Positions 1 to 64,000 of a DNA stretch of 64,000 nt are shown one piece after another; the first letter of the stretch is position 1, and every line of letters starts with the position of its first letter. The translations under genes were made by a program, and so were the position numbers. The notes under the pieces are model-generated. The model was not told where the DNA came from, did no database searches, and was given only the letters and a program-made list of their open reading frames with translations. Where the stretch lies: positions 192,001 through 256,000 of the forward strand of contig OZ242374.1 of NCBI GenBank assembly GCA_965209055.1. The letters run 5' to 3'. The DNA comes from Acidobacteriota bacterium (GTDB lineage: Bacteria > Acidobacteriota > UBA6911 > RPQK01 > JAJDTT01).

Positions 1-915
1 CGGCACCGGGGCGTCCGGGTAGAGCTGCCGCCAGGGGAGAAAACGTCTCGGCAAAGCCAGAAAGAGGTGCGGGGCGCGGAAATAGGCGACGGTGCCGTTG
101 GTGTAGAGGTGTTCCGGAGGAGTGTCTCCGAAGTCGCCCCACTGCCCGGCCGTCCAATCCAGAAAATTCGCTGAGGTGGCGTGCTTGATGGTTCGCACGC
201 CGTGGCGGAAGTCGCGGTAGAAGGCGACGTAGCGGTTTCGCACCGAGTCCCAGAGGGTGACGTTCAGGGAATCGAATTTCCCGTCGGTGAGAAGCGGCTC
301 CTCCCGCAGCCGCTTCCAGCGGATGCCGTCCGGGGAGACGTAACCCAGCAGCACCGGTTGTCCGTCCATCCGGCCGCTGCCCACCGCCTTGTAGCGCTGC
401 CCGGGAGGGGCGTCGGGATTGGTGTCCTTGAAGGGGGAGAAGTTGTGCCCGCCGGAGCCGGTCCAGACGATGTTGTTGTCCGTGGAGCCGTTGAACTCGA
501 ACCGGCCGAGCGACGGCCGGGTCCAGATGATCCCGTCACGACTCTCGGCGTAGCAGGCCACCTGGGGGTGATCCGGCACGGACGTTTCACCCGGCCTCAA
601 AAGGGAGGGGACCGCGTATCCCCCGGAGCTGGCGCCCCGGTAGTACATGCGGTAACGGCCGCCGTCCCGGAACACGGTGACGTAGCCGCTGTTTCCCCCT
701 TCCCATTCCCGGTCGAAGGAGAGCACCCGCTCCGCCGGACGGGGAGAGTGAAGCTTCAGCCGCACTCCCTTCAGCGACTCGATGAGGTGGCCGTCCACGA
801 ACAATTCGAGCCGGGAGCCGATGGACAGGGAGTCGGGCTGTGTCTTCGGAGAGGGCTCGGCAACCGCGGCGAGGGACACGGAAACAAAACAGGCGGCCAT
901 CGGTGCCGCCCTCAT
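1..915 (-). CDS. Secreted glycoside-hydrolase-like beta-propeller protein (GH32/GH43-like superfamily), partial; runs off the window edge
   Basis: Manual translation from ATG at 915: MRAAPMAACFVSVSLAAVAEP...IGSRLELFVDGHLIESLKGVRLKLHSP; same N-terminal motif as 1040-2653 and 13070-14509; absent from the ORF track because it has no stop inside the window. Confidence 0.75.
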   Translation of the reverse strand, partial: MRAAPMAACFVSVSLAAVAEPSPKTQPDSLSIGSRLELFVDGHLIESLKGVRLKLHSPRPAERVLSFDREWEGGNSGYVTVFRDGGRYRMYYRGASSGGYAVPSLLRPGETSVPDHPQVACYAESRDGIIWTRPSLGRFEFNGSTDNNIVWTGSGGHNFSPFKDTNPDAPPGQRYKAVGSGRMDGQPVLLGYVSPDGIRWKRLREEPLLTDGKFDSLNVTLWDSVRNRYVAFYRDFRHGVRTIKHATSANFLDWTAGQWGDFGDTPPEHLYTNGTVAYFRAPHLFLALPRRFLPWRQLYPDAPVP

Positions 916-1039
916 CGTTCCTCTTCCGTTCCGCCGAGGGACTTCCATGGGTCGGAATCCATATTGAGCTATTCTTGTACCAACTCTGACATTTCCTCGC
1001 TACGTCCGAGCAGCAAACGGAGGCGCCATGGATCACAGG

Positions 1040-2653
1040 ATGAAATCTCGTCGACGGTTTGGAGCATCCCGGGCCGCGGGCGCCGCTGGTCCGGCCCTGA
1101 TCATGGCGCTCTTGTCCATGCCGCCGCTATCCGCCACGGTCCTGGAAATCGGCACCGGAAAGCAACTCTTCATCGACGACTACGTCATCGAGTCGCTGGA
1201 CGGCACCGTCTTCAAGCTCTTGAACCAACCTCTCAAATATGCCGGGAATCCGGTGATCGAGATGGACCAGTGCTGGGAGGCGGACATGCATTTCGCCAAC
1301 TCTCCCAATCTGGTCTACGACGAGGCGGACCGCCGCTTCAAGATGTGGAATCAGGCGGTTAACTACTCCTGGTCCACCAGCCTGCTGGGCTACTACGTCT
1401 CGGAAGACGGCCTGAGCTGGGAGAAGCCGCCGGTCGGACAGTTCGAGTACAAGTCGGACTACTGCCGGAGAGAGGCGTCCGGTTCCCACAACTTCGTGTT
1501 CGGCAACGCCCATCGGCTGGGTGCTCCCGGAGTCTTCAAGGATCTTCACGAAACCGATCCCGCGAAACGCTACAAGATGCTCTACAACCGGAGGCGTCCC
1601 GAGAGCGGCGTCTGGGCCGCGTACTCGGCCGACGGAATCCAATGGAAGGACTACCCGTACCCGGAAGTGAATCCGGTCTACCTCAACAACGACACCCACC
1701 AGGCGGTGTTCTGGGACGAACGACGGGAGAGCTATGTGGCCCACATCCGGCTCAAGCCGCCCCTTTTCGCCGACGACCCCAGGTTTCACTTCAGGAACCG
1801 GAAAGGGAACGTCAGGACTCCCGGAATCGCCACCAGTCCCGACTTCATCCACTGGGACGCCCCCAAGGACATGCGGGATCCGGTGGAGGTGAACCGGAAG
1901 TACATCCTGGTGCCGCCCGACGCGGAGGACGGCCCCTGCACCGCCGGGTTCTACACCTTCGAGATCCTTCAGTACGAGGGGGTCTATGTGGGCTTCCTCA
2001 CCCCGTATCACGTCTGTCCCGGGATGGAGCCCGAGATTCCTCCGGTGCGGGGGAACGCCCGAAACCCCTGGATGGATCGGATCGACATCCAGTTGGCCTT
2101 CAGCCGGGACGGAAGGGTCTGGCAACGCGTGGGGAATCGGCGCACCTTCATCCCCAACGGTCCCGAGGGGAGCTACGACGCCGGCATGATCTTCGTGGCC
2201 CAGCAGCCGGTCGTGCGGGAGGAGCTGGAAGAAATCTGGATTTACTACGTGGGGTTCGAACGGGGCCACTGGGCCGTCCGGCGGGGCGGGAATCAGGAGA
2301 GCTCGGTGTCGCTGGCCACGCTGCGGCTGGACGGGTTTGTCTCGCTGACCGCGGGACAGGGATCGGTGACCACCAAGCCGCTGGTCTTCGCGGGAGAACG
2401 GTTGGAGATCAATGCCGACACGGCCGGACCTCAGGGCGAAGTCTCCGCCGAAATCCTGGACCCCGAGACGGGGCGGCCGATACCGGGCTACGCGAGAAAA
2501 GACTGCGACGCCTTCCAGGGAGATTCGGTCCGCCATGCCGTGACCTGGAAAGGCAAGGGGCGGGTGGGGCGGCTGGCCGGGCAACCGGTCCAACTGCGCT
2601 TCCATCTGAAGCAGGCCAAGCTCTTCTCCTTCCGCTTTCGTTACGGGGGATGA
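1040..2653 (+). CDS. Secreted glycoside-hydrolase-like beta-propeller protein
   Basis: Signal peptide; IGTGKQLFIDDYVIE, SEDGLSWEKP, SADGIQW, SRDGRVW repeats; C-terminal LRLDGFVSL...LFSFRF typical of this family; ORF track starts at 1028. Confidence 0.8.
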   Translation: MKSRRRFGASRAAGAAGPALIMALLSMPPLSATVLEIGTGKQLFIDDYVIESLDGTVFKLLNQPLKYAGNPVIEMDQCWEADMHFANSPNLVYDEADRRFKMWNQAVNYSWSTSLLGYYVSEDGLSWEKPPVGQFEYKSDYCRREASGSHNFVFGNAHRLGAPGVFKDLHETDPAKRYKMLYNRRRPESGVWAAYSADGIQWKDYPYPEVNPVYLNNDTHQAVFWDERRESYVAHIRLKPPLFADDPRFHFRNRKGNVRTPGIATSPDFIHWDAPKDMRDPVEVNRKYILVPPDAEDGPCTAGFYTFEILQYEGVYVGFLTPYHVCPGMEPEIPPVRGNARNPWMDRIDIQLAFSRDGRVWQRVGNRRTFIPNGPEGSYDAGMIFVAQQPVVREELEEIWIYYVGFERGHWAVRRGGNQESSVSLATLRLDGFVSLTAGQGSVTTKPLVFAGERLEINADTAGPQGEVSAEILDPETGRPIPGYARKDCDAFQGDSVRHAVTWKGKGRVGRLAGQPVQLRFHLKQAKLFSFRFRYGG

Positions 2654-2699
2654 GGAAACCGAACGAAGAGAAGTGGCTGGTTTGAGGTGGGTTGACCCT

Positions 2700-2735
2700 T
2701 TACGGGGCTGAAGTGCCGACGAAGATCGACGTCAT
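2700..2735 (-). pseudogene. 11-codon stump of a PIN/VapC toxin
   Basis: ATGA overlap with the antitoxin stop; reads MTSIFVGTSAP-stop, resembling the PIN N-terminal IFVDTSA motif. Confidence 0.5.
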
Positions 2736-2977
2736 TCGTCGTAGATTTCCGCCAGGTAGTCGTCGTGACGACGGCCCAGATCCTTCACGCCGCTGGATGC
2801 AATACCGGCAATGCTCAACAGCCCCTCCACGCCGGACTGTTTTTCCTTTAATCCTTCTCGGAGACTCTGTCGGACGAGGCGGCGAACCGCTTCGGAAATT
2901 GAAATCCTCTTCCGATGAGCCAGAGATCGGATCTGCTGATATTGCCTTTCTTCGAACTGAATCTGAGTTCGTACCAT
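2732..2977 (-). CDS. CopG/ribbon-helix-helix antitoxin (VapB-like)
   Basis: MVRTQIQFEERQYQQIRSLAHRKRISISEAVRRLV...DLGRRHDDYL, 81 aa. Confidence 0.8.
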   Translation of the reverse strand: MVRTQIQFEERQYQQIRSLAHRKRISISEAVRRLVRQSLREGLKEKQSGVEGLLSIAGIASSGVKDLGRRHDDYLAEIYDE

Positions 2978-3152
2978 GTCGTCATGCTGGGTTCGTGTCA
3001 TATCCCGGCCCGGCCGGACCGCCGCGGACACCCCTCGCGCCCCACCCGAACATTGCCGCCCACGCCACCAGTTTCTCGGGGGATCATGCCGGAGGGCCGC
3101 CGGTGCGGGTCGCTAATGAGGGGGATTCCAACAATGGCGCCCAAGGGCGGGG

Positions 3153-3770
3153 CTACGACTTGCTCAACTCGTCTCGAAGCACAATCGCCAAGACCTGCAA
3201 GATGCCGTCCATTTGCACTCCCATTTCAAAAGCGCATTTTTCCAGCACAGCCAAATAGGATTCGGAGGGAGTGTACTCAAACAGGCAATATCGAATGCAG
3301 TATTCTTGAATCCGGTAGTCAGACTTCCCGGCGACTTCCGCTCGGTGCTTTTCCACTTCACCCTTGGCCCATGAAGACGCATCAATCGAGCGTGCCGCCT
3401 CTTTGCCATGAGAGGTCAAGGTCATTGGGCTGTTCGTTCCAAACAGAGCCTCCCTTGGTCCTCCCAACAGAAACAAGATGAGGTTTCCGATTTTGTCTTC
3501 GATTTTGGCAAGGCGTCTGTCAACGCGCCCCCTCCACTCTGGAAAATCCTCGGTTGCCGTCAATAGGTCGTTGATTTTTTGTCTCCGTGCCCCTGCCTTC
3601 ATCAGTCCATTGATTGCGGCCGCAATAGCACAAAGAATCGCAGTGATCCCTGCCCCGACACCGATCACGTGGGTCAAATTCCAATTCGTCTCGTCAACCG
3701 TGATGGATTCAAGTGTCATTGCCCAAAAGTTTGCGGGCAAGCTGGGGGATAGTGCGAGGGCTTCGGGCAT
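3153..3770 (-). CDS. Hypothetical protein with a single N-terminal transmembrane helix
   Basis: 205-aa ORF in a visibly lower-GC patch; hydrophobic VIGVGAGITAILCAIAAAI; start uncertain. Confidence 0.6.
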   Translation of the reverse strand: MPEALALSPSLPANFWAMTLESITVDETNWNLTHVIGVGAGITAILCAIAAAINGLMKAGARRQKINDLLTATEDFPEWRGRVDRRLAKIEDKIGNLILFLLGGPREALFGTNSPMTLTSHGKEAARSIDASSWAKGEVEKHRAEVAGKSDYRIQEYCIRYCLFEYTPSESYLAVLEKCAFEMGVQMDGILQVLAIVLRDELSKS

Positions 3771-4204
3771 TTGAGACTCCGATTCTCAGTTGTGGTTCAA
3801 CGAGGTCCCAGTCGTAATTATACCTTCGCTACCGAAAAGTTAACACAGGACTCGATGGCAGCGACGGATGGTACCACCATGGGAGCATGGACCACGTGCC
3901 AGATCGAATCGGACAGCCCGGCTTCCATTTTCTATCCCGGCCCATGGCGATGAAGATCCACTGGCTGCCGGCCGTCTCCGGGTCCGCCGATGTCCGACGC
4001 TGATCCTTGCTGGCGACATAGGACCAGGGTTCGTCTATCTCAACGACTGAGGCACTGGAACCACGAGACTCCGGTGCGCACGGAGTCAGGCCAGGACGTT
4101 AGTTGGGTTCCCAGGAGCACGAACGCCGATGCCGCGGTATGGCTGGAATACGGACGTCCCGGTTCGCTTATACGATCCGGAATCGGGGGTTAAAAACCTC
4201 ACTC

Positions 4205-5701
4205 CTACCCTTTTCGCCGGTCCCAGACGGTCAGTCCCGTGACGTCGCGCTCCCGGTTCGACCTTGATCTCAACAGCAGGCTGAAGAGCCAGGACCCGCA
4301 GAGGCAACTCAACAGCGCGACGGGCGTGTAGAAGATCCAGTGCATCTCGACGAAGTTCTGCACGTAGATGCTGAGCGGAAGCGAGATCCCCAGGGTGGCG
4401 GCCAGCCAGGCCGGGAAATGTCCCCTCCGGGTCAGGACTCCCAGCAGAAAGAGGCCCGTGACCGGCGCGGCCGTGAGGCCGCCCACCTTGCTCATGGTTT
4501 CCAGAATGCCGGCGCCTTCCGACACCAACAGGGCGGCGGCGGTGGCCAGCAGGCCCAGCCCCGCCGTCAAGGCCCGGGCCAGCATCAGGCTCTGCCGCTG
4601 GGTCAGGGGACGGTTCCTGAGAGGTGTCACGAAATCGACCTGGATCATGGTGGCTGAGGAGTGGATCCCCGAATCCACCGTGGACATGGCCGCGGCGAAG
4701 ACGGCGGCGATGAGCAGGCCCGAGAAGCCGGCCGGAAGGGCATGGATGATGTAGTAGGGCAGGATCCGGTCGCCGGCGACTCCCGGAGCGAGATGCTCGG
4801 GAAACACCTGGAAATAAGCGAAGATCCCGAGTCCGATCATGTAGAGCAGCGCGGCCAACAGGATTTCCAGCACCCGGTCCAGCAACAGCGCCCGCGTCAT
4901 CTCGCCGAGGCTCCTGGCCGCGAGCAGACGCTGCATGACCACCTGGTTGTTCCCGTAACCGAAGCCGGTGATGAAGTAACAGAGTAAGACCGCCAGTCCG
5001 GTGGCCTCGGCCCAGTCGAACCGGAGATCGGTCACCCCCAACTTGTCCGCGGTCAGGACGATCTCGAAGAATTGATCCAGGCCTCCCGGGAGCCGGTCGA
5101 CCAGCGAGAACGCGACCACCACCGCGCCCGTGGTCAGGATCACGAACTGGATCACGTCGGTCCAGATGACGGCCGCCAGTCCCCCCGTGCAGGTGTACGC
5201 CGTGGCCACCAGCCCCATGACCAGGATGGCGCGGGTCAGATCGATCCCGGTGACGGTGGAAAGAGCCAGGGCGGGGGCGTAAAGGGCGATTCCCATCCAG
5301 CCCTGGATCTGAAGCACGGCCAGAGCCGAGGCGGCGTAGCGGGCACGGTTCCCGAAGCGTGCGTTGACGTACTCGTAGATGGTGGTGACCTTGAGCCTAC
5401 GGTAGATGGGAAAATAGAGAGCGATCATCAGCGGCGTGGCCAGCAGCGCCGCCGGTCCCGCCAGCATGAGGGAGGCGTTGTCCTTGTAGGCGGCCGCCGG
5501 AGCTCCCAGGTAGGTGAGGCCGCTCAGCATGCTGGCGACGGTGCTCAATGCGACGGCCAGCCACGGCATGCTGCGTCCGGCCAGAAAATAGGACTCGGTG
5601 TTCCGCTGGCGTCCGGCCAGCGCCAGCGCCAGCACGGTGACTCCCAGCAGATAGGCCACGAGAACCAGGGCGTTGAGGGTGCCGAAGCTGGCTTGGTCCA
5701 C
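4205..5701 (-). CDS. Sodium:solute symporter family transporter
   Basis: YFLAGRSMPW, GGLAAVIWTDVIQ, AAAMSTVDS motifs; about 13 TM segments. Confidence 0.92.
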   Translation of the reverse strand: MDQASFGTLNALVLVAYLLGVTVLALALAGRQRNTESYFLAGRSMPWLAVALSTVASMLSGLTYLGAPAAAYKDNASLMLAGPAALLATPLMIALYFPIYRRLKVTTIYEYVNARFGNRARYAASALAVLQIQGWMGIALYAPALALSTVTGIDLTRAILVMGLVATAYTCTGGLAAVIWTDVIQFVILTTGAVVVAFSLVDRLPGGLDQFFEIVLTADKLGVTDLRFDWAEATGLAVLLCYFITGFGYGNNQVVMQRLLAARSLGEMTRALLLDRVLEILLAALLYMIGLGIFAYFQVFPEHLAPGVAGDRILPYYIIHALPAGFSGLLIAAVFAAAMSTVDSGIHSSATMIQVDFVTPLRNRPLTQRQSLMLARALTAGLGLLATAAALLVSEGAGILETMSKVGGLTAAPVTGLFLLGVLTRRGHFPAWLAATLGISLPLSIYVQNFVEMHWIFYTPVALLSCLCGSWLFSLLLRSRSNRERDVTGLTVWDRRKG

Positions 5702-5746
5702 GGTGTGGAAAACTTCTGGGAAAACTGTGGAAAGGTTGTAGCCGAC

Positions 5747-6793
5747 TTAGAGCGGACGGCCCCAGGAGTCCATCTTCGGCTCCGGCGGCATCGAAATCCT
5801 CCTGCCTTCGTAGATCGACTGGGCCACCGCCTCGCAGAATTCCATGTAGCGGATCCCTTCTGCGAAATCGGGAGCCACCGGCGTGCCGCGCCGGATGGCC
5901 TCGATGAACTCGGCGTCCATGGTTCGGTCCCGCCGTTCTTCCCGCGGCATTTCGATGGGGTGCATCCCAGTATCGCCGCGGGTCATGCCGAACAGTTCTT
6001 CGTCTTCCACCAGCCCTCCCGGTTTTTCAACCAGCAGCTTGTAATCCAGCGCTCCCCGCGTGCCGTAGATCTCCACCGAGCTGCCCGGACCCCGGGGGAC
6101 CCGGAACGAAAGGTGAAAGCTGGCGGTGGCTCCTCCCTGCAACTCGGCCCCGATGGACAGGGACTGGGGCACGGACAACAGGTCTTCGCCGGTGGTGGCG
6201 ATCAGGGAGACGGGAGGGTCGATCCAGCGGTAGACGACCTCGGCCAGGATCCCCAGCATCATGGTGTTGACGCCCACCACCTCCGGGTCCAACAGCCAGG
6301 CGCCGGACTCGGGAAGGGCCGGAACCAGCGACGTGACCCGCACTTCCCGGAGGTCTCCCACGTAGCCCTGACTGAGCAGCCGGCGCATCACCCGGTCCCC
6401 CTTGAGGCCGAATCCGGCCGCATAGAGGGAGGTGACCAGGTCGGTCTTCCGGGAGGCTTCCAGCATCTGCCGGGCCTCGTTGAGGTTACGCGCCATCCTC
6501 GCCTGACAGAGGACGTGCTTGCCGGCATCCAGGGCGGCCACGGTGGCCGGCAGGTGGAGGTGAGGCGGGGTGGCGATCACCACGGCGTCGATGTCGCGGT
6601 TTTCGATGATCTGCACCCAGCGGTCGACCAGGTTGGGAATATTGAACTTCCGGGCCGCCGTTCGAGCCGTTTCCTTCCGGCGGGACCAGGCGTGGGTGAT
6701 CTCGACGCCGGGAACCCTCAGCAGCAGAGGGATGTGCCGGGCCTGGGCGATCTTTCCCGCTCCGATGATGCCGACCCTGATGATGTCCGTCAT
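5747..6793 (-). CDS. Gfo/Idh/MocA family oxidoreductase
   Basis: VGIIGAGKIA, DAVVIATPPHLH, GKHVLCQARMA. Confidence 0.9.
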   Translation of the reverse strand: MTDIIRVGIIGAGKIAQARHIPLLLRVPGVEITHAWSRRKETARTAARKFNIPNLVDRWVQIIENRDIDAVVIATPPHLHLPATVAALDAGKHVLCQARMARNLNEARQMLEASRKTDLVTSLYAAGFGLKGDRVMRRLLSQGYVGDLREVRVTSLVPALPESGAWLLDPEVVGVNTMMLGILAEVVYRWIDPPVSLIATTGEDLLSVPQSLSIGAELQGGATASFHLSFRVPRGPGSSVEIYGTRGALDYKLLVEKPGGLVEDEELFGMTRGDTGMHPIEMPREERRDRTMDAEFIEAIRRGTPVAPDFAEGIRYMEFCEAVAQSIYEGRRISMPPEPKMDSWGRPL

Positions 6794-6817
6794 GGCGATT
6801 CTTCTCCCGGCAAATGT

Positions 6818-7531
6818 TCAGATCCACTCGCCCCGCCGGCGGGCCCGGTGGATCAGGATGCGGAGTTTGTCGGCCTCGTTGAGGTAGGGCTCGAACTTTT
6901 CCAGGAACCGGGCCAACGTCTCCTCCGGTGTCCTGCGGGTCGTGTCGATGCTGAACTTGTTGCGCATGGACGACCGTTCGAACTCGGCCTCGAACTCTTC
7001 CAGCACCCGCTCGATGTCGGGTTCCTGCAGCACGCCGTTGGGATGGGGGTTCTCCTTCATGCGCCGGGCGATGGTCTCGGGCGAAGCCTTCACCAGCACC
7101 AGCGGCATGTCGGGCGCGAACTCCAGGATGCTCTCTTCGAAGTGGTCCAGAACGGCCCGGCGCATCCAGGCCTGCTCTCCGGTGTAGTACCCGAAGTACA
7201 GCGCCCCGTAGATGGCGTTTTCGATGTGGAGGCCGACGGAAACGTAGTCCGGATTGCGAAGCGCGCCCGGCGTGAGGTGGTAGGTGACGCTGTAGCGCTG
7301 GATCATCTCCTTGGTCTTGGGGGTCAGGGCCAGGAACTGCTCCTGCTCTTCCGGCGTGAACAGGTTTTCGTCGTCGAGTCCGGGATGCCCGCTGACGTGC
7401 GGGATCTTCCAATGGTCATGGAAGGCCCTGAGACCGTTGTCCTCGCCCATGACCTCATGGCTCCAGCGCTGGATTCCGTCGGCCAGCGTTGTGGTCCCCG
7501 CGTATTCGCAGCCAATCAGAATGACTCTCAT
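6818..7531 (-). CDS. P-loop nucleotide-kinase-like protein
   Basis: N-terminal ILIGCEYAGTTT (Walker A-like), LVLVKASPETIARRM, IDTT. Confidence 0.6.
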   Translation of the reverse strand: MRVILIGCEYAGTTTLADGIQRWSHEVMGEDNGLRAFHDHWKIPHVSGHPGLDDENLFTPEEQEQFLALTPKTKEMIQRYSVTYHLTPGALRNPDYVSVGLHIENAIYGALYFGYYTGEQAWMRRAVLDHFEESILEFAPDMPLVLVKASPETIARRMKENPHPNGVLQEPDIERVLEEFEAEFERSSMRNKFSIDTTRRTPEETLARFLEKFEPYLNEADKLRILIHRARRRGEWI

Positions 7532-7544
7532 CTCGTCTCCTTGG

Positions 7545-7672
7545 AGGGGGGACCGTCTTGTCCCCCTTCGTCCTTATTCCCGGTCCTGCTACGGCTCGTT
7601 TCTCCGCCGGAGTTCGGCGGTTAGGAAACCGCCGCTCCCGCTCCGGCCGGAAGGGCGATTTCCTAATCGCCC
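7545..7672. repeat. REP cluster (GGGGGACC..GTCCCCC, CGGCGGTTAGGAAACCGCCGCTCC, GGGCGATTTCCTAATCGCCC)
   Basis: Short hairpin palindromes repeated at other intergenic sites. Confidence 0.75.
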
Positions 7673-9759
7673 GGTCCCCCCCGTTCGCCGACCGATTCCA
7701 ACAAGGCGCCGGATGCGGTCCGGATCCTGTCGAAAACGACCCGGTCCTTCCCCGCCAGCCGGGCCAAGTCTCCCAGATCGTACCAGCGGAGTGCTCCGTG
7801 GACCGTATTCTCGAGTTGATCCACGGTGACGTCGGTTTCGACGACGCGCCGCCAACTGTCGATGGAGTCCCGGATGCCGATCCGGCCAAACAGTTCCGGC
7901 TCCACGGCCGCGGCATGCAGGGCGGCAACCCCCGCCCTTCCCACGGCGACCAGGTTCACTCGCTTCGCCTCCTCGGCCGCTTCGCGCAGGTAACGCGCGC
8001 AGGCGAGTATGTCCTCAGCCCGCATGCCGACCAGTGAACGTCCCAGCATGTAGGCGATGAAATACTCTGCCGAGTTTCTGCCGATGTATCTCGGGTCGTA
8101 CCGCCACGCCGTGGACTCGGTCTCCCCCAAGCCGGTCAGATCCACGGCCAGCACCGGATGCCCGCCGCGCGCCAGCGACTCTATGGGCCCTCCGGGACCC
8201 GCGTCGATCTGCTTGCCCCGCCCGTCCAGGTACAGCGTCCACTCGCTTCGCGAGCGTTCGGGAACGAACCGCAGCGCCGGCAGTGGAAACCCGCCGGCGG
8301 ACTGCAGGATCAACTTCTCGATGCGGTAACCGGTGCGCCGGACCGTACCGTACGTTTGGACTGCAGGTGGCGGGATCTCCGAGAGGGGACGGATGCCCGC
8401 GGTTTCCCTCACCTTGGTTCTTCGCTCCTGGTCGGTCATTGGCTGCCACGACCGCTCGCGATGCCGCCGGAGCCTCTCCTCCTCGGCACGGTAGAGTTGG
8501 AACACCGAGCGTGCGCCCTCCAGCAACAGAACCTGCCCCTGGGGCGTGCATTGAAGCTGCCGGTCGGAGAAGACGTCGAAGTCCGGCTCGTTCACCTCGT
8601 CGACCCGGTTCAGCAGCCACCGACGCATCCAGCGGCAGGCGCCGGTGCGCAGATGGAGGGAGAACCCGTGCTTCTCGTCCGCCTCAACCAGGCCGACCCG
8701 CTCCGCGACGCCCAACCGCGTGTAGAGCCGTTTGGCTTGCCGGTACGTCTCCCAGGCGCCCGCGATGGGCACGAAGTCCTTGGTGGCGGCAAGAATCAAC
8801 GCAGGCTTAGGCGCTCTCATCAGGATGTAGTCCGCGTGGTCCATGCCGTAGGCGGTCTGTGCGTAGATGTTCTGCTCGGCGTCGCCCGGACCGGGGTCGT
8901 CGTTCTTGCGGCGGGTGGTGGTGATGAAACAACTGGACGCCGCAGCGGCGATCCTCTGGTCGAGCGCCATCAGGTAGGCGGTCATGAGGCCGCCGCCCGA
9001 GTTTCCGGCGCAGCCGATGCGCGACTCGTCGACGTCGTCCCGTCCCGCCAGGTAATCGATGCTGCGGATCCCGTCCCAGATGCGATAGGTCGCCAGGTTC
9101 CGGCCCAGCAAAATGGGGGCGACGCCGGCCAGGTTGTGTTCTTCGGTGGGCCGAAACCGCCCCTTCGCGGTCTCCGACCGTGCCGCGCCGTCCTCGAGAA
9201 TCTGCTTCCGCTCCCCTTGGCCGACGGGGTCGTAGCAGAGCACCGCCAGACCGTTCCTGGCCATCAGTATGGCCGCCCGCTGGTAGAGTTCGGCCGCCTT
9301 TCCGTTCTCGCTGTGGCCGCAGGGGACCAGGACGCCGGGGTACGGCGGTTCGGCCTCCGGCAGGTACAGGACCGCCGTCACGTGGAAGCCGGGCCGGCTC
9401 TCGTAGATCAGCTTTTCGGCTCGAAACCCGTCGCCCGTCAGCCGGCCCACGACTCGGGGACGCAGGGGAGTGCGTTCCGGGAATCCCCCCAGGCTTTCGA
9501 TGAATTCGGCTCGCAGGCGCTCCTGGTAATCCCGGATCTGCTCCGGGGTCTTCAGTGCTTCGTACGCCTGCAGACGCCGGTCCAGCGCGGCGTGGACGAG
9601 TGGCCGGAGATGATCCTGAAGCAACCGGACTTCGCCGTCCGGCTGTGCCGATGCCGGCAGCACCCGGAGATCGGTCCCGAGCGCGATTTCGGGCGTCAGG
9701 GTCCAGACAAGAACGACAAGGAGTATGCGGGCTGTGCTGGGCGCTCGGCTGGATAACAC
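7663..9759 (-). CDS. Acetylxylan-esterase-like protein with two alpha/beta hydrolase domains
   Basis: Signal peptide; PGVLVPCGH, GCAGNSGGG nucleophile elbow; second degenerate hydrolase domain. Confidence 0.85.
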   Translation of the reverse strand: MLSSRAPSTARILLVVLVWTLTPEIALGTDLRVLPASAQPDGEVRLLQDHLRPLVHAALDRRLQAYEALKTPEQIRDYQERLRAEFIESLGGFPERTPLRPRVVGRLTGDGFRAEKLIYESRPGFHVTAVLYLPEAEPPYPGVLVPCGHSENGKAAELYQRAAILMARNGLAVLCYDPVGQGERKQILEDGAARSETAKGRFRPTEEHNLAGVAPILLGRNLATYRIWDGIRSIDYLAGRDDVDESRIGCAGNSGGGLMTAYLMALDQRIAAAASSCFITTTRRKNDDPGPGDAEQNIYAQTAYGMDHADYILMRAPKPALILAATKDFVPIAGAWETYRQAKRLYTRLGVAERVGLVEADEKHGFSLHLRTGACRWMRRWLLNRVDEVNEPDFDVFSDRQLQCTPQGQVLLLEGARSVFQLYRAEEERLRRHRERSWQPMTDQERRTKVRETAGIRPLSEIPPPAVQTYGTVRRTGYRIEKLILQSAGGFPLPALRFVPERSRSEWTLYLDGRGKQIDAGPGGPIESLARGGHPVLAVDLTGLGETESTAWRYDPRYIGRNSAEYFIAYMLGRSLVGMRAEDILACARYLREAAEEAKRVNLVAVGRAGVAALHAAAVEPELFGRIGIRDSIDSWRRVVETDVTVDQLENTVHGALRWYDLGDLARLAGKDRVVFDRIRTASGALLESVGERGGPGD

Positions 9760-9875
9760 GAACCCGAATCCTCACAGGAATTGTGTCTGCGGTCAAACGA
9801 CTTCAGAATGCGGTTCGCGGGGTTCCACAGTCTGTGGAGAAAGCCCCGCCTGGGACCGGGAGCGAAGGAACGGGA

Positions 9876-11492
9876 ATGAAAGCGGACAGCGGGAAAGCGC
9901 ACGATATCGACGTTCTCATCGTCGGAGGGGGGCACAATGGGCTGGTCGCCGGGAGTTACCTGGCGCGGGCCGGCCTGGAGGTCCAGGTCCTGGAGCGGCG
10001 GTCCGTGGTCGGCGGGGCCTGCATCACCGAGGAGCTCTTTCCCGGTTTCCACTTCTCCAGTTGCTCCTTCATGCTCTACGCGCTGCACCCCAGGGTTGCG
10101 GACGACCTGGAACTGCACCGATACGGTTTCCAGGTCTTTCAGGTCGATCCCTTCCTGTTTCGCCCTTACCCCGACGGCCGGCGCCTGGTGCTGCACCAGG
10201 ACCCGGAGCGCAACGCGGAAGCCATCGGCGCGTTCTCCCGCCGGGACGCGGAGAGCTACCGGCGATGGAACCGGTTGTGGGAACGGTTCCATTCCATCGT
10301 GCACGCTTACGTGCTCACGCCCCCTCCCGCCTACGTCGATCTGGTGAGGAGGGCCAGGGAGACCGGCAACCTCGAGATCTTCAAGAAAGTCCTGATCACC
10401 AGCCACGCCGACCTGGTCGAGGAGTTCTTCGAGTCGGAACACGTCCGGGCCGCCATGATCCATTCCGGAGACCATGGCGACCCCCGGTCCATCGGAAGCG
10501 CCCTGCCGGCGGCCTTCCTGCCGGGCGACGTGGAACCCGAACGGCGGATCGTGGGCATCGTCAGGGGAGGAATGGGCGCGGTCACGCGGGCCATGGCCGG
10601 TTACCTGGAAAGCCAGGGCGGCGCCATTCGCACCGGGTGCCAGGTCCGCCGCGTCCTGGTGGAGGACGGCCGCGCCCGGGGTGTCGAACTGACCAGCGGA
10701 GAGACGATCCGAAGCCGCCTGGTTGTCTCCAACGCCGACCCCAAGCGCACCTTCCTGGACCTGGTCGAACCGGAACATCTCCCCCCGGGCTTCCGCCGTA
10801 GGGTCCGCGGCCGGCGGACCGAGATCGGGTACTTCAAGTTCCACGCCGCCATGGATGAATTGCCCGACTTTTCCTCCTGGCTGGGAAGGGACTACGATCC
10901 GCGAATCACGGCCCGCGTCTGGATCTGCCCCTCCATCGAATACGTGCGGCGCGCCTGGCGGGACGCCCGGCGGGGCCGTCCTTCGAGGCAGCCCGTCATG
11001 TCGATCCAGATCCCCTCCGTCTACGACGACAGCATCTGCCCGCCGGGCAAGCACGTCCTGTCCATCTTCGCCGAATACGCGCCGGTCCGTCCGGCCCGGG
11101 GCAATTGGGATGAACGCCGGGAGGAGGCGGGAGAGCGGCTGATTGACGCGGTGACGGCGTATGCGCCCAACTTTCGCCGTGCCATCGCAGACTGGATGCT
11201 CTTGACGCCTCTGGACCTGGAACGCCGCGTCTCCCTGACCGCCGGCAACATCCACCACCTGGACATGACGCCGAGCCAGGTCTTCTCCCGCCGGCCGCTC
11301 ACGGGCTGGGCCGAGTACCGGACCCCCGTCGAGGGCCTGTGGCTCTGCGGCGCCGGCACCCACCCGGGCGGCGAGGTCTCGGGAGCGCCCGGTCACAACG
11401 CGGCCCACGCCATCTTGCGGGATCTTCGGAGGGGCGATTTCCAATCGCCCGGTTCCCCCTCGTTTTCTGATGTCGAAAGAACCGGCGGTTAG
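9876..11492 (+). CDS. NAD(P)/FAD-dependent oxidoreductase, phytoene dehydrogenase-like
   Basis: IVGGGHNGLVA, LERRSVVGGAC, GAGTHPGGEVSGAPGHNAA; start at MKADSG with upstream GGAA. Confidence 0.9.
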   Translation: MKADSGKAHDIDVLIVGGGHNGLVAGSYLARAGLEVQVLERRSVVGGACITEELFPGFHFSSCSFMLYALHPRVADDLELHRYGFQVFQVDPFLFRPYPDGRRLVLHQDPERNAEAIGAFSRRDAESYRRWNRLWERFHSIVHAYVLTPPPAYVDLVRRARETGNLEIFKKVLITSHADLVEEFFESEHVRAAMIHSGDHGDPRSIGSALPAAFLPGDVEPERRIVGIVRGGMGAVTRAMAGYLESQGGAIRTGCQVRRVLVEDGRARGVELTSGETIRSRLVVSNADPKRTFLDLVEPEHLPPGFRRRVRGRRTEIGYFKFHAAMDELPDFSSWLGRDYDPRITARVWICPSIEYVRRAWRDARRGRPSRQPVMSIQIPSVYDDSICPPGKHVLSIFAEYAPVRPARGNWDERREEAGERLIDAVTAYAPNFRRAIADWMLLTPLDLERRVSLTAGNIHHLDMTPSQVFSRRPLTGWAEYRTPVEGLWLCGAGTHPGGEVSGAPGHNAAHAILRDLRRGDFQSPGSPSFSDVERTGG

Positions 11493-11506
11493 GAAACCGC
11501 CGCGCC
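11428..11506. repeat. REPIN (inverted REP pair) overlapping the end of the oxidoreductase gene
   Basis: GGAGGGGCGATTTCCAATCGCCC ... CGGCGGTTAGGAAACCGCCG. Confidence 0.75.
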
Positions 11507-11521
11507 TGCGGGAGGCCGCCC

Positions 11522-12979
11522 ATGCCCCGTCCCAATCTTCTGGTGCTGATGACCGATCAGCAGCGAGCCGACACCGTGGGTCCCGCCTCTCCCTGCCGGA
11601 CCCCCCACCTGGACGGCCTGGCTGCTCAGGGAACCCGGTTTCTCCGCGCCTACTCTTCCAACCCCATCTGCTCCCCCAGCCGGGCGAGCCTGATGACGGG
11701 GCTCCTGCCCCACAGCCACGGGATGGTCGACTGCACCCATACGGTGGAGCCCTATCGCGCCGACCTGAAGCCGGGACTCCCCTTCTGGAGCCGGGAGCTT
11801 CGGGACGCCGGGTATCGCACCGGCTACTACGGGAAATGGCACATCGAGCGCTCCAATCGGCTGGAGGATTTCGGATTCGATTCGTACGAGCTGATGGAGA
11901 CCTTCGAGGCGGCCGATGTGGGATGCCAACGGGTTCCCGACGCCGGCTACCTGGCGCGCCGCCGGAGCCTGGGACTCCCCGAATCGGATCGCCGCTGGGA
12001 ACGCAAGGGGATGGTTCGCCATCCCGGATACCGGGACCTGTTGCTGCACGGCGTCGTGGACGAGCCCGTGGAGGGAACCCGCGAGCACCACGTCTTCTCG
12101 CGCGGGATCGATTTCCTGAATGAACCGGCCCGCGGCGACCAGCCGTGGTGCCTCTTCCTGAGCACCGCCGGTCCTCACGATCCCTACGTCGTGCCGCGGG
12201 AATACCGTCGCCGCTACGACGCCCGTTCCCTGACGCCTCCCCCCAGTTTCCAGGACGACCTGGCCGGCCGTCCCGCCATCTACCGGCGGATGCAGAGGGT
12301 GTGGAACCAGATGCAGTGGTCCGATTTCGCCGAGGCCACCGCCTGCTACTACGCCTTCTGTTCCCTCGTCGACGACCAGATCGGGAGGATTCTGAGGGTC
12401 CTGGAGGAGTCGGGCCAGTCGGAGAATACGCTGGTGCTGTTCCTGTCGGACCACGGTGACTACATGGGGGCCCACCGGCTGATGCTCAAGGGGGTCCCCG
12501 CCTTCGAGGAGGCTTATCGCGTGCCCCTGATTCTGAAAGGTCCCGGGGTGAAGCCGGGACAGAAGGTCCCCGAGATCGTCAGTCTGCTGGACGTGGCGCC
12601 GACCCTGACGGAGTTGACGCTGGGAGAGGACTTCTCCTGCCACGGGCGGTCGCTGCGTCCGCTGTTGGAGGGAGACGGATCCGGCTGGGACTCGGAAGCC
12701 TACGCCGAAATGCAGGGCCAGAGAATGGCGTACACGCAACGGGTTCTCTGGAGAGACAACCACAAGTACGTCTTCAATGCCTTCGACGAAGACGAGGTCT
12801 ACGACCTGGAACAGGATCCCCACGAACTGCGCAACCTGGCCGGAAGCCGCGAGTCCCTGTGCCGGGAGATGGCGGCTCGGATGTGGGAAATCGCCCGAGC
12901 CACCGGCGACTACAACCTCTACGAGTCCCAGTACGGCTGCTTCCGCTGGGCGCCCGTGGGACCGGAGTTGGGGGTGTAG
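11522..12979 (+). CDS. Sulfatase (formylglycine-dependent, S1 family)
   Basis: PNLLVLMTDQQR, CSPSRASLMTG, GKWH, SDHGD. Confidence 0.93.
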   Translation: MPRPNLLVLMTDQQRADTVGPASPCRTPHLDGLAAQGTRFLRAYSSNPICSPSRASLMTGLLPHSHGMVDCTHTVEPYRADLKPGLPFWSRELRDAGYRTGYYGKWHIERSNRLEDFGFDSYELMETFEAADVGCQRVPDAGYLARRRSLGLPESDRRWERKGMVRHPGYRDLLLHGVVDEPVEGTREHHVFSRGIDFLNEPARGDQPWCLFLSTAGPHDPYVVPREYRRRYDARSLTPPPSFQDDLAGRPAIYRRMQRVWNQMQWSDFAEATACYYAFCSLVDDQIGRILRVLEESGQSENTLVLFLSDHGDYMGAHRLMLKGVPAFEEAYRVPLILKGPGVKPGQKVPEIVSLLDVAPTLTELTLGEDFSCHGRSLRPLLEGDGSGWDSEAYAEMQGQRMAYTQRVLWRDNHKYVFNAFDEDEVYDLEQDPHELRNLAGSRESLCREMAARMWEIARATGDYNLYESQYGCFRWAPVGPELGV

Positions 12980-12981
12980 GT

Positions 12982-13062
12982 GCTTCCCCACCGGCCCATG
13001 CCCGGCGAAATGCCGGTAGAAAAAGGAAAGGAGCGGCGGTTTCCTAACCGCCGAACTGGAGC
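12982..13062 (+). repeat. 81-bp direct repeat copy 1 (contains a REP)
   Basis: 78/81 identical to 16220-16300. Confidence 0.9.
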
Positions 13063-13069
13063 CCGCTCC

Positions 13070-14509
13070 CTACGGCGCGCCAAATCGAAACGAATAAAGA
13101 TTCGAGTCCCGAAGCACGAACCGGAGGCGCACCACCTGTCCCTCCAGTTCGCTCAGATCCTCCCTCTCCCCCCAATTCACAACCCGATCCAACTCATCGC
13201 CGTAGATCTCTTCGCTGTTCTCCAGATTGAAGCCCAGCACCGGACGGGAAAAGTGGTTGAGCACCTCCACCCGGACCGATCCCGTGACCGATGTGGAGTA
13301 GTTGATCCGCAGCCGGCTCCCCTTGAATTTCAACGGCCGCGTCGTGAGCTCTCCTCCCAGATCGGGGGCATGAACCGAGATGAACCCGTCCTGCCGCAGC
13401 GTCACCCGCCGGATGTGGGCGTGGGGCGTCCGGTAGTTGTGGGTCATGTACATGGACAGCTCTCCCGGTGCGGTCCGGACCAGGCCCGAACCGAAGGACA
13501 TGGCGCGCTCATGCCAGTTGTTCTCGTCGAATCCGGGACGGATCCAGGCCTCGCGAAAGGTCCGTTGCCAGCGGAGTCCGTCGCGGCTGCTGAGCAGGGC
13601 GATGTCCGAGAGGCCGGGGAAGGGCCAGCCCTCGGCTCCCCGGTCCAGGATGAAGCGCATGGGGAACATGAGGTAGACGTTTCGCGCCCAGGGATAGGGG
13701 ATGGCGGCGCTGCTGTAGAACTGTTCCCGGGGTTGGGTCCCGAAGGGGATCTCCACCCATTCGGGGCCGTCCCAGGTGCGGAAGTCGGGGGAGGTGAAAC
13801 GGCGAATGGTCCGGTTGGCCTCTCCGCTGGTTCCCGAAGCGTCCAGCTGTTTCTCCGGGGTCGATCCCCACCAGCCTCGCTTGTAGATGACGTACCGGGA
13901 CTGCCAGGGGTCCCAGAACGCGGCATGCGGACCGTCGTTGACCTGATCCTGGAGCCTCCGGATCAGGGGATCGGGCTGGATCGGTTTCCACCGGATCCCG
14001 TCCGCCGAGACCAGTCCGTGGATGTCCCGGGTCTGGACGATGGCCTTGTACCTCTCCCCCTCCGGGACCCCGGGGTTCGGGTCCTTGAAGACGCACATGT
14101 TGATCCCCTGGTTCCCGGGAGTGGGCCAGACCAGGTTGTTGTCCGTGGAGCCTTGCGACTCCACCAGCCCCAACGAGGGCCGCTCCCAACCGACCCCGTC
14201 CTTGCTCTCGGCGTAGGCCGTCTGGGCCACGCCGTCATGGTTGCCCTGGGAGACCCGGTACCACATCCGGAAACGGTCGCCGTCCCGGATCACGATGGGA
14301 TGCCAGGAGGTATCCCCCTCCCAGGGCTTCTCGTATCGCAGCACCTCTTCCCGCAGAACCGGCCGATGCAGCTCGAACTCGGCGCCGCGCATCTCGCCGA
14401 TGAGACCCCGGTCCAGAAAGAGCTGTCGGTCGGACCCGATATTGACGAAGGACTGTCCACCCAGTACGGGCAGCGAGGCCAGCAGGCAAGCGAATAGAAC
14501 TCTTTTCAT
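13070..14509 (-). CDS. Secreted glycoside-hydrolase-like beta-propeller protein
   Basis: MKRVLFACLL signal peptide after GGAG RBS; IGSDRQLFLD, SKDGVGW, SADGIRW, LRQDGFIS...LYSFRF. Confidence 0.82.
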   Translation of the reverse strand: MKRVLFACLLASLPVLGGQSFVNIGSDRQLFLDRGLIGEMRGAEFELHRPVLREEVLRYEKPWEGDTSWHPIVIRDGDRFRMWYRVSQGNHDGVAQTAYAESKDGVGWERPSLGLVESQGSTDNNLVWPTPGNQGINMCVFKDPNPGVPEGERYKAIVQTRDIHGLVSADGIRWKPIQPDPLIRRLQDQVNDGPHAAFWDPWQSRYVIYKRGWWGSTPEKQLDASGTSGEANRTIRRFTSPDFRTWDGPEWVEIPFGTQPREQFYSSAAIPYPWARNVYLMFPMRFILDRGAEGWPFPGLSDIALLSSRDGLRWQRTFREAWIRPGFDENNWHERAMSFGSGLVRTAPGELSMYMTHNYRTPHAHIRRVTLRQDGFISVHAPDLGGELTTRPLKFKGSRLRINYSTSVTGSVRVEVLNHFSRPVLGFNLENSEEIYGDELDRVVNWGEREDLSELEGQVVRLRFVLRDSNLYSFRFGAP

Positions 14510-14636
14510 ATCTCCTCCCGTGGGCAGGATAGGTTCGGGACGACAGCCGGTCAACGAACCCCTGCGCTCTGGCTCTCCGCAGCGCGGGGGACGGATCGAC
14601 CTTCGTTTGCATAAAGGAGGACCGATTGGTAGAGTA

Positions 14637-14686
14637 AATCACTGGAAAATCACCATAATGGTCAACTTAATCACCCCATAATCACC
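14637..14686. promoter_or_regulatory. Array of AATCAC direct repeats (OmpR/PhoB-type box candidate)
   Basis: AATCAC at 14637, 14648, 14669, 14680 (spacing 11-21-11); same pattern at 44343-44392. Confidence 0.55.
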
Positions 14687-15085
14687 GTTTATATGTAAAA
14701 ATACTATCCTTTTTTCAGCGCATTTCGGAGACCGGCGCCGGACGCGCCTAGCCACGGGGAAACGTGGTATTGGGGGTCAGGAAGAACATGGATAAAACAT
14801 TCCAGGTCATTCAGTTCCGGAAAAACTTCGGGTGGATTGCAATTCCACGGCAGGCGCCCGGGACGCCGCGTCCGCCGGTGAATTCCTTGATCGTGAGGAG
14901 ATAATCTCATTTTGCCCAAGGCTTCATTTTCAGCTCTGATCAAAAAAGTTACTATCCTTTGTTCAGATATTTCACCTGAATCCACGAGTCCATCTTTTCT
15001 TGCCCTCCCTGATTCCTCCCTGGAGGTGGCGGACACGGCTAATGGGCTGAACGGATGTTCCCGATTGGGGAGAAATGGAAGAGTT

Positions 15086-16099
15086 ATGCCCAAACCGCAA
15101 ACTGCTGATGCCTGTCCAACCGACCGCCATTCCGGGATCAAAGCAGATGCAGCCGCCGTCGCGGCTTCGGAATCTTCCTTGGCCGATGCTCCCGGGAGAG
15201 TCGTCGAGCTTGCCGCCGCGTCCCTGTCGAAGAACACGCGCCGCGCCTATCGAGGCGCCTTGCAGCGGTTGCAGCACTATCTGGACAAACACGATGCCAG
15301 CCTCACGGATGGTTGGCTGGCCAGCTACCTCGCCTCTCTGTTTCATCGGGGCCGCTCCCCCTCCTCAGCCAGCATGGTCGTGGCAGCCGTCCGCTTTCAG
15401 GCCAGGACCACCGGCGCGCCTTCACCCGTGGGGCCGGCCACCGATCGGGTCCTGGCCGGGTTCCGGCGCGAGGGACGCCGGAGGGGCCGGGGGCAAGTCG
15501 AAGGGATCAGTTGGGAGATGGCCGACGTCATCGCCGCCCTCATCACTGCCGTCGAGACGGGCTCTCTTGCGGCCTTCCGTGACGCCGCCCTGATCTCCAT
15601 CATGTCTGACGCCATGCTTCGGGTTTCGGAAGTCGCCGCGCTTCAATGCGCCGACATCCGGGAGGACGATGGAGGCGCCGGCTTGCTCACGATTCACAGT
15701 TCCAAGACCGACCAGGAGGGGGAAGGGACGATCCTGTTTCTTGGTGCGCTCACCATGAGGCGGATCCGCGCCTGGATCGTCGCCGCCGGCTTCAATTCAG
15801 GACCCCTGTTTCGGCCGGTGCGGGTCGGAGGCATCGTGGAGGATGGGGCCCTCAGTTCCCGAAGCATCCGGAACGTCATCCAGAAGAGGGCGAAGCAGGC
15901 CGGCATCGACGGTGGGCGGATCTCCGGGCACTCGCTCCGGGTCGGGTCGGCTCAGTCCCTGGCCCTTCGGGGAGCCTCCCTGGTGGAGCTCCAACAGGCC
16001 GGACGCTGGACCTCGCCGCACATGCCGGGCCGGTATGTCCGGGGGCAACTTGCCTCCCGTGGACCCATGGCCCGGATCCGGTACGGGAAGGGGTCCTGA
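15086..16099 (+). CDS. Cre-like tyrosine recombinase
   Basis: SKNTRRAY N-domain; catalytic set MLRVSE (R), SKTDQEG (K), GHSLRVG (HxxR), GRWTS (W), RYVR (Y); 337 aa from ATG 15086 (ORF track extends to 14912). Confidence 0.9.
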   Translation: MPKPQTADACPTDRHSGIKADAAAVAASESSLADAPGRVVELAAASLSKNTRRAYRGALQRLQHYLDKHDASLTDGWLASYLASLFHRGRSPSSASMVVAAVRFQARTTGAPSPVGPATDRVLAGFRREGRRRGRGQVEGISWEMADVIAALITAVETGSLAAFRDAALISIMSDAMLRVSEVAALQCADIREDDGGAGLLTIHSSKTDQEGEGTILFLGALTMRRIRAWIVAAGFNSGPLFRPVRVGGIVEDGALSSRSIRNVIQKRAKQAGIDGGRISGHSLRVGSAQSLALRGASLVELQQAGRWTSPHMPGRYVRGQLASRGPMARIRYGKGS

Positions 16100-16219
16100 A
16101 CGAATCGCCCGAACCAGCCTGAGCCGGGAGGTCATCAGCGCCGCCGGCATGACTGCGAAGCAGCCGGGAGGGGTCCGGCGCATGGGAGCGATGGTGCCCC
16201 GAGTCCTGTGATCCCAGGA

Positions 16220-16300
16220 GCTTCCCCACCGGCCCATGTCCGGCGAAATGCCGGTAGAAAAAGGATGGGAGCGGCGGTTTCCTAACCGCCGAACTGGAGC
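16220..16300 (+). repeat. 81-bp direct repeat copy 2
   Basis: 78/81 identical to 12982-13062. Confidence 0.9.
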
Positions 16301-16374
16301 GGCGATTTCCAATCGCCGAACTCCTGACTGACAAACTTGGCGACAAAGATTGGGCGATTGGAAATCGCCCCTCC
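16268..16374. repeat. Tandem REPs plus REPIN
   Basis: GGAGCGGCGGTTTCCTAACCGCCG, GGAGCGGCGATTTCCAATCGCCG ... GGGCGATTGGAAATCGCCCCTCC; the spacer TGACAAACTTGGCGAC recurs in reverse orientation in the REPIN at about 26276-26353. Confidence 0.8.
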
Positions 16375-16504
16375 TTTTTCTTAGAAGACGGGAAGACCGG
16401 CCTGGTTCCGGCCGAACGCGACACAGGCTCCGTCCCCATACTCGAAGCTGGCGAACCAGAGCAACTCCGGTCCGCATCTTCATCCCCTCAGGAACCGAAC
16501 GGCC

Positions 16505-16687
16505 TCAATCCCTCGGGTTGCTGACGATACGCCGGCCCGGGTCGGGGGGCTCCTGCTGCTCGAGGAGGCGGCTGGCAATCTCGACGGCGGACAGATCCAC
16601 CTTGAGATTGCGAATTTGCAGAGCCTTCAGGGCGCTGCCCTTCCGGCCCCAGGGACGGCCGTCGCTGCGGATTCTATGCGGTTTCAT
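16505..16687 (-). CDS. Small hypothetical protein (60 aa)
   Basis: Good RBS (GAGGAG-caat-ATG); divergent from the surface-protein gene. Confidence 0.4.
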   Translation of the reverse strand: MKPHRIRSDGRPWGRKGSALKALQIRNLKVDLSAVEIASRLLEQQEPPDPGRRIVSNPRD

Positions 16688-16896
16688 ATTGCTCCTCTCG
16701 ATTGGCCGGATGGCCTGCTGTCAATCCAATCAGCCATTCCGGAACTACCCACCGAATCATCTCTGTAGCTCGTCGACGGTGGATCGGGCTGCGCCGAGCG
16801 GCATGCCCGGCGTCGCCCGTCGACCCTGTTGACGGGCCCGGCTTGGCAATAGCGTTCTCGAAACGCCTCACCAGAAAAAACGCTGCCATAAACGCC

Positions 16897-16939
16897 CAAA
16901 AAAAGTGACTTGCGCGCCGTATTGGGAGCTTCCGATAAC
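16897..16939 (+). promoter_or_regulatory. Putative sigma70 promoter for the 17045 gene, overlapping the left arm of lox-like site 1
   Basis: A-tract, then TTGCGC (16910-16915), 18 bp, GATAAC (16934-16939); weak match to consensus. Confidence 0.35.
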
Positions 16940-16954
16940 GGGAATTATCGGAAG
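16929..16954 (+). other. lox-like recombination site 1 (10-6-10)
   Basis: CTTCCGATAA-CGGGAA-TTATCGGAAG: perfect inverted arms around an asymmetric 6-bp spacer. Confidence 0.75.
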
Positions 16955-17044
16955 TCGGGAGAGGAGCACTGCCTATGGGGGAGGCGTGAGGATTCTGGTC
17001 TCAACAGGTTTTTAGTTTCAACCAAACAAGCAAGGAGTTACACA

Positions 17045-18904
17045 ATGAAATCGATTTTCAAAATTCTGGTTTTGGGCGTCGTCCCGATCCTCGCGCTCAC
17101 TGCGGTCGTGGATCAGGGTCTCGCCGCCGACAAGGGATCGCAGTTGATCTTCCACAGCAACATGTACCACAAGAACTTCATCTCCGTTGCCAACGCCAAC
17201 GATGGCAAGGCGGTTACGTTGCTGACTCAGTACTACAACGACGAGATGGCAATGGTTCTCTGGTACCTGAGAGTCATTCCCGGCGGCGGAAACCTTTTGG
17301 TCGACCCCTTCGACCATTCGATTCCGGGCACGGCAGAACAAGATGATGACGGTGAGGACATTGCGGGATCGGAAACGAACGTCAGCGATATTCTCGGCGA
17401 ACTCGCCGCAATGAGCCACAAGGATGAGGACGGTACGCAGCACCACGGAGTCAATTCCGGTCGTTTTCTGATCGTCATTACGGCGGTGGGGGCAAACACG
17501 AAAGAAGATCCGGATACTACTGCCACCGAACTCAATGGCGTGACCACGGCGAACATCCTCTTTCCAGGCTTCCTGGCTGCGGACATGCATGCTGTCGACA
17601 ACATCGACAATTGCGGAAATCTTTCGATCGACGGCATGGGGCTCGGGCTCACCCGCCACCCCACGGATAAAGCCTGGGACTGTCGTAAGGATGATCCCAC
17701 CACTACGGGAGTCAATGAAGCCGATGTGACTACCAAAAACGTCGGTGCTTTGTCTGTATCCAACGCCGAACCCGTCGCCTTCAACCACCTTACCGGGCAT
17801 TTCACGGAGGCGCTGGTTGGGACCGCCGAGGGGGGTTCCGATCAGACCGCATCCTGGGGTGGCGCGCCAGTGATCCGGCCAGCTGTTACCAATGCGGCCA
17901 ACGCGGCGATGATAGGCGTCGACTACCAGACTCTGAACGGCATAGACAACGGAGGGACTGCGAACTACTACCATTCCTCTGGCGCTGCTACCGCAATATC
18001 GGTTGATGGCACCGGTCGTCTGGCAGAAAAGGATGCCGGTGGTCAGGGTATAGTTGATATTACGACGGGAGAAGATCGTGCCGACTTTACAGCTCCCTCA
18101 CGTATCGCTGAGCAACCGGACGCTGTCACCAACAGGGGGCTAGCCGGTGTAGGCAATATGAACGCTGCAACGCCACCAGCCCAGCTCGAACACGGGGCCT
18201 TGGTCCTGCCGGCTCTCCACGGAGGAGGAATGGAGACCACACAGGTCGCGATCTTGTTGTCAGTAGCCGACGATTATGGCGACCCGAGAAGAAACGCGGG
18301 TGGCGATTACAAGTTGATCCCCGCCATGACCGGGTACAAGGTGACCGTGCAGGACAATATGGGGGATGTCTTGCCGGATCCTGCTGCCGAGGACGATCCC
18401 GTATTTGGTGGCACGGACTCTGCCGATGCTCCGGCGGGTGTCAGTATCATCGTCAATGGAATCGGTGTCATGGTCAATGCCAACCTTGGCAAGTGCACTG
18501 GAACCATGATCGACGGCGCTTGGACCCTCGACCAATTGACGAGCCTCGTTCCCACGGCGGCTTCGGGCGCCAAGACCTTTGGTGGTGTTGGTGCCATGCT
18601 GGATCCGATGATGAATGCCACTCCCGGCTTGATCAAGTTCGTGCGTACCTCAATGACGTGCAAGATGAACTACGGCGACGGCGACGGCACGACTCTTACA
18701 GGGATTGAGGAGGCGGATGGTGTCCCCACAAAGAGTGAGCGGACCTACACGGCCGGCACGTTGATCAGGGAACAGGCAGACTCGAATCGTACATTCGTTA
18801 CGACGGGACAAGCCGTTTTGAAGTTCATCACGCCGGATTCGACTTTCGGGGCCTCATGGTCACTGAAGTCTCCCGCGGCTACCGCAGCCGACTTCACCCC
18901 CTAG
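17045..18904 (+). CDS. Large secreted acidic Ala/Gly/Thr/Asp-rich protein, candidate S-layer or cell-surface protein
   Basis: AAGGAG RBS, Sec signal peptide MKSIFKILVLGVVPILALTAVV, 619 aa, codon usage distinct from neighbours (many T-ending codons), own terminator; function inferred. Confidence 0.75.
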   Translation: MKSIFKILVLGVVPILALTAVVDQGLAADKGSQLIFHSNMYHKNFISVANANDGKAVTLLTQYYNDEMAMVLWYLRVIPGGGNLLVDPFDHSIPGTAEQDDDGEDIAGSETNVSDILGELAAMSHKDEDGTQHHGVNSGRFLIVITAVGANTKEDPDTTATELNGVTTANILFPGFLAADMHAVDNIDNCGNLSIDGMGLGLTRHPTDKAWDCRKDDPTTTGVNEADVTTKNVGALSVSNAEPVAFNHLTGHFTEALVGTAEGGSDQTASWGGAPVIRPAVTNAANAAMIGVDYQTLNGIDNGGTANYYHSSGAATAISVDGTGRLAEKDAGGQGIVDITTGEDRADFTAPSRIAEQPDAVTNRGLAGVGNMNAATPPAQLEHGALVLPALHGGGMETTQVAILLSVADDYGDPRRNAGGDYKLIPAMTGYKVTVQDNMGDVLPDPAAEDDPVFGGTDSADAPAGVSIIVNGIGVMVNANLGKCTGTMIDGAWTLDQLTSLVPTAASGAKTFGGVGAMLDPMMNATPGLIKFVRTSMTCKMNYGDGDGTTLTGIEEADGVPTKSERTYTAGTLIREQADSNRTFVTTGQAVLKFITPDSTFGASWSLKSPAATAADFTP

Positions 18905-18975
18905 GCTGATTCAGCACATCCAAGGACCGTCGCTCTCCTCAACCAAGTGAGATCGACGGATCGGGTGGAAACGAA

Positions 18976-19012
18976 AAGGGGGAGGCCTGCTATCAGGTCT
19001 CCCCCTTCTTTA
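18976..19012 (+). terminator. Rho-independent terminator
   Basis: AAGGGGGAGGCCTG-ctat-CAGGTCTCCCCCTT followed by CTTTA. Confidence 0.85.
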
Positions 19013-19212
19013 TTCACCATGCTGCAACGAATTCCAGAATGCAGGGGCAGATTTTCAACCATCCTTTCTACCCCCACGTTCTGGAGAAACCCGATGTGGA
19101 GCCCTATCCCGAGCTCTTCGTTACCGGACAGTGACGACGCGCAAGCTCTCTCGGGTTTCCCTGTGGCACCCCTGAAGGGGCCGTATGAATCGGCCCCGCC
19201 GCAGGCCTCATC

Positions 19213-19611
19213 ATGACATTGCCTGAACTCTTCCAAACCTTTCCCGACGAGAAAGCCGCCGAGCAATGGCTCGCCGCCATCCGCTGGCGGGGCCAACTCT
19301 GGTGTCCGGCCTGCGGCTCCGACCGCTGGTACCACCACCGGACCCGGGATCCGCGCCAGGTGGCCATGCGCTACCGGTGCAAGGATTGCAAGGGGTACTT
19401 CAGTGTCCGCAAGGGGACCCACCTGGGGCAGAACAAGACCAAGCTCAGGACCTGGGTATTGGCGATTCACCTCGTCTCCTCCGATATGTCCCTGAGGACA
19501 TCCATGATGACCTTGCATGAGGGATTGGGAATCTCCCGCGTCACGGCCTGGAGGATGGCGAAGAAGATCCGGGAAGCCCTGGCGGCTCCCGGGGGGCCGC
19601 CGCACGGGTGA
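19213..19611 (+). pseudogene. IS1595-family transposase N-terminal fragment (Zn ribbon plus HTH, no DDE domain)
   Basis: LFQTFPDEKAAEQWL..RW, CPAC...CKDC..FSVRKGT, LGISRVTAWRMAKKIREA; stops before the catalytic domain. Confidence 0.75.
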
Positions 19612-19698
19612 CGACGGCGTGTCCCGTGCTTCCAAGGGCGAATTGATGACTTTCGAGAAGGGATTTCGGGTCCGGATGCGTGCCCTGTTTTTACCTCG

Positions 19699-19724
19699 GT
19701 TCCGATATTTCCCGTTAACAGAAC
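19699..19724 (-). other. lox-like recombination site 2, inverted relative to site 1
   Basis: GTTCCGATAT-TTCCCG-TTAACAGAAC; 21/26 identical to the reverse complement of site 1, spacer 6/6. Confidence 0.65.
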
Positions 19725-19876
19725 CTTCGGTCCAAATTTTCACGCCGTATGAAATCTAAGGATGCACGAACCCGCTTCGGGTTGCAAGTTTCGTGCAGGT
19801 AGCCGTCCTCAGGGGCTCGTCCGGCAGCCGCAGTGTATCCTAAACGGCATCCTTACTGGAACTTGGGGAGATTGCC

Positions 19877-20425
19877 ATGAATCGAGGACTGCTGTCACTG
19901 ATCGAAGCCGAGTACCAGCGCTACAAGGCTCTCGGCGAGGGAACGTTCCGCCAGTTGAGCGCCGAGGAGCTGGTGACGGACTCCGCGGGGGCCAACTCCA
20001 TTGCGATGATCGTCTGGCACGTCGCCGGCAATCTGGAATCCAGGTTTACGGATTTTTTGACCACGGACGGCGAGAAACCCTGGCGGCAGCGGGATTCCGA
20101 ATTCGAGCCCCGGACGCCATCGCGCGACGAGATCCAGGAGAAGTGGGACCGGGGGTGGCGGGTGCTCTTCGGCTCGTTGCAAGAGCTCACGGATGACGAT
20201 CTGAGCCGTCCCGTGACCATCCGGGGGGTGTCCATGGGCGCCGATGAGGCGCTGCTGCGCTCCGTGGCGCATGCCGCTTATCATGTCGGACAGATCGTCT
20301 ACCTGGGCAAGTGCTTCCGGGGGGATTCCTGGGAATCGCTGAGCATTCCGCCGGGAAAGTCCGAGGAATACAATGCCAATCCGGTATTCGAGAAAGCCGG
20401 CGGGCACGCGAAGAGGTTGTCGTAG
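19877..20425 (+). CDS. DUF1572/DinB-like protein
   Basis: NSIAMIVWHVAGNLESRFTDFLTTDGEKPWRQRDSEF, HAAYHVGQIVY. Confidence 0.88.
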   Translation: MNRGLLSLIEAEYQRYKALGEGTFRQLSAEELVTDSAGANSIAMIVWHVAGNLESRFTDFLTTDGEKPWRQRDSEFEPRTPSRDEIQEKWDRGWRVLFGSLQELTDDDLSRPVTIRGVSMGADEALLRSVAHAAYHVGQIVYLGKCFRGDSWESLSIPPGKSEEYNANPVFEKAGGHAKRLS

Positions 20426-20487
20426 ACCGGGGTATCCGGCTTTTTGGGAGTGCGGGAACAACAGGGGCAGGAAGGGAGAGGGCAATA

Positions 20488-21150
20488 ATGGACTTTGATG
20501 TCGAAGGAAACCTTGGAGCTGCGGCGCGTTCCGTGTCTTCGCTGGAACGCGACGGACGGCCGGCTCGCGCGGTTACTCTTGCCCGGAGCTACGCGGCGAC
20601 GGCTGCGGACCTTTGGGACGCTGTGGCCAACCCGGAGCGGATTCCACGCTGGTTCCTGCCGGTCAGCGGCGAGCTGGAAGTTGGGGGCCGCTACCAGTTG
20701 GAAGGCAACGCAGGCGGCGTGATCACGGCTTGTGAACCTCCAGTCCATTTCGCGGTGACCTGGGAGTTCGGCGGCGACGTCAGTTGGGTGGAGGCACGCG
20801 TTTCGGACGACGGAGCCGGCCGCGCGCGGCTGACGCTGACGCACATCCAGCATCTCTCGGACCACTGGGACACGTACGGGGCGGGCGCGGTCGGCGTGGG
20901 GTGGGAGTGTGGTCTTTTGGGGCTCGCGATCCATCTCGCGGACCCGGACGAGCCGATGCCTGACCCGGCCGCGTTTGCCGTTTCTCCGGACGGCAAGGCG
21001 TTCATCACGGGCAGCAGCGACGGGTGGGAGCAGGCGGCGGTCGCCTTCGGAACAGACCCCGGCGCCGCCCGTTCCAGGGCAGAGCACACGACCGCGTTTT
21101 ACACTGGTGAACCGCCCGAGTCTGCGGGTTGTGAAAACTCGGGGAATTAG
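20488..21150 (+). CDS. SRPBCC/AHSA1 domain protein
   Basis: DLWDAVANPERIPRWFLPVSG, YGAGAVGVGW. Confidence 0.85.
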   Translation: MDFDVEGNLGAAARSVSSLERDGRPARAVTLARSYAATAADLWDAVANPERIPRWFLPVSGELEVGGRYQLEGNAGGVITACEPPVHFAVTWEFGGDVSWVEARVSDDGAGRARLTLTHIQHLSDHWDTYGAGAVGVGWECGLLGLAIHLADPDEPMPDPAAFAVSPDGKAFITGSSDGWEQAAVAFGTDPGAARSRAEHTTAFYTGEPPESAGCENSGN

Positions 21151-21160
21151 GACGCCAACC

Positions 21161-21694
21161 ATGAATCTACAGATGCCCGATCTTCGCTATCCCATTGGTA
21201 AATTCTCGCTCAAGGGCGATGTGGTCCCTGACCGGGTCGCCGTCTGGACCGACGACATCGCGGCGCTGCCGGCGGAACTTGGTCGTACGGTCTCGCCTCT
21301 GACCGACCGCCAACTCGACACCCCGTACCGTCCGGGCGGCTGGACCGTCCGGCAAGTGGTCCACCACCTGGCCGACAGCCACATGAACAGCTACATACGG
21401 TTCAAGTTGGCGCTCACGGAAGACCGGCCCGTGATCAAGGCCTACGACGAGAAGAGCTGGGCCGAGCTGCCGGACAGTAAAGAACCGATCGCCCCGTCCC
21501 TCGACCTTCTCGCGTCCCTCCACCGCCGCTGGGCGGACCTGTTGCGCAGCCTGAGCTGGGCGCAGTTGCAGCGGGAGTTCGTGCATCCCGAGTCGGGCGC
21601 CTCCAGGCTGGCGGTCATGGTCGGCGCCTACTCCTGGCACGGCCGGCATCATCTCGCCCACATCCAACGGCTTATGGAACGGGAGGGTTGGTGA
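21161..21694 (+). CDS. yfiT: YfiT/BstA-family (DinB-like) thiol transferase
   Basis: DLRYPIGKF, LDTPYRPGGWTVRQVVHHLADSH, YSWHGRHHLAHI. Confidence 0.92.
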   Translation: MNLQMPDLRYPIGKFSLKGDVVPDRVAVWTDDIAALPAELGRTVSPLTDRQLDTPYRPGGWTVRQVVHHLADSHMNSYIRFKLALTEDRPVIKAYDEKSWAELPDSKEPIAPSLDLLASLHRRWADLLRSLSWAQLQREFVHPESGASRLAVMVGAYSWHGRHHLAHIQRLMEREGW

Positions 21695-21730
21695 GCGGAG
21701 CGGAGCGGCGGTTTCCTAACCGCCGATTCC
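21467..21730 (+). repeat. Direct repeat copy 1: yfiT 3-prime end plus REP
   Basis: Homologous to 23636-23881. Confidence 0.9.
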
Positions 21731-21938
21731 GCGGACTGAAGAGGGCGACTGGAAATCCGTCGCTCGGTCCCTTTTTAAGAACGGGCTGAGCAAAGGAACG
21801 GACAAATCCGCCTCTAGTGAAGGACAGACGCCGTCCTGGGAAACCGGAAACCGTCCCCGGAGTGGAGAAACGCCCCGACTCCAACTGACCGTAGAATTTA
21901 AGGGGAGACGTTCCCTGACACCCCTTCCTGGTCGGTCA

Positions 21939-23462
21939 TCATGGCACTGGAACCACGGGCAAGGTGGTGAAAATCCGGTTGGTGGCGTCCAGCTCCAGGG
22001 CGATTCCGGCGAACCGTTCCCCTTCGGGAGCGGTGCAACGGACCGACCCGACGAAGTCGGACGTATCGGTCTGGGTGAACAGCTCATGGATGAACTTGGC
22101 CGTCTGACCGTTGCCGGCCAGTGGAATGTCCTCCGTCTCCAATACCGCGCCGTCTTTCATCAATTGGCAACTCACGTCGATCGGGTGCTCTCCCAGGTTC
22201 CGGACTGCGGCTCCGGTGTTGATTCCGCCCGCTTGCCGCCGCGCCGGGAAAATGACGTCGTTGACGGGCGCGCTGGCGCCCACGCCGGCCACGCCCAGAC
22301 CCGGGGCGTCGAACCGAAGGACCCCGCCGATACGGGCCGCTCCGCCCGCGTCCTCGCGGTTTTTATCGCCCGCCATATTAAAGCGCACGATGTCGGAGAA
22401 CACCGTGACCGACCCGGTCACCAGCTCGCCTCGGCCATGGGTCGATATCACGAGTTCGCCCAGAGGCTCCATCCCCGTTCTGGTCGTCAATGATCCGTCC
22501 TCCCGGACTTCCATATCTTCCGTCACGTCTACCACTGATTCGGGGTCGATGAGTTCACCCATTGGATTGTGAAAGTAGATGGCCGGGTAAGTCGCCGAGG
22601 GCTCCACGTTCAGCAGCACCAGGTCCGAAGTGAAGGACCCTCCATTCCCGAAGTGCGCGAAGCTCAGAGACTGTCGAAGATCCATCGTGATGGGATGCAT
22701 GGTGTTGTCCGGTTGAGTCCGCAAGAGCCGGTCGAAGTAAGCGATCCGATTCGGAATCGCCTCCAATGTCTTCCGCTCGTAAGGCCGGGAGACTCGAGCC
22801 GTGCGGTATCGCACAGCCATGTAGGGCAGGAACGACTCGGCGATGTCTTCTCGTTCGGGATGGTCTCGTGCGTAGTTGGAGATGAAGTTGCCATCGGCCG
22901 CCTGGGCGGCGCGCCAATCGTCGGTATCGACAATTCCCATCCAGACCGGGTCCAGGGAAGTATGAGTCCCCTCATGGAACAATTCCTCCTCCAAAAAGCC
23001 CCTCGCAATGGACCGTTCCGCATGATCGGTATGTATGAGAATGGAGTTGTTTCCACCCCCGAGAGGGTGATCCCCTTTGTGGATCCAGACCGCCTCCATA
23101 TTGGTTCGAAGAACGGTTGGCAATTGGCCGATGGCTCTCCCGTATTTGCTTGCTTCCGCCATCGCGGCCGTCGCACTGCCGAACTCTGGATTGACCTGAA
23201 TCTCGGCCGTCAGACCATCATCAAATCGGGCCATGAACAAATAGGCGTCGATCACGATCCAGTCATTGGACCGCCGGTCGAACATCCTCCGCTGTCCCCG
23301 TCCGGCATCCGTCAAGCTCACGAGTGCCGTCGGATCGGATGGGGTGATGATGTCCGGGTCGATCCAGACGGTGCCGGCATAAGGTGGTTCGGCTTGGTCC
23401 TCGCTGAGGGCCTCTCGGCCGAGCGTGAGGATCAGGAACACAGCTAACAGTAGGTTTTTCAT
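21939..23462 (-). CDS. Secreted protein with HExxH zinc-peptidase-like motif and C-terminal beta-rich domain
   Basis: Signal peptide MKNLLLAVFLILTL; LFHEGTH...EDIAESF; C-terminal FAHFGNGG...FTTLPVVPV. Confidence 0.7.
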   Translation of the reverse strand: MKNLLLAVFLILTLGREALSEDQAEPPYAGTVWIDPDIITPSDPTALVSLTDAGRGQRRMFDRRSNDWIVIDAYLFMARFDDGLTAEIQVNPEFGSATAAMAEASKYGRAIGQLPTVLRTNMEAVWIHKGDHPLGGGNNSILIHTDHAERSIARGFLEEELFHEGTHTSLDPVWMGIVDTDDWRAAQAADGNFISNYARDHPEREDIAESFLPYMAVRYRTARVSRPYERKTLEAIPNRIAYFDRLLRTQPDNTMHPITMDLRQSLSFAHFGNGGSFTSDLVLLNVEPSATYPAIYFHNPMGELIDPESVVDVTEDMEVREDGSLTTRTGMEPLGELVISTHGRGELVTGSVTVFSDIVRFNMAGDKNREDAGGAARIGGVLRFDAPGLGVAGVGASAPVNDVIFPARRQAGGINTGAAVRNLGEHPIDVSCQLMKDGAVLETEDIPLAGNGQTAKFIHELFTQTDTSDFVGSVRCTAPEGERFAGIALELDATNRIFTTLPVVPVP

Positions 23463-23635
23463 GGAGGAATGGTATTTGTGCTCTTCGTGTTTCGGCAACA
23501 GGCGCTTCACCAGGGTCCCTCTTATGGACGGGACCTCAATAGGAGATCTCCCGAAGTCAGGGTCACCAGCCGTGAAAGGAGTCCGGTCTGGCTGTCTGTT
23601 TTCTCGGCCGGTTGCTGATAGTGCGGCGCCCCCAT

Positions 23636-23881
23636 CTGCTGGACAGTAAAGAACCGATCTCCCCGTCCCTCCACCGCCCCTGGGCGGACCTGTTGCGCAG
23701 CCTGAGCTGGGCGCAATTGCAGCGGGAGTTCGTGCATCCCGGGTCGGGCGCCTCCCGGCTGGCGGTCATGGTCGGCGCCTACTCCTGGCACGGCCGGCAT
23801 CATCTCGCCCACATCCAAAGGCTGCTGGCACGAGAGGGTTGGTGAGCGGAGCGGAGCGGCGGTTTCCTAACCGCCGATTCC
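23636..23881 (+). pseudogene. Duplicated, diverged yfiT 3-prime fragment plus REP
   Basis: Copy of 21467-21730 with scattered substitutions and an 18-nt deletion between two CGTCCCTC microhomologies. Confidence 0.88.
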
Positions 23882-24015
23882 AGGAAGTGAAGGTGAGTGA
23901 AGAGGGCGATTAGAAATCGCCCCTCCAGCGCCCCTCCTGGTTCTCCCGCGAGCGGGAAGTTAGACTTGCCCGGTTCATTTCAACGGGCTGAACCTGATCC
24001 CGGTGGTGTCTTCTC

Positions 24016-25116
24016 ATGGCTATTCGACCCAAACGACCCGGTTCATTCCGCATCCGCCTGGGGGTCGCCCTCGCGTTGCTGGCGGGCTCCTTGATGTTCG
24101 GTCTTGTGAGTACCGGTCCGCCCGCCACGAACGACCCTCATACTGCGGTCGTTCCCGCCCGGGTCCAGCCCGCCTTTCCGCAACCGATCCGGGGAAAGGC
24201 GGTCCGCTCCAAGGTGATCGAGTTGATGGGGATGGATGCGATCCCCCCGAGGGAGATCCGGTATTCAACCGGGGAGACGACGCGTACCGAAGACGGACTC
24301 CTGAGAACGCCCGTGACCTTCGTCAATTCCTTGGGAGAGACGGTGCCCGGGATCCTCCTCGTTCCCGCCGGGGCAAGTCCCGGATCGCTGGCGGGAGTCG
24401 TCTGCATGCCGGGAACCAGCGGCGACGCCGAACGCTTGACCGAGGAGCGATTCCACCGGGACCAGCCGGACCAGGGACCGCTTCGCGGTTGGGCGCGGGA
24501 GCTGTCGAGACGGGGCTTCGCCACCCTCTCCTTCACCCTGAAGGGGACCGTTGCCCGGCGCCGCAACCTGGACGAGTGGGAGACCGAAGCCAAGCTCCTG
24601 GCCCCCTACGGTCGCCCCCAGATGGGGATCCTGGCGGAAGAAGCCCTGCGGGCGGCCCGGGTCCTGGGTGCGCAAGAACAGGTGGACCAAGCCCGAGTCG
24701 GACTGACCGGATTCTCGCTGGGGTCGTACGCCTCCTGGTGGGCCATGGCGTGCGATCCTTCGATTCGGACCGCGGCCATACTCTGCGGGGGATTGGGCAG
24801 TCTGGCGCGGGACATCCACGAGGGACAGCCGGACCGGCACAGTTCCTGCCACTACATACCGGGACTGCTCCGCCATTTCGACCATCCCGAGATCGTGGCG
24901 GACTGCGTCGCGCCCCGCCCGCTGATGGTGCTGGCTCCGCTGCGGGACCCGGACATGGCGGCGTCCGGAGTGGATCAGCTGGTTGACCTGGTTTCGCCGG
25001 TCTACCGGAAGGCGGGCCGGTCTCATCTGTTCCAGGTCCATCGCCCCGACGACGGCCACGTCTTCCGGGTGGAATACTTCAACTGGATGGCGAAGTGGTT
25101 TGAAGAGCAGCTCTAG
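24016..25116 (+). CDS. Alpha/beta hydrolase (dienelactone hydrolase or esterase-like)
   Basis: N-terminal hydrophobic segment; VGLTGFSLG nucleophile elbow; C-terminal GH. Confidence 0.8.
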   Translation: MAIRPKRPGSFRIRLGVALALLAGSLMFGLVSTGPPATNDPHTAVVPARVQPAFPQPIRGKAVRSKVIELMGMDAIPPREIRYSTGETTRTEDGLLRTPVTFVNSLGETVPGILLVPAGASPGSLAGVVCMPGTSGDAERLTEERFHRDQPDQGPLRGWARELSRRGFATLSFTLKGTVARRRNLDEWETEAKLLAPYGRPQMGILAEEALRAARVLGAQEQVDQARVGLTGFSLGSYASWWAMACDPSIRTAAILCGGLGSLARDIHEGQPDRHSSCHYIPGLLRHFDHPEIVADCVAPRPLMVLAPLRDPDMAASGVDQLVDLVSPVYRKAGRSHLFQVHRPDDGHVFRVEYFNWMAKWFEEQL

Positions 25117-25120
25117 GGAG

Positions 25121-26254
25121 ATCCGAACGGCGGCAAAACCGGGGCTGGGAATCCTGGACGAGTATCCCCGGGTGAGGCTGTGCCGCCTGCCCACGCCCTT
25201 GGAGGCGATGCCCAATCTGGGTCGTGCGCTGGTCGGGGCGCGGGTCTACGTCAAGCGGGACGATTGCACCGATCTGGCGTTCGGCGGCAACAAGGTGCGC
25301 CAACTGGAGTTCTACCTGGGCGAGGCGAGGCAACAGGGCGCCGACACGATCCTCATCACCGGCGCCGTCCAGTCCAACTTCGTCCGTCTCGCCGCCGCGG
25401 CCGCCCGCAAATCGGGCATGGACTGCCACATTCAACTGGAGGAGAGGGTCGCCAGGGACGATTCTCTCTATAGGAACTCCGGAAACGTTCTGCTGGACCG
25501 GATCCTGGGGGCGACTCTCTATTCCTATCCCGAGGGCGAAGACGAGGAAGGGGCGGACCGGCGGGTGGCGGAGATCGCCGAGGAGCTGAAGGGGGAGGGA
25601 AGACGTCCTTACATTATCCCCCTCGGTCCGGGGCACCCGCCTCTGGGCGCCCTGGGATATGTCGTGGCGGCGGAGGAGCTGCTGGAGCAGATTGCATCGG
25701 GGCAGCTCTCCATCGATGAGGTGGTGGTGCCCTCCGGGAGCGGCCACACGCATGGCGGGTTGTTGTTCGGGTTGAGAGCGCTGGGTTCGCAGGTGCGGGT
25801 GACCGGGGTTTGCGTTCGCCGGAACGCCGGGCCGCAAAAGGAGCGGATCCGGGACCGCTGCGGCGAGATTGCCGAGTTGCTGGAGACGGCGAACCCGGTG
25901 GCCGACGAGGACATCCGTATTGTCGACGACTTCCTGGCGCCGGGGTACGGGCGGTTGAATCCGCCGACGCTGGAGGCGATCCGGATGGCCGGCGGCCTGG
26001 AGGGGCTGATCCTGGATCCGGTCTACACGGGGAAGACGATGGCGGGGCTGATCCATCGGGCTCGGAATTCCGACCCAGGGCGATCGTTCGTGCTGATGCA
26101 CACCGGCGGGACGCCGGCGATCTTCGCTTATGGTGCGGAACTGACCGCCGAATTGGAGCGCCGGTTTCCAACTGCCGATTCCGATTCGGAGCGGCGGTTT
26201 CCAACCGCCGATTCTTGCGGGGACAAGGATGTCCCCGCGCCTATGGGGGACTGA
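25121..26254 (+). CDS. D-cysteine desulfhydrase/ACC deaminase-family PLP enzyme
   Basis: LPTPLE, VKRDD...GGNKVRQLEF, QSNFVR, GSGHT, LDPVYTGK, HTGG; start codon not resolved. Confidence 0.88.
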   Translation: MRTAAKPGLGILDEYPRVRLCRLPTPLEAMPNLGRALVGARVYVKRDDCTDLAFGGNKVRQLEFYLGEARQQGADTILITGAVQSNFVRLAAAAARKSGMDCHIQLEERVARDDSLYRNSGNVLLDRILGATLYSYPEGEDEEGADRRVAEIAEELKGEGRRPYIIPLGPGHPPLGALGYVVAAEELLEQIASGQLSIDEVVVPSGSGHTHGGLLFGLRALGSQVRVTGVCVRRNAGPQKERIRDRCGEIAELLETANPVADEDIRIVDDFLAPGYGRLNPPTLEAIRMAGGLEGLILDPVYTGKTMAGLIHRARNSDPGRSFVLMHTGGTPAIFAYGAELTAELERRFPTADSDSERRFPTADSCGDKDVPAPMGD

Positions 26255-26377
26255 CAGTCCCCCCTTTTGAGAAAAAGGGGGCAATTTCAATCGCCCGGTC
26301 TTCGTCGCCAAGTTTGTCACAACGGAGTGCGGTGGTAGGAAAACCGCCGCTCCACCGGCGACAGGAAAGTCGCCGCT
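26154..26377. repeat. Composite REP array (BIME-like) interrupted by IS110
   Basis: GGAGCGGCGGTTTCCAACCGCCG-type units, a REPIN at about 26276-26353, and a 58-bp unit (26208-26265) identical to 27819-27876. Confidence 0.8.
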
Positions 26378-26394
26378 TGTCTGTTTAAATAAGT

Positions 26395-26558
26395 CCGCCC
26401 GGGCCGCTCATGAGCGGCCCGGGCGGCGGTGGCTGGACCGTGTCGCCGCTGACCGTTAGATCCGGATGTGGAGTAAGGTCGGCCACCGTCTTTCCCGATG
26501 TCCTGAATGGATACGAGGGCATCAAGGCCCGAATGACAAGCATAGGAGACCGGAAAGA
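26395..26558 (+). ncRNA. IS110 bridge RNA
   Basis: 5-prime hairpin 26395-26426; target loop guides GTCGCCGCT (26442-26450) and GTGGAG (26468-26473); donor loop guides ATGGATAC (26507-26514) and GACAAG (26535-26540). Confidence 0.85.
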
Positions 26559-27505
26559 TGAAACAGCATACCGTAGGCATCGACATCTCGAAAGCGCACC
26601 TGGACGCCCACCGGCTGGCCGACGGCCGATCCGCCCGGTTCGACAATGACCCGGCTGGCTTCCGGGCGCTGATCGATTGGATCGGAACTCCGGTCGAGTG
26701 CGTCGCCTACGAGGCCACCGGCCCCTATCACCGGAACCTCGAGGAAGCGCTGTGGAAAGCGAAGCTGCCGCTGTCGAGAGTGAATCCCTGGCAGGCCCGG
26801 TGTTTTGCTCAGGCGACCGGGAGCCGCGCGAAGACCGACACCGTAGACGCCCGGATGCTGGCCCAGATGGGGGCCAGCCTGGATCCGCGCCGGACCCCGG
26901 CGCCGTCCAAGACGCAACGCCGGCTCCAGGAACTGCAGGGGTGCCGGGACGCGCTGATGCGCCAGCGCACGGCCGCGCTGAACCGCCGCGCCCATTTGCG
27001 CGATCCCCTGCCCAAGCGGCAGAACCAGACCCAGATCAACCTGTTCGAGCGCCAGGCGAAGGCCATTGACCGAAAAATGCAGCAACTGATCGCGGCCGAT
27101 CCGGAGCGGGCGCGCAAGTTGGAGATCCTGACCTCCATTCCCGGGATCGCGGCCACCACCGCCGCGGGTCTACTGGCCGAGATGCCGGAGCTGGGCACCC
27201 TGAGCGGTAAGGCCGTCGCCAGTCTGGCCGGGTTGGCCGCCGTTCCTCGCGAGTCGGGGGCTTGGCAGGGACGGGCCTTCATCCGGGGCGGACGAGCGCG
27301 GGCGCGACGGCTCCTGTACATGCCGGCGGTGGCCGCCCTGCGCTGGAACCGCGACCTGGCCGAGGTCTATGGGAGACTGACCGGGCGTGGCAAGCCCGGC
27401 AAGGTGGCCCTGGTCGCCGTCATGCGCAAGCTCATCGTCCTAGCCAACACCCTGGTGAGTCAGGACCGCACCTGGTTGCCCGAAGCGCCCCGTGTGGTCT
27501 GCTGA
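26558..27505 (+). CDS. IS110-family recombinase/transposase
   Basis: VGIDISK, YEATG, AKTDTVDA (DEDD RuvC); SIPGI, AGLA..PRESG (catalytic Ser), GGRARARRLLYM, AVMRKL. Confidence 0.96.
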   Translation: MKQHTVGIDISKAHLDAHRLADGRSARFDNDPAGFRALIDWIGTPVECVAYEATGPYHRNLEEALWKAKLPLSRVNPWQARCFAQATGSRAKTDTVDARMLAQMGASLDPRRTPAPSKTQRRLQELQGCRDALMRQRTAALNRRAHLRDPLPKRQNQTQINLFERQAKAIDRKMQQLIAADPERARKLEILTSIPGIAATTAAGLLAEMPELGTLSGKAVASLAGLAAVPRESGAWQGRAFIRGGRARARRLLYMPAVAALRWNRDLAEVYGRLTGRGKPGKVALVAVMRKLIVLANTLVSQDRTWLPEAPRVVC

Positions 27506-27887
27506 AGCGACGGAGCGAGATGAGGAGGAAAGGGGGCGTGACGGGTCCCCCGAGGAATGATCTGTAGAACTTCCGGTCAGGCCTGGCCGGAAGCTTGCTT
27601 ACGGCCTTGAAAGCTCTTCACGCCCTGGGGAGCGTCGGGTCACCCGAAGGGCCGCAGCGAAGCGGAGGAGCCGTAGGCTTGACCCGAGGCTCCCCAGGGC
27701 GTACCCGCGCCCAGTGGACCGGACAGATCACGTGCCAACAGGAAACCGGACACCTCACTGACTAACGACCCGGGATGGAATCACCGATGAGAACCCACCC
27801 CTTGCAACATGGATACTCCCGATTCTTGCGGGGACAAGGATGTCCCCGCGCCTATGGGGGACTGACAGTCCCCCCTCCGAGGACTGT

Positions 27888-29663
27888 ATGAACCAACTCA
27901 GCGAGCACCTGTTCCGGGTTGACGACACCTGCAGCGTCTACGGCGTCCGGGCCGGCGGAAAGACGCTCTTGATCGATTGCGGGACCGACCTGCGGACCCG
28001 CGACGTGGGAGCAGTCGACCGGGTCCTGCTCACCCATTTTCACCGCGACCAGTGTTCCGGAATCCGGCACTGGCAGGAGCAGGGCGCCGGCGTCTTCATC
28101 CCCGGCGCCGAGCGGCGCTACCTGGAGGAGGCCGACCTGCAGCGGGCGGCCTACTACACTTACGACAACTACACCGCCTACTACCCGGACTTCGGCCCCT
28201 TGCAGGACGTCCGGGGCGCCAGGATCGCCCGCGACTACGAGACCATCGACTGGCAGGGAATCCGCTTCGAGGTCGTCCCGCTGCCCGGACACACCTTCGG
28301 CTCAACGGGATACCTGTTCGAAATCGACGGCCGCCGCGTCCTGGCCTGCGGCGACCTGATGGCGGCGCCGGGCCGCCTCGGCGACTACTACTGGCTGCAG
28401 TGGAGCTACATGGACTTCCAGGGGCACGTCAATCAGCTCGAAAGCCTGGCCCACGCCGCCGATTTGGAGTGGGACCTCATGCTGCCGGGGCACGGAGCGC
28501 CCTTCTCCCGGGAGGAGGCCCGCATCGGCGAACTGAGCGAACGGCTCGCCCGGCTCCACGGCATGTTCTTCGACCAGCCGTACACCCCCTTCCAGGTGGA
28601 GTTCCGCCGCCTGTCGCCCCACGTCTACGAGGTCAACTCCATGGCCAACTCGTATGTCGTCAAGGACGACGCCGGTCACGCTCTTCTCATCGACTGCGGC
28701 TACGTCTCCGGGGCGCCCATCACCGCCAATCCGCACCGCTACATCGACCACCTGACGCCGCGCCTGCGAAGTGAGCTGGGTGTCGAGACGGTGGAATATT
28801 TCCTGCCGACCCATTTCCACGACGACCATCTGGCCGGCTACCCCATGCTCCGGGCGCGTTACGGCGCCAAAGTGGCGGCCGCGCCGGAACTGCGGGACCT
28901 GCTCGAACACCCGGAGCGGTACGACATGCCCTGCATGGTTCCCGACGGGATGCGGGTCGACCGGGTCGTGGCCCGGGGGGAATCTTTCCACTGGCGCGGG
29001 ATCGACTTCCGGATCGAGCAGTTCCCGGGACAGACCTGGTACGACCACCACATCACCTTCCAGGTCGACGGGCGGCGTTTCCTGGCCATCGGCGATGCGA
29101 TATCGGGGCTCCCGTTCCGGGAGAAGCGGGACTACATCCATTCCTTCATCCCGAAGAATCGAACGCCGCTATCGGCATACGGGTCCATACCGCGCAAGAT
29201 CGCGGAGCGGCGTCCGGACGTGATTCTGACCGGGCATGGGGGTGGAGTGGCGTTCGAACAGGCACGGATCGATCTCTGGACCCGGTGGATGGACCGCTGG
29301 CAATCGCTGTTCACCGGTATCGTCGAGGCGCCCCACCCCGACATGGCCATGGATCCCCACTGGGTCGAGTTCCGGCCCTACAAGGTCCGGATCCGCCCCG
29401 GCGACGCCGTGGACTTTCGCCTCTACGTCAAGAATCACGCAGACGAAGAAAAGAGCTGCCGGGTCCGGTTCCGCTCAGTGGATGGCGTTTCCATCGATCC
29501 CTTGGAGCGGGACCTGGTCCTGGCGGCGGGAGAGACCAAGGAGACCGCCGTCCGGGTCCGCTTTCCGCGGGAGTTCTCGACTCATTCCCTGCCGATCCTG
29601 GCCGACGTGGAATGGGACGGACAGAGACTGGGCGAGGTGGCCGAGGCCATCGCCTACTGGTGA
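27888..29663 (+). CDS. Tandem MBL-fold metallo-hydrolase
   Basis: THFHRDQ and THFHDDH motifs, PGHTFG. Confidence 0.88.
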   Translation: MNQLSEHLFRVDDTCSVYGVRAGGKTLLIDCGTDLRTRDVGAVDRVLLTHFHRDQCSGIRHWQEQGAGVFIPGAERRYLEEADLQRAAYYTYDNYTAYYPDFGPLQDVRGARIARDYETIDWQGIRFEVVPLPGHTFGSTGYLFEIDGRRVLACGDLMAAPGRLGDYYWLQWSYMDFQGHVNQLESLAHAADLEWDLMLPGHGAPFSREEARIGELSERLARLHGMFFDQPYTPFQVEFRRLSPHVYEVNSMANSYVVKDDAGHALLIDCGYVSGAPITANPHRYIDHLTPRLRSELGVETVEYFLPTHFHDDHLAGYPMLRARYGAKVAAAPELRDLLEHPERYDMPCMVPDGMRVDRVVARGESFHWRGIDFRIEQFPGQTWYDHHITFQVDGRRFLAIGDAISGLPFREKRDYIHSFIPKNRTPLSAYGSIPRKIAERRPDVILTGHGGGVAFEQARIDLWTRWMDRWQSLFTGIVEAPHPDMAMDPHWVEFRPYKVRIRPGDAVDFRLYVKNHADEEKSCRVRFRSVDGVSIDPLERDLVLAAGETKETAVRVRFPREFSTHSLPILADVEWDGQRLGEVAEAIAYW

Positions 29664-29793
29664 GAGAATCGGCGGTTTTCCAATCGCCGATTCTTCTCCT
29701 CTTCGCGTGCAAGAGATTCTCTCTCGATCGCAATCTTTACCATCGTTGAAATCATTGGCATCATCCCTATCGGATATCTGCCGGAGGAATTTC

Positions 29794-30039
29794 TTGGCCA
29801 GCATCACGATTCGAAACCTGCCAGGCGGGCTGAAACGACGTCTTCGCATCCGCGCGGCCTTTCACGGCCGCTCGATGGAAGAAGAAGTCCGACAGATCCT
29901 GAACAACGTACTTGCCCAGGAGCTATCTGCACCCGTAGACCTGGCCAGCGCCATCCGTTCGCGATTCGCACCTCTGGGTGGGGCCGAACTGGAATTGCCG
30001 TCCCGCGAGCCAATGCGCGATCCACCCCCTTTCGAATGA
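29794..30039 (+). CDS. FitA-like RHH antitoxin
   Basis: TTG start after GGAGG; ASITIRNL...LRIRAA.HGRSMEEEVRQIL. Confidence 0.85.
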   Translation: MASITIRNLPGGLKRRLRIRAAFHGRSMEEEVRQILNNVLAQELSAPVDLASAIRSRFAPLGGAELELPSREPMRDPPPFE

Positions 30040-30049
30040 GCCATGCCAG

Positions 30050-30466
30050 ATGATTTTGCTCGACGCGAACGTAGTCTCGGAGTTGATTCGCCCCAACCCC
30101 GACCCCAAAGTCGAAGCTTGGTTGGCGGAACAGTATTTCGCGAATGTATTCCTGACCGTCATCAGTGAGGCCGAACTTCGATACGGTGTTGCGATCATGC
30201 CGGCAGGTATACGGCGGGACAGGCTCGCCAACGAGATTGAGGGTATGCTCCGCGAAGACTTCGCCGGGCGCATCCTGGCCTTCGATAGTGAGTGTGCCCG
30301 CGCCTATGCCGTGATTGCGTCCGACCGCCGCGCCGCGGGTCTCCCAATCCACCATGCCGACTGTCAAATTGCGGCAACTGCTCGCGCTCGAGGGGCTAAA
30401 ATCGCGACCAGGAATGTGGCGGATTTCCACGGATGTGGGGTCGATGTGATCAATCCTTGGGAATGA
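30050..30466 (+). CDS. vapC: FitB/VapC PIN-domain toxin
   Basis: MILLDANVVSE, EAELRYG, ADCQIAA, ATRNVADF, INPW. Confidence 0.92.
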   Translation: MILLDANVVSELIRPNPDPKVEAWLAEQYFANVFLTVISEAELRYGVAIMPAGIRRDRLANEIEGMLREDFAGRILAFDSECARAYAVIASDRRAAGLPIHHADCQIAATARARGAKIATRNVADFHGCGVDVINPWE

Positions 30467-30624
30467 CGTGGAGTGAAAGAAGTAGAGGGATTGGCAGGGA
30501 TTCTCGGAACAGCGGTTTTCCGTCCGCCGGATTCCAGTTGAGCTACTCCCTCCGTGGTCCGGGGGTTATCTCTTGTCTCCGGGACCGTTTTGGATGTTCG
30601 GTTCACGGTTCGTCGCCTCCGGAT

Positions 30625-31144
30625 TCAACAGAAATAACTCCATCGGTCAAAGGCTTCCTGAAGCTCATTGACCCGTCCGGGCTGGCGCTCCGCCAGGTTC
30701 TTGCGCTCGTAGGGATCGCGGCTCAGGTCGAACAACTCCTTGCCGCCGACCAGCTTCCAGGGGCCCCTTCGCACCGCGTAGTTCCGGCGCAGGCCTTTTT
30801 CCGTGTATTCCTGCTCGTACGTCAGCGGAACCTGGTTGGGAATGTGGGGGGGCGTTGTAGGACAGGAAGAGGAAGAAGGGGCGGCTCCGGTTGGACTCGA
30901 CGAAACGGAGGGCGGCATCGGTCAAGGCGTCGGTGATGTAATTGCTGATGCGCGCCGGAAGGCCGTTGTGCTCCAGGGCCGTGTCGAATTAGTCGTCGTT
31001 GCCATGCACGCCCACGTCCCCGTAACCCCGGTCGTCGGTGAGAATCAAGATGACGTTCGGCCGGCGGGTGGACTTCCCGGGCGCGAAACAGAGACCGGCG
31101 CCGACCGCGAGGAACAAGGCCGCCGTCCACGCCATGCCCTTCAT
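30625..31144 (-). pseudogene. Internally deleted sulfatase relic
   Basis: Fragments in different frames: signal plus RPNVILILTDDRGYGD-stop; TDAALRFVE...[11 protein letters not shown]; AVRRGPWKL...[11 protein letters not shown]; no CxPxR motif. Confidence 0.8.
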
Positions 31145-31217
31145 CACGTTGGAACTCACCTGAAAACCTCCTTTCACGGAGCTTGTCCCATGCTTCGGAT
31201 CCACTGAGGCCGGATCC

Positions 31218-33008
31218 TCAATAACGCCAGAAGACCACGCCCATGTGATACCGCTGGTGCGTCGGTAGCCGGGAGCAATAGTAGGCGGTGAGGATGCTTC
31301 CGTCGTCCAACTGGACGCTAGACGGATAGCCGCCGTCCAATCCGCCGGCGCCGCTGCTGGAGACGTGGGCGGCTGTCTTGAAGAGGACCCGGGGAGCGTC
31401 CCAGGTGAGCCCGCCGTCCCGGCTGATGCGCGCATGCACTCCGAGGGCGCCCCGAAGGCGTGAGCCGTAGCTGAGCAGGATCGAGCCGTCCCGCAGTCTC
31501 AACAGGTCCGCCGGGATCTCTTTCGGCAACGAAACGGGACCGAGTCCGTTCCAGGTCTGCCCGCCATCGTCGGAGGAGAACAGCTCCAGGTGCTCGTTCT
31601 TCATCCCGCCCCAGCGGATGGTGCGGCTGGCGGCGAGCATCTTCGCGCCGTCCAGAGGCAGCAATGCCGTTTCGTTGAAGCTGTCCGCGGCGATCAGGCG
31701 CGGCTTGCCCCAGGTGCGGCCGTCGTCGTCGCTGAAGAAGATCCAGGCCGTATTCCTGGCCAGATCCCCGGGGCCCTGGGAATAAATGGAAACGGCGAGC
31801 CGTCCTCGCGGAAGCATGACGATGCCGCCGTACGGGATCGGATCCTCCATATTCGGCGGAACCTTCATCGGCGTGCGGGTCCAGGTCCTGCCGCCGTCTT
31901 CGGACCGGCAGATTATGGGTGTCAGGAGGAATCTCTTCTTGTTGGGGACGGGCGGTTCGCCCCCGCGCGACGGGACATTCCCCCAGCCTCCCGCCAGGAC
32001 GACCAGGGCGCCGCCGTGAGTCCGCCCGGCTGCGTAGATCATGTGGTTGGTCCCGGGCGCGTGGGGCGCCGCTACGCTGAGGAAGGACCAGGTCTTGCCG
32101 CCGTCCCGGCTGATCCAGCACTCGGCGCTGCCTTCCCACAGGCCGTGCGCGGGCTCGCTGAAGACCGTCGCCACGATGGAGCCGTCCGGCATGGGCGTCA
32201 GGTTGGGCCAGTTGCCCCTGTTGTCGATGGCCACGTACCGTTCCAGGTTGTCCATTCTTCGCTCTGCGGCCGGCTTCGTCTGCAGGATCGCGTCGGAGTA
32301 GCTCTTCCGGATCCAGGTGCTCATGTGACGGAAGGAGCCGGTCTGGGGCGTGACGCCGCCGGCCCGGTCCAGGGCGTCGGCTTCGAGCCGGTCCTTGCCG
32401 ATGGCGCCGGCGTCGTAGATTGCGTCCGCAGGGTCCCGGTTTCCCCGAAGGGCTTCGATTTCGTCGATGAAGGTCCGGCCCCCGCCGCTGGCGACGTAGA
32501 GGGCGAGATACCGTCCCCCGGCTCGAAGTCCCCCGGTCCAATAGTCTCCCGACACGAACCGGCGGCGACCGAATTCGCCTTCCGGGACGACTTCGTTGAT
32601 CAGGTCGGTGACGTAGCGCCAGGTTTCTCCATCATCCGAGACGTAGGCCAGCACGGCGGCTGGAATTCTGACGCCGGGCCTGCCCGACGCCGTGTGCAGG
32701 CTCAGGGTCTCGATCGGTTGGACCGTTCCCAGATCGAACCGGATCAACACTCCGGGAACGGAACCCAGGTCCCATCCCACCGATCCCTGGTGGTTCCAGA
32801 AGTCGGTCCCGCTGTTTGATTGCCAAAGTATCCCGTCGGTGAGGGAGGTCCTGGAGCCGCCGTTGCAGTGGCTGCAATCTGGTGCGACCGAGAATGCCGC
32901 TTCTTTGGCGGTGAGCAGGTTGTCTCCCGGCAGGGGGAGGATCTGTTGGGACGATGCCGGCGCGGTCAGGACGGTCCCCAGGAACAGGGCGGTTGCGTAC
33001 TGTTTCAT
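31218..33008 (-). CDS. Sialidase-like BNR/Asp-box protein with N-terminal discoidin-like domain
   Basis: Signal peptide; repeated SxDGGxTW Asp-boxes; DGGYPSSV. Confidence 0.8.
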   Translation of the reverse strand: MKQYATALFLGTVLTAPASSQQILPLPGDNLLTAKEAAFSVAPDCSHCNGGSRTSLTDGILWQSNSGTDFWNHQGSVGWDLGSVPGVLIRFDLGTVQPIETLSLHTASGRPGVRIPAAVLAYVSDDGETWRYVTDLINEVVPEGEFGRRRFVSGDYWTGGLRAGGRYLALYVASGGGRTFIDEIEALRGNRDPADAIYDAGAIGKDRLEADALDRAGGVTPQTGSFRHMSTWIRKSYSDAILQTKPAAERRMDNLERYVAIDNRGNWPNLTPMPDGSIVATVFSEPAHGLWEGSAECWISRDGGKTWSFLSVAAPHAPGTNHMIYAAGRTHGGALVVLAGGWGNVPSRGGEPPVPNKKRFLLTPIICRSEDGGRTWTRTPMKVPPNMEDPIPYGGIVMLPRGRLAVSIYSQGPGDLARNTAWIFFSDDDGRTWGKPRLIAADSFNETALLPLDGAKMLAASRTIRWGGMKNEHLELFSSDDGGQTWNGLGPVSLPKEIPADLLRLRDGSILLSYGSRLRGALGVHARISRDGGLTWDAPRVLFKTAAHVSSSGAGGLDGGYPSSVQLDDGSILTAYYCSRLPTHQRYHMGVVFWRY

Positions 33009-33210
33009 TCGTAGACGACAGGCGCCGAAGGGAATCGCCGGGAATTGAGGCTCCGATTCATGGTGCTTGCGAGGATGCGTCATTTTTGGCCTTCTCCTGT
33101 TTCTCGGCGTCGCGGAAGGGGGACTGCCGTCCGCCGGGAACCTCTCGGTCGGCGGCAGGGATACGGTTGCTCCTCCGGCGGCAAGGATACCGCCGCTCCA
33201 TATCTTCCCG

Positions 33211-34581
33211 TCAGGACAGTCGAGCGATGATGTCGCCGCGGACGAGCGTTCGGATGGTGTCCTGAAAGACGTTGAGGGTCTCACCGATGTCCCGCTCCGA
33301 GTGGGCGGCGGAGGTGACTCCCGCCATGAAGGAGAGCACGTCGACGCCTCTGATCTGGAGATTCTTTTGAAACGCGGAAATGACAGCGCCGGGAATCCCC
33401 TTCAGGCGGCCGGCGTCGGTGGTTCTGACCGCGGCGCGGTCGTTGGCGCCCGAACCGGGGTGAGCTTCCAGGTAGACGTGGAAGCCGGACGAGTCTCCGT
33501 AGGCGTAACCGGCCACCCGCTCCCGTTCCAGGATCTCCTCCATGCCGTCGCGAAGCAGCGCGGCCATGCGGTCGGCCTGGTCCTGCGGCCGGCCGGTGGC
33601 GGCCTGTTTCAACGTGGCGATCCCGGCCGCCGCCGAAAGGGGGTTGGCGTTGAAAGTGCCCAGATGTTGGATCCTTTCATGCCGGTCGTGGCGGGGGTCT
33701 CCCGTGAAATCGAACAGGCTCATGATGTCGGCCCGGCCCACCAGGGCACCGCCGGGGAGTCCGCCGGCCATGATCTTTCCCAGAACGCTCATGTCGGGGG
33801 TGATGCCCACCAGTCCCTGGTAGCCGCCCGGACTGTACCGGAACCCCGTGATGACTTCGTCGTAGATCAACAGCACGCCATGGTCCGCGGTCAAGCGGCG
33901 CAGCTCGCGGTTGAATTCGGCGTCGAGAGGGACACGGCCCCAGGACGCACCCGAAGGCTCCAGCATGACGGCGGCAATGTCGGGATCGGTGCGGAACGTC
34001 TCGTCGACCACGTCAAGGTCGGCGGGAACGACCACGATGGTGTCGAGCGTGGCAGGAGGGATGCCGGCTGAGATGGAGGCGTCGAATGGAGGCATGGCGC
34101 CCCGGCCCACGTAGTCGTGCCAGCCGCTGAAGTGGCCCTCGAAGCGGAGCACCTTGGTGCGCCGGGTGAAGGCCCGGGCCACCCGCAACGCCAGCATCGA
34201 ACCTTCCGTCCCCGAGTTGACGAATCGAACGCGCTCGGCCGAGGGAATCAACTGCTGAATCAGGGCGGCCCACTCGACCTGGACCGGGTGATCCAATCCG
34301 AAGTGGAGCCCCTTGCCCATCACCTCGCGGACCGCATCCAGCACTTCCGGAGGGGAGTGGCCCAGCAGGCAGGCCGCGTTCCCCATGCCGTAGTCGATGT
34401 ACTCGTTTCCATCGGCGTCCCAGATGCGGGACCCGGCGGCGCGATCGATATAGCGGGGGAAGGGAAACGAGAACCGCAGGTCGTGGCCGACGCCACCGGC
34501 CGTATTGCGCTTCGCCTGCTCGAACAGGTCCCGGCATCTGGGGCCCCGCTCGACGTAGGCCGTCAGCCAAATATCGGACAT
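33211..34581 (-). CDS. Class III aminotransferase (glutamate-1-semialdehyde aminomutase-like)
   Basis: DGNEYIDY, VNSGTE, DEVITGFR, LGKIMAGG, GTFNANP. Confidence 0.88.
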   Translation of the reverse strand: MSDIWLTAYVERGPRCRDLFEQAKRNTAGGVGHDLRFSFPFPRYIDRAAGSRIWDADGNEYIDYGMGNAACLLGHSPPEVLDAVREVMGKGLHFGLDHPVQVEWAALIQQLIPSAERVRFVNSGTEGSMLALRVARAFTRRTKVLRFEGHFSGWHDYVGRGAMPPFDASISAGIPPATLDTIVVVPADLDVVDETFRTDPDIAAVMLEPSGASWGRVPLDAEFNRELRRLTADHGVLLIYDEVITGFRYSPGGYQGLVGITPDMSVLGKIMAGGLPGGALVGRADIMSLFDFTGDPRHDRHERIQHLGTFNANPLSAAAGIATLKQAATGRPQDQADRMAALLRDGMEEILERERVAGYAYGDSSGFHVYLEAHPGSGANDRAAVRTTDAGRLKGIPGAVISAFQKNLQIRGVDVLSFMAGVTSAAHSERDIGETLNVFQDTIRTLVRGDIIARLS

Positions 34582-34601
34582 ATCTGCCTCTCCTGGTGTG
34601 G

Positions 34602-37415
34602 TTAATCGGCCCGAATCGTAACGCGGGTCAAATAGGGGGACGCATACCCCATGCCGGCGATCAGTGTGACCCGATATTGGAGCCAGGTATCGTGGTCCCC
34701 TCGCGAGAGCCGGCCCGACTCCGGGACCGTTCTCCAGTCGGCTTGCTCAAGGCCGTTGCGGTCAGGCGAAAAACGGGTCCGGAGTTGGATCCGGGATCCG
34801 CGGGGAGTCTCCGCCTCGCGGGTCAGCTTGATATCGCCGGGCCAGGTGGAGAGGTCGAGCGCCGGCGAGGTGTAGGACGCCTCCGGCTTCCGGGTCGCCA
34901 GGTTCCCCACGTCCACGTTCTGCAGGAAATGCGGACCCGGCGCGGGCAGATAGCTCCGGTTCGCCACCGAGAATCCGTCCTGAGCGCCCCAGTAGAGATA
35001 GCTCTCGACGCTGTGGTTGTCTTCGCCGACCGAGAGCTTGTGGTTCATCACCAGAAGATCGGTGTGTCCGTCGTAGTCCATGTCCGCCGCCATGAGAGCC
35101 GAAGGGGACTCTCCCGGCAGGTCGGTGCGGCGCCGCGCCGAAAATCCCCCCCGGCCGTCGTTCCAGAACAGCAGCACCGGAAGCTTCCGGTGGCTCCGGG
35201 ACTGGTATTGGGAGACGGCCAGATCGAGAACGCCGTCCCCGTTCAGGTCCGACGCCAACACGTCGATGGCCCCCACCGTGGGGAAATCGAACCTCGGCTC
35301 GGCTTCCAGTCCCCGTTCGTTCCCGTGGTAGACCTTGATCCAGGAGTCGGCCCGATTGACCCCGTCGTCCCTGGAATAGGGACGCAGCAGAACCAGATCC
35401 AGCCGGCCGTCGGCGTCGAGGTCCGCCACCTCCGCGTTGCCGATCCCCGGCTCTTCCAGTCTTTGAACCCGTCCGGACGAATAGCCGTCGGGACCGCCCA
35501 GCAGAATCTTGCTGTAGGGACTCCCGATGTCCGCGGTCAGGATGTCCAGCCAGCCGTCACGGTCGAAATCCAGCAGCCGGCAGTTCTGGCCCATGCGGGC
35601 CACGTCCGGAATCCGGATCTGGCGGCCGGGATCCGAGAATTTGCGGGGACCTCCCCAGGCGAAGAAAAGGGTGTCGAAATCGAACCCCACGATGTCCAGG
35701 TAGCCGTCCCGGTTCAGGTCGGCGATTTCCCAGGAACCGTTCTCGTTGAGGTCGAATTCGTGGCGCTTCTCCACCGCGGGTCCGCCGGGAGTCCCCCAGT
35801 AGAGGTAGCTGGCTCCGGGCAGCCCCGAGTAGTGCCGTCCCGAGTTGGCCACCAGCAGTTCCGCATGGCCGTCGTCATCCAGGTCGACCATGGCGATCCC
35901 CATGGCCATGACGCAGGGATAGCGGCTGACGAAGGCGGGGGAATAGCCGCGGTGAGGCCGTCCCCAGTAGACGTAGACGTACTCGTCCTTGCCCCCGGAG
36001 ATCCCGCTCCCGGTGTTTCCGAAGAGCAGGTCCTTGCGGTGGTCGCCGTTCAGGTCGCCCACCGCCACCGCGGCGGCGCCGAAGGTCTGCAAATCGGTCC
36101 GGCGCGCGTCGGCATACCCGTGAACGCTCCCCCAGAAGACATAGGAAGAGACGTCCAGGTTGCCGTAGGCGCCCTCGGAGTAGTTGGCGAAGATGAGTTC
36201 GGGAAAGCCGTCGCTGTTGAGGTCGGAGACGGCCACGTCCCTGGCGTTGAGGGTCGGGATGGGGGTTTCGGAGCGGTCCTTTCCCCAGATGACAGCCGAC
36301 GTGTCCCCGCCGGCCAGGACGATCTCCAGCCGGCCATCCCGGTCCAGGTCCGCGAGGCGTACGCGCGCGCCGCCCCGGTCCACGGTCGTTTGCAGGACCG
36401 GCTGCCGAGACGAGAACGCGAAGAGCCGTAGCTCCTTTTGCGAGAGCGCTGCCAGCATCGTCCCGCGATCCGCTGTTGCAGCCGTCTCCAGGGACACCAG
36501 GCCGGGGATCGGAAACCGCGAGGGGGACTCCGGATCGGGCCCCGCATCGCTTCCCCAGTAGATCTCGAGTCCTCCTTCTTGTCCGTGGGTGGCGAAGATC
36601 AGGTCGGGATGACCGTCCGCGTCCAGGTCGGCGATCCGGCAGCCCACGGCGCCGTCCGTGGGCATGGCGCTGCGGTGACGCTCTCCATAGAAATCGGTCG
36701 TTCCCCAGTAGATATAGGAGCCCGGGTTCCTCCGGCCCGGGCCTGTCCGGTTGGCGAAGACCACGTCCTGTCGGCCGTCCCGGTTCAGGTCTCCCACGGC
36801 CACGTCCCGGGCGCCCACCGTGGGCAGTGCGGTGCGGGAGTCGCGCCGGTAGCCGGATTCGGAGCCCCAGTAGATGAGGCTGTCGGAGAAGGGGGTGTCC
36901 CCGAGTCCCGAGGAGGCGAAGAGGATGTCGGCGTGGCCGTCCTGGTCCAAGTCGCTGAAGAGGACCGCGCTGGGGCGGTCGGCCGGGAGCCGCAGCGTGC
37001 TGGAACGGCTTTTTTCCTCCTGCAGCCACAGGTCGTACAGGGCCAGGGACCGGTGCAGGGGAGAAAGGACCGACCGGTAGCCGCGGTTCGTCTGCAGGTA
37101 GCCCAGAGCGTCGATGCTCCCCACCATGACGTTGTGGGTGCTGGCGAAGGGGAGGTCGTAGTAGCCGTCGTTGTTCAGGTCCCAGCGTCGAATCAGTTGG
37201 ACGCGGCCCTTGCGGGAGACGTAGATGTCCTGCCCCGCATGCTCGAAGCTGCCCTTGGAGAAGCTTTCGAAGCCCTCGTGCACGATCTTGAACTCGGCGG
37301 CTTGGGCGAGTGTCAGCGTGAGGAGAATTGGCAGAAGGGCCCAGAGGGGGACTCGCGATGCAGGGTTCCGTCTGGTTTCCACTTCTTCAACGTGCGCGCG
37401 ATCAGTGATCGACAT
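34602..37415 (-). CDS. FG-GAP/VCBS repeat secreted protein
   Basis: Many DLNxDGxxD repeats alternating with YWG motifs; start uncertain. Confidence 0.85.
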   Translation of the reverse strand: MSITDRAHVEEVETRRNPASRVPLWALLPILLTLTLAQAAEFKIVHEGFESFSKGSFEHAGQDIYVSRKGRVQLIRRWDLNNDGYYDLPFASTHNVMVGSIDALGYLQTNRGYRSVLSPLHRSLALYDLWLQEEKSRSSTLRLPADRPSAVLFSDLDQDGHADILFASSGLGDTPFSDSLIYWGSESGYRRDSRTALPTVGARDVAVGDLNRDGRQDVVFANRTGPGRRNPGSYIYWGTTDFYGERHRSAMPTDGAVGCRIADLDADGHPDLIFATHGQEGGLEIYWGSDAGPDPESPSRFPIPGLVSLETAATADRGTMLAALSQKELRLFAFSSRQPVLQTTVDRGGARVRLADLDRDGRLEIVLAGGDTSAVIWGKDRSETPIPTLNARDVAVSDLNSDGFPELIFANYSEGAYGNLDVSSYVFWGSVHGYADARRTDLQTFGAAAVAVGDLNGDHRKDLLFGNTGSGISGGKDEYVYVYWGRPHRGYSPAFVSRYPCVMAMGIAMVDLDDDGHAELLVANSGRHYSGLPGASYLYWGTPGGPAVEKRHEFDLNENGSWEIADLNRDGYLDIVGFDFDTLFFAWGGPRKFSDPGRQIRIPDVARMGQNCRLLDFDRDGWLDILTADIGSPYSKILLGGPDGYSSGRVQRLEEPGIGNAEVADLDADGRLDLVLLRPYSRDDGVNRADSWIKVYHGNERGLEAEPRFDFPTVGAIDVLASDLNGDGVLDLAVSQYQSRSHRKLPVLLFWNDGRGGFSARRRTDLPGESPSALMAADMDYDGHTDLLVMNHKLSVGEDNHSVESYLYWGAQDGFSVANRSYLPAPGPHFLQNVDVGNLATRKPEASYTSPALDLSTWPGDIKLTREAETPRGSRIQLRTRFSPDRNGLEQADWRTVPESGRLSRGDHDTWLQYRVTLIAGMGYASPYLTRVTIRAD

Positions 37416-37662
37416 TTTTCCTATGCCCGACCTTGATTACAAATACGACAAGCTGTTTGTCCCTGATGGAGTAGAGGATACGGCAGACTCCGACTCGGAT
37501 TCGATATCGGGCACGTCCCGGGAGTTTTCTGCAGCCGGGAGGACGCGGGTCGTCCGCCAGACGGCGAATCCTGGTGACAACACGCCGCCGGTCCGTCTTG
37601 GAGGCGATGGCCTCGATCGCCTTGACCGCCGATGGCTTGATCAGAACATCAAATCCGGCCAC
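37402..37662 (-). CDS. relE: RelE/ParE-family toxin
   Basis: LADDPRPPGCRKL...YRIRVG..RILY...KVGHRKNV. Confidence 0.9.
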   Translation of the reverse strand: MAGFDVLIKPSAVKAIEAIASKTDRRRVVTRIRRLADDPRPPGCRKLPGRARYRIRVGVCRILYSIRDKQLVVFVIKVGHRKNVDH

Positions 37663-37882
37663 GCCGCTTCAAGTCTTTCACGACGGCTTCAAACGAGAGG
37701 TTTTTTTCGAGGGCTCTTTCCTCGAAGGCAGCGAGATCCTCTGCGTCTTCGGCCAAGGAGAGTCGGACAGCCTCGTTGACAAGGTCTGAGAGACTGCGCT
37801 CAGTTTCGATCGACTTGAGTCGCAGGGCATGGTGGATCGCGGACTCGAAATAGATGGTAGTCCTTCTCGATTCCCGGAGCAT
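37649..37882 (-). CDS. CopG-family antitoxin
   Basis: RTTIYF...HHALRLKS...SLSDLVNEAVR..LAEDAEDL; overlaps toxin start. Confidence 0.85.
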   Translation of the reverse strand: MLRESRRTTIYFESAIHHALRLKSIETERSLSDLVNEAVRLSLAEDAEDLAAFEERALEKNLSFEAVVKDLKRRGRI

Positions 37883-37888
37883 GGTGAC

Positions 37889-37924
37889 ATTGTGACGTTT
37901 TGACGTCTTTACATCAAGACGTCA
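37889..37924 (-). promoter_or_regulatory. Toxin-antitoxin promoter with operator palindrome
   Basis: Minus strand TTGATG-17bp-CACAAT; palindrome TGACGTCTT-N6-AAGACGTCA (37901-37924) over the -35. Confidence 0.6.
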
Positions 37925-37999
37925 CCATTTTGGTTGCCTGGAAGGGGGGACGGTCTTGTCGGCGGAAGAATCGGCGGCTGGAAACCGCCGCTCCCGGCG

Positions 38000-40900
38000 T
38001 TACGGACCCGCGGTGAAACGGCGGGTCTCCAAGGACTCTCCGTAGACCTCTTCCCCGGGACCGTATCCTCCTCCCACGGCGCCGGTTACGTATTGGTAGT
38101 CCAGGATGAAGGTCATGACGTCCGCCATTTCCTGTCGAGAGATGGTCTCCTCCAACCCCTCCGGCATCAGGGACTGCCCGGTGGCCCGGATCTCCTGGAT
38201 GTCCCTCCTCAGCAGCGTGTTCTGCAACTCCTCGCTCTCCACCAGGGTGATGCTGGCCGCCGTCTCCTGGGCCATGAGGCCGGTGTAGAGACGCCCCTTC
38301 CGGTCGGTCACCACGTAGTTGGTGAATTGAGGCTCCACCATCCGGTTCGGGTCCAGGATGCTGGTCAGGAGCGTCTCCCGGTCCTGGTAGCCCGCCACGA
38401 TGAGATTCGGCCCGACCACGTGCCGTGTGGTGCCCACCTGGTGGCACTTGATGCACTCGCGGCGGTAGACCTTCTCGCCGCGCACCCGGTCCCCCGGCAG
38501 CGTCAAGGCGGCCTCGTAGCTGGCCACCACCTCCTGCCGGTCGCCGGGCGCGGCAGATTCGAAGAGTGCCAGGGACCGGTCGCGGATCCCCCGGTCGTCG
38601 TGGTTCATCAGCAGGTCGCGGCGCTTGGCGTCAATCTGGTGGACCGGAACCTCCTCCGACTCGATGGCCTCCAGCAGGGAGCGGGTCCATTCCGGGCGGG
38701 AAAACACTCCCGACAAGACCCCGCCTCGAACCTTGGGCGTCTGCGCGCCCCACGACTCCAGAAGGAGCGGAGCGATCTCGGGGTCGTCATAGCCGGCCAG
38801 CGCCCCGATGGCGGCCAACTGCAGCGCCTGGGACTGCAAGGGGTCGATCAGTTTCGCCAGCGTCTCCCTGACCTCTCCCAGAGCGGCGTGCCGGAGCAGT
38901 CCGATGGCCGCCAGCCGTTTTTCTTCCGGTTGTTCCGCGTCGGCGGCTGCCGCAAGAGATCTCTCCAGGTGGTTGCGGATCATGCGGGCGGCTGCGGGGT
39001 GGAGATTCTTGAGCCCGGTGAACGTCCTTCCGTTGACGGCCAGTCCCTCGGCCAGGCTGGTGACGATGGCCAACTGCAGCTCCGGCCGGGAGGTCAGCGC
39101 CTCATGGGTGGCGGCTGCGCGGGTCAGGCGGCGGAGTTCCGAGGCGACGCCGCGGCCCCCCACGGTCCGGGCCAACGGAGGCAGCCACTGCCCCGCCAGC
39201 GGTTCCTGCTGGAACTCGTCCAATGCCACAAGCTCCGTGAAGAGACGGTCGGCCAGGCGGGTGCTGGAACTGAGCACCGAGTTGCGGATCCAGCGGTCTC
39301 CGCCGTCGGTGCGGGCGATCTTCAAAAGGGCCGGGAGAACCCGCCGGTCGCCGATCACTCCCAGAGCCAGAGCCACCCTCATTCGCACCCGGGGATTCTC
39401 GTCCCCGGCCAGCTCCAGGATCTTCCGAAAGAGCCGTCCGGAGCGCTTCATCCGGAGCTCCGCGTGCGGCACGGCGTGTTCCCGGACCCCGGGCGAGGAA
39501 TCGGACAACGCATTCGCCACGTCCGTGTTTCTGAGAGCGCCCAACCCGTGCAGCGACCAGAGGGCGTGCATCCGGGCCAGGGGGTGTTCGCTCTCGGTCA
39601 AGAGCCGCCGCAGCAGCGGCACCGCGGATTTGTCCTGACGCTCGTAGATGAGCCGGTGCGCCGTCTCCCGCCACCAGCCGCCGGGATGCTCCAGGTGTCC
39701 AACCAACTCCTGGATGCTCGCTTCTCCCAGCCGGGGCGCCGGCGGCACCTTGAAGTCCAGGGGCGCCACCCGGTAGATCCGTCCGTGTTCGGACCCTCGG
39801 GAGAAATCCAGATGTGCCAGGACCCGCTCCGGGACGTGGCCGTGCTCCACCAGCTCCCGGCACATGTCCAGCACGTAGAGGGTGCCGTCGGGGGCGTTGA
39901 CCGAGTTGATCGGGCGGAACCAGTTGTGGCTGGAACGGAGGAATTCCTTGCCCTCGGGTTCGCCTCGCACTCCCTTGAAGGTGACCCCGTCCGGTTCCAG
40001 AATCCGGCGATGCAGCAGATTGGCGGTGGCGGCTCCGGTGAAGATGTTGCCCCGGTATTCCTCCGGATAGGCGTGACCGGTGTAGGCCTTTACCCCCGCC
40101 CAGGCGGCGGCAAACTCCTGGTAGTTTTCCCGGCCGCCCTCCTCGACGCGGGTGATCCGTCCGGCGAAAATCCGCCGGGCTTCCCGAACCTTGCGCCATC
40201 GTTCGATGGGGCTGGCGCGGTAGATGGGGAGCCGTCCCTGGGTCAGCGGGTTGGTCTCCATGGAACCCGCGGTCAGGAACCCGTGGAGGTCGAAGAAGAG
40301 GTAGGGATTCCGCTCCAGGTATCCGTGCGGCATGACCACGTGCCGGCCGAAGGACCCCGCCCGGCAGACGTAGCGGTTGAACCACTCGTCGAAGGTGTAC
40401 CCGAACTGGAAGGTCTGGGTGGTGAGCTCCATCTCCAAGCTCACCGGACTGAACCGGAAGTCCCGGTTGTAGACGGAAACCGGCTCCGCGTCCGGCTGGC
40501 CGCCGGGGCGGATGTAGCCTCCGTTGCCGCCGGTGGAGGCGTAGATCTTGTGGTCCACGCCCCACATGATGTTGTTGACCATCTGCTGCTCGTTGGTGAC
40601 GCCGAACCCGGTGTAAATCTGCTTGCGGACATCGGCCCGGCCGTCGCCGTCCGTGTCCTTGAAATAGAGGATGTCCGGCGCCGCCGAGACGAAGAGCCCC
40701 CCTTTCCAGACCGCCACGCCGGTGGGCCAGACCAGCTTGTCGGCATACACCTGCGCCGTTTCGAAGGTGCCGTCGCCGTCCCGGTCCTCCAACATCCGGA
40801 TCCGGCCCGTGCCCTCCTCACCCGGCCGCGGCTGGCGCGGATAGCCGTAGAATTCGGCCACGAACATGCGGCCGTTTTCGTCGAAGGTGGCGGCCAGGGG

Positions 40901-41206
40901 TTCCACCACCTGAGGCTCGCGGGCCACCAGTTCCACGCGAAAGCCATCGGCCACCTCGAGGGCCTTCAGGGATTCGGCCGGATCCAGCGGCGGGATCGGT
41001 TTCAGGTATTCTCGGAGCTGGTCCGGATTTCTGGAGATGTCGGTGATCCGCCGCCACTCTTCCGTTTCCTCATCCGGTCCGCCGGCGCAGGCGAGAGGCA
41101 GAAGAAGAGCGGTCAGCAACAAAATCCCTCGGAGCCGGCTCCAGTGCTCGAATTGCCGAGGCCAGATCGCTGCCTGTTGGATGCGCGGAAACCAAGTTCG
41201 TCTCAT
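38000..41206 (-). CDS. PVC-type membrane-bound dehydrogenase-like protein with HEAT repeats and c-type heme
   Basis: LAC lipobox-like motif, GFRVELVAREP, DRDGDG repeats, GRIYR, CIKCH, VGPNL, SLMPEGLE; start uncertain. Confidence 0.88.
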   Translation of the reverse strand: MRRTWFPRIQQAAIWPRQFEHWSRLRGILLLTALLLPLACAGGPDEETEEWRRITDISRNPDQLREYLKPIPPLDPAESLKALEVADGFRVELVAREPQVVEPLAATFDENGRMFVAEFYGYPRQPRPGEEGTGRIRMLEDRDGDGTFETAQVYADKLVWPTGVAVWKGGLFVSAAPDILYFKDTDGDGRADVRKQIYTGFGVTNEQQMVNNIMWGVDHKIYASTGGNGGYIRPGGQPDAEPVSVYNRDFRFSPVSLEMELTTQTFQFGYTFDEWFNRYVCRAGSFGRHVVMPHGYLERNPYLFFDLHGFLTAGSMETNPLTQGRLPIYRASPIERWRKVREARRIFAGRITRVEEGGRENYQEFAAAWAGVKAYTGHAYPEEYRGNIFTGAATANLLHRRILEPDGVTFKGVRGEPEGKEFLRSSHNWFRPINSVNAPDGTLYVLDMCRELVEHGHVPERVLAHLDFSRGSEHGRIYRVAPLDFKVPPAPRLGEASIQELVGHLEHPGGWWRETAHRLIYERQDKSAVPLLRRLLTESEHPLARMHALWSLHGLGALRNTDVANALSDSSPGVREHAVPHAELRMKRSGRLFRKILELAGDENPRVRMRVALALGVIGDRRVLPALLKIARTDGGDRWIRNSVLSSSTRLADRLFTELVALDEFQQEPLAGQWLPPLARTVGGRGVASELRRLTRAAATHEALTSRPELQLAIVTSLAEGLAVNGRTFTGLKNLHPAAARMIRNHLERSLAAAADAEQPEEKRLAAIGLLRHAALGEVRETLAKLIDPLQSQALQLAAIGALAGYDDPEIAPLLLESWGAQTPKVRGGVLSGVFSRPEWTRSLLEAIESEEVPVHQIDAKRRDLLMNHDDRGIRDRSLALFESAAPGDRQEVVASYEAALTLPGDRVRGEKVYRRECIKCHQVGTTRHVVGPNLIVAGYQDRETLLTSILDPNRMVEPQFTNYVVTDRKGRLYTGLMAQETAASITLVESEELQNTLLRRDIQEIRATGQSLMPEGLEETISRQEMADVMTFILDYQYVTGAVGGGYGPGEEVYGESLETRRFTAGP

Positions 41207-41381
41207 GGCGATCATGATGCGCCGGATGGTCCGGGGCTGCAAGCGCGGCAGCGAGTCGTGAATCGATATCAGCCTCGAATGGGTCATCTCATTCGAAGCG
41301 GGCGCCCTGCCGGACTCCGGGCCATAATTGTTTTGGCAGGAGGAAACCGGTGGTTTCACCGTAGACCGGAGGAATCGAGAA

Positions 41382-41837
41382 ATGTCGGAACATCACGCGA
41401 CAGTGGAATGGGAAAGGGGCGCAGTCGAATTCGATTACCGGTCCTATTCCCGCGATCACACTTGGAAGTTCGAGGGTGGCGTTCGGGTCAGTGCGTCGTC
41501 GGCGCCCGAGTACCTGGGAAACGCGAACCTGGTCGATCCCGAAAAGGCATACGTTGCGGCGCTCGCGAGCTGTCACATGCTCACGTTTCTCGCGATTGCG
41601 GCTCGAAAGCGGCTGGTCGTGGATCGCTACCGGGATGCGGCGGTGGGGTTCCTGGAGAAGAACGCGGATGGAAAGTTGGCCGTGACCCGCGTGGTCCTGC
41701 GTCCCGAGGTCTCATTCGGTTCCGGGCCGCCATCGCCCGAAGGACTGGAGAAGATCCACGAACTTGCACACAAGGAGTGTTTCATCGCCAACTCCGTCCG
41801 CACTTCGGTCACGGTCGACGCCGGCCGGGGGAGCTGA
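41382..41837 (+). CDS. OsmC-family protein
   Basis: YSRDHTW, DPEKAYVAALASCHMLTFL, AHKECFIANSV. Confidence 0.9.
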   Translation: MSEHHATVEWERGAVEFDYRSYSRDHTWKFEGGVRVSASSAPEYLGNANLVDPEKAYVAALASCHMLTFLAIAARKRLVVDRYRDAAVGFLEKNADGKLAVTRVVLRPEVSFGSGPPSPEGLEKIHELAHKECFIANSVRTSVTVDAGRGS

Positions 41838-41855
41838 CCGAGCCAAGGACGGCGT

Positions 41856-44204
41856 CTACAAGACGCTCGGCTTGGCCATGCCGTAGCCGATTTGGCGTTC
41901 GGTGAAGATGTAGGAGGGCTTTGCGGCATCATCGCCCAGCTTGCGGCGGAGATTCTTGACGATAGAGCGGATCGGCCGGAGATCCCCGGAGCGCCGCTGT
42001 CCCCACACGTGGCGGAACAAGGAATCGTACGTTACGACACCTCCCGCGTTGACCGAGAGCAACCGAAGCATCTCGTATTCGGTGGCCGTCAGCCTCAACT
42101 GGCGATCGGCCAGGGTCACCCGGCGTTCCTCGTAGTCGATGATCAGGTCCGCCAGCCGGAACGGCGCCTGCGGCTCGTCGTTTCGGCGCAAGGCCGCCCG
42201 GACTCTCGCCACCAGTTCCGTCCGCGAGAAGGGCTTGACGATGTAATCGGCGGCCCCGATGTCGAGGGCCCGGGCGATGGTCTCGTCCCTTCCGTAACCG
42301 GAGATGAAGATGACCGGGCGATCGGCCAACTCGGGAACGGACTCCATAAGCTCGATGCCATCGGTTCCGGGCAGCATCAAATCCAGCAGGACCAACTGGG
42401 GCCTCGCCGTCCTGATCAAGTCGGGCACCTCCCGCGGATCCCCCGTCACGTGCGAGGAATAACCGGCCGCCGCGAGCGTGTCTCGCACATACCGGAGCAT
42501 TTGCGGATCGTCGTCCACGACCAGGATGGACGCCGGCTCCCGGCCCGCGCGGGACGGACGGGAAACTCCCCGGCCGGACCGGGGCGCGTCGCCGGCCGCG
42601 GGTTCTTCCGCCACTGGAATCGTGAAGGTAAACCGCGAACCCAGCCCTACGCCGTCACTCTCGGCCTGGATCCGTCCCCCGTGAGCCTCCACCAGGCCCT
42701 TGCAGATGGCCAGCCCCAGACCGGATCCCCGGATCCCGCCGTCCCCCAGACGCACATGCTTCCGGAACAGGTGCGGCAGCAGGTCCGGCGGCACCCCCCG
42801 GCCTTCGTCCGAGACCGAAATCGCCACATGAACACCGTTCTGTACCGCTCCGATCCGGATGGGGGAGGACTCGGGCGAGTACCGGGCGGCATTGGACAAG
42901 AGGTTGTTCAGGATCTGGACGATGCGCTGCCGGTCGGCCATCACCTGGGGCAGGTCCAGGGGCAGGTCGATGTGGACGGTATGCCGGCCGCCGCCGCTCA
43001 AGAAGGTGCCCCTGGCCTTGTCCACGAGTCTGGCCATGTCCGAAGGTTCGGGGGAGACCGACAGCGTGCCCGTCTCGATATGCCCGGCATCCAGCAGGTC
43101 GCTGATCACTCCGAGCATGTGATCGGCCTGTTCGTCGATGATGCGGAAGAACTGGCGCGTCTCGGCCGGGGGCAACGTGGCGCCGAGCACGGCGGCGGCG
43201 GACCCCTTGATCGAGGTCAGCGGGGCCCGCAACTCGTGGCTTACCAAGCCCAGAAACTCCGCTCGCAATCGCTCTGTCTCCTTCAGCGACTCCAGGTCCT
43301 GCAGGGTGACCACCATGGACTCGATGGTGCCGTCCTCGGCCCGGATCGGCGTCGCGTTGACCAATGCCGTGAGGCTTCGGCCATCGGGGACATGGAGGAC
43401 GATCTCCTCGGCCCGGATCGGAGCGGTGTCGCTCAGCGTCTGCGCCAGTGGGAGTTTCTCCAGGGAAACCTCCTGCCCGTCGGCGCGCCGGCACTTGATG
43501 ATCTCCAGCAGTTGGTCGAATGGACAGCCCGGCGTGCGCAGGCCCTCCACAAGCCGCTTTGCCTCCCGATTGAATGAGACCGGCTTTATCGATTTGGCGT
43601 CGAAGACCACGACACCCACCGGTGAGGTGTTGATCAGGGCCTCCAGGTCGGCCCTGGCCCGCTGCTCGTCCCGGTAGGTTCGGGCGTTGGCGATGGCCAC
43701 TGCCGCCTGGGATGCGAACAGCACGAGTATCTCTTCGTCCTCGCTCGTAAATTTCCGTCTGCCTTTTCCCCCGATGAGGAAGAAGTTGCCGACATGGACG
43801 CCGCGATGGCGTATCGGGGTGCCCTGGACGGCCTTCGCCCACGGAAGCAAGTCGAAGGAAAAGCCCAGCGTACGGACAAAGGCGGTCGCGTCTCGCATCC
43901 TCACCGCTCCCGGGAGGTTCCGAAAGTACTCGAAGAGCCGCAGTCCGTCGGACCATTCCGACAACTTGCGATGTTCGTCCGAAGTCAAGCCGGAAGAGAC
44001 GAAGTCCTCGATCTGCCCCGAGTCGTCGACGGTCGCGATCAAGCCGCAGTCAGCTCCCGTCAACTCCCGGGCGCCTTGCACAATTTCGCGCAGCACGGTG
44101 TCGACATCGAGGCTTGCAGTGATGCGAACGCTGGCCGCGGTGAGCTGGGAGATGTTGTTCCGCAGCCGTTCTATCTCTTGTCTGAGTTCCTCGGGATTCC
44201 TCAA
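41856..44204 (-). CDS. Hybrid sensor kinase-response regulator: GAF-PAS-HisKA-HATPase-REC-OmpR wHTH
   Basis: FASQAAVAIANA (GAF), VSHELRAPLTSIKG, GSGLGLAICK, VVDDD...LLDLMLPG...KPF, LTATEYEML...NLRRKLGD...IGY. Confidence 0.9.
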   Translation of the reverse strand: MRNPEELRQEIERLRNNISQLTAASVRITASLDVDTVLREIVQGARELTGADCGLIATVDDSGQIEDFVSSGLTSDEHRKLSEWSDGLRLFEYFRNLPGAVRMRDATAFVRTLGFSFDLLPWAKAVQGTPIRHRGVHVGNFFLIGGKGRRKFTSEDEEILVLFASQAAVAIANARTYRDEQRARADLEALINTSPVGVVVFDAKSIKPVSFNREAKRLVEGLRTPGCPFDQLLEIIKCRRADGQEVSLEKLPLAQTLSDTAPIRAEEIVLHVPDGRSLTALVNATPIRAEDGTIESMVVTLQDLESLKETERLRAEFLGLVSHELRAPLTSIKGSAAAVLGATLPPAETRQFFRIIDEQADHMLGVISDLLDAGHIETGTLSVSPEPSDMARLVDKARGTFLSGGGRHTVHIDLPLDLPQVMADRQRIVQILNNLLSNAARYSPESSPIRIGAVQNGVHVAISVSDEGRGVPPDLLPHLFRKHVRLGDGGIRGSGLGLAICKGLVEAHGGRIQAESDGVGLGSRFTFTIPVAEEPAAGDAPRSGRGVSRPSRAGREPASILVVDDDPQMLRYVRDTLAAAGYSSHVTGDPREVPDLIRTARPQLVLLDLMLPGTDGIELMESVPELADRPVIFISGYGRDETIARALDIGAADYIVKPFSRTELVARVRAALRRNDEPQAPFRLADLIIDYEERRVTLADRQLRLTATEYEMLRLLSVNAGGVVTYDSLFRHVWGQRRSGDLRPIRSIVKNLRRKLGDDAAKPSYIFTERQIGYGMAKPSVL

Positions 44205-44331
44205 TTGCCAAACCTCACCGAATCAAAAAGCGAGACCCGATTCAGCGGTGGCAATCGTCGGCTTGGAGCAGGAAGCGGGCTCAAGAAGTATCGGGCCTCA
44301 TCAGCACTCAATATATCCCCATGCCGAAAGA

Positions 44332-44392
44332 AGTCACCATATATTCACCAAATAATCACCAGAATCGATGCTGATCTCACCCTGAAATCACT
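44332..44392. promoter_or_regulatory. TCAC direct-repeat array upstream of the hybrid kinase
   Basis: TCAC at 44334, 44345, 44356, 44377, 44388 (spacing 11-11-21-11). Confidence 0.6.
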
Positions 44393-44540
44393 CTTGGTTT
44401 CTGAATTCGCTTGCGACCTGCCGTTCCTCAGGTTGGGTGTTCGGCCACGATTGACCCTATAGTCCGTGGTGAGGCCCCGACGCCTCCGGGTCGGGCGAAG
44501 TCTTCCAGGATCTCCCGGCCTCGCTGTGCGCTTCGCGTTC

Positions 44541-45059
44541 TCACCCGAGGGCCGTGTTGCAGTTCTCATCCCCGATGGATAAGAAAGCGGACGCATGTTC
44601 GATCCGCGTTCCTTGCAGGCCGCCCCCGGAAAGAGCGAGGCCCATCAGGCCCGGCCCGGCGTATCGGCACGACATGCCCAGCACAGCCTCCCGGCTGAAC
44701 CCGAAGCGCCGGTAATAGGAAGGATCGCCAAGCACGACGACTGCCTCCCAGCCCTCCGTCCTTGCCCGTACAAGTCCGTCCTCGATCATCCTGGCGGCAA
44801 TTCCCCGGCGGCGGCGGTTCGCCGCTACGGCGACCGGCGCCAGGGAAAGCGCTCCATCCGGTGCGCGCAGTCGAGAGAATAGGGCATGGCCGATGACTTC
44901 CGACGCCGCCACGGCGACCAGCGAGAACATGACATCGCCATCCCTGCGGAGTTGCTCGACGAGCCTGGCTTCCCAGGACGTGGGGAAAGCCGCCAGCAGA
45001 AGCCTTGCGATGCCCTCCCGGTCGCCGTCCGTTTCAGGCCGGATGAGAAAATCGGTCAT
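44541..45059 (-). CDS. GNAT N-acetyltransferase (YhbS-like)
   Basis: LAPVAV...RRRGIA, VLGDPSYYRRFGF. Confidence 0.88.
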   Translation of the reverse strand: MTDFLIRPETDGDREGIARLLLAAFPTSWEARLVEQLRRDGDVMFSLVAVAASEVIGHALFSRLRAPDGALSLAPVAVAANRRRRGIAARMIEDGLVRARTEGWEAVVVLGDPSYYRRFGFSREAVLGMSCRYAGPGLMGLALSGGGLQGTRIEHASAFLSIGDENCNTALG

Positions 45060-45117
45060 GGCGCTGGATTTGTTGCGGTCGGAGAGAGAAGGTGACCGTC
45101 CCCTTTTCCCGCTCGCT

Positions 45118-46212
45118 TCAGGCCGTTTCCGGGCCGATCCGTTTTCCGGTCGCGGCATCGAAGAAAAAGAGGTGTTCCGGGATAACGGAAACGGAAATGA
45201 TCTCGCCGACCCGGATCGAGGAATCGGGAGGCGCGGCGACGCTAAGCCGCTGTCCTCCGTTGGCAGAGCCGTAGATGAATTTCTGGCCTCCCCGGTTTTC
45301 CACCAACTCGGTCCGCAGCCGGATGTGCCCGGTGGGGGAGATTCGCGCCGCCTCGGGACGGAAGCCAAGGACGACGGGCATGTTCTCTTCACGGGCCGGC
45401 TGGCACTGGTTCAGGTGGGGCAGGGTCACGGAGAACTCACCCCGAAAGTGCCAGGCGCCGTCTTCATGCAACAGATCCGCGGGGAAGAGATTCATGGGCG
45501 GGGAGCCTACGAACCCGGCCACGAACAGGTTTGCGGGTCTGCCGTAAATCTCCTCCGGCGTCCCCGTCTGCTGCAGCGTCCCGTCCTTCATCACGGCGAT
45601 GACGTCCGCCAGCATCATTGCCTCCACCTGGTCGTGGGTGACCAGGATGAAGGTGCCGTTCAATTGCCTTTGCAGCTTCAAGAGCTCGACTCGGGTCTCG
45701 GTCCGAAGCTGCGCATCCAGGTTGGACAGTGGTTCGTCCAGCAGGAACACCGCCGGCTCGCGCACGATGGCCCGGCCCAGCGCCACCCGTTGCTTCTGGC
45801 CCCCGGAAAGCTGGCTCGGGTAGCGTTCCAACAACTCTTCCAATCCCAGGAGCCGGGCCGCGGTCCGGACCCGGTCCCGGATCTCGGCGGCGGGTACGCG
45901 GCGCATCTTCAAGCCGAATCCCATGTTTTGAGCGACGCTCATGTGGGGGTAGAGGGCATAGGACTGGAACACCATGGCCAGATCCCGCTTTTGGGGAGGG
46001 AGGTGGTTGACGACCTCGCCGCCGATGAGAATCTCGCCCTGGTCCGGTTCCTCCAGCCCCGCGATGAGGCGCAGCGTCGTGGATTTTCCGCAGCCGGAAG
46101 GCCCCAGGAGGACCGCGAACTGCCCGTGCTCCACTTGCAGCGTCAGGTCCGACACCGCAAGTACGTTTCCCGAGAAGGTCTTGGTGACCCCCTTCAGTCC
46201 GACGTCAGCCAA
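45118..46212 (-). CDS. Sugar-type ABC transporter ATP-binding subunit (MalK/UgpC-like)
   Basis: GPSGCGKST, VFQSYALYPH, LSGGQKQR, LLDEPLSNLD. Confidence 0.95.
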   Translation of the reverse strand: MADVGLKGVTKTFSGNVLAVSDLTLQVEHGQFAVLLGPSGCGKSTTLRLIAGLEEPDQGEILIGGEVVNHLPPQKRDLAMVFQSYALYPHMSVAQNMGFGLKMRRVPAAEIRDRVRTAARLLGLEELLERYPSQLSGGQKQRVALGRAIVREPAVFLLDEPLSNLDAQLRTETRVELLKLQRQLNGTFILVTHDQVEAMMLADVIAVMKDGTLQQTGTPEEIYGRPANLFVAGFVGSPPMNLFPADLLHEDGAWHFRGEFSVTLPHLNQCQPAREENMPVVLGFRPEAARISPTGHIRLRTELVENRGGQKFIYGSANGGQRLSVAAPPDSSIRVGEIISVSVIPEHLFFFDAATGKRIGPETA

Positions 46213-46227
46213 GGGTCGAGCCCTCCT

Positions 46228-47127
46228 TCATCCCTTCACTCCCGACCTCAGGAATCCCGACACCAGGTAACGCTGAAAGAACCCGAAGAGGAGGACGCTG
46301 GGAAGACTGACGATGGAGGATGCGGCCATCAGTTGGGCCCAGGTCGACTCGCCCAGGAACCGCCCGGTGAAGTAGGCGTGCACACCCACCGGGGCAGTAT
46401 ACGCCGCGGCTTCGTCCATGATCACCAGGGCGAACAGGAAGTCGTTCCAGGAAAGGATGAAGGCATAGGAACCTGCGGCCAGCAGACCCGGGATCGACAA
46501 GGGGAGGACGATGTGCCGGAGGACCTGAAGCAGGTTGGCTCCATCCACGTACCCCGCCTCCTCCAGGTCGGGGGGAATGGACCGGTAGAAGTCGCGCAGG
46601 ACCCAGGTCGCGAAGGGGATGGTGAAGGTGGCGTGGACCAGGATCAGGCCGGCGTAGGAGTTGTTCAGGTCCAGTTTCACCAGGATCAGAAAAAGCGGCA
46701 CCACGATGATGATCGACGGCACGGCGTAGCTGATCATGCTGAACCACTGCACGGCAGCCTTGCCGCGAAAAGCGAGACGGCTCAGGGCGAAGGCCGCCGG
46801 CGCCGAGACCAACAGCGACAACACGGTTGTCGAAGCCGCCACCAGCAGGCTGTTCCCCACCCAACTGAAGAGATCGGTTCGGCCCAGAGCCAGGCGATAG
46901 CTGGAGAGGTCCAGGCTTCGCGGCAGGGCATCCCGTAAATCCAACGTCAGGAAGTTTTGGGGGTCCCGGAATGACGAGAGAACGATCCAGAGGAACGGGA
47001 AGAGGATCGCCAGAGTCGCGGCCAGCGCCAGGAGCGCCAACATTCGGGACCGCCGCCGTGCGGAGGTGGTGGGTGTGATCGGGCGTCCGGCATCCGAGTC
47101 GAAGACTTTTCGGGGAACCGTGCCCAT
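46228..47127 (-). CDS. Carbohydrate ABC permease
   Basis: IPPDLEEAGYVDGA (EAA loop), SWNDFLFA. Confidence 0.92.
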   Translation of the reverse strand: MGTVPRKVFDSDAGRPITPTTSARRRSRMLALLALAATLAILFPFLWIVLSSFRDPQNFLTLDLRDALPRSLDLSSYRLALGRTDLFSWVGNSLLVAASTTVLSLLVSAPAAFALSRLAFRGKAAVQWFSMISYAVPSIIIVVPLFLILVKLDLNNSYAGLILVHATFTIPFATWVLRDFYRSIPPDLEEAGYVDGANLLQVLRHIVLPLSIPGLLAAGSYAFILSWNDFLFALVIMDEAAAYTAPVGVHAYFTGRFLGESTWAQLMAASSIVSLPSVLLFGFFQRYLVSGFLRSGVKG

Positions 47128-48011
47128 CAGGTTTTCCTCGCCTCCCTGTCGAGCGAACTCCACCCCAGCACGGCCAGCGCCAGCAGGCCGGCAGCGAAGA
47201 TGGAGACGCCCGCCACCGCCGCCCGGGCCGTATCCAGAGCCTTGAACTCCTGGTAGTAGAGCAGCAGGGGAAGCGTCGTGGTCTCACCCGCCGGTCCGCC
47301 GCCGGTCAGCAGGAAGGTGATGTCGAAGAGGGAAAAGTTGTAGATGCCCGAGAGCACCGCCGCCAGGGCGATGGAGGGCTTGAGATGGGGCAGGATCACA
47401 TGGGTGAACTGAGCCATCCGGCCGGCGCCGTCCACCCGGGCCGCTTCCATCAGTTCGGGCGGGAGCGATTGGAGAGCGGACAGAATGATGACGAAGACCA
47501 ACGGCAGACCCTTCCAGGCGTGGGCGATGGTCACGCTGGGCAGCGCCAGCGCCGGAGAACCCAGAAACGCGACGGGAGCCTCCAGCAGCCCGAGTCCGAG
47601 TCCCAACTGGTTGAAAAGCCCGTAGTTGGTGTTGGCCAACCACAGGAACGCGGCGGCCACGGCAATGGTGGGAACCGCCCACGGCAGCATCAGCGCCGTC
47701 CGGCAGAACCCGCGGGCCGGGATCGCCTGATTGAGCAGGAGCGCTGCCGGAATGGCGATTACGAGTTCCAGAAGAACCGACCCCACGCCGATGTAGAGGC
47801 TGTGCTTGAAGGCTTCAAAGAACGCGGGGTCCAGGATCCAACGGTAACCGGCGAGAGTCGGACCCGTACCTGCTTCGGGCGAGAGACTCCACCACACCGC
47901 CGTGACGAAGGGGAACACGACCCCCAGCGCCAGCAACAGCATGGCGGGAATCGTCAGAACCACCCCGGCGATCTGTACGTAGACGCTGTGCTTCAAGTTT
48001 GCAGCCCGCAT
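47127..48011 (-). CDS. Carbohydrate ABC permease
   Basis: LPWAVP, LQSLPPELMEAARVDGA, LTGGGP. Confidence 0.92.
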   Translation of the reverse strand: MRAANLKHSVYVQIAGVVLTIPAMLLLALGVVFPFVTAVWWSLSPEAGTGPTLAGYRWILDPAFFEAFKHSLYIGVGSVLLELVIAIPAALLLNQAIPARGFCRTALMLPWAVPTIAVAAAFLWLANTNYGLFNQLGLGLGLLEAPVAFLGSPALALPSVTIAHAWKGLPLVFVIILSALQSLPPELMEAARVDGAGRMAQFTHVILPHLKPSIALAAVLSGIYNFSLFDITFLLTGGGPAGETTTLPLLLYYQEFKALDTARAAVAGVSIFAAGLLALAVLGWSSLDREARKT

Positions 48012-48025
48012 CCGGGATCCGAAAC

Positions 48026-49342
48026 TCAGGCAAGTGCTTTCCGCAGCACCGAGTCGGCCCACTCCAGGACCTCCTCGGGACTCTGGTCGAAGACCACCAG
48101 CCGGTCTCCGATCTGTTTTTCGATATCGGTGGCGATCAGGACCCTGGAGTGCCGGGAAGGCCCGAAATACCCCGTGGAGACAATCCCGGTCTCCTGCGAG
48201 ATCCGGCCCACTTCCAGGTACTCTCTCACCGCCGCGATCCGGGGGTGATTCAGGTACCGGTCGGTCCAGGCGTCCTCGAGCATGGGAACCCATCCCACCA
48301 CGGTCCGGGTCAGAAACTCCTGGAAGTTTTCCGGCTCCAGGAGGAAACCGATCATGTCCTTGGCCAGTTCGGGTTGTTTCGACCGGGCCGGCAGCGCGAG
48401 CGCATTGAAATCGAGGGACGCCCCCCTGGCCCCGGGTTGGATGGGGTAGGCGAACGCCCCCTGACGGGTCAGGTCCTCGGGGCCGAAGTCGGCGGCGAAG
48501 CTGGTGGTCGTGAACATGTGGGCGACTCGGCCGTCCAGCATCAGCTCCCGGCTCTCCAGGTCGCCCTGGGCCATGGACCCGGGCGGGGAATATTTCCCCA
48601 GCTTCTTGTAGAAGGCCCATGCCCTCAGGGTTTCGGGCCGGTCCAAAGCCAGGTTGTCCTCGGCGTCGAAGAAGTAGGCGCCATGGGTCCACATGGCCGT
48701 CTTGAGATTGAAGGTGTCTGCGATGTACTGGTTCGTCAGCAGATAGCCGTAACGGCCGGGCGGATCGTGCAGGGCGGCGACGTTTTCCAGCAGCTCCTCG
48801 TGCGTCTCGGGGGGACGGAGTCCCTTCGCGGCGTAGAGGTCCTTTCGGCAGTAGACGAAGAACGGGAAGCCGACGAAGGGAACGGAGTAGTAGGTCCCGT
48901 CCACCCGGATTCCGTCCAGAACCTGCCGCGGATAGCGGTCCGGACCGATCCGGGACATGAGGTCGTTGAGAGGGCGGACCAGACCTTCGAGGCCGTAGGC
49001 GTAGAGGTTCTGATTGTAGGTCCAGAGGATGTCCGGGACGCTGGTCCCGGCGCGGTGCGCGGCCTTGAGCTTGACCGTGTCCTCATCGTAGGGGACCGTG
49101 AGTTGCTCCACCCGAAGCTGAGGATTGGCGGCCATGAAGGCGTCATGCCACCACCTCTCCGAGGCCAGCGCCGCGTCCCGGGTGTCCGGACTCCAGGTTC
49201 GGAGGGTGAGACGGTCCGGGTCGCCGTCGGGCGCACCGCCCGGTCCGCAACCGCCCACGAACGGGAACGCCGCCGGCGTTCCCGCGATCATGGCCCCTCG
49301 TCTGAGCAGTTCGCGCCGTGAAATTCGCAGGCTGGACCCCAT
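48026..49342 (-). CDS. ABC substrate-binding lipoprotein with Tat signal
   Basis: SRRELL twin-arginine motif, VGGC lipobox-like motif, first gene of the ABC operon. Confidence 0.85.
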   Translation of the reverse strand: MGSSLRISRRELLRRGAMIAGTPAAFPFVGGCGPGGAPDGDPDRLTLRTWSPDTRDAALASERWWHDAFMAANPQLRVEQLTVPYDEDTVKLKAAHRAGTSVPDILWTYNQNLYAYGLEGLVRPLNDLMSRIGPDRYPRQVLDGIRVDGTYYSVPFVGFPFFVYCRKDLYAAKGLRPPETHEELLENVAALHDPPGRYGYLLTNQYIADTFNLKTAMWTHGAYFFDAEDNLALDRPETLRAWAFYKKLGKYSPPGSMAQGDLESRELMLDGRVAHMFTTTSFAADFGPEDLTRQGAFAYPIQPGARGASLDFNALALPARSKQPELAKDMIGFLLEPENFQEFLTRTVVGWVPMLEDAWTDRYLNHPRIAAVREYLEVGRISQETGIVSTGYFGPSRHSRVLIATDIEKQIGDRLVVFDQSPEEVLEWADSVLRKALA

Positions 49343-49573
49343 TCCCGGTCCTCCAGTGAGGCGGGCCGTTTCTTGGTTCACCAGTATTGCAGATCGGAAT
49401 CCCCCAAGCCGGGAAATTGGAGCGAGGCCTACAGCCGCCGAACTCCCAGAGTACGACCGACCTCCCAATGGAGTGGCGGACAGCGGGCGCGGGCAACCGA
49501 AACACGGTCGTTTTCCCTTTTTCAGGCATTTTTCAGGCAGTGTTTACTGTCCACTGACAATTCCGGCCCAGAT

Positions 49574-49591
49574 TTTACTATTTATAGTAAA
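49574..49591. promoter_or_regulatory. Perfect 8-2-8 palindrome, candidate repressor operator
   Basis: TTTACTAT-TT-ATAGTAAA in the AT-rich gap between the divergent ABC operon and the RhaT-like gene. Confidence 0.55.
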
Positions 49592-49727
49592 TCACGTCGA
49601 TTCCTTTTTTTTCTTTCCTCCTTCCTCCATGTAGACTCCTAACCAATGGGACCGTCCGCATTGTGCGGCGGCGGTCGTAAGCCCAACCCCTCCCCCTCCC
49701 GGGCGAGTCTGAAAGCAGGTGTTTGAA

Positions 49728-50801
49728 ATGTTCGGTGACTCCGCCCATATCGTTTTCGGCATTGCCCTGATCTCTCTGGGCGCCTTCATTGACGGCGGGC
49801 TCGGACTGGGCCTGAAGTGGATTCGGGTCTGGCGATGGGAACACCTCTGGATGGTCTACTCCGTCATCTCCTTCTGCTTCATGCCCTGGATCCTGAGCTT
49901 CGTGACGGTCAACGATCTCATGGGCGTCCTGGCGGCGGCATCCGGACTCGATATCTTCCGGGTCTTCATCTTCGGTTTCGGTTTCGGTTTCGGAGCTGTT
50001 TTTTTCGGCCTCGCTCTGAAGATGGCGGGCATGGGTCTCAGTTACGCCATTGCCACCGGATTGGGGGCGGCGGTCGGATCCATATCCCCCCTGGTGCTGC
50101 TCCACCGGGAACAACTCTTCACCATGCAGGGACGGATCATCATGGGCGGGGTATTGGTGGCGGTGGTGGGAGTCGTGTTCTGTTCCTGGGCCGGCCACCT
50201 CAAGGACAAATCAGCGGCCCCGGCGGAGGCCGCCCCGGCGAGCGGAGAGGTCAAGCAGTGGCGGCTCGACATTCACGTCAAGTACGGCGTGATCGCCGCC
50301 GTTCTTTCGGGTCTCCTCAACCCCATGATCAATCTGAGTTTCGCCTATGGGGCTCCTCTGGCCGAGCTGGCCGAGCAGCGGGGCACGCTCCCCTTTCTGG
50401 CCCTCAACGTGATCTGGGCCATCGGGATGACGGCCGGCTCGCTGGTCAACGCCGCCTACTGCGCCTACGTCATCACCAAGAAGAAGACCTGGGGTCTGTT
50501 CCTGCCTCCCTCCCGGGACTACGTCATCGGCCTGGGCATGGGGTTGCTGGGACCCATGGGGCTGCTGCTCTACGGGGTCGGCACCTGGAAAATCGGCAAT
50601 CTGGGCGAAGTGATCGGATTCCCCATGCTCTCCTCTATGGGAATCCTGAGCGCCAATCTCTGGGGGGCGGTCAGCGGAGAATGGGCCGGCAGCGGCAGGA
50701 GACCGCTGGGGGTCATGGCCATTGCCGTCGTGATCCTGATCTCCGCGATGTTCATCCTGGGGTGGAGCGGCCACTTGGCCGAAGCCTGGGGCCGCCCTTA
50801 G
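49728..50801 (+). CDS. L-rhamnose/proton symporter (RhaT)-family transporter
   Basis: WRWEHLW, G.GLSYAIATG, ANLWG..SGEW; about 10 TM segments; alternative GTG start at 49719. Confidence 0.8.
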   Translation: MFGDSAHIVFGIALISLGAFIDGGLGLGLKWIRVWRWEHLWMVYSVISFCFMPWILSFVTVNDLMGVLAAASGLDIFRVFIFGFGFGFGAVFFGLALKMAGMGLSYAIATGLGAAVGSISPLVLLHREQLFTMQGRIIMGGVLVAVVGVVFCSWAGHLKDKSAAPAEAAPASGEVKQWRLDIHVKYGVIAAVLSGLLNPMINLSFAYGAPLAELAEQRGTLPFLALNVIWAIGMTAGSLVNAAYCAYVITKKKTWGLFLPPSRDYVIGLGMGLLGPMGLLLYGVGTWKIGNLGEVIGFPMLSSMGILSANLWGAVSGEWAGSGRRPLGVMAIAVVILISAMFILGWSGHLAEAWGRP

Positions 50802-51076
50802 CCCGCATTACTCACCAGGTCGCTACGCGTATTATGAAAAAGGACCTGTTTTTGAGCAATTTCGCGAATATTTCCAAGGTTTCTCCGGGACAGACAGCGC
50901 TGGGCGCGCGCTCGCTGGTCCTTTCACCCTCAGCGCGCACATGCTCCCTCAAACGTAGTCACCACTACGCTCTCGGTCGCGAGCACGCGGGGATGATGAA
51001 GAGTCGGCGGCTAGAAGCCGCCGCTCCGGCGAAAATCCTGCGCGATCGTCACGCCCCCTGGTGAGAAATGCGGGCT
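50800..51076. mobile_element. MITE-like 277-bp element
   Basis: Terminal inverted repeats AGCCCGCATTACTCACCAGG / CCTGGTGAGAAATGCGGGCT (19/20); internal hairpins and a REP; no clear target-site duplication. Confidence 0.6.
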
Positions 51077-51096
51077 TGAGTGGATGCGACAGGAGG

Positions 51097-52113
51097 CTAG
51101 ACGCCGCCCGACGCCAGCTTCCGTTCCAGGAAGAGTTCCTCCACTTCGCTGATGGGGTGTTCCAGGATCTCCCGCCGGCACTGGTTCAGGACCGGGCAGC
51201 CGGCCAACTGCTCCAGGTTCCAGTCGCGGACCAGCTCGCCGGCCTTGATCCGGGCCAGCATCTGCCGCATACGCTCCCGAACGTCTTCGGTGACCACGTC
51301 GCCGGTCTTGGTCAGCGCCAGGTAGGTGGCGGTGGGCGATCCGAAGGCGACCGCCTGGCCGAAGGGCATTCGGCAGATGGACTCGGTGAGGAATTGAATT
51401 TCATAGAAGGTCTCGCCGTAGGCCTTCTCGGCCGAAAAGCCTGCTTCCACCAGGACTTCGAAGGCGGTCAGGAGGTACTTGATCATGCCGCTCAGGCCCG
51501 CGGTTTCGGCGAAGAGATTGACGGCGACCTCGTCTCCGAAGGTGGTTTCGGTGGCCCCGAAGCGCAGGATGCCGATCCCCATGGAGACGGCCAGGGCCAG
51601 ATCGTGGGCCTGTCCCGTCACGTCCTGATAAACGCCGAAGTGACCGAAGATTCCCTGGCCCCGGGCGTAGCGCTCACGGACGATGGCGCCGACGCAGGTG
51701 GGAACGGACAGAATCACGTCCAGGAAGTCGGGCGGTGTGATAAGCCCGAAATGCACGGCGTATCCGCTGGCGAAGACCAGGGTGTGGTCCGGGGTCAGGT
51801 GCGGTCCGATATCGGTTTTGAAGACGGCAGGCTGCACCTCGTCAGGAATCAGCATCAGGATCACCCGGCCGCGCTGAACGGCGTCGGGGATGGGGACGAC
51901 TTCGAACCCGTCGCCCCGGGCCTGTTCCGCGAATCGGTCTTCGACGTTGCCGATGATGACGTCGAGACCCTGGTCCCTCATGTTCTGAGCCTGGGCGTGC
52001 CCCTGGCTACCGTAGCCGAGGACCGCGATCGGGAGGTCCTTGATCAGACCGAGATCGGCGTCCTCTTCGGTGTAGAAACGATCCCGTTTCAGCGTGCCTT
52101 TCGCTTCTGCCAT
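51097..52113 (-). CDS. ilvC: Ketol-acid reductoisomerase-like protein (divergent IlvC paralogue)
   Basis: DADL, VLGYGSQGHAQAQN, LIPDEVQ, LVEAG; several catalytic motifs substituted. Confidence 0.75.
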   Translation of the reverse strand: MAEAKGTLKRDRFYTEEDADLGLIKDLPIAVLGYGSQGHAQAQNMRDQGLDVIIGNVEDRFAEQARGDGFEVVPIPDAVQRGRVILMLIPDEVQPAVFKTDIGPHLTPDHTLVFASGYAVHFGLITPPDFLDVILSVPTCVGAIVRERYARGQGIFGHFGVYQDVTGQAHDLALAVSMGIGILRFGATETTFGDEVAVNLFAETAGLSGMIKYLLTAFEVLVEAGFSAEKAYGETFYEIQFLTESICRMPFGQAVAFGSPTATYLALTKTGDVVTEDVRERMRQMLARIKAGELVRDWNLEQLAGCPVLNQCRREILEHPISEVEELFLERKLASGGV

Positions 52114-52245
52114 TGTGCTAACCTTCCTGAACGAAATGGAATTGAGGAGTGACGAGCCGCGGTCATTCACGACCCCTGTTCGAAACCTTTTCCACATTAG
52201 ACGCCCGCCGGTGGGGGATGTCAATGTGAGCGCGGAGGGGCTGGA

Positions 52246-54486
52246 ATGAAGATCGTCGGCTACGGCGACCGGCTCAGCGTCCAGCAGGGCGAGACGGTCC
52301 GGTTCATGGTCAGTTGCCGGACGGACGCCTATCGGGCCGGGATCGTGCGCCTGATTCACGGCGACGACAACCCCAAGGGGCCGGGCGTCAAGTCCGAGCC
52401 GGTGGCGGCTCCGGCGAACGGCCGATACCCGGGCCGGGTCCAGCCGTTCCATCGCGGATCGTATCTCGTGGTCCCCGATCCGTCGGTCCTCGATTTTACC
52501 GGCGGGTTCACGTTTCAGGCCTGGATCCGTCCCACGATGCCGGAAAAAGCGGGGCAGGGGATCCTGACCCAGTGGTCCGAATCGGATCATGCCGGTTACG
52601 GCCTGTTCCTGGACGGGGACCGGGGTCTGAGCCTGTGGTTCGGCGACGGCGACGGCCGGGTGGAGAAGTTTCGGACCGGGACACCGCTGACGGCATCGCA
52701 ATGGTACTTCGTGGCGGCCACGTGGGATGCCGCGGAAAGGAGCGTTCGGCTGTACCAGGAACCTGTCACTACGTGGCCGCTGGACCGGTCGGGAGCGGTG
52801 GCGTCCGCTACCGCCGGGAGGGCAGGCATCGTTGCCCGTCCGTTCCCGCTCCTGATGGGCGCCTGCTGGAAACGGCCGGACGGATCACGGGCTCAGGTGG
52901 CCGGGCATTTCAACGGCAAGATCGACGGTCCCTGCCTCTACGGGCGGGCGCTGGAGTCCGCCGACGTCGAAGGCCTCAAAGGGGGAGCGGCGCCCGGCGA
53001 CGTGGATGAGGCCTTGCTGGCGGCATGGGATTTCTCACTCGGCCCGTCCGGACGAAAGGTCATCGACACGGGTCCGCACGGCCTGCACGGACAGACCGTT
53101 AACCTGCCGGCGAGAGCCGTGACCGGCCACAACTGGACCGGCAACGAGGTCGATTTCAAGGCGGCGCCCGGAGAGTACGGCGCCATCCACTTCCATGACG
53201 ACGATCTGGAAGATGCCGGGTGGGAGGTCGACTTCGAATTTGAGGTGCCTTCCGACCTCCGCAGCGGGGTCTACGCCGCCCGGCTGACCGCCTCGGACGC
53301 CGAGGACCACATCCCCTTCTTCGTCCGGCCCCGGCGAGGCACGGCCACCGCCGACATCGCCTTCCTGGCGCCCACCTTCAGCTATCTCGCCTACGCCAAC
53401 CAGAAGTTCAACAATCCGGATCGTATGGCAGTCAAGGGCCTGGCGCCCGGCTCGTCGCGGCCCCAGGACCAGTTCATCGTCAATGAACGGCTCCACAGCC
53501 TGTACGATCTGCATACCGACGGCAGTTGCGCCCATTACTCCTCGCGCCTCAAGCCCATCGTCAACATGAGGCCGGAGCACCGCCTGCCCCCGCTCTCGCT
53601 GGGCGCGGGTTCTCCCCATCAGCTCAGCGGAGACCTCCACCTGGTGGACTGGCTGGAGGCCAAGTCCTACCGCTATGACGTGATCACCGACGAGGATCTG
53701 CATCACGAAGGGGTCGAACTCCTCTCTCCCTACCGGGTGGTTCTCACCGGCAGCCACCCCGAATACTGGACCCGGCAGATGATCGCCGGTCTCCAGGCGT
53801 ATCAGGCCCGCGGCGGACGATTCATGTACCTGGGCGGAAACGGCTTCTACTGGGTGACGGCGGTCGATCCCGAACGGCCCCACGTCATCGAAGTGAGGCG
53901 CTGGGGCGGCAGCAGGAGCTGCGAGGCCGAACACGGACAGTACTACCACAGTACGACGGGTGAGCTGGGGGGCCTCTGGCGCTATCAGAATCGGGGACCG
54001 CAGAAGCTGGTGGGTGTGGGAATGACGTCGCAGGGAGCGGGATCGGGCCGTCCCTATCGGCGGCGGACCGGCAGTTTCGATCCCCGGGCCGCCTTCATCT
54101 TCGAGGGGATCGGCGAGGACGACCTGATCGGAGACTTCGAGTCATTGGCTTTCCGGTACGGCGCCGCCGGCTTCGAGCTGGATCGATTCGACCTCGCCCT
54201 GGGCAGTCCGGCCCACGCCCTGGTGCTGGCCTCCTCCTTCGGTCACTCGGATGGGTACGAGTGTGTGATGGAGGACCTCCAGAATCTGACCGGCCCCCTG
54301 TTCGGCGACAAGAGCCCGCTGATCCGGTCGGACATGGTCTATTTCGAAGGACCCCGGGGCGGAGCCGTCTTCTCGGTCGGTTCGATCGCCTGGTGCGGCA
54401 GTCTTTCCTACAACGGTTACGACAACGCGGTTTCGCGCATCACGGGCAACGTGCTGCGCCGGTTCGCCTCCGACGCGCCGCTGTGA
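52246..54486 (+). CDS. N,N-dimethylformamidase large-subunit family protein with LamG-like domain
   Basis: AIHFHDDDL, SGVYAARL, YLAYAN, SLYD, GSHPEYW, YLGGNGFYW, GAVFSVGSIAW. Confidence 0.9.
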   Translation: MKIVGYGDRLSVQQGETVRFMVSCRTDAYRAGIVRLIHGDDNPKGPGVKSEPVAAPANGRYPGRVQPFHRGSYLVVPDPSVLDFTGGFTFQAWIRPTMPEKAGQGILTQWSESDHAGYGLFLDGDRGLSLWFGDGDGRVEKFRTGTPLTASQWYFVAATWDAAERSVRLYQEPVTTWPLDRSGAVASATAGRAGIVARPFPLLMGACWKRPDGSRAQVAGHFNGKIDGPCLYGRALESADVEGLKGGAAPGDVDEALLAAWDFSLGPSGRKVIDTGPHGLHGQTVNLPARAVTGHNWTGNEVDFKAAPGEYGAIHFHDDDLEDAGWEVDFEFEVPSDLRSGVYAARLTASDAEDHIPFFVRPRRGTATADIAFLAPTFSYLAYANQKFNNPDRMAVKGLAPGSSRPQDQFIVNERLHSLYDLHTDGSCAHYSSRLKPIVNMRPEHRLPPLSLGAGSPHQLSGDLHLVDWLEAKSYRYDVITDEDLHHEGVELLSPYRVVLTGSHPEYWTRQMIAGLQAYQARGGRFMYLGGNGFYWVTAVDPERPHVIEVRRWGGSRSCEAEHGQYYHSTTGELGGLWRYQNRGPQKLVGVGMTSQGAGSGRPYRRRTGSFDPRAAFIFEGIGEDDLIGDFESLAFRYGAAGFELDRFDLALGSPAHALVLASSFGHSDGYECVMEDLQNLTGPLFGDKSPLIRSDMVYFEGPRGGAVFSVGSIAWCGSLSYNGYDNAVSRITGNVLRRFASDAPL

Positions 54487-54548
54487 GGGGTGGATTGAAC
54501 GAAAAAGTTCTGCGGGATCATCGCGCCTCCCGGTGAGGAACGTGGCTT

Positions 54549-55271
54549 ATGAGACTTTCAGGCAAACGGGCTGTGGTGACGGGTGGTTCGCGCGGAATCG
54601 GATTCGCCGTGGCGCGGGCTCTGGTTCACGCCGGTGCCGGGGTGATGATCTGTGCCCGGAACGGCGCAGCCGTCGAAACGGCCGTCGACGCCCTCCGGAG
54701 CAGCGGCGCGGGACCGGTCCTGGGACGGTCCTGTGACGTCAGGGACCCGGAGCAGGTCCGGGCGCTCATCCAATACTGCGTTTCCCGGATGGGCCGGATC
54801 GACATCCTGATCAACAACGCCGCCGCCGTGCGCGCCTTCAAGAGCGTGGAGGAGATGCCCGTAGAAGAGTGGCGGACCACCATCGGCACCAATCTGGACG
54901 GTGTCTTCTACGGCTGCCACTTCGCGGTCCCGGAAATGAAGAAGACCGGGGGCGGGTTCATCATCAACATCAGCAGCCTCGCCGGCAAGAATGCCTTCGC
55001 CGGAGGATCAGCCTACAACGCCTCCAAGTTCGGACTGACGGGACTGAGCGAAGCCCTGATGGAGGAGGTCCGGCACGACGACATCCGCGTCGCCTACATC
55101 ATGCCGGGCAGCGTCAACACCCGTTCGCGGTCATCGGGGGACGGGAGCGGAGACGCCTGGAAGATGGCTCCGGAGGACGTGGCGGAGGTCGTTGTCAGCA
55201 CCTTGACCCAACACCCGCGGTGTCTGGTGAGCCGGGTCGAGATGCGGCCGTCGAAACCCAGGAAGAAGTGA
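54549..55271 (+). CDS. SDR family oxidoreductase
   Basis: TGGSRGIG, NNA, NISS, YNASK. Confidence 0.92.
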   Translation: MRLSGKRAVVTGGSRGIGFAVARALVHAGAGVMICARNGAAVETAVDALRSSGAGPVLGRSCDVRDPEQVRALIQYCVSRMGRIDILINNAAAVRAFKSVEEMPVEEWRTTIGTNLDGVFYGCHFAVPEMKKTGGGFIINISSLAGKNAFAGGSAYNASKFGLTGLSEALMEEVRHDDIRVAYIMPGSVNTRSRSSGDGSGDAWKMAPEDVAEVVVSTLTQHPRCLVSRVEMRPSKPRKK

Positions 55272-55315
55272 TTCCGCCGCGGCCGGCGGCCTGCCGGCTC
55301 TCGCGACCAACCCGG

Positions 55316-56707
55316 TCAGGTCAGAAAGTCCTTCAGGGCATTCGTGTCGAGCGTCCGCGTCAGCCGGAAGACGCCGGCCGGACCGGCCGGGTAGCCCATG
55401 TAGACGAAGACATGCTGGACGCCGCGGCTGGAATCGATGATGGAGGCCCCCGGATGGAGTCCGTCGATCCGGCCCAGGACGTCGCAACGTGCGAAAAGCG
55501 CACAGTCGAATCGCCACCGAGAGCTTCCTGAAAAGAAATCCTCCGGTTCGATGCTCCAGATGTTCAGGGACATCTTCCCCGGATAGGGACGGTCCGGTCC
55601 GCTGCCGGCCCGCGCCGGAACCACGGCCTCGATCCTTTCCGTGACCGGATTGAAATCGATATCGAGCGTATCCTGGCGTCCCCGCCTGCCTGCAACGCGG
55701 ATACCGGAGTGCTTCGACTTGAGAGGATGCCAGCCGCTCTCCGACCAGAGTTGGGCGTAGACCGAGGTGCCCGTCCGAGCGTCGTAGGAGGCGGGATCGT
55801 AGCTGCGGCAGACGATGGCGAGCCGGTTTTCGTGGAGCAGTGCGACCGGCTCGGCCGGCCGGACGAAGGTGGGAAGGGATTGCGCCTCCTCGGCCCAGGT
55901 GCGTCCGCCGTCCCGGGAATAGCGGAAGTGGATCTTGTCGTCGATGCGGACACTTTTGCCGTCGGTGTCCGGTGGATGTGGCCCCTCATTGTACTGTTCG
56001 GTCACCAGGTTGGAGTGCCCCGCCACGACCAGTCCGTAGTCCGGGTGCTCGAACAGGCGCGGGCCGACATAAATCACTGGACCCGATGTGGTGTCCTCCC
56101 GCATCGCGCGGGAAAAATGCACCCAGGTCCTGCCCTGGTCGTCGCTACGAAATACCCCGTGGTCGCTCACCAGGACCACTCCGCCGTCGGACGCCGTCCC
56201 GATGGCATTCAGATGGATCTTGTAGCCCAGGGTCGGATCCTGGTCGCGGGCGAACTTGTAGCGGTGGGCCAGTGGAATGTGTCCTCCCCGGAAACGGTCT
56301 TCCCGGGTCATCACCTGGCGCAGGTCGAAGGGTTCGGTCCAGGTCTTCCCCTCATCCGTCGACCGCACCATCATGGTGTAGCTGTGCCGGTCGTCGGTGC
56401 GCTCCAGCCCCTTCCAATGGCCCGGAATCCGGCGGTGCACCACGATGATGGCGTCGCCTGCCCGGGTGGCCACCGGCCAACCGAAATGGTTGTTGAGGGC
56501 GCCGGGATCGGGAGGGAGACTGACGGGAGCGAGCTCCATCAATCCCCGCCTGCGGCCTTCCTCCAGTTGGGCCGATTGCCGGGGAGACATACAGAGCAGG
56601 TGCTCCACCGTCGATTCGCCGGCGGGGACCGAGCCGGCGCTCCGGATCGCGGAGCAACTCACCGTCCCTTGCGCTGCCAGCCGGAGAAACCGGCGCCGGG
56701 AAATCAT
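55316..56707 (-). CDS. Tat-exported sialidase-like Asp-box protein
   Basis: MISRRRFL; STDEGKTW, SDDQGRTW, SRDGGRTW. Confidence 0.75.
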   Translation of the reverse strand: MISRRRFLRLAAQGTVSCSAIRSAGSVPAGESTVEHLLCMSPRQSAQLEEGRRRGLMELAPVSLPPDPGALNNHFGWPVATRAGDAIIVVHRRIPGHWKGLERTDDRHSYTMMVRSTDEGKTWTEPFDLRQVMTREDRFRGGHIPLAHRYKFARDQDPTLGYKIHLNAIGTASDGGVVLVSDHGVFRSDDQGRTWVHFSRAMREDTTSGPVIYVGPRLFEHPDYGLVVAGHSNLVTEQYNEGPHPPDTDGKSVRIDDKIHFRYSRDGGRTWAEEAQSLPTFVRPAEPVALLHENRLAIVCRSYDPASYDARTGTSVYAQLWSESGWHPLKSKHSGIRVAGRRGRQDTLDIDFNPVTERIEAVVPARAGSGPDRPYPGKMSLNIWSIEPEDFFSGSSRWRFDCALFARCDVLGRIDGLHPGASIIDSSRGVQHVFVYMGYPAGPAGVFRLTRTLDTNALKDFLT

Positions 56708-56825
56708 GCGGGAACTCCTCTTGCGGGAAATGGCCAGTGGCCACGATAATGGAAGACAACAAGACCCACGGCAAGGCCTGCGCGTGGATTCCTGCATGCG
56801 CTCTTCCGGGCGGAAAGGTTGAATC

Positions 56826-57686
56826 ATGGCGATCACGAGTCTCTCGAACGATCAGGTGGACAGTTATCGGCGAGAGGGTTACCTGCTGCTGCCCGGGTTC
56901 TTCGGCGCGGACGAAATGGCGGCAGTGGATGGGGCGATTCGGGAAGTCTCGGAAGCGGCGCTGGCGAGCGGGGACTGGAGCGACGTCCTGGAGTTGGAGC
57001 CGGAGCTGCAGGACGGACGTCCGGTGCCGCGACGGATCTATGAACCGCACATCCGGCACGAGACCTTTCGCCGCCTTGGATCCGACGCGCGCCTACTGGA
57101 TTGCCTGGAGCCGCTGATCGGCCCCAACATTGCGGCCCAATACAGCAAGATCAACATGAAACCGGCCCGGGTGGGATCGGTGGTCAAGTGGCACCAGGAC
57201 ATGGCCTATTTCCCCTCCACCAATGACGACCAGGTGGCGGTGCTGATCTACGTCGACGACGCCACGGAGGAGAACGGCTGCCTCCAGGTATTGCCGCGGC
57301 ATCATACCCACTTCTTCGACCACACCGGCGCCGACGGCCAGTTTGCGGGCATGGTCACCGAGGATCTCAGCGATGGCCGCTTCGGTCAGCCGGTGTCTTT
57401 GGCCGGTCCTTCCGGAAGCGTCATCCTCCTGCACTGCATCGCCCCCCATGCCTCGCTTCCCAACCGGTCCGAGCACCCCCGCCGGACCCTGATCTACGGG
57501 TACCAGGCCGCAGACTGCTATCCGATCTACTTCGGAGAGATGACGTCGTACGGGATGACCGGCCAGGTGTTGCGCGGCAGGCCGTCCCGCTTCGCCCGGT
57601 TCGGCGGACCGCCGCCTCTGATTCCCCACTACGACGGCATGTGGAAATCGCTCTACCAACTGCAGGAGGAGGCTAAGGTCGAATGA
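56826..57686 (+). CDS. Phytanoyl-CoA dioxygenase (PhyH)-family protein
   Basis: WHQD, ENGCLQVLP, HASLPNRS..R. Confidence 0.9.
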   Translation: MAITSLSNDQVDSYRREGYLLLPGFFGADEMAAVDGAIREVSEAALASGDWSDVLELEPELQDGRPVPRRIYEPHIRHETFRRLGSDARLLDCLEPLIGPNIAAQYSKINMKPARVGSVVKWHQDMAYFPSTNDDQVAVLIYVDDATEENGCLQVLPRHHTHFFDHTGADGQFAGMVTEDLSDGRFGQPVSLAGPSGSVILLHCIAPHASLPNRSEHPRRTLIYGYQAADCYPIYFGEMTSYGMTGQVLRGRPSRFARFGGPPPLIPHYDGMWKSLYQLQEEAKVE

Positions 57687-57797
57687 GATTGTCCCCATTC
57701 CGGCGCACGGATCCCTCTTGGACCCGCCGGACCCGAATCCGCCCGGGTTTGTCGACCACCCGGTCCGGGGAGTAAACTGTTGTCAACCTTGCGAGAG

Positions 57798-59414
57798 ATG
57801 GTGAACCGCCTGATCCGCCTCCTGCCCGTCGGTCTGGTCTTCTTCGGTACGGTGTCTTTTGCCTCTCCCTCAGCCGGTCAGGACGCCCGGGCCGAGGAAA
57901 AGGCGGATCCCTTCGCCCAGTGGCTGAATCGGGACGTGGTCTACATCATCTCGCCGGAAGAGAAAGCCGTCTTCTCCAAGTTGACCAGCACCGAAGAGAA
58001 GGAGAGTTTCATCGAGCAGTTCTGGCGCCGCCGCGACTCCGATCCCTCCACCGCCTTCAACGAGTTCAAGACCGAGCACTACCGCCGCATCGCGTACTCC
58101 AACGAGCGGTATCACAGCGGCGGCATCCCGGGATGGAAGTCGGACCGGGGCCGGATCTACATCGCCCTGGGTCCTCCCACCTCGGTGGATCGCTACGGAG
58201 CCGGGCAGACCTATTACCGGGACATCGACGAGGGGGGCGGGACCACCGCCGTCTATCCCATGGAGAAGTGGTACTACAACCACGTGGAGAACATCGGGAG
58301 CGGAATCGAGATCGAGTTCGTGGACAAGACCATGACCGGGGAGTACCGCATGGCCCTGAGGCCGGAGGAGAAGGATGCCCTCCTTTACATGGACGGGGCG
58401 GGCCTCACCCTGTTCGAGCGGATGGGCCTCGACACCCGGGCCGGACGGATCCGCGCCATGGACCCGATGCGGTCGGTGGGCGGGGAATTCGATGCGGTTC
58501 ACAAGCATGCGGAGAATCCGTTCCTCCGGCTGGATCGGTTCTTCCGGCTCCAGCAGGCGCCCCGGATCCAGTTCAATGACCTCAAGGCCGCGGTCGCCAC
58601 CAACATTACCTACGACGAGCTGCCGATCTTCGCCGCCAACTCCTACACCCGGCTGACCGCCGAATCGTTCATGGTTCCCATCACCGTCTTTCTGCCCCTG
58701 AACGAACTGGCCTATGAGGCTCCGTCCGCCGGCGCCGCACCTCGGGCGACGGTGCAGCTTTACGGTTCGGTGAAGAGCATGGGAGGCCGGATCGTCAGCG
58801 AGTTCGAGGAGACGATTTACGACGACCAACGGGTCTCGGCCGCGGAGGTGAAGGGACGGAAATCCTTCCAGAAGGTCCTCCCGCTGGCCCCCGGCATCTA
58901 CAAGCTCGATCTGATCGCCAAGGACCTGGGGAGCCAGAAGATCGGCCACCTGCAACAGCGGCTGGTGTTGCCGGTGTCGGTGCCCGAGGGGCTCTCCCTC
59001 TCGTCTCTGGTGCTCTCGGACACGATCGTTCCGGCCAAGGAGGCAACCCTGCCCAGCCCCTTCGTCACGGTTCTGGGTTGGAAGGTGTACCCGGTACAGG
59101 GCCGGCGATTTCATACGGGGGACCGGCTGGGGGTCTACTTCGAGGTCTACAGCTTCGAAGTCGATCAGAGCCGAGACCTGGCGGATCTCGACATTTCGGC
59201 GACCATCGTCAATTCCAGAGGCGAAGAGCTCATCGACGGGCCTGCCACGCACCTCTTTTCGCGCTTCAGCGACCGGGTGGCGGCCGCTCTGGTTTTCCCG
59301 CTGGAGGGCATCGAAAGCGGGGACTACACGCTTCTACTGGAGGTCGAAGACAAGATCCAGCAACGAAACGTTCGGGACAGGGTCCGGTTCAAAGTCGTTC
59401 CCGCCGACTCCTGA
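57798..59414 (+). CDS. GWxTD domain protein
   Basis: DVVYII, FIEQFWRRRD, EHYRRIAY, PGWKSDRGRIYI.LGPP. Confidence 0.92.
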   Translation: MVNRLIRLLPVGLVFFGTVSFASPSAGQDARAEEKADPFAQWLNRDVVYIISPEEKAVFSKLTSTEEKESFIEQFWRRRDSDPSTAFNEFKTEHYRRIAYSNERYHSGGIPGWKSDRGRIYIALGPPTSVDRYGAGQTYYRDIDEGGGTTAVYPMEKWYYNHVENIGSGIEIEFVDKTMTGEYRMALRPEEKDALLYMDGAGLTLFERMGLDTRAGRIRAMDPMRSVGGEFDAVHKHAENPFLRLDRFFRLQQAPRIQFNDLKAAVATNITYDELPIFAANSYTRLTAESFMVPITVFLPLNELAYEAPSAGAAPRATVQLYGSVKSMGGRIVSEFEETIYDDQRVSAAEVKGRKSFQKVLPLAPGIYKLDLIAKDLGSQKIGHLQQRLVLPVSVPEGLSLSSLVLSDTIVPAKEATLPSPFVTVLGWKVYPVQGRRFHTGDRLGVYFEVYSFEVDQSRDLADLDISATIVNSRGEELIDGPATHLFSRFSDRVAAALVFPLEGIESGDYTLLLEVEDKIQQRNVRDRVRFKVVPADS

Positions 59415-59467
59415 CTCCTGGTTCGGGGGGCGAAGGAATCTTCAGCCGGTTCGCCTCGGAGGTGCGA

Positions 59468-60307
59468 ATGACGACGGAGGAGAGAATCCGCCGCTTGAAG
59501 ACGGACGGGTTCTGTGTGATCGAAGGGGTCATCCCCGACGACAAGGTCCATCAGGTCCGGCAAAGCGTGGTGGAGGCCCAGGCCCGGCGCCATGCGGAAG
59601 CCGAAGCCGAGTTGGCGGCGACGCGGGCCCGGGGCCACCGGGTCGGGGTCATGGGTGTCGCCAATCTCCGGCAGGTGATCAACGAGACCCAGGCCTTCGC
59701 CCCCTACCTGGCCGACCGGCGGATCCTGGATTTGGCGGAAGCCTTCTTCGGTCCGTGGGTCCGGATCTCCTGCACCGACTGTGTGATCAACAATCCGGGA
59801 AACGGGCGCGGCTATCTGCACGCGGACTGGCCCTACAATCGAACCAACGCCTCTCACGTTCGCGCCCCCTATCCCGACGTCATGATGCACATCTCGACGA
59901 TTTGGATGCTTTCCCCCTTCAGCGCCGAGACGGGCGGCACGCTCGTGGTGCCCGGAAGTCACCGGACCTCCAGCAACCCGGCCGGCGGCGGAAACTCCGT
60001 CCCTGAAGACGACCCCTACCCGACCGAGATGAACGTCTGCGGTCCCGCCGGCAGCGTGTTCGTGAGCGACAGCCGGCTCTGGCATGCGGTCGCTCCCAAT
60101 CGGAGCCGGGAGCCCAGGGTCGCCATCCTGATTCGCTACGCTCCCTGGTGGCTCAATCTGAATCCCACCATGATCGGCACGCCGGAGCACACCGCCATGG
60201 TGGTGGAGACGGGCGGCAAGAACTACGAGTTGCCGCCGGTTCGAAAGAGCGTCTACGAATCCCTGCCGGAAGACGTGAAGCCGCTCTACCGGTTCTGGGT
60301 GAAATAA
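59468..60307 (+). CDS. Phytanoyl-CoA dioxygenase (PhyH)-family protein
   Basis: LHADWP, GGTLVVPGSH, RLWHA..PN. Confidence 0.88.
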   Translation: MTTEERIRRLKTDGFCVIEGVIPDDKVHQVRQSVVEAQARRHAEAEAELAATRARGHRVGVMGVANLRQVINETQAFAPYLADRRILDLAEAFFGPWVRISCTDCVINNPGNGRGYLHADWPYNRTNASHVRAPYPDVMMHISTIWMLSPFSAETGGTLVVPGSHRTSSNPAGGGNSVPEDDPYPTEMNVCGPAGSVFVSDSRLWHAVAPNRSREPRVAILIRYAPWWLNLNPTMIGTPEHTAMVVETGGKNYELPPVRKSVYESLPEDVKPLYRFWVK

Positions 60308-60325
60308 CGCGCGAAACGGCGGTTG

Positions 60326-60826
60326 TCACCCGGTCGAATCCACGGGCCACCGGCCAGACAGGATTCGGCGGTGTTTGATGTCCGTCGACTCCAGAGTGTA
60401 GACCCAGGCGAGTTCGCGGCATCCGGACGCCGAAGTCACCACCAACACGCGGCGGTAGAGGCTCCGGCCATCCGGACGGAAGCCTTCCAGCCGGTCGATG
60501 GCCGGCAACCGGGATTCGGGGTCGTCGAAGGTGAGAAGTTCCCCGTACACTGTTCCCCAGTCCCCCGTTTTGGCGCCTCCCGGAACCGGGCGGGGATACT
60601 TTCCGGCCCCGTCGGCAAGGCGCGTTTGCGTGGCCACGTCGGCGAGGGGGTCCGCAGTTCCGCAGGCCAGAACATCCTCGCCGGGCACCTCGAGAACCGG
60701 GAAGCCGGGTCCGTCGTAGAGCCGGCCGCGAACTTGCGCCTCCCCAATCTCCAGCGCTCCCCGGCAGAATTGGTTGTGGTTTCGGCAGCCTCGCTTGAGA
60801 GTGCCATAGACGAAGAGTTTCAACAT
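60326..60826 (-). CDS. Gamma-glutamylcyclotransferase (AIG2-like)
   Basis: LFVYGTLKRG, VYGEL, IDRLEG, LYRR, AWVY. Confidence 0.9.
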   Translation of the reverse strand: MLKLFVYGTLKRGCRNHNQFCRGALEIGEAQVRGRLYDGPGFPVLEVPGEDVLACGTADPLADVATQTRLADGAGKYPRPVPGGAKTGDWGTVYGELLTFDDPESRLPAIDRLEGFRPDGRSLYRRVLVVTSASGCRELAWVYTLESTDIKHRRILSGRWPVDSTG

Positions 60827-60985
60827 TTCGGATGGACTCTCCTCCTGGGATTTTCGGATTCTGCGGCTTGTTTCGAGAGTTGTCCATTGGTCACCGAAAA
60901 ACTCCATGAGGCTGGAGTCACGAACCCGTGCGGCAGCACGGCCTGGCGTTTCGGGACGGGTGCTGAACGAAAACCTCCCCTGGTC

Positions 60986-61015
60986 TTGACAATGGTCCCT
61001 GGGCGCAAACACAAT
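60986..61015 (+). promoter_or_regulatory. Putative sigma70 promoter of the TonB-dependent receptor gene
   Basis: TTGACA-18bp-CACAAT. Confidence 0.45.
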
Positions 61016-61139
61016 GTTCTCAACTCTTTTTCAGGTATCCGGTTTTTTCTGATTTCCAGTTTTCTCTGGCCACCTGATCTTTCCGGGGAAACGCCTTCTA
61101 TGCGTCCCCTGCACGGCTCGTCTTTCTGGAGACACATCA

Positions 61140-64000
61140 ATGACAAGGAAACCCTCGCGCCTCGCTCTGGCGGCGGCTTTGGCACTGTTCGCCTGCGCTA
61201 GTGTCCTGGGCCAGCAGATCTCAGGGACCATAACCGGCAACGTGGCCGATACTTCCGGCGCAGTGCTTCCCGGAGCGGAGGTCACCGCCACGAATACGGC
61301 CACGGGAGTGGATTCGGGGGCCCTGGTCAATGACCAGGGACTCTATCGCATCCCCAATCTCCCTCCCGGCATCTACGATCTCACCGCCTCCCTGCCCGGT
61401 TTCAAGACCACGGTAATCAGTGGCATCGAGGTCCGGGTCGACAGCGTGGTGAGGCGGGACGTGGCCCTCGACGTGGGCGCAATCGCCGATCAGGTGACCG
61501 TGGAAGCGTCCCGGAACGTGGTCGAGTCGGAGGAGCCCTCGCTGGGTGAAGTGGTCGGAGAGACGGAGATTCTCGAGCTGCCCTCGGGTGAAAAGAACTT
61601 CATGACCCTGGCCAGCATCACCCCCGGAGTGACGCCCGAACTCCCCACCGGCGAGTTCGGTTCCTCCTACGCGAACCGGAGCAACCTGCAGGTGGCCATT
61701 TCGGGACAGAGGCACGTATCGACCAACGTCCTCTTCGACGGCATTCCCAGCAAGGAGTTCTACATCGGTTTGGTGGCCACGGTCCCGGCGGTGGAGACGC
61801 TGCAGGAGTTCAAGGTCCAGAAAGGGTACTTCGCCGGCAACTACGACAATGCCGCCGTCATCAACGTGGTGACCAAATCGGGCACCAACGAAATCCACGG
61901 CACGCTCTGGGAGGCGCATCAGAACGACAACACCAACGCCCGCAGCTTCTTCGACGTGGGCAGCCCGGAGACCCTGCGCAACCAGTACGGTTTCGAGGTG
62001 GGGGGGCCGATTCTTTCCGACCGGTTGTTCTGGTATGGAAGTTATGAGGAGATCCGTGGCCGGGAGTCCGGGACCGGGAGAGGGAGCGTTCCCAATGCCG
62101 GATGGCTGAACGGCGACTTCTCCGATCTACTCCCCGGCACCCAACTGGTCGATCCCATAACCGGAAACCCGTTCAACAACAACCAGATCCCGAGTTCTCG
62201 AATCGACGGCTTCGCTCAGACCTGGATGGAACGGGGATTCATTCCGGGTCCCACGCATCCGGGAGCGGCGCTGAACTACATCGGCCCCACGCTGACTGTC
62301 GTGGACGAAAACAAATTGCTGGTGCGGTTCGACTACGCGCCCTCCGAGAGCGACAAGTTCTTCGGCCGCTATTCCTACAGCCGGTCGGACCGGTTTGAGG
62401 ACCGGATCATTCGGGAGGACTCGACCCGCCCGCTGCACGCGGACAACATGGTGGTCGATTGGGTTCACGTCTTCGGTCCCGCACTGACCCTCAATCTCAA
62501 GGGAGGTCTCAACCGCGTGGACTTCTCGGCTGCCGGCCGGTCCCAGGACACCGAGACCAATTGGGGTCAGGTGTTCGGCGTAAAAAACATCAATGTCGTT
62601 CCGGTGTGCAACCGAGTGCTCTCCCTGGGCATCGGCGGAGTCGGGGGCTTCGGGACCTGGAGCAACAACTGCGAAGAGCCGGTTCAAAAGGACCAGCACT
62701 ACCTAGTCAATCTGAACTGGATCGAAGGAAGACACCAGGTCATGCTGGGTGCGGAGGTGCGGAGAAAGCGCCAGGATCTGGCCATCGTGAGCGGTCACGC
62801 CGGGCGTTTCACCTTCAACAACAGATTCAGCGGGCACAATTTCGCCGACTTCCTGCTCGGGTATCCCAGCGGTATCGATGGGGTCAACTACCAGAACCCG
62901 GTCAAGAAGCACGCCTTCTGGTACAACGGCTTCATTCAGGACGACATCAAAGTGACCCAGAACTTCACTCTTTCGTTAGGAATGAGGTATCAGGTCTATC
63001 CTTGGGAATCCGATGAAGACCACCTCATCATGCTGTTCATTCAGGAGGGTGACGGAAGCACGATCCAGGCCTCGCCCGAAAGGCCGAGACTGGTGGACAT
63101 CGACGCCAACGACTTCGCGCCCCGCATCGGGTTCGCCTGGACGCCGAACGGGCGTGACGATCTCGCCATCCGTAGCAGCTTCGGGGTCTTCTACGACGAC
63201 GTGCCGGGCAACGACCGGGGCTGGGACTCCATCGGACCCAGCGTGGGCGTCGGCCAGAACTTCATCAGCGACCTCCTGACCCCCACCCTGCGCACCACGG
63301 GGCAGCTCCCGGATCCGCCGGCCATCGAGCCCACCTCCATCATGGGGCCCAACGTCTTCTTCATCATGAACAGTGAGACGAAGCGGCGGGATCCCTATCA
63401 GCAGGTCTGGACGCTGAGCCTCCAGAAGACCTGGGGTTCCGACCTGTTCACCGAGATCGCCTACGTCGGGTCCCACGGCATTCACATGTCCAAGCGCCGC
63501 AACCTCAACGTCCTGCACCAGGCTCAGCCGCCCGAATGCGGGGCCGAGTGCCGGATTTCCAAGCGGCGCTTCAAGAACTTCGCCTGGATCCTGACCGACC
63601 AGGGTGAAGGCCAAGCCTACTATCACGGGTTGGAGAGCAGCCTGCGCAAGCGGCTGAGCCACGGCTTCAGCTTCACCGCGGCCTATACCTACTCCAAGTC
63701 GCTGGACTGGGATTCCTTCGACAACAAGGGGGCCCGGGCCTACGTGCCAGGCAAGCCGGACAAGGGACGCAGCACCTTCGACGTGCGCCAGCGTTTCGTC
63801 ACGAGTTTCATCTACGAGACCCCCAAAATGCAGAATCTGAGTGCGGTGCCCCGGACCCTTTTCGGGGGTTGGCAGCTTTCGGGGATCGGAAGTCTGCAGA
63901 GCGGATTCGGCTTTCATCCCACGACTTCGTTCGATCCTTCCAACACCGAACAGATCGCCACCAACAAGCGGCCCGACCGCACTTGTGACGGAAACGGCGG
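61140..64000 (+). CDS. TonB-dependent receptor, Acidobacteria type (carboxypeptidase-regulatory-like N-domain), partial
   Basis: Manual translation MTRKPSRLALAAALALFACASVLGQQISGTITGNVADTSGAVLPGAEVTATN...VVTKSGTNEIHG...NQYGFEVGGPI...NDFAPRIGFAW; open to the window end. Confidence 0.92.
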   Translation, partial: MTRKPSRLALAAALALFACASVLGQQISGTITGNVADTSGAVLPGAEVTATNTATGVDSGALVNDQGLYRIPNLPPGIYDLTASLPGFKTTVISGIEVRVDSVVRRDVALDVGAIADQVTVEASRNVVESEEPSLGEVVGETEILELPSGEKNFMTLASITPGVTPELPTGEFGSSYANRSNLQVAISGQRHVSTNVLFDGIPSKEFYIGLVATVPAVETLQEFKVQKGYFAGNYDNAAVINVVTKSGTNEIHGTLWEAHQNDNTNARSFFDVGSPETLRNQYGFEVGGPILSDRLFWYGSYEEIRGRESGTGRGSVPNAGWLNGDFSDLLPGTQLVDPITGNPFNNNQIPSSRIDGFAQTWMERGFIPGPTHPGAALNYIGPTLTVVDENKLLVRFDYAPSESDKFFGRYSYSRSDRFEDRIIREDSTRPLHADNMVVDWVHVFGPALTLNLKGGLNRVDFSAAGRSQDTETNWGQVFGVKNINVVPVCNRVLSLGIGGVGGFGTWSNNCEEPVQKDQHYLVNLNWIEGRHQVMLGAEVRRKRQDLAIVSGHAGRFTFNNRFSGHNFADFLLGYPSGIDGVNYQNPVKKHAFWYNGFIQDDIKVTQNFTLSLGMRYQVYPWESDEDHLIMLFIQEGDGSTIQASPERPRLVDIDANDFAPRIGFAWTPNGRDDLAIRSSFGVFYDDVPGNDRGWDSIGPSVGVGQNFISDLLTPTLRTTGQLPDPPAIEPTSIMGPNVFFIMNSETKRRDPYQQVWTLSLQKTWGSDLFTEIAYVGSHGIHMSKRRNLNVLHQAQPPECGAECRISKRRFKNFAWILTDQGEGQAYYHGLESSLRKRLSHGFSFTAAYTYSKSLDWDSFDNKGARAYVPGKPDKGRSTFDVRQRFVTSFIYETPKMQNLSAVPRTLFGGWQLSGIGSLQSGFGFHPTTSFDPSNTEQIATNKRPDRTCDGNG

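What the first reader, a model, noticed from the sequence alone, without database searches (positions are those of the whole stretch)
15086..19724. Candidate Cre/lox-like whole-gene inversion switch controlling a surface-layer-like gene
Seen: an intact Cre-like recombinase (R-K-HxxR-W-Y) lies about 0.8 kb from site 1, CTTCCGATAA-CGGGAA-TTATCGGAAG (16929-16954). Site 2, GTTCCGATAT-TTCCCG-TTAACAGAAC (19699-19724), matches the reverse complement of site 1 at 21/26 positions with an identical 6-bp spacer. Between them are the RBS, CDS and terminator of a 619-aa secreted protein. A putative promoter (A-tract, TTGCGC, GATAAC) lies essentially outside the crossover, overlapping the left arm. Established: tyrosine recombinases exchange strands across a 6-8 bp spacer that must match, and inverted sites give inversion. 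Inference: flipping the 2.8-kb segment turns the gene away from its promoter (ON/OFF phase variation by inverting the gene rather than the promoter), and recombinase bound at site 1 could also repress it. I do not know of a described Cre-like switch of this kind in Acidobacteriota, but cannot search to confirm.
Basis: partly seen in the sequence, partly recalled or inferred. Interest (0 to 1): 0.88.

Follow-up and report, generated by a model that had tools for sequence, protein, structure and literature searches.

The report
Cre-like recombinase flips a secreted-protein gene
A Cre-like recombinase sits beside a 2.8-kb DNA segment, carrying a fast-evolving secreted-protein gene, that is found in both orientations in nature, so it is a real genetic flip-switch, although what the flip turns on or off is not yet known.

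Summary
Site 2 is the best match to the reverse complement of site 1 in the 6.08-Mb genome. The recombinase's only solved-structure relatives are Cre.

The inversion is real. Two contigs of another sponge metagenome and a related MAG contig, L014, carry the segment flipped.

Seven orthologous loci keep both sites. The 6-bp cores co-vary: CGGGAA/TTCCCG in five loci, CCGAAA/TTTCGG in two. Ten more distant homologues have ~170-bp invertible promoter segments, each with its own complementary core. In all, 17 of 48 within-locus site pairs are inverted and 0 are direct.

Not supported:
- "Surface-layer-like" has no backing; the protein has no family or fold match.

It is a Zn-ribbon gene that, together with the small ORF left of site 1, forms a single gene in a non-invertible paralogous locus.

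Verdict: a genuine invertible segment and a new variant of a known kind. ON/OFF control is inferred, not shown.

The parts
15034..15055 (+). Degenerate 'site 0', a remnant of the lox-like site that precedes the recombinase gene in relatives
   Evidence: Only 9 of 16 arm positions match in the window. The same position scores 12-16 of 16 in L014-L021, about 55 bp upstream of the start codon. It marks the left end of the unit that is duplicated within two genomes. No partner site with a matching core was found.
15086..16099 (+). Cre-like tyrosine recombinase, 337 aa, intact
   Evidence: Pfam Phage_integrase 3.4e-14 plus an N-terminal SAM-like domain. PDB phmmer gave 17/17 hits to Cre or Tre, best 1.6e-19. 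R179, K207, H282, R285, W308 and Y317 are present. Xer models score far below their cut-offs.
16219..16385 (.). 167-bp MITE-like repeat inserted between the recombinase gene and orf60; not part of the switch
   Evidence: 179 BLAST HSPs in the genome. Word depth is 500-1500 in three runs. The repeat is absent from the X3 strain (joint 'skips 167') and from L014.
16505..16687 (-). orf60, a small basic ORF outside the segment and divergent from the 619-aa gene in this orientation
   Evidence: Conserved at 80-100% aa identity in all 8 related loci L014-L021. It is homologous to the C-terminal part of a single 186-aa ORF in the paralogous locus C1:1849699-1850259.
16929..16954 (.). Site 1, a lox-like recombination site (perfect 10-6-10 palindrome, core CGGGAA)
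   Evidence: The arms are identical in 7 of 7 same-state orthologous loci. It is the left breakpoint of the natural inversion, 16935|16936, with 9 ambiguous letters.
16955..17044 (+). Conserved 90-bp leader of the 619-aa gene, inside the segment
   Evidence: Strongly conserved in the 8 loci aligned. The last 35 bp are shared with the paralog at C1:1847211. No conserved sigma-70-like promoter was found in it.
17045..18904 (+). g619, a 619-aa secreted, mostly beta-strand protein of unknown family; fast-evolving
   Evidence: N-terminal signal-peptide-like helix. AF2 gave pLDDT 67.1 and pTM 0.76, mostly strands. No Pfam or NCBIfam family, and 0 PDB fold hits at E<=0.001. 193 homologues, all unnamed or 'hypothetical' among the 120 listed. 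Orthologues are 40-78% identical, against 72-95% for the neighbouring genes.
18976..19007 (+). Intrinsic terminator after g619
   Evidence: 14-pair stem (9 G-C) followed by a T-rich tail.
19213..19611 (+). znf, a 132-aa IS1595-type Zn-ribbon protein without a transposase catalytic domain, inside the segment
   Evidence: Pfam Zn_ribbon_IS1595 1.5e-7. The NCBIfam IS1595 transposase model matches only positions 2-52 of 215. Conserved at 83-95% in 8 loci. Fused with an orf60 homologue in the paralogous locus.
19699..19724 (.). Site 2, a lox-like site in inverted orientation (core TTCCCG, asymmetric arms)
   Evidence: The arm deviations are conserved in the orthologues. It is the right breakpoint of the natural inversion, 19717|19718.
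19725..19845 (.). Conserved ~120-145-bp right flank that travels with the unit; function unknown
   Evidence: Conserved in 8 loci, including the second copies L016 and L021 where the next gene differs. A nested-hairpin structure is predicted with 4 compensatory pairs. No Rfam match.

Best explanation
This is a genuine site-specific invertible DNA segment. The Cre-like tyrosine recombinase (15086-16099) binds the two inverted lox-like sites and exchanges strands within their matching 6-bp cores. That flips the 2.8-kb segment 16936-19717, which carries the secreted-protein gene g619 and the Zn-ribbon gene znf.

There are two heritable states:
- State W (this window): g619 and znf point the same way as the recombinase gene, and orf60 is divergent across site 1.
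- State I (flipped): g619, znf and orf60 lie in one line on the opposite strand, as in the non-invertible paralogous locus. The conserved right flank then lies upstream of g619.

Shown: the sites, the enzyme class, both states in nature with breakpoints inside the cores, and co-variation of the cores.

Inferred: that the neighbouring recombinase is the catalyst, that flipping recurs, and that it changes expression of g619 and/or couples znf with orf60. By analogy with the promoter-flipping relatives, this would be phase variation of a secreted protein. Which state is ON is unknown.
For: (1) Natural inverted alleles.
- In run X3, one 5757-nt contig joins 16935 to 19717 on opposite strands.
- A 2190-nt contig in the same run joins 16936 (minus) to 19718.
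- L014 carries the hybrid site CTTCCGATAACGGGAAATATCGGAAC, with znf and g619 reversed.
- Contigs of X19 bridge both sites in the window's orientation.

(2) Conservation and co-variation.
- All 7 other orthologous loci (L015-L021, recombinase 72-90% identical) have both sites 2.7-3.2 kb apart.
- The cores are CGGGAA/TTCCCG in 5 loci and CCGAAA/TTTCGG in 2.

(3) Family behaviour.
- In 79 loci with homologues, 17 of 48 within-locus site pairs have perfectly complementary cores and 0 have identical ones.
- Between-locus controls gave 2 + 2 of 3727 pairs.
- There are 12 distinct cores.
- Ten of these pairs bound ~170-bp segments holding an invariant TTGACA -35 (10/10) and a T[AG]TA[CT]T -10 in 9 of 10, next to a divergent lipoprotein gene.

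(4) Modules in one genome use different cores: L015/L021, L016/L018 and L030/L031/L032.

(5) The enzyme is Cre-like with a full catalytic set, and the sites align with loxP in register.

(6) g619 is far more divergent than its neighbours. Its middle is replaced in the X3 strain.
Against: - No flipped junction was listed for the probable source sample (X19, X21). Those are contigs, which drop rare variants, so within-population switching is neither shown nor excluded.
- L014 shares 14 of 23 X3 variants, so the two flipped records may reflect a single inversion in one lineage.
- Eight of the ten observed alleles are in state W.
- No promoter could be placed.
- The 90-bp leader inside the segment is the best-conserved non-coding stretch. 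A promoter inside the segment cannot be excluded, and it would make g619 expression independent of orientation.
- No RNA run holds the stretch.
- The bare palindrome is common in unrelated metagenomes, and only 3 of 80 fetched stretches have a homologue of this recombinase. The arms alone are therefore not diagnostic.
Confidence: 0.72

Rival explanations
1. Evolutionary relic. The sites belong to a mobile or integrated recombinase unit, and the segment was flipped once or rarely as a by-product. There is no regulated or recurrent switching and no effect on expression.
For: - The recombinase-to-site-2 unit is duplicated as a block within two genomes. Its left end is at 'site 0' and its right end about 145 bp past site 2.
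- The locus lies in a lower-GC stretch.
- Only one lineage (L014 and X3, sharing 14/23 variants) is seen flipped.
- No promoter logic could be found.
Against: - Two sites with asymmetric arms and exactly complementary cores are kept in 8 of 8 same-state loci, at recombinase divergence down to 72%.
- Both cores changed together at two positions in two loci.
- Neutral relics would decay, as site 0 has in the window.
- The wider family shows 10 further inverted pairs with co-varying cores around a consensus promoter.
Confidence: 0.17
2. Exchangeable cassette. The inverted sites act like the pdif sites of Acinetobacter dif modules, or like inverted-lox cassette exchange. Their main role would be to swap g619 alleles between genomes, and inversion would be a side reaction.
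For: - The inner site sequence, ATAA-N6-TTAT with a 6-bp core, is dif-like (dif consensus recalled, not tested).
- g619 is only 40-78% identical between loci whose flanks are 72-95% identical.
- The middle of g619 is replaced in the X3 strain.
- dif modules flanked by inverted Xer sites are described (PMC13141974, PMC9947245; search listing and start of abstract only).
Against: - znf lies in the same cassette yet is 83-95% conserved, so divergence is specific to g619 rather than to the cassette.
- The cargo is the same gene pair in 9 of 9 loci.
- The duplicated unit is bounded by site 0 and the right flank, not by sites 1 and 2.
- XerC and XerD models score 45-52 bits against cut-offs of about 330.
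Confidence: 0.07
3. The palindromes are operators of a DNA-binding regulator, and the inversion arose by homologous or replication-associated recombination between short inverted repeats, without the recombinase.
For: - The same palindrome, with other cores, is widespread in metagenomes. In 77 of 80 fetched stretches there is no homologue of this recombinase nearby.
- Site 1 lies in a divergent intergenic region, where operators typically lie.
Against: - The identical stretch shared by the two sites is only 9 nt, too short for RecA-type exchange (established knowledge).
- An operator model does not predict complementary co-variation of the spacer between two sites 2.8 kb apart, nor 17 inverted against 0 direct pairs.
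- The breakpoints fall in the core, as expected for tyrosine recombinases.
Confidence: 0.04

Closest known systems
Cre/loxP of phage P1
   Same: - Cre is the closest solved protein (E 1.6e-19, 17/17 hits), with about 31% identity over the C-terminal half by tblastn.
- The catalytic motifs are the same.
- The target is a palindrome with an asymmetric centre.
- Site 1 aligns in register with the annotated loxP, sharing 8/13 + 8/13 arm positions.
- It keeps the G-A-T-A motif next to the spacer that is reported for active Cre-type sites (PMC10250229, passages read).
   Different: - The palindromic arms are 10 bp, not 13.
- The co-varying centre is 6 bp. It corresponds to the inner 6 of loxP's 8; that Cre cuts 6 bp apart is recalled.
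- The sites are chromosomal and paired in inverted orientation around cargo.
- P1 has one site, used for cyclisation and dimer resolution.
- Identity to Cre is low.
Promoter invertons run by tyrosine recombinases (FimB/FimE-fimS; Bacteroides invertible promoters, e.g. the phase-variable S-layer of B. thetaiotaomicron, PMC4611039, listing and abstract start only)
   Same: - An adjacent tyrosine recombinase, short inverted repeats, and surface or secreted products.
- The more distant homologues here (L025, L028-L035, L041) have this design: a consensus promoter within a ~170-bp segment, next to a lipoprotein gene.
   Different: In the window, a 2.8-kb segment with two complete genes flips, not a promoter, and no promoter could be placed. 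The recombinase is of the Cre type. FimB/FimE details are recalled.
Mycoplasma gene-inversion systems (Vpma/Xer1 of M. agalactiae, PMC2268961, abstract read; vsa/HvsR of M. pulmonis, recalled)
   Same: An adjacent tyrosine recombinase inverts DNA carrying whole surface-protein genes, so that their relation to fixed flanking sequence changes.
   Different: - Those loci hold several alternative genes competing for one expression site. Here a single gene has two states.
- The phylum, the protein family and the site sequence all differ.
PsrA (CreX) and the hsdS inversions of Streptococcus pneumoniae (PMC7096588, PMC4948785; listing and abstract start only)
   Same: A Cre-family tyrosine recombinase encoded next to the DNA it inverts; gene-sized inversions.
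   Different: There the inversions shuffle hsdS target-recognition domains through longer repeats. Here two short lox-like sites flip intact genes.
Acinetobacter dif modules (PMC13141974, PMC9947245; listing and abstract start only)
   Same: Gene-sized modules bounded by inverted sites with 6-bp centres.
   Different: - Those modules use the host XerC/XerD, sit on plasmids and carry varied cargo.
- Here there is a dedicated Cre-like enzyme, constant cargo, and Xer models are not met.

Membership tests
Tyrosine recombinases of the Cre type | Catalytic set R-K-H-x-x-R-(H/W)-Y in a Phage_integrase catalytic domain | tested here: met
   PF00589 3.4e-14. R179, K207, H282, R285, W308 and Y317 lie in motifs aligned to Cre's. 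The Cre residue numbering is recalled.
Tyrosine recombinases of the Cre type | Closer to Cre than to Xer or integrase groups | tested here: met
   17 of 17 PDB hits at E<=0.001 are Cre or Cre-derived. XerA, XerD and XerC models score 45-66 bits against cut-offs of 220-335. No tree was built.
Tyrosine recombinases of the Cre type | 34-bp target with 13-bp inverted arms and an 8-bp spacer | tested here: inconclusive
   The site aligns in register with loxP, but only the inner 10 arm positions are palindromic and only 6 central bases co-vary.
Tyrosine recombinases of the Cre type | Recombination without accessory proteins | not testable with these tools
   Needs an in-vitro or heterologous assay.
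Invertible (phase-variable) DNA elements | Inverted recombination sites flanking the segment, with a recombinase nearby | tested here: met
   The recombinase stop is 830 bp from site 1.
Invertible (phase-variable) DNA elements | Both orientations exist, with breakpoints in the repeats | tested here: met
   X3 contigs show both junctions. L014 carries the hybrid site. This is between strains only.
Invertible (phase-variable) DNA elements | Both orientations within one population (reversible switching) | tested here: inconclusive
   No opposite-strand joint was listed for X19 or X21. Only contigs were available, and contigs drop rare variants.
Invertible (phase-variable) DNA elements | Orientation changes expression | not testable with these tools
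   No RNA run holds the stretch. No conserved promoter was found.
Xer/dif and dif modules | Recombinase is XerC/XerD (equivalog models) | tested here: not met
   TIGR02225 scores 52.3 bits against a cut-off of 329.6, and TIGR02224 scores 44.8 against 335.15.
   No Pfam or NCBIfam hit at E<=0.01. 0 PDB fold matches at E<=0.001. The Atlas neighbours are all 'hypothetical protein'.
IS1595 transposases (znf) | Catalytic DDE domain following the Zn-ribbon | tested here: not met
   Only the Zn-ribbon (PF12760) matches, and the NCBIfam IS1595 model matches positions 2-52 of 215. The protein is 132 aa.

The most novel reading that the evidence does not exclude
A family of Cre-like invertases has spread across several phyla represented by MAGs, many apparently sponge-associated. 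It forms 'core-coded' orthogonal switches: modules in one genome share arms but carry different 6-bp cores, so they cannot cross-recombine.

Most members flip a consensus promoter next to a lipoprotein gene. In one Acidobacteriota clade the design changed to flipping a whole gene pair. The site sits inside what was once a single regulator gene (znf::orf60). The flip therefore toggles between an ancestral-type g619-znf-orf60 line-up and a split state, rewiring a hypervariable secreted protein and its putative DNA-binding partner together.
Probability: 0.35. Interest if true: 0.8.

Novelty: new variant of a known kind. Interest (0 to 1): 0.64.

Why it matters
DNA inversion switches are well studied in gut and pathogenic bacteria. 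Three full-text searches found no paper describing one in sponge-associated Acidobacteriota, or one run by a Cre-type enzyme there.

If the switch is active, uncultured sponge symbionts vary a fast-evolving secreted protein by flipping. That bears on how they cope with phages or with the host.

The family also gives a natural set of at least 12 core variants on near-identical arms, with apparent orthogonality within genomes. It shows two architectures, promoter flip and whole-gene flip, within one recombinase family. Both points are directly testable in E. coli and are relevant to recombinase tool building.

Tried and rejected
TTGCGC matches 3 of 6 -35 positions, and GATAAC lacks the final T. 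It was not reported by the scan and is not conserved.
- My own search for any positionally conserved sigma-70-like promoter around either site in 8 loci found none shared by two loci. By-eye candidates in the leader, the left flank and the right flank were all dropped for lack of conservation.
- Orientation census in metagenome contigs. Of the 80 fetched, none had the CGGGAA core and only 3 had a homologue of this recombinase, so no census was possible.
- Weak partner sites for 'single-site' homologues gave 5 inverted against 2 direct at 5-7 arm mismatches, which is not above noise.
- No partner was found for site 0.
- The recombinase paralogue at C1:3007883 (35% identical) has no site within its 3.9-kb locus.
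- Function of g619: Pfam, NCBIfam, a PDB fold search and the ESM Atlas gave nothing.
- Rfam on 14500-20500 gave only two sub-threshold miRNA-model matches inside the MITE.
- Run X1 has a 301-nt contig that ends exactly at 19699, at depth about 3. This is too thin to interpret.
- Run X21 has contigs covering 18978-19738 and 19709-20226, overlapping by 30 letters. The break lies just where site 2 and the flipped right junction first differ (19708). An X3-like minor allele is present at 16998-17014 (depth 14.1 of 62.4). This fits a co-occurring flipped minor strain, but no opposite-strand joint was listed for X21, so I do not count it.
- IS-end and target-duplication explanations were dropped. 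Site 1 is itself a perfect palindrome and no IS copy flanks the segment.


Full report
OBSERVATION. Reading the window confirms both sites at the stated coordinates.
- Site 1 (16929-16954) is a perfect 10-6-10 palindrome.
- Site 2 (19699-19724) matches its reverse complement at 21 of 26 positions, and the 6-bp centre is exactly complementary (CGGGAA / TTCCCG).
- The arm pattern with up to 3 mismatches occurs only at these two places in the window, and none of 100 shuffles gave two.
- In the 6.08-Mb genome it occurs at three places, against none for the backwards control.
- A 26-mer scan of the genome ranks site 2 first against rc(site 1). The runner-up (20/26) has another centre and belongs to a different repeat family.
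- The half-site alone is at chance level: 17 found, 15.6 expected.

So the pair is real, unique in the genome, and 2.77 kb apart.

THE GENES.
- Recombinase. The ORF 15086-16099 has a Phage_integrase catalytic domain and a SAM-like N-domain. All 17 solved-structure relatives are Cre or engineered Cre. R179, K207, H282, R285, W308 and Y317 sit in motifs aligned with Cre's. Xer models are far below threshold.
- g619. The 619-aa gene (17045-18904) has a signal-peptide-like N-terminus and is predicted mostly beta (pLDDT 67, pTM 0.76). It has no Pfam or NCBIfam family, no PDB fold match at E<=0.001 and only 'hypothetical' neighbours in the Atlas. The genome holds about eight paralogous loci. 'Surface-layer-like' is therefore unsupported; 'secreted, fast-evolving, unknown function' is what can be said.
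- Other features in the segment. A strong terminator follows g619.
- Left of site 1, on the other strand, lies a 60-aa ORF, orf60 (16505-16687).

THE PARALOGOUS LOCUS. At C1:1847246-1850259 a g619 paralogue is followed by one 186-aa ORF. Its N-terminal part matches znf (64% identity) and its C-terminal part matches orf60 (67%), in one frame without a stop. That locus has no recombinase and no sites. The order there (g619, znf, orf60 on one strand) is the order the window would have if the segment between sites 1 and 2 were flipped.

THE FLIPPED STATE EXISTS.
- Contigs of four public runs were laid on 16000-20600.
- In X3, a sponge metagenome of another study with about 95% identity, a 5757-nt contig runs 16000-16935 on the plus strand and continues at 19717 downwards on the minus strand.
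- A 2190-nt contig in X3 runs 17275-16936 on the minus strand and continues at 19718-20600.
- Nine letters fit both sides of the joint, so the exchange lies in or next to the core.
- In X19, which holds all sampled words and may be the source sample, contigs bridge both sites in the window's orientation.
- Independently, L014, a 3.8-kb MAG contig whose recombinase is 95% identical, carries a hybrid site made of the left arm of site 1 and the reverse of the left arm of site 2. There znf and g619 are reversed and orf60 is unchanged.
- L014 shares 14 of 23 X3 variants. The two flipped records belong to one sister lineage and prove at least one inversion, not many.
- A 9-nt identical stretch cannot mislead an assembler that uses words of about 31 (inference).

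CONSERVATION AND CO-VARIATION.
- A scan of one genome per species found 423 relatives of the recombinase, and 79 loci were kept.
- The eight closest (L014-L021, 72-95% identity) share the gene order recombinase, orf60 (minus), site, g619, znf, site.
- Seven are in the window's state, with both sites 2.7-3.2 kb apart.
- Five have CGGGAA/TTCCCG. Two have CCGAAA/TTTCGG, so both sites changed together at two positions.
- Two genomes carry two modules each, one of each core type (L015/L021 and L016/L018).
- The duplicated unit runs from a third site ('site 0', about 55 bp upstream of the recombinase start and degenerate in the window) to about 145 bp beyond site 2.
- g619 is 40-78% identical between these loci. 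The recombinase, znf, orf60 and the next gene are 72-95% identical.

THE WIDER FAMILY.
- I used relaxed arms (up to 4 mismatches of 16) in all 79 loci (1.11 Mb). This gave 90 sites and 48 within-locus pairs.
- Of these pairs, 17 have perfectly complementary cores and 0 have identical cores.
- Of 3727 between-locus control pairs, 2 were complementary and 2 identical.
- There are 12 distinct cores.
- Ten of the pairs come from homologues 53-56% identical (L025, L028-L035, L041), labelled Dehalococcoidia, Nitrospinota or just 'bacterium'.
- In these, the sites are 159-179 bp apart, upstream of the recombinase gene.
- They enclose an invariant TTGACA (10/10) and, 17 nt on, a T[AG]TA[CT]T -10 in 9 of 10, ending at the proximal site.
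- In all ten the promoter points at the recombinase side, where a hairpin followed by a T-run comes next.
- On the other side lies a divergent gene for a 560-760-aa protein. Four of the seven N-termini printed (L025, L030, L034, L041) show a lipoprotein signal (lipobox LAGC). One carries RTX repeats and one carries collagen and PKD repeats.
- Three such modules in one genome (L030-L032) have three different cores.

This is the classical promoter-inverton design. It shows that the family as a whole works on inverted pairs whose cores must match.

SITE ARCHITECTURE. Site 1 was aligned with the annotated loxP of record X03453.1. It falls in the same register, with 8 of 13 positions shared in each arm. 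It keeps the G-A-T-A motif next to the spacer that a survey of Cre-type sites reported for active sites (PMC10250229, passages). The co-varying 6 bp correspond to the inner six of loxP's eight spacer bases; that Cre cuts 6 bp apart is recalled. Site 2's deviations from the palindrome are conserved in the orthologues, so the asymmetry may matter, for example for bias. That is inference.

WHAT THE FLIP DOES.
- This part is not shown.
- My scan found no sigma-70-like site at a shared position around either site, on either strand, in eight loci.
- The best-conserved non-coding stretches are the 90-bp leader inside the segment and the ~140-bp right flank outside it.
- The right flank travels with the unit even where the next gene differs, and it folds into nested hairpins with four compensatory pairs.

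Three readings remain:
- (a) A promoter in a flank drives g619 in only one state. By analogy with the small invertons, and with the paralogous locus, the flipped state could be the expressing one, with the right flank upstream of g619 and znf-orf60 in line. The common state W would then be the parked one.
- (b) The flip mainly couples or uncouples znf and orf60, two halves of one ancestral protein.
- (c) The promoter is inside the segment and the flip is neutral for g619.

I put (a) or (b) together at about 0.5-0.6. No RNA run holds the stretch.

RIVALS.
- A relic of a mobile unit. It fits the block duplication and the single flipped lineage, but not the maintained, co-varying site pairs.
- A dif-module-like exchangeable cassette. 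It fits the dif-like inner site and the divergence of g619, but znf in the same cassette is conserved, the cargo is constant and the Xer models fail.
- Operators plus homologous recombination. It fits the wide occurrence of the palindrome in unrelated metagenomes, where 77 of 80 fetched stretches lack a homologue. It does not fit the co-varying cores or the 9-nt identity.

COMPARISON AND NOVELTY.
- It works like known tyrosine-recombinase inversion switches: fim (recalled), Bacteroides invertons, Mycoplasma Vpma/Xer1 (PMC2268961, abstract) and pneumococcal PsrA.
- The enzyme is of the Cre type.
- It differs in flipping two whole genes between two lox-like sites, in sitting within a split ancestral gene, in the core-coded orthogonality, and in its hosts.
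- Searches for such a system in sponge symbionts or Acidobacteriota found nothing.
- A survey of invertons across lineages does not mention Acidobacteria or tyrosine recombinases in its main text (PMC11602134, term search).
- Supplements were closed and may hold relevant lists.

Verdict: a real invertible segment and a new variant of a known kind. Interest is moderate to high, and the regulatory consequence is still open.

Noticed in passing
L025, L028-L035, L041 (e.g. L031:7558-7747): Ten homologues of the recombinase have a ~170-bp segment between inverted sites with locus-specific complementary cores. It encloses an invariant TTGACA -35 (10/10) and, 17 nt on, a T[AG]TA[CT]T -10 in 9 of 10. 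In all ten the promoter faces a hairpin+T-run and the recombinase gene, and a divergent lipoprotein-like gene lies on the other side.
   Followed up: partly
window 16219-16385: A 167-bp MITE-like repeat with internal hairpins. It gives 179 BLAST HSPs in the genome and very high word depth in three runs. It is absent at this place in the X3 strain and in L014, so it is a recent insertion between the recombinase gene and orf60.
   Followed up: partly
genome C1: 575904, 788152, 1155562, 1677779, 1715906, 1723728, 2831297, 3892124, 4351626, 4354831: A second family of lox-like palindromes (consensus TCCGTTAA-TTTCAG-TTAACGGA), with about 10 copies. All have the same core on the plus strand. Several share ~150 bp of left flank containing another palindrome, and two copies lie 3.2 kb apart in direct orientation. 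No recombinase was linked to them.
   Followed up: partly
window 19760-19845 and the same place in L015-L021: A conserved nested-hairpin element just outside site 2: a 9-bp outer stem and two inner hairpins, with 4 pairs showing compensatory changes. It has no Rfam match and is kept even where the downstream gene differs.
   Followed up: partly
genome C1:1849699-1850259: A single 186-aa ORF that fuses homologues of znf and orf60, downstream of a g619 paralogue (717 aa). It has no recombinase and no sites. This looks like the undivided form of the gene pair.
   Followed up: yes
window 14400-15000: GC drops to 0.47-0.54 just upstream of the recombinase gene, against 0.62-0.70 around it. The whole stretch 14400-20000 is below the local average, which fits acquired DNA.
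   Followed up: no
L015:4275-7218: The gene upstream of the recombinase (homologue of window 12980-14497, no Pfam family) has its N-terminal ~110 residues repeated four times in tandem in L015.
   Followed up: no
genome C1:1091462-1093081: One g619 paralogue is read through an in-frame TAA between its two matched halves, so it may be a broken copy.
   Followed up: no
window 16998-17014 and 20410-20525 in runs X19/X21: The probable source sample holds a minor allele identical to the X3 strain at these positions (depth 14.1 of 62.4 in X21). A second, X3-like strain therefore co-occurs. Its orientation could not be read.
   Followed up: no

What the first reader, a model, noticed from the sequence alone, without database searches (positions are those of the whole stretch)
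26369..27820. IS110 with a fully decodable bridge RNA programmed against the host REP family
Seen: the left non-coding end has a 32-nt perfect palindrome (26395-26426) and two internal loops. The target loop (stem 26427-26439/26477-26488) carries GTCGCCGCT, identical to the left flank plus core at 26369-26377, and GTGGAG, the reverse complement of CTCCAC; the actual right flank reads CTCCCG and a neighbouring REP reads CTCCAC. The donor loop carries ATGGATAC, matching the right end at 27809-27816, and GACAAG, the reverse complement of core plus left end CTTGTC. Circularisation would create TTGCAA-17bp-TTAAAT with an extended TG, a junction promoter. Established: this is the IS621-type bridge-RNA architecture, and IS621 also targets REPs. 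New here: a distinct target (GTCGCCG-CT-CCAC) and donor (ATGGATA-CT-TGTC) pair, with the core inside the REP GGAG tetranucleotide. A near-cognate free target exists at 16295-16305.
Basis: partly seen in the sequence, partly recalled or inferred. Interest (0 to 1): 0.75.

Follow-up and report, generated by a model that had tools for sequence, protein, structure and literature searches.

The report
REP-targeting IS110 with bridge RNA
This is a real but ordinary insertion sequence of the IS110 family whose own small "bridge" RNA spells out both its ends and the repeated hairpin it inserts into, as already described for IS621 of E. coli.

Summary
Window 26378-27817 is a 1440-bp IS110-group element: a 180-nt left end, a 315-aa DEDD/Ser recombinase and a 312-nt right end. 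The genome holds three copies, all after GTCGCCG-CT in the 3' arm of the same REP hairpin. A same-genus genome has the uninterrupted site for copy 2.

The left end folds as an IS621-type bridge RNA. Its loops carry:
- a 9-nt left target guide (9/9 matches in all three copies);
- a 4-nt right target guide (4/4);
- an 8-nt left donor guide and a 6-nt right donor guide (all matching);
- handshake nucleotides that follow the IS621 rule.

In 41 related loci the target guides change with the flanks, while the stems keep pairing through compensatory changes. A TTG…/TA…T promoter spanning the circle junction is conserved.

Corrections:
Five of five sites of elements with this loop read CTCC-C-purine.
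- The "near-cognate" site is at 16296-16306, one of nine such sites in the window. The genome has 62 perfect free 11-mers.
- The donor pair is shared by a wide clade.

No RNA, circle or activity was shown.

Verdict: new member of a known kind; low to moderate interest.

The parts
26357..26377 (+). Left half of the target. It is a REP hairpin (GGCGAC 26357-26362, loop 26363-26368, GTCGCC 26369-26374), followed by G and the CT core (26376-26377). The left target is GTCGCCG, 26369-26375.
   Evidence: The same hairpin and junction occur at the other two copies. The genome holds 62 free GTCGCCGCTCC sites, 36 of them with the hairpin.
26378..27817 (+). The insertion sequence, 1440 bp counted with one CT core.
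   Evidence: Three copies differ by 3 or 6 substitutions from the window copy. In a same-genus genome the flanks of copy 2 are contiguous.
26385..26390 (+). The -10-like hexamer TTAAAT, preceded by TGT. It would form a promoter with the -35 in the right end after circularisation.
   Evidence: A conserved TTG…/TA…T pair at 16-18 nt spacing was found in 42 of 42 unique junctions, 36 of them with at least 8/12 matches.
26395..26426 (+). The 5' stem-loop of the bridge RNA, a perfect 32-nt palindrome.
   Evidence: Copy 2 has C to T at 26396, which turns a C-G pair into U-G.
26427..26488 (+). Target-binding loop module:
- basal stem 26427-26439 with 26477-26488
- left target guide 26442-26450
- distal stem-loop 26453-26465
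- handshake UA 26474-26475
   Evidence: stems with compensatory changes; matches; covariation with flanks; IS621 rule.
26490..26557 (+). Donor-binding loop module:
- outer stem 26490-26495 with 26552-26557
- inner CCU/AGG stem
- left donor guide 26507-26514
- distal stem 26517-26520 with 26527-26530
- right donor guide 26535-26540
- handshake C 26541
26558..27505 (+). Recombinase gene, 315 aa.
   Evidence: Pfam PF01548 at 8.5e-22 and PF02371 at 7.8e-19. PDB matches: ISCro4 transposase 1.8e-37 and IS621 transposase 2.6e-36. D9, E52, D94, D97 and S233 are invariant in 23 homologues.
27506..27817 (+). Right non-coding end, 312 nt. It holds the -35-like TTGCAA (27802-27807), the left donor ATGGATA (27809-27815) and the CT core (27816-27817). 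AAC at 27806-27808 and GTT at 26383-26385 form a 3-bp subterminal inverted repeat around the 14-bp donor.
27621..27696 (.). A palindromic insert of about 76 nt nested in the right end. With its neighbours it forms the long hairpin at about 27620-27702.
   Evidence: It is present in the window, L019 and L020 and absent at the same place in L017. One 86% copy lies elsewhere in the genome. Rfam gave only sub-threshold hits.
27818..27822 (+). Right half of the target, after the core: CCCGA. Together with the core it reads CTCC-C-G.

Best explanation
This is an IS110-group insertion sequence that works like IS621.

Proposed mechanism:
- After excision the two ends join at a CT core. This creates a sigma-70-type promoter, with the -35 in the right end and an extended -10 in the left end.
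- That promoter transcribes the roughly 160-nt left end as a bridge RNA.
- The donor-binding loop of the RNA pairs with both strands of the junction ATGGATA-CT-TGTC.
- The target-binding loop pairs with both strands of GTCGCCG-CT-CC. This site is the 3' arm and tail of one variant of the host's REP hairpin.
- The 315-aa DEDD/Ser recombinase then exchanges strands at CT and inserts the element without a target duplication.

Shown here: the anatomy, the matches, the three identical insertion positions, an empty orthologous site, guide-flank covariation across relatives, and structural covariation.

Inferred, not shown: transcription, the circle, catalysis, and the claim that the RNA rather than the protein sets specificity in this particular element.
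For: Protein: Pfam PF01548 and PF02371. It matches the solved IS621 and ISCro4 transposases at E 2.6e-36 and 1.8e-37 over residues 3-297.

Copies: there are three in the 6.08-Mb genome, all at GGCGAC-loop-GTCGCCG|CT|CCC(G/G/A).

Empty site: in one same-genus genome (L108) the orthologue of copy 2's site is a single REP running straight into CT-CCCGAG. In another (L109) it is a three-REP array ending the same way.

Guides: the left target guide matches 9/9, the right target guide 4/4, the left donor guide 8/8 and the right donor guide 6/6. In 200,000 shuffles, all three longer guides in order appeared 0 times. The guide lengths equal those of IS621: 9, 4 and 8 nt (structure-paper passages).

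Handshake nucleotides:
- UA after the right target guide is complementary to donor positions 6-7 (TA) and not to the target's CG.
- C after the right donor guide is complementary to target position 7 (G). This holds in 43 of 50 related loci.

Covariation with flanks, 41 loci with both ends found:
- The best left-guide match averages 7.1/9 against 5.5 for mismatched pairings. It reaches at least 8/9 in 17 of 41, against 1.9% of controls.
- The right guide matches 7/7 in 16 of 41, against 0.4% of controls.
- In one same-genus genome, elements with guide GUCGCCGCU sit at GTCGCCG or GCCGCCG, and elements with ACCGCCGCG sit at ACCGCCG.

Structure:
- Minimum free energy is -86.5 kcal/mol, z = -4.9, beaten by 0 of 200 shuffles.
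- On 47 sequences, 96.6% of cells pair, against 32-54% when partners are slid by 1-3 columns.
- 13 of 22 pairs show changes on both sides. 0 of 500 shuffles reach the covariation score.

Junction promoter: conserved in 42 of 42 unique junctions, 36 of them at 8/12 matches or better.

Target pool: 62 free 11-mers against 12.5 expected from base composition.
Against: - No experiment or read evidence shows the RNA, the circle or transposition. Laying contigs of four runs listed no joint from 27817 back to 26378 and none from 26377 on to 27818.
- No Rfam family reached its threshold on the left end.
- The nucleotides just 5' of the 4-nt right guide do not pair contiguously with any real flank. In most relatives 7-9 nt do.
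- The right end (312 nt) is longer than the left end (180 nt). That is the opposite of the IS110-group pattern described in PMC11208160.
- In the window row the aligned distal stem of the target loop does not pair. Only an offset 3-bp stem does.
- The window copy did not simply land in an ancestral REP. The REP mosaic it sits in is itself absent from six orthologous loci.
Confidence: 0.9

Rival explanations
1. Same element and mechanism, but the right half of the target is read discontiguously. U at 26469 bulges out, so AUG(U)GGAG pairs with CTCC-C-A/G-(T). This would parallel the flipped-out uridines in the right donor guide of IS621.
For: - Five of five genomic sites of elements with exactly this loop read CTCC-C-purine: three in this genome, plus L119 and L138. 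Among free 11-mers, C+purine follows in 10 of 62 and AC in 4 of 62.
- The sister lineage has the contiguous AUGGGAG and sits at CTCCCA(T).
- L119's right flank CTCCCATCC fits the bulged reading 9/9.
- A DNA contig of run X5 with an identical right end continues CTCCCA.
- Flipped-out U159 and U160 in the IS621 right donor guide are described in the structure paper.
Against: - The idea is post hoc and rests on five or six sites. Past position 13 the fit is poor in four of them.
- The distal stem ends at 26465, so there is little room for a linker.
- A 4-nt guide combined with a protein or REP-context preference for C would give the same data.
Confidence: 0.3
2. One reading: a contiguous 6-nt right guide GUGGAG makes GTCGCCG-CT-CCAC the cognate target, and the occupied sites are near-cognate.
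For: - GUGGAG is present at 26468-26473.
- Many relatives use contiguous 7-9-nt right guides.
- Four free GTCGCCGCTCCAC sites exist in the genome.
Against: None of the five occupied sites reads CCAC. Summing my own base-by-base reading of the flanks printed, the contiguous reading matches 6 of 30 positions beyond the 4-nt core, which is about chance.
Confidence: 0.1
3. The left-end structure is only a leader or regulatory RNA, or a protein-binding DNA structure. The recombinase protein alone recognises the REP hairpin, and the complementarity is a by-product of REP-like sequence.
For: - All occupied sites are hairpins. A preprint (abstract seen) reports that a target stem-loop adds specificity for ISPpu10.
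- Transcription was not shown here.
Against: - The guides change with the flanks across 41 loci, including non-REP sites, while the stems are kept.
- Two guide variants in one genome sit in the matching REP variants.
- The donor guides match the element's own ends, which a REP-derived sequence would not explain.
Confidence: 0.03

Closest known systems
IS621 of Escherichia coli (bridge recombinase; PMC11208160, PMC11208158)
   Same: - Same two Pfam domains, and protein similarity at E 2.6e-36 to chain 8wt6_A.
- The bridge RNA lies in the left end, with a 5' stem-loop and two stem-loops that carry internal loops.
- Same guide lengths: left target 9 nt, right target 4 nt, left donor 8 nt.
- CT core, handshake nucleotides, a promoter across the circle junction, and insertion into REP hairpins.
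   Different: - The target is GTCGCCG-CT-CC, against ATCAGGC-CT-AC for IS621.
- Here the right donor guide pairs contiguously over 6 nt. In IS621 it pairs discontiguously.
- The right end is longer than the left end.
- The host is a GC-rich (63%) genome, not an enterobacterium. The element's closest relatives lie in MAGs titled Acidobacteriota.
- Nothing has been tested at the bench.
ISCro4 transposase (PDB 9t56)
   Same: Best-scoring solved relative, E 1.8e-37 over residues 3-297.
   Different: Only the protein was compared. I did not see its RNA or its target.
ISPpu10 and ISPpu9 of Pseudomonas putida (abstracts seen)
   Same: IS110-family elements that insert into repeated intergenic palindromes. 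For ISPpu10, a GC-rich stem-loop 5' of the paired target is reported as a second specificity determinant. Here the left target is itself the 3' arm of a GC-rich hairpin.
   Different: A hairpin requirement could not be tested here. All 3 occupied sites have the hairpin, but so do 36 of 62 free sites, so the difference is not significant.
IS1111-group elements (bridge RNA in the right end)
   Same: Same family and the same principle.
   Different: Here the guides are in the left end, and the subterminal inverted repeat is only 3 bp. This places the element in the IS110 group, not the IS1111 group.

Membership tests
IS110 family, IS110 group (IS621-type bridge recombinase elements) | Recombinase with an N-terminal DEDD RuvC-like domain (PF01548) and a C-terminal domain carrying a conserved serine (PF02371) | tested here: met
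   Both domains score above their cut-offs. D9, E52, D94, D97 and S233 are invariant in 23 homologues. The protein aligns to the IS621 and ISCro4 transposases. Equivalence to IS621 D11/E60/D102/D105/S241 is inferred from spacing, not read from a printed IS621 alignment.
IS110 family, IS110 group (IS621-type bridge recombinase elements) | Insertion at a short core (CT) present at both junctions, with no target-site duplication and no terminal inverted repeats | tested here: met
   CT is at both junctions of all three copies. The orthologous empty site shows one CT. Only a 3-bp subterminal inverted repeat, AAC/GTT, is present.
IS110 family, IS110 group (IS621-type bridge recombinase elements) | Non-coding RNA in the left end with a 5' stem-loop and two stem-loops that have internal loops | tested here: met
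   Fold z = -4.9. In the consensus of 47 sequences, 13 of 22 pairs have compensatory changes and 96.6% of cells pair, against 32-54% when slid. In the window row the distal stem of the target loop is only an offset 3-bp stem.
IS110 family, IS110 group (IS621-type bridge recombinase elements) | The first internal loop pairs with both strands of the target. The second pairs with both strands of the joined ends. Each pairing includes the core. | tested here: met
   Matches of 9/9, 4/4, 8/8 and 6/6. Covariation with flanks in 41 loci against mismatched controls.
IS110 family, IS110 group (IS621-type bridge recombinase elements) | Handshake guides complementary to position 7 (and 6) of the non-cognate DNA | tested here: met
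   UA pairs with donor TA. C pairs with target G at position 7, while the second nucleotide A does not pair with C at position 6. C opposite G holds in 43 of 50 loci. Both sides are conserved, so this is consistency, not covariation.
IS110 family, IS110 group (IS621-type bridge recombinase elements) | [quoted passage not shown] | tested here: met
   By sequence only: TTGCAA-17-TTAAAT with TG. Conserved in 42 of 42 unique junctions. Promoter activity was not tested.
IS110 family, IS110 group (IS621-type bridge recombinase elements) | Left non-coding end longer than the right one (group trait stated in PMC11208160) | tested here: not met
   The left end is 180 nt and the right end 312 nt. Relatives have right ends of 14 to 688 nt. 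The excess here includes a nested palindromic insert of about 76 nt, so this looks like accretion, not a different architecture.
IS110 family, IS110 group (IS621-type bridge recombinase elements) | Expression of the RNA, a circular intermediate, and RNA-dependent recombination | not testable with these tools
   Contigs of three RNA libraries, mostly 90-95% alike, cover parts of the left end and the gene. They may be DNA carry-over and belong mostly to relatives. No circle joint was listed.
IS110 family, IS110 group (IS621-type bridge recombinase elements) | Match to a curated RNA family model | tested here: inconclusive
   At E up to 1, Rfam 15 gave four chance-level hits and none to a bridge RNA family. 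I do not know whether Rfam holds such a family.
REP (repetitive extragenic palindromic) elements, as the target | Short GC-rich imperfect palindrome present in many copies, often in tandem or mosaic arrays between genes | tested here: met
   237 hairpins fit a strict pattern, with 3'-arm variants ACCGCCG 146, GTCGCCG 37, ATCGCCG 28 and GCCGCCG 26. Arrays lie between genes at this locus and at its orthologues. Extragenic location was not measured genome-wide.

The most novel reading that the evidence does not exclude
The element reads the right half of its target through a one-nucleotide RNA bulge: AUG(U)GGAG pairing with CTCC-C-A/G. It is also one of two sister lineages in the same genus whose left guides (GU… versus AC…) have split the host's REP variants between them. 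That would make it a natural case of bulge-tolerant guide pairing and of guide divergence that tracks a repeat family.
Probability: 0.3. Interest if true: 0.35.

Novelty: new member of a known kind. Interest (0 to 1): 0.3.

Why it matters
It adds one cleanly decoded natural bridge-RNA element from a GC-rich genome far from the enterobacterial models. All guide segments can be read, including the handshake nucleotides. There are three resident copies, an orthologous empty site and 62 free targets.

Two features could serve as natural test cases for guide rules. A sister lineage in the same genus is retargeted to another REP variant by two guide bases. And all occupied sites disagree in the same way with the contiguous extended right guide.

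None of this changes what is known about how these elements work.

Tried and rejected
1. Rfam at E up to 1 on 26000-28000 gave only mir-939, RsmW and Collinsella-1, far below their gathering scores. I treat them as chance hits.

2. A metagenome scan with the 21-nt left-guide region gave 16 loci. None has a donor loop or IS110 left end behind the match, so all are chance matches in unrelated DNA. This brought no extra insertion sites. Records of the window's own or a very near genome may have been left out of that collection.

3. Sequencing runs. All four runs laid are contigs, and no circle or empty-site joint was listed. Parts without cover are not interpreted. The small word shares of the RNA runs say nothing about habitat or expression level.

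4. Orthologous empty site for copy 3. The flank belongs to a multi-copy gene family in the relatives, so no orthologue could be assigned. I dropped it.

5. Hairpin requirement of the target. All 3 occupied sites have the hairpin, against 36 of 62 free sites. This is not significant.

6. Whether the IS moved together with its 112-bp left flank. Among the loci with both ends found, only the window copy has a flanking direct repeat longer than 19 bp, so this is not a family trait. The mechanism remains open.

8. Supplementary files of the papers were not opened. The supplementary tables of PMC11208160, which list natural IS110 elements and targets, might already contain this element or its clade.
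Full report
WHAT IS THERE

Window 26378-27817 is a 1440-bp unit. It has a 180-nt non-coding left end, an open frame at 26558-27505 (315 aa) and a 312-nt non-coding right end. The protein carries Pfam PF01548 (8.5e-22) and PF02371 (7.8e-19). Among solved structures it matches only the ISCro4 transposase (1.8e-37) and the IS621 transposase (2.6e-36), over residues 3-297. In an alignment of 23 homologues, D9, E52, D94, D97 and S233 are invariant. Their spacing matches the catalytic D11, E60, D102, D105 and S241 named for IS621 in the structure paper (passages). That equivalence is inferred from spacing.

COPIES AND BOUNDARIES

The window lies in a single 6,077,182-base contig, at C1:192001-256000. 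The unit occurs three times:
- the window copy;
- C1:4550364-4551803, which differs by 3 substitutions;
- C1:1170365-1172997 on the minus strand, which differs by 6 substitutions and is split by a 1189-bp insertion.

All three follow GGCGAC-(6 nt)-GTCGCCG-CT and are followed by CCCG, CCCG or CCCA. For copy 2, same-genus genomes have the orthologous intergenic region without the element. In L108 a single REP hairpin runs straight into CT-CCCGAG. In L109 three tandem REPs end the same way. So the insert is exactly the 1440 bp, with CT at both junctions and no duplication. A tblastn of the genome finds only one further relative, at 43% identity and split over two frames.

THE BRIDGE RNA

The left end folds at -86.5 kcal/mol (z = -4.9), beaten by 0 of 200 shuffles. 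It contains three modules:
- a 5' hairpin, the perfect palindrome at 26395-26426;
- a stem (26427-26439 with 26477-26488) around an internal loop with a small distal stem-loop;
- a second stem around another internal loop.

The first loop holds GUCGCCGCU (26442-26450), identical to the top strand of the left flank plus core. It also holds GGAG (26470-26473), complementary to CTCC at the right junction. The second loop holds AUGGAUAC (26507-26514), identical to the right end plus C. It also holds GACAAG (26535-26540), complementary to CT plus the first four bases of the left end.

These lengths (9, 4 and 8 nt) and strand assignments are those given for IS621: LTG A50-U58, RTG G77-G80, LDG A123-C130.

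The IS621 handshake rule is also met:
- UA directly 3' of GGAG is complementary to donor positions 6-7 (TA) and not to the target's CG.
- C directly 3' of GACAAG is complementary to target position 7 (G).
- The next base, A, does not pair with position 6.

A 3-bp inverted repeat (AAC at 27806-27808, GTT at 26383-26385) brackets the 14-bp donor. This resembles the short subterminal repeat described for the IS110 group.

IS IT MORE THAN CHANCE?

In 200,000 shuffles of the left end, the 9-mer, 8-mer and 6-mer appeared in 277, 344 and 8,913 shuffles. All three appeared in the right order in none.

The stronger test uses relatives. One search found 2,505 proteins with E of 0.001 or less among the 8,000 candidates scored. 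An alignment of 23 of them brought 80 loci from genome records. Their record titles name these groups:
- MAGs titled Acidobacteriota: 81-88% identity;
- MAGs titled Vicinamibacterales, Longimicrobiales and others: about 55-62%;
- alphaproteobacteria: about 46-54%.

A script found both element ends in 41 loci, counting the window copy and copy 2. The other loci lacked one end, or the motif used to find it, and were left out.
- Left flank plus core: the best match in the 5' half of the target loop averaged 7.1 of 9, against 5.5 when loops were paired with other loci's flanks. It was at least 8 of 9 in 17 of 41, against 1.9% of controls.
- Core plus five right-flank bases: the match was 7 of 7 in 16 of 41, against 0.4% of controls.

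Kin are not independent, so these are not exact probabilities. But the loops differ between lineages, and the flanks differ with them.

Within one same-genus genome (G007), two elements with GUCGCCGCU sit at GTCGCCG and GCCGCCG. The latter would be a U-G wobble. Two elements with ACCGCCGCG sit at ACCGCCG.

On an alignment of 47 non-redundant left ends, the consensus structure has 22 pairs. Thirteen of them show changes on both sides. 96.6% of cells pair, against 32-54% with partners slid by 1-3 columns, and 0 of 500 shuffles reach the covariation score.

The guide columns are unpaired. They are variable in the target loop and invariant in the donor loop. This fits the conserved ends (ATGGATA or ACGGATA, then CT, then TGTCT). 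The window row does not form the aligned distal stem of the target loop. It forms an offset 3-bp stem, 26453-26455 with 26463-26465.

JUNCTION PROMOTER

Joining the ends gives TTGCAA, 17 nt, then TTAAAT with TG upstream. All 42 unique junctions among the relatives have a TTG… hexamer in the right end and a TA…T hexamer in the left end, 16-18 nt apart. Thirty-six of them match at 8/12 or better. This is the arrangement reported for IS621. Promoter activity was not tested.

THE TARGET FAMILY

The 11-mer GTCGCCGCTCC occurs 62 times unoccupied in the genome, against 12.5 expected from base composition. Thirty-six of these have GGCGAC 4-8 nt upstream, which makes the hairpin.

A strict hairpin pattern finds 237 REP-like elements. 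Their 3' arms are ACCGCCG (146), GTCGCCG (37), ATCGCCG (28) and GCCGCCG (26). So this element is aimed at a minority variant, and its sister lineage in related genomes is aimed at the majority variant.

It is one of nine one-mismatch sites in the window, against 4.44 expected. It is nothing special.

GUGGAG would want CTCCAC. The three copies here read CTCCCG, CTCCCG and CTCCCA. The two G007 elements with the identical loop read CTCCCA twice. A DNA contig of run X5 with an identical right end also continues CTCCCA.

Among the 62 free sites, C+purine follows in 10 and AC in 4. Five of five C+purine would have a probability of about 1e-4 under those frequencies. This figure is post hoc, and it applies G000 frequencies to G007 as well.

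Either only the 4-nt guide is used and something else favours C, or U 26469 bulges so that AUG(U)GGAG reads like the sister lineage's contiguous AUGGGAG. L119's flank CTCCCATCC fits the bulged reading 9 of 9. I rate the bulged reading at about 0.3. [quoted passage not shown]

EXPRESSION AND HABITAT HINTS

Fifteen of the 24 listed run rows hold at least half of the sampled words. Among them are runs labelled marine, coral-reef and sponge metagenomes.

Contigs of three RNA libraries from two studies, mostly 90-95% alike, cover 26399-26505 and 26470-26974. Where they leave the stretch, at 26454 and 26482, they continue with other guide sequences. That is what related elements with different target loops would look like.

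RNA libraries can hold DNA, and contigs cannot show starts or levels. So this is only a weak hint that such left ends are transcribed.

COMPARISON AND NOVELTY

Everything tested fits the IS110 group as defined by IS621, except that the right end is longer than the left. Right ends in the clade range from 14 to 688 nt. Here the right end contains a palindromic insert of about 76 nt that a sibling element lacks, so I read the excess as accretion. This fits a 2026 preprint on IS110 growth (abstract and section 8 read).

REP targeting by IS110-family elements is in print (abstracts of the ISPpu9 and ISPpu10 papers). PMC11208160 predicts bridge RNAs in 85.7% of the IS110-group elements in ISfinder.

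Two literature searches listed no paper that pairs bridge RNA or IS110 with Acidobacteria. Only the top rows were shown, and supplements were closed.

The finding is therefore a correct and unusually complete decoding of a new member of a known kind.

Noticed in passing
window 26208-26265 and 27819-27876 (with 26266-26377 between the first repeat and the IS): A perfect 58-bp direct repeat brackets a 112-bp REP mosaic plus the IS. In six same-genus genomes the orthologous intergenic region has one copy of the 58-mer, with no mosaic and no IS. The mosaic is itself a repeated unit, with a 98% copy at C1:2952855-2952944 that carries a free target. So the landing pad arrived recently at this locus, before or together with the IS. 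Among the loci with both ends found, no other copy has such a repeat.
   Followed up: partly
genome C1:1171727-1172915 (copy 3 of the IS; equivalent to window 26459/26460): A 1189-bp IS5-family element (DDE_Tnp_1 plus DUF772) is inserted with a TTAG duplication into the loop of the distal stem of the target-binding loop of copy 3. That copy keeps an intact recombinase gene (2 aa changes) but cannot make its own bridge RNA. The IS5-like element has 9 identical copies and 15 copies about 93% identical in the genome.
   Followed up: partly
window 27621-27696 (hairpin about 27620-27702): A palindromic insert of about 76 nt is nested in the right end. It is present in the window, L019 and L020 and absent at the same spot in L017. 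One 86% copy lies at C1:2368165-2368230. In several runs its central 35 nt (27639-27673) lie on contigs that continue with unlike sequence on both sides. This suggests a small mobile or repeated palindrome of unknown kind.
   Followed up: partly
L017 versus L019/L020/L021 (one MAG, record OZ253580.1): Within one genome, one copy has A instead of C at position 5 of its left target guide. It sits at ACCGACG-CT, a site with no obvious REP hairpin, while its siblings sit at ACCGCCG-CT. This is a single-base natural retargeting.
   Followed up: no
window 26396 and 26543: Copy 2 has C to T at 26396, which keeps the 5' hairpin paired as U-G. The window copy has T at 26543, where copy 2, the relatives and the one contig of each of the four laid runs that covers the place have C.
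   Followed up: no
genome C1:2084638-2085542: The only other IS110-family relative in the genome: 43% identity, split over two reading frames, probably a pseudogene.
   Followed up: no
L122, L128, L121 (same-genus genomes G001, G003): A third guide lineage has left guides CACGCCGCU or GACGCCGCU and right guides ending CUGGAG. It sits at CTCCA… sites. L122's right flank would fit its guide 8/8 if one RNA base were bulged.
   Followed up: no
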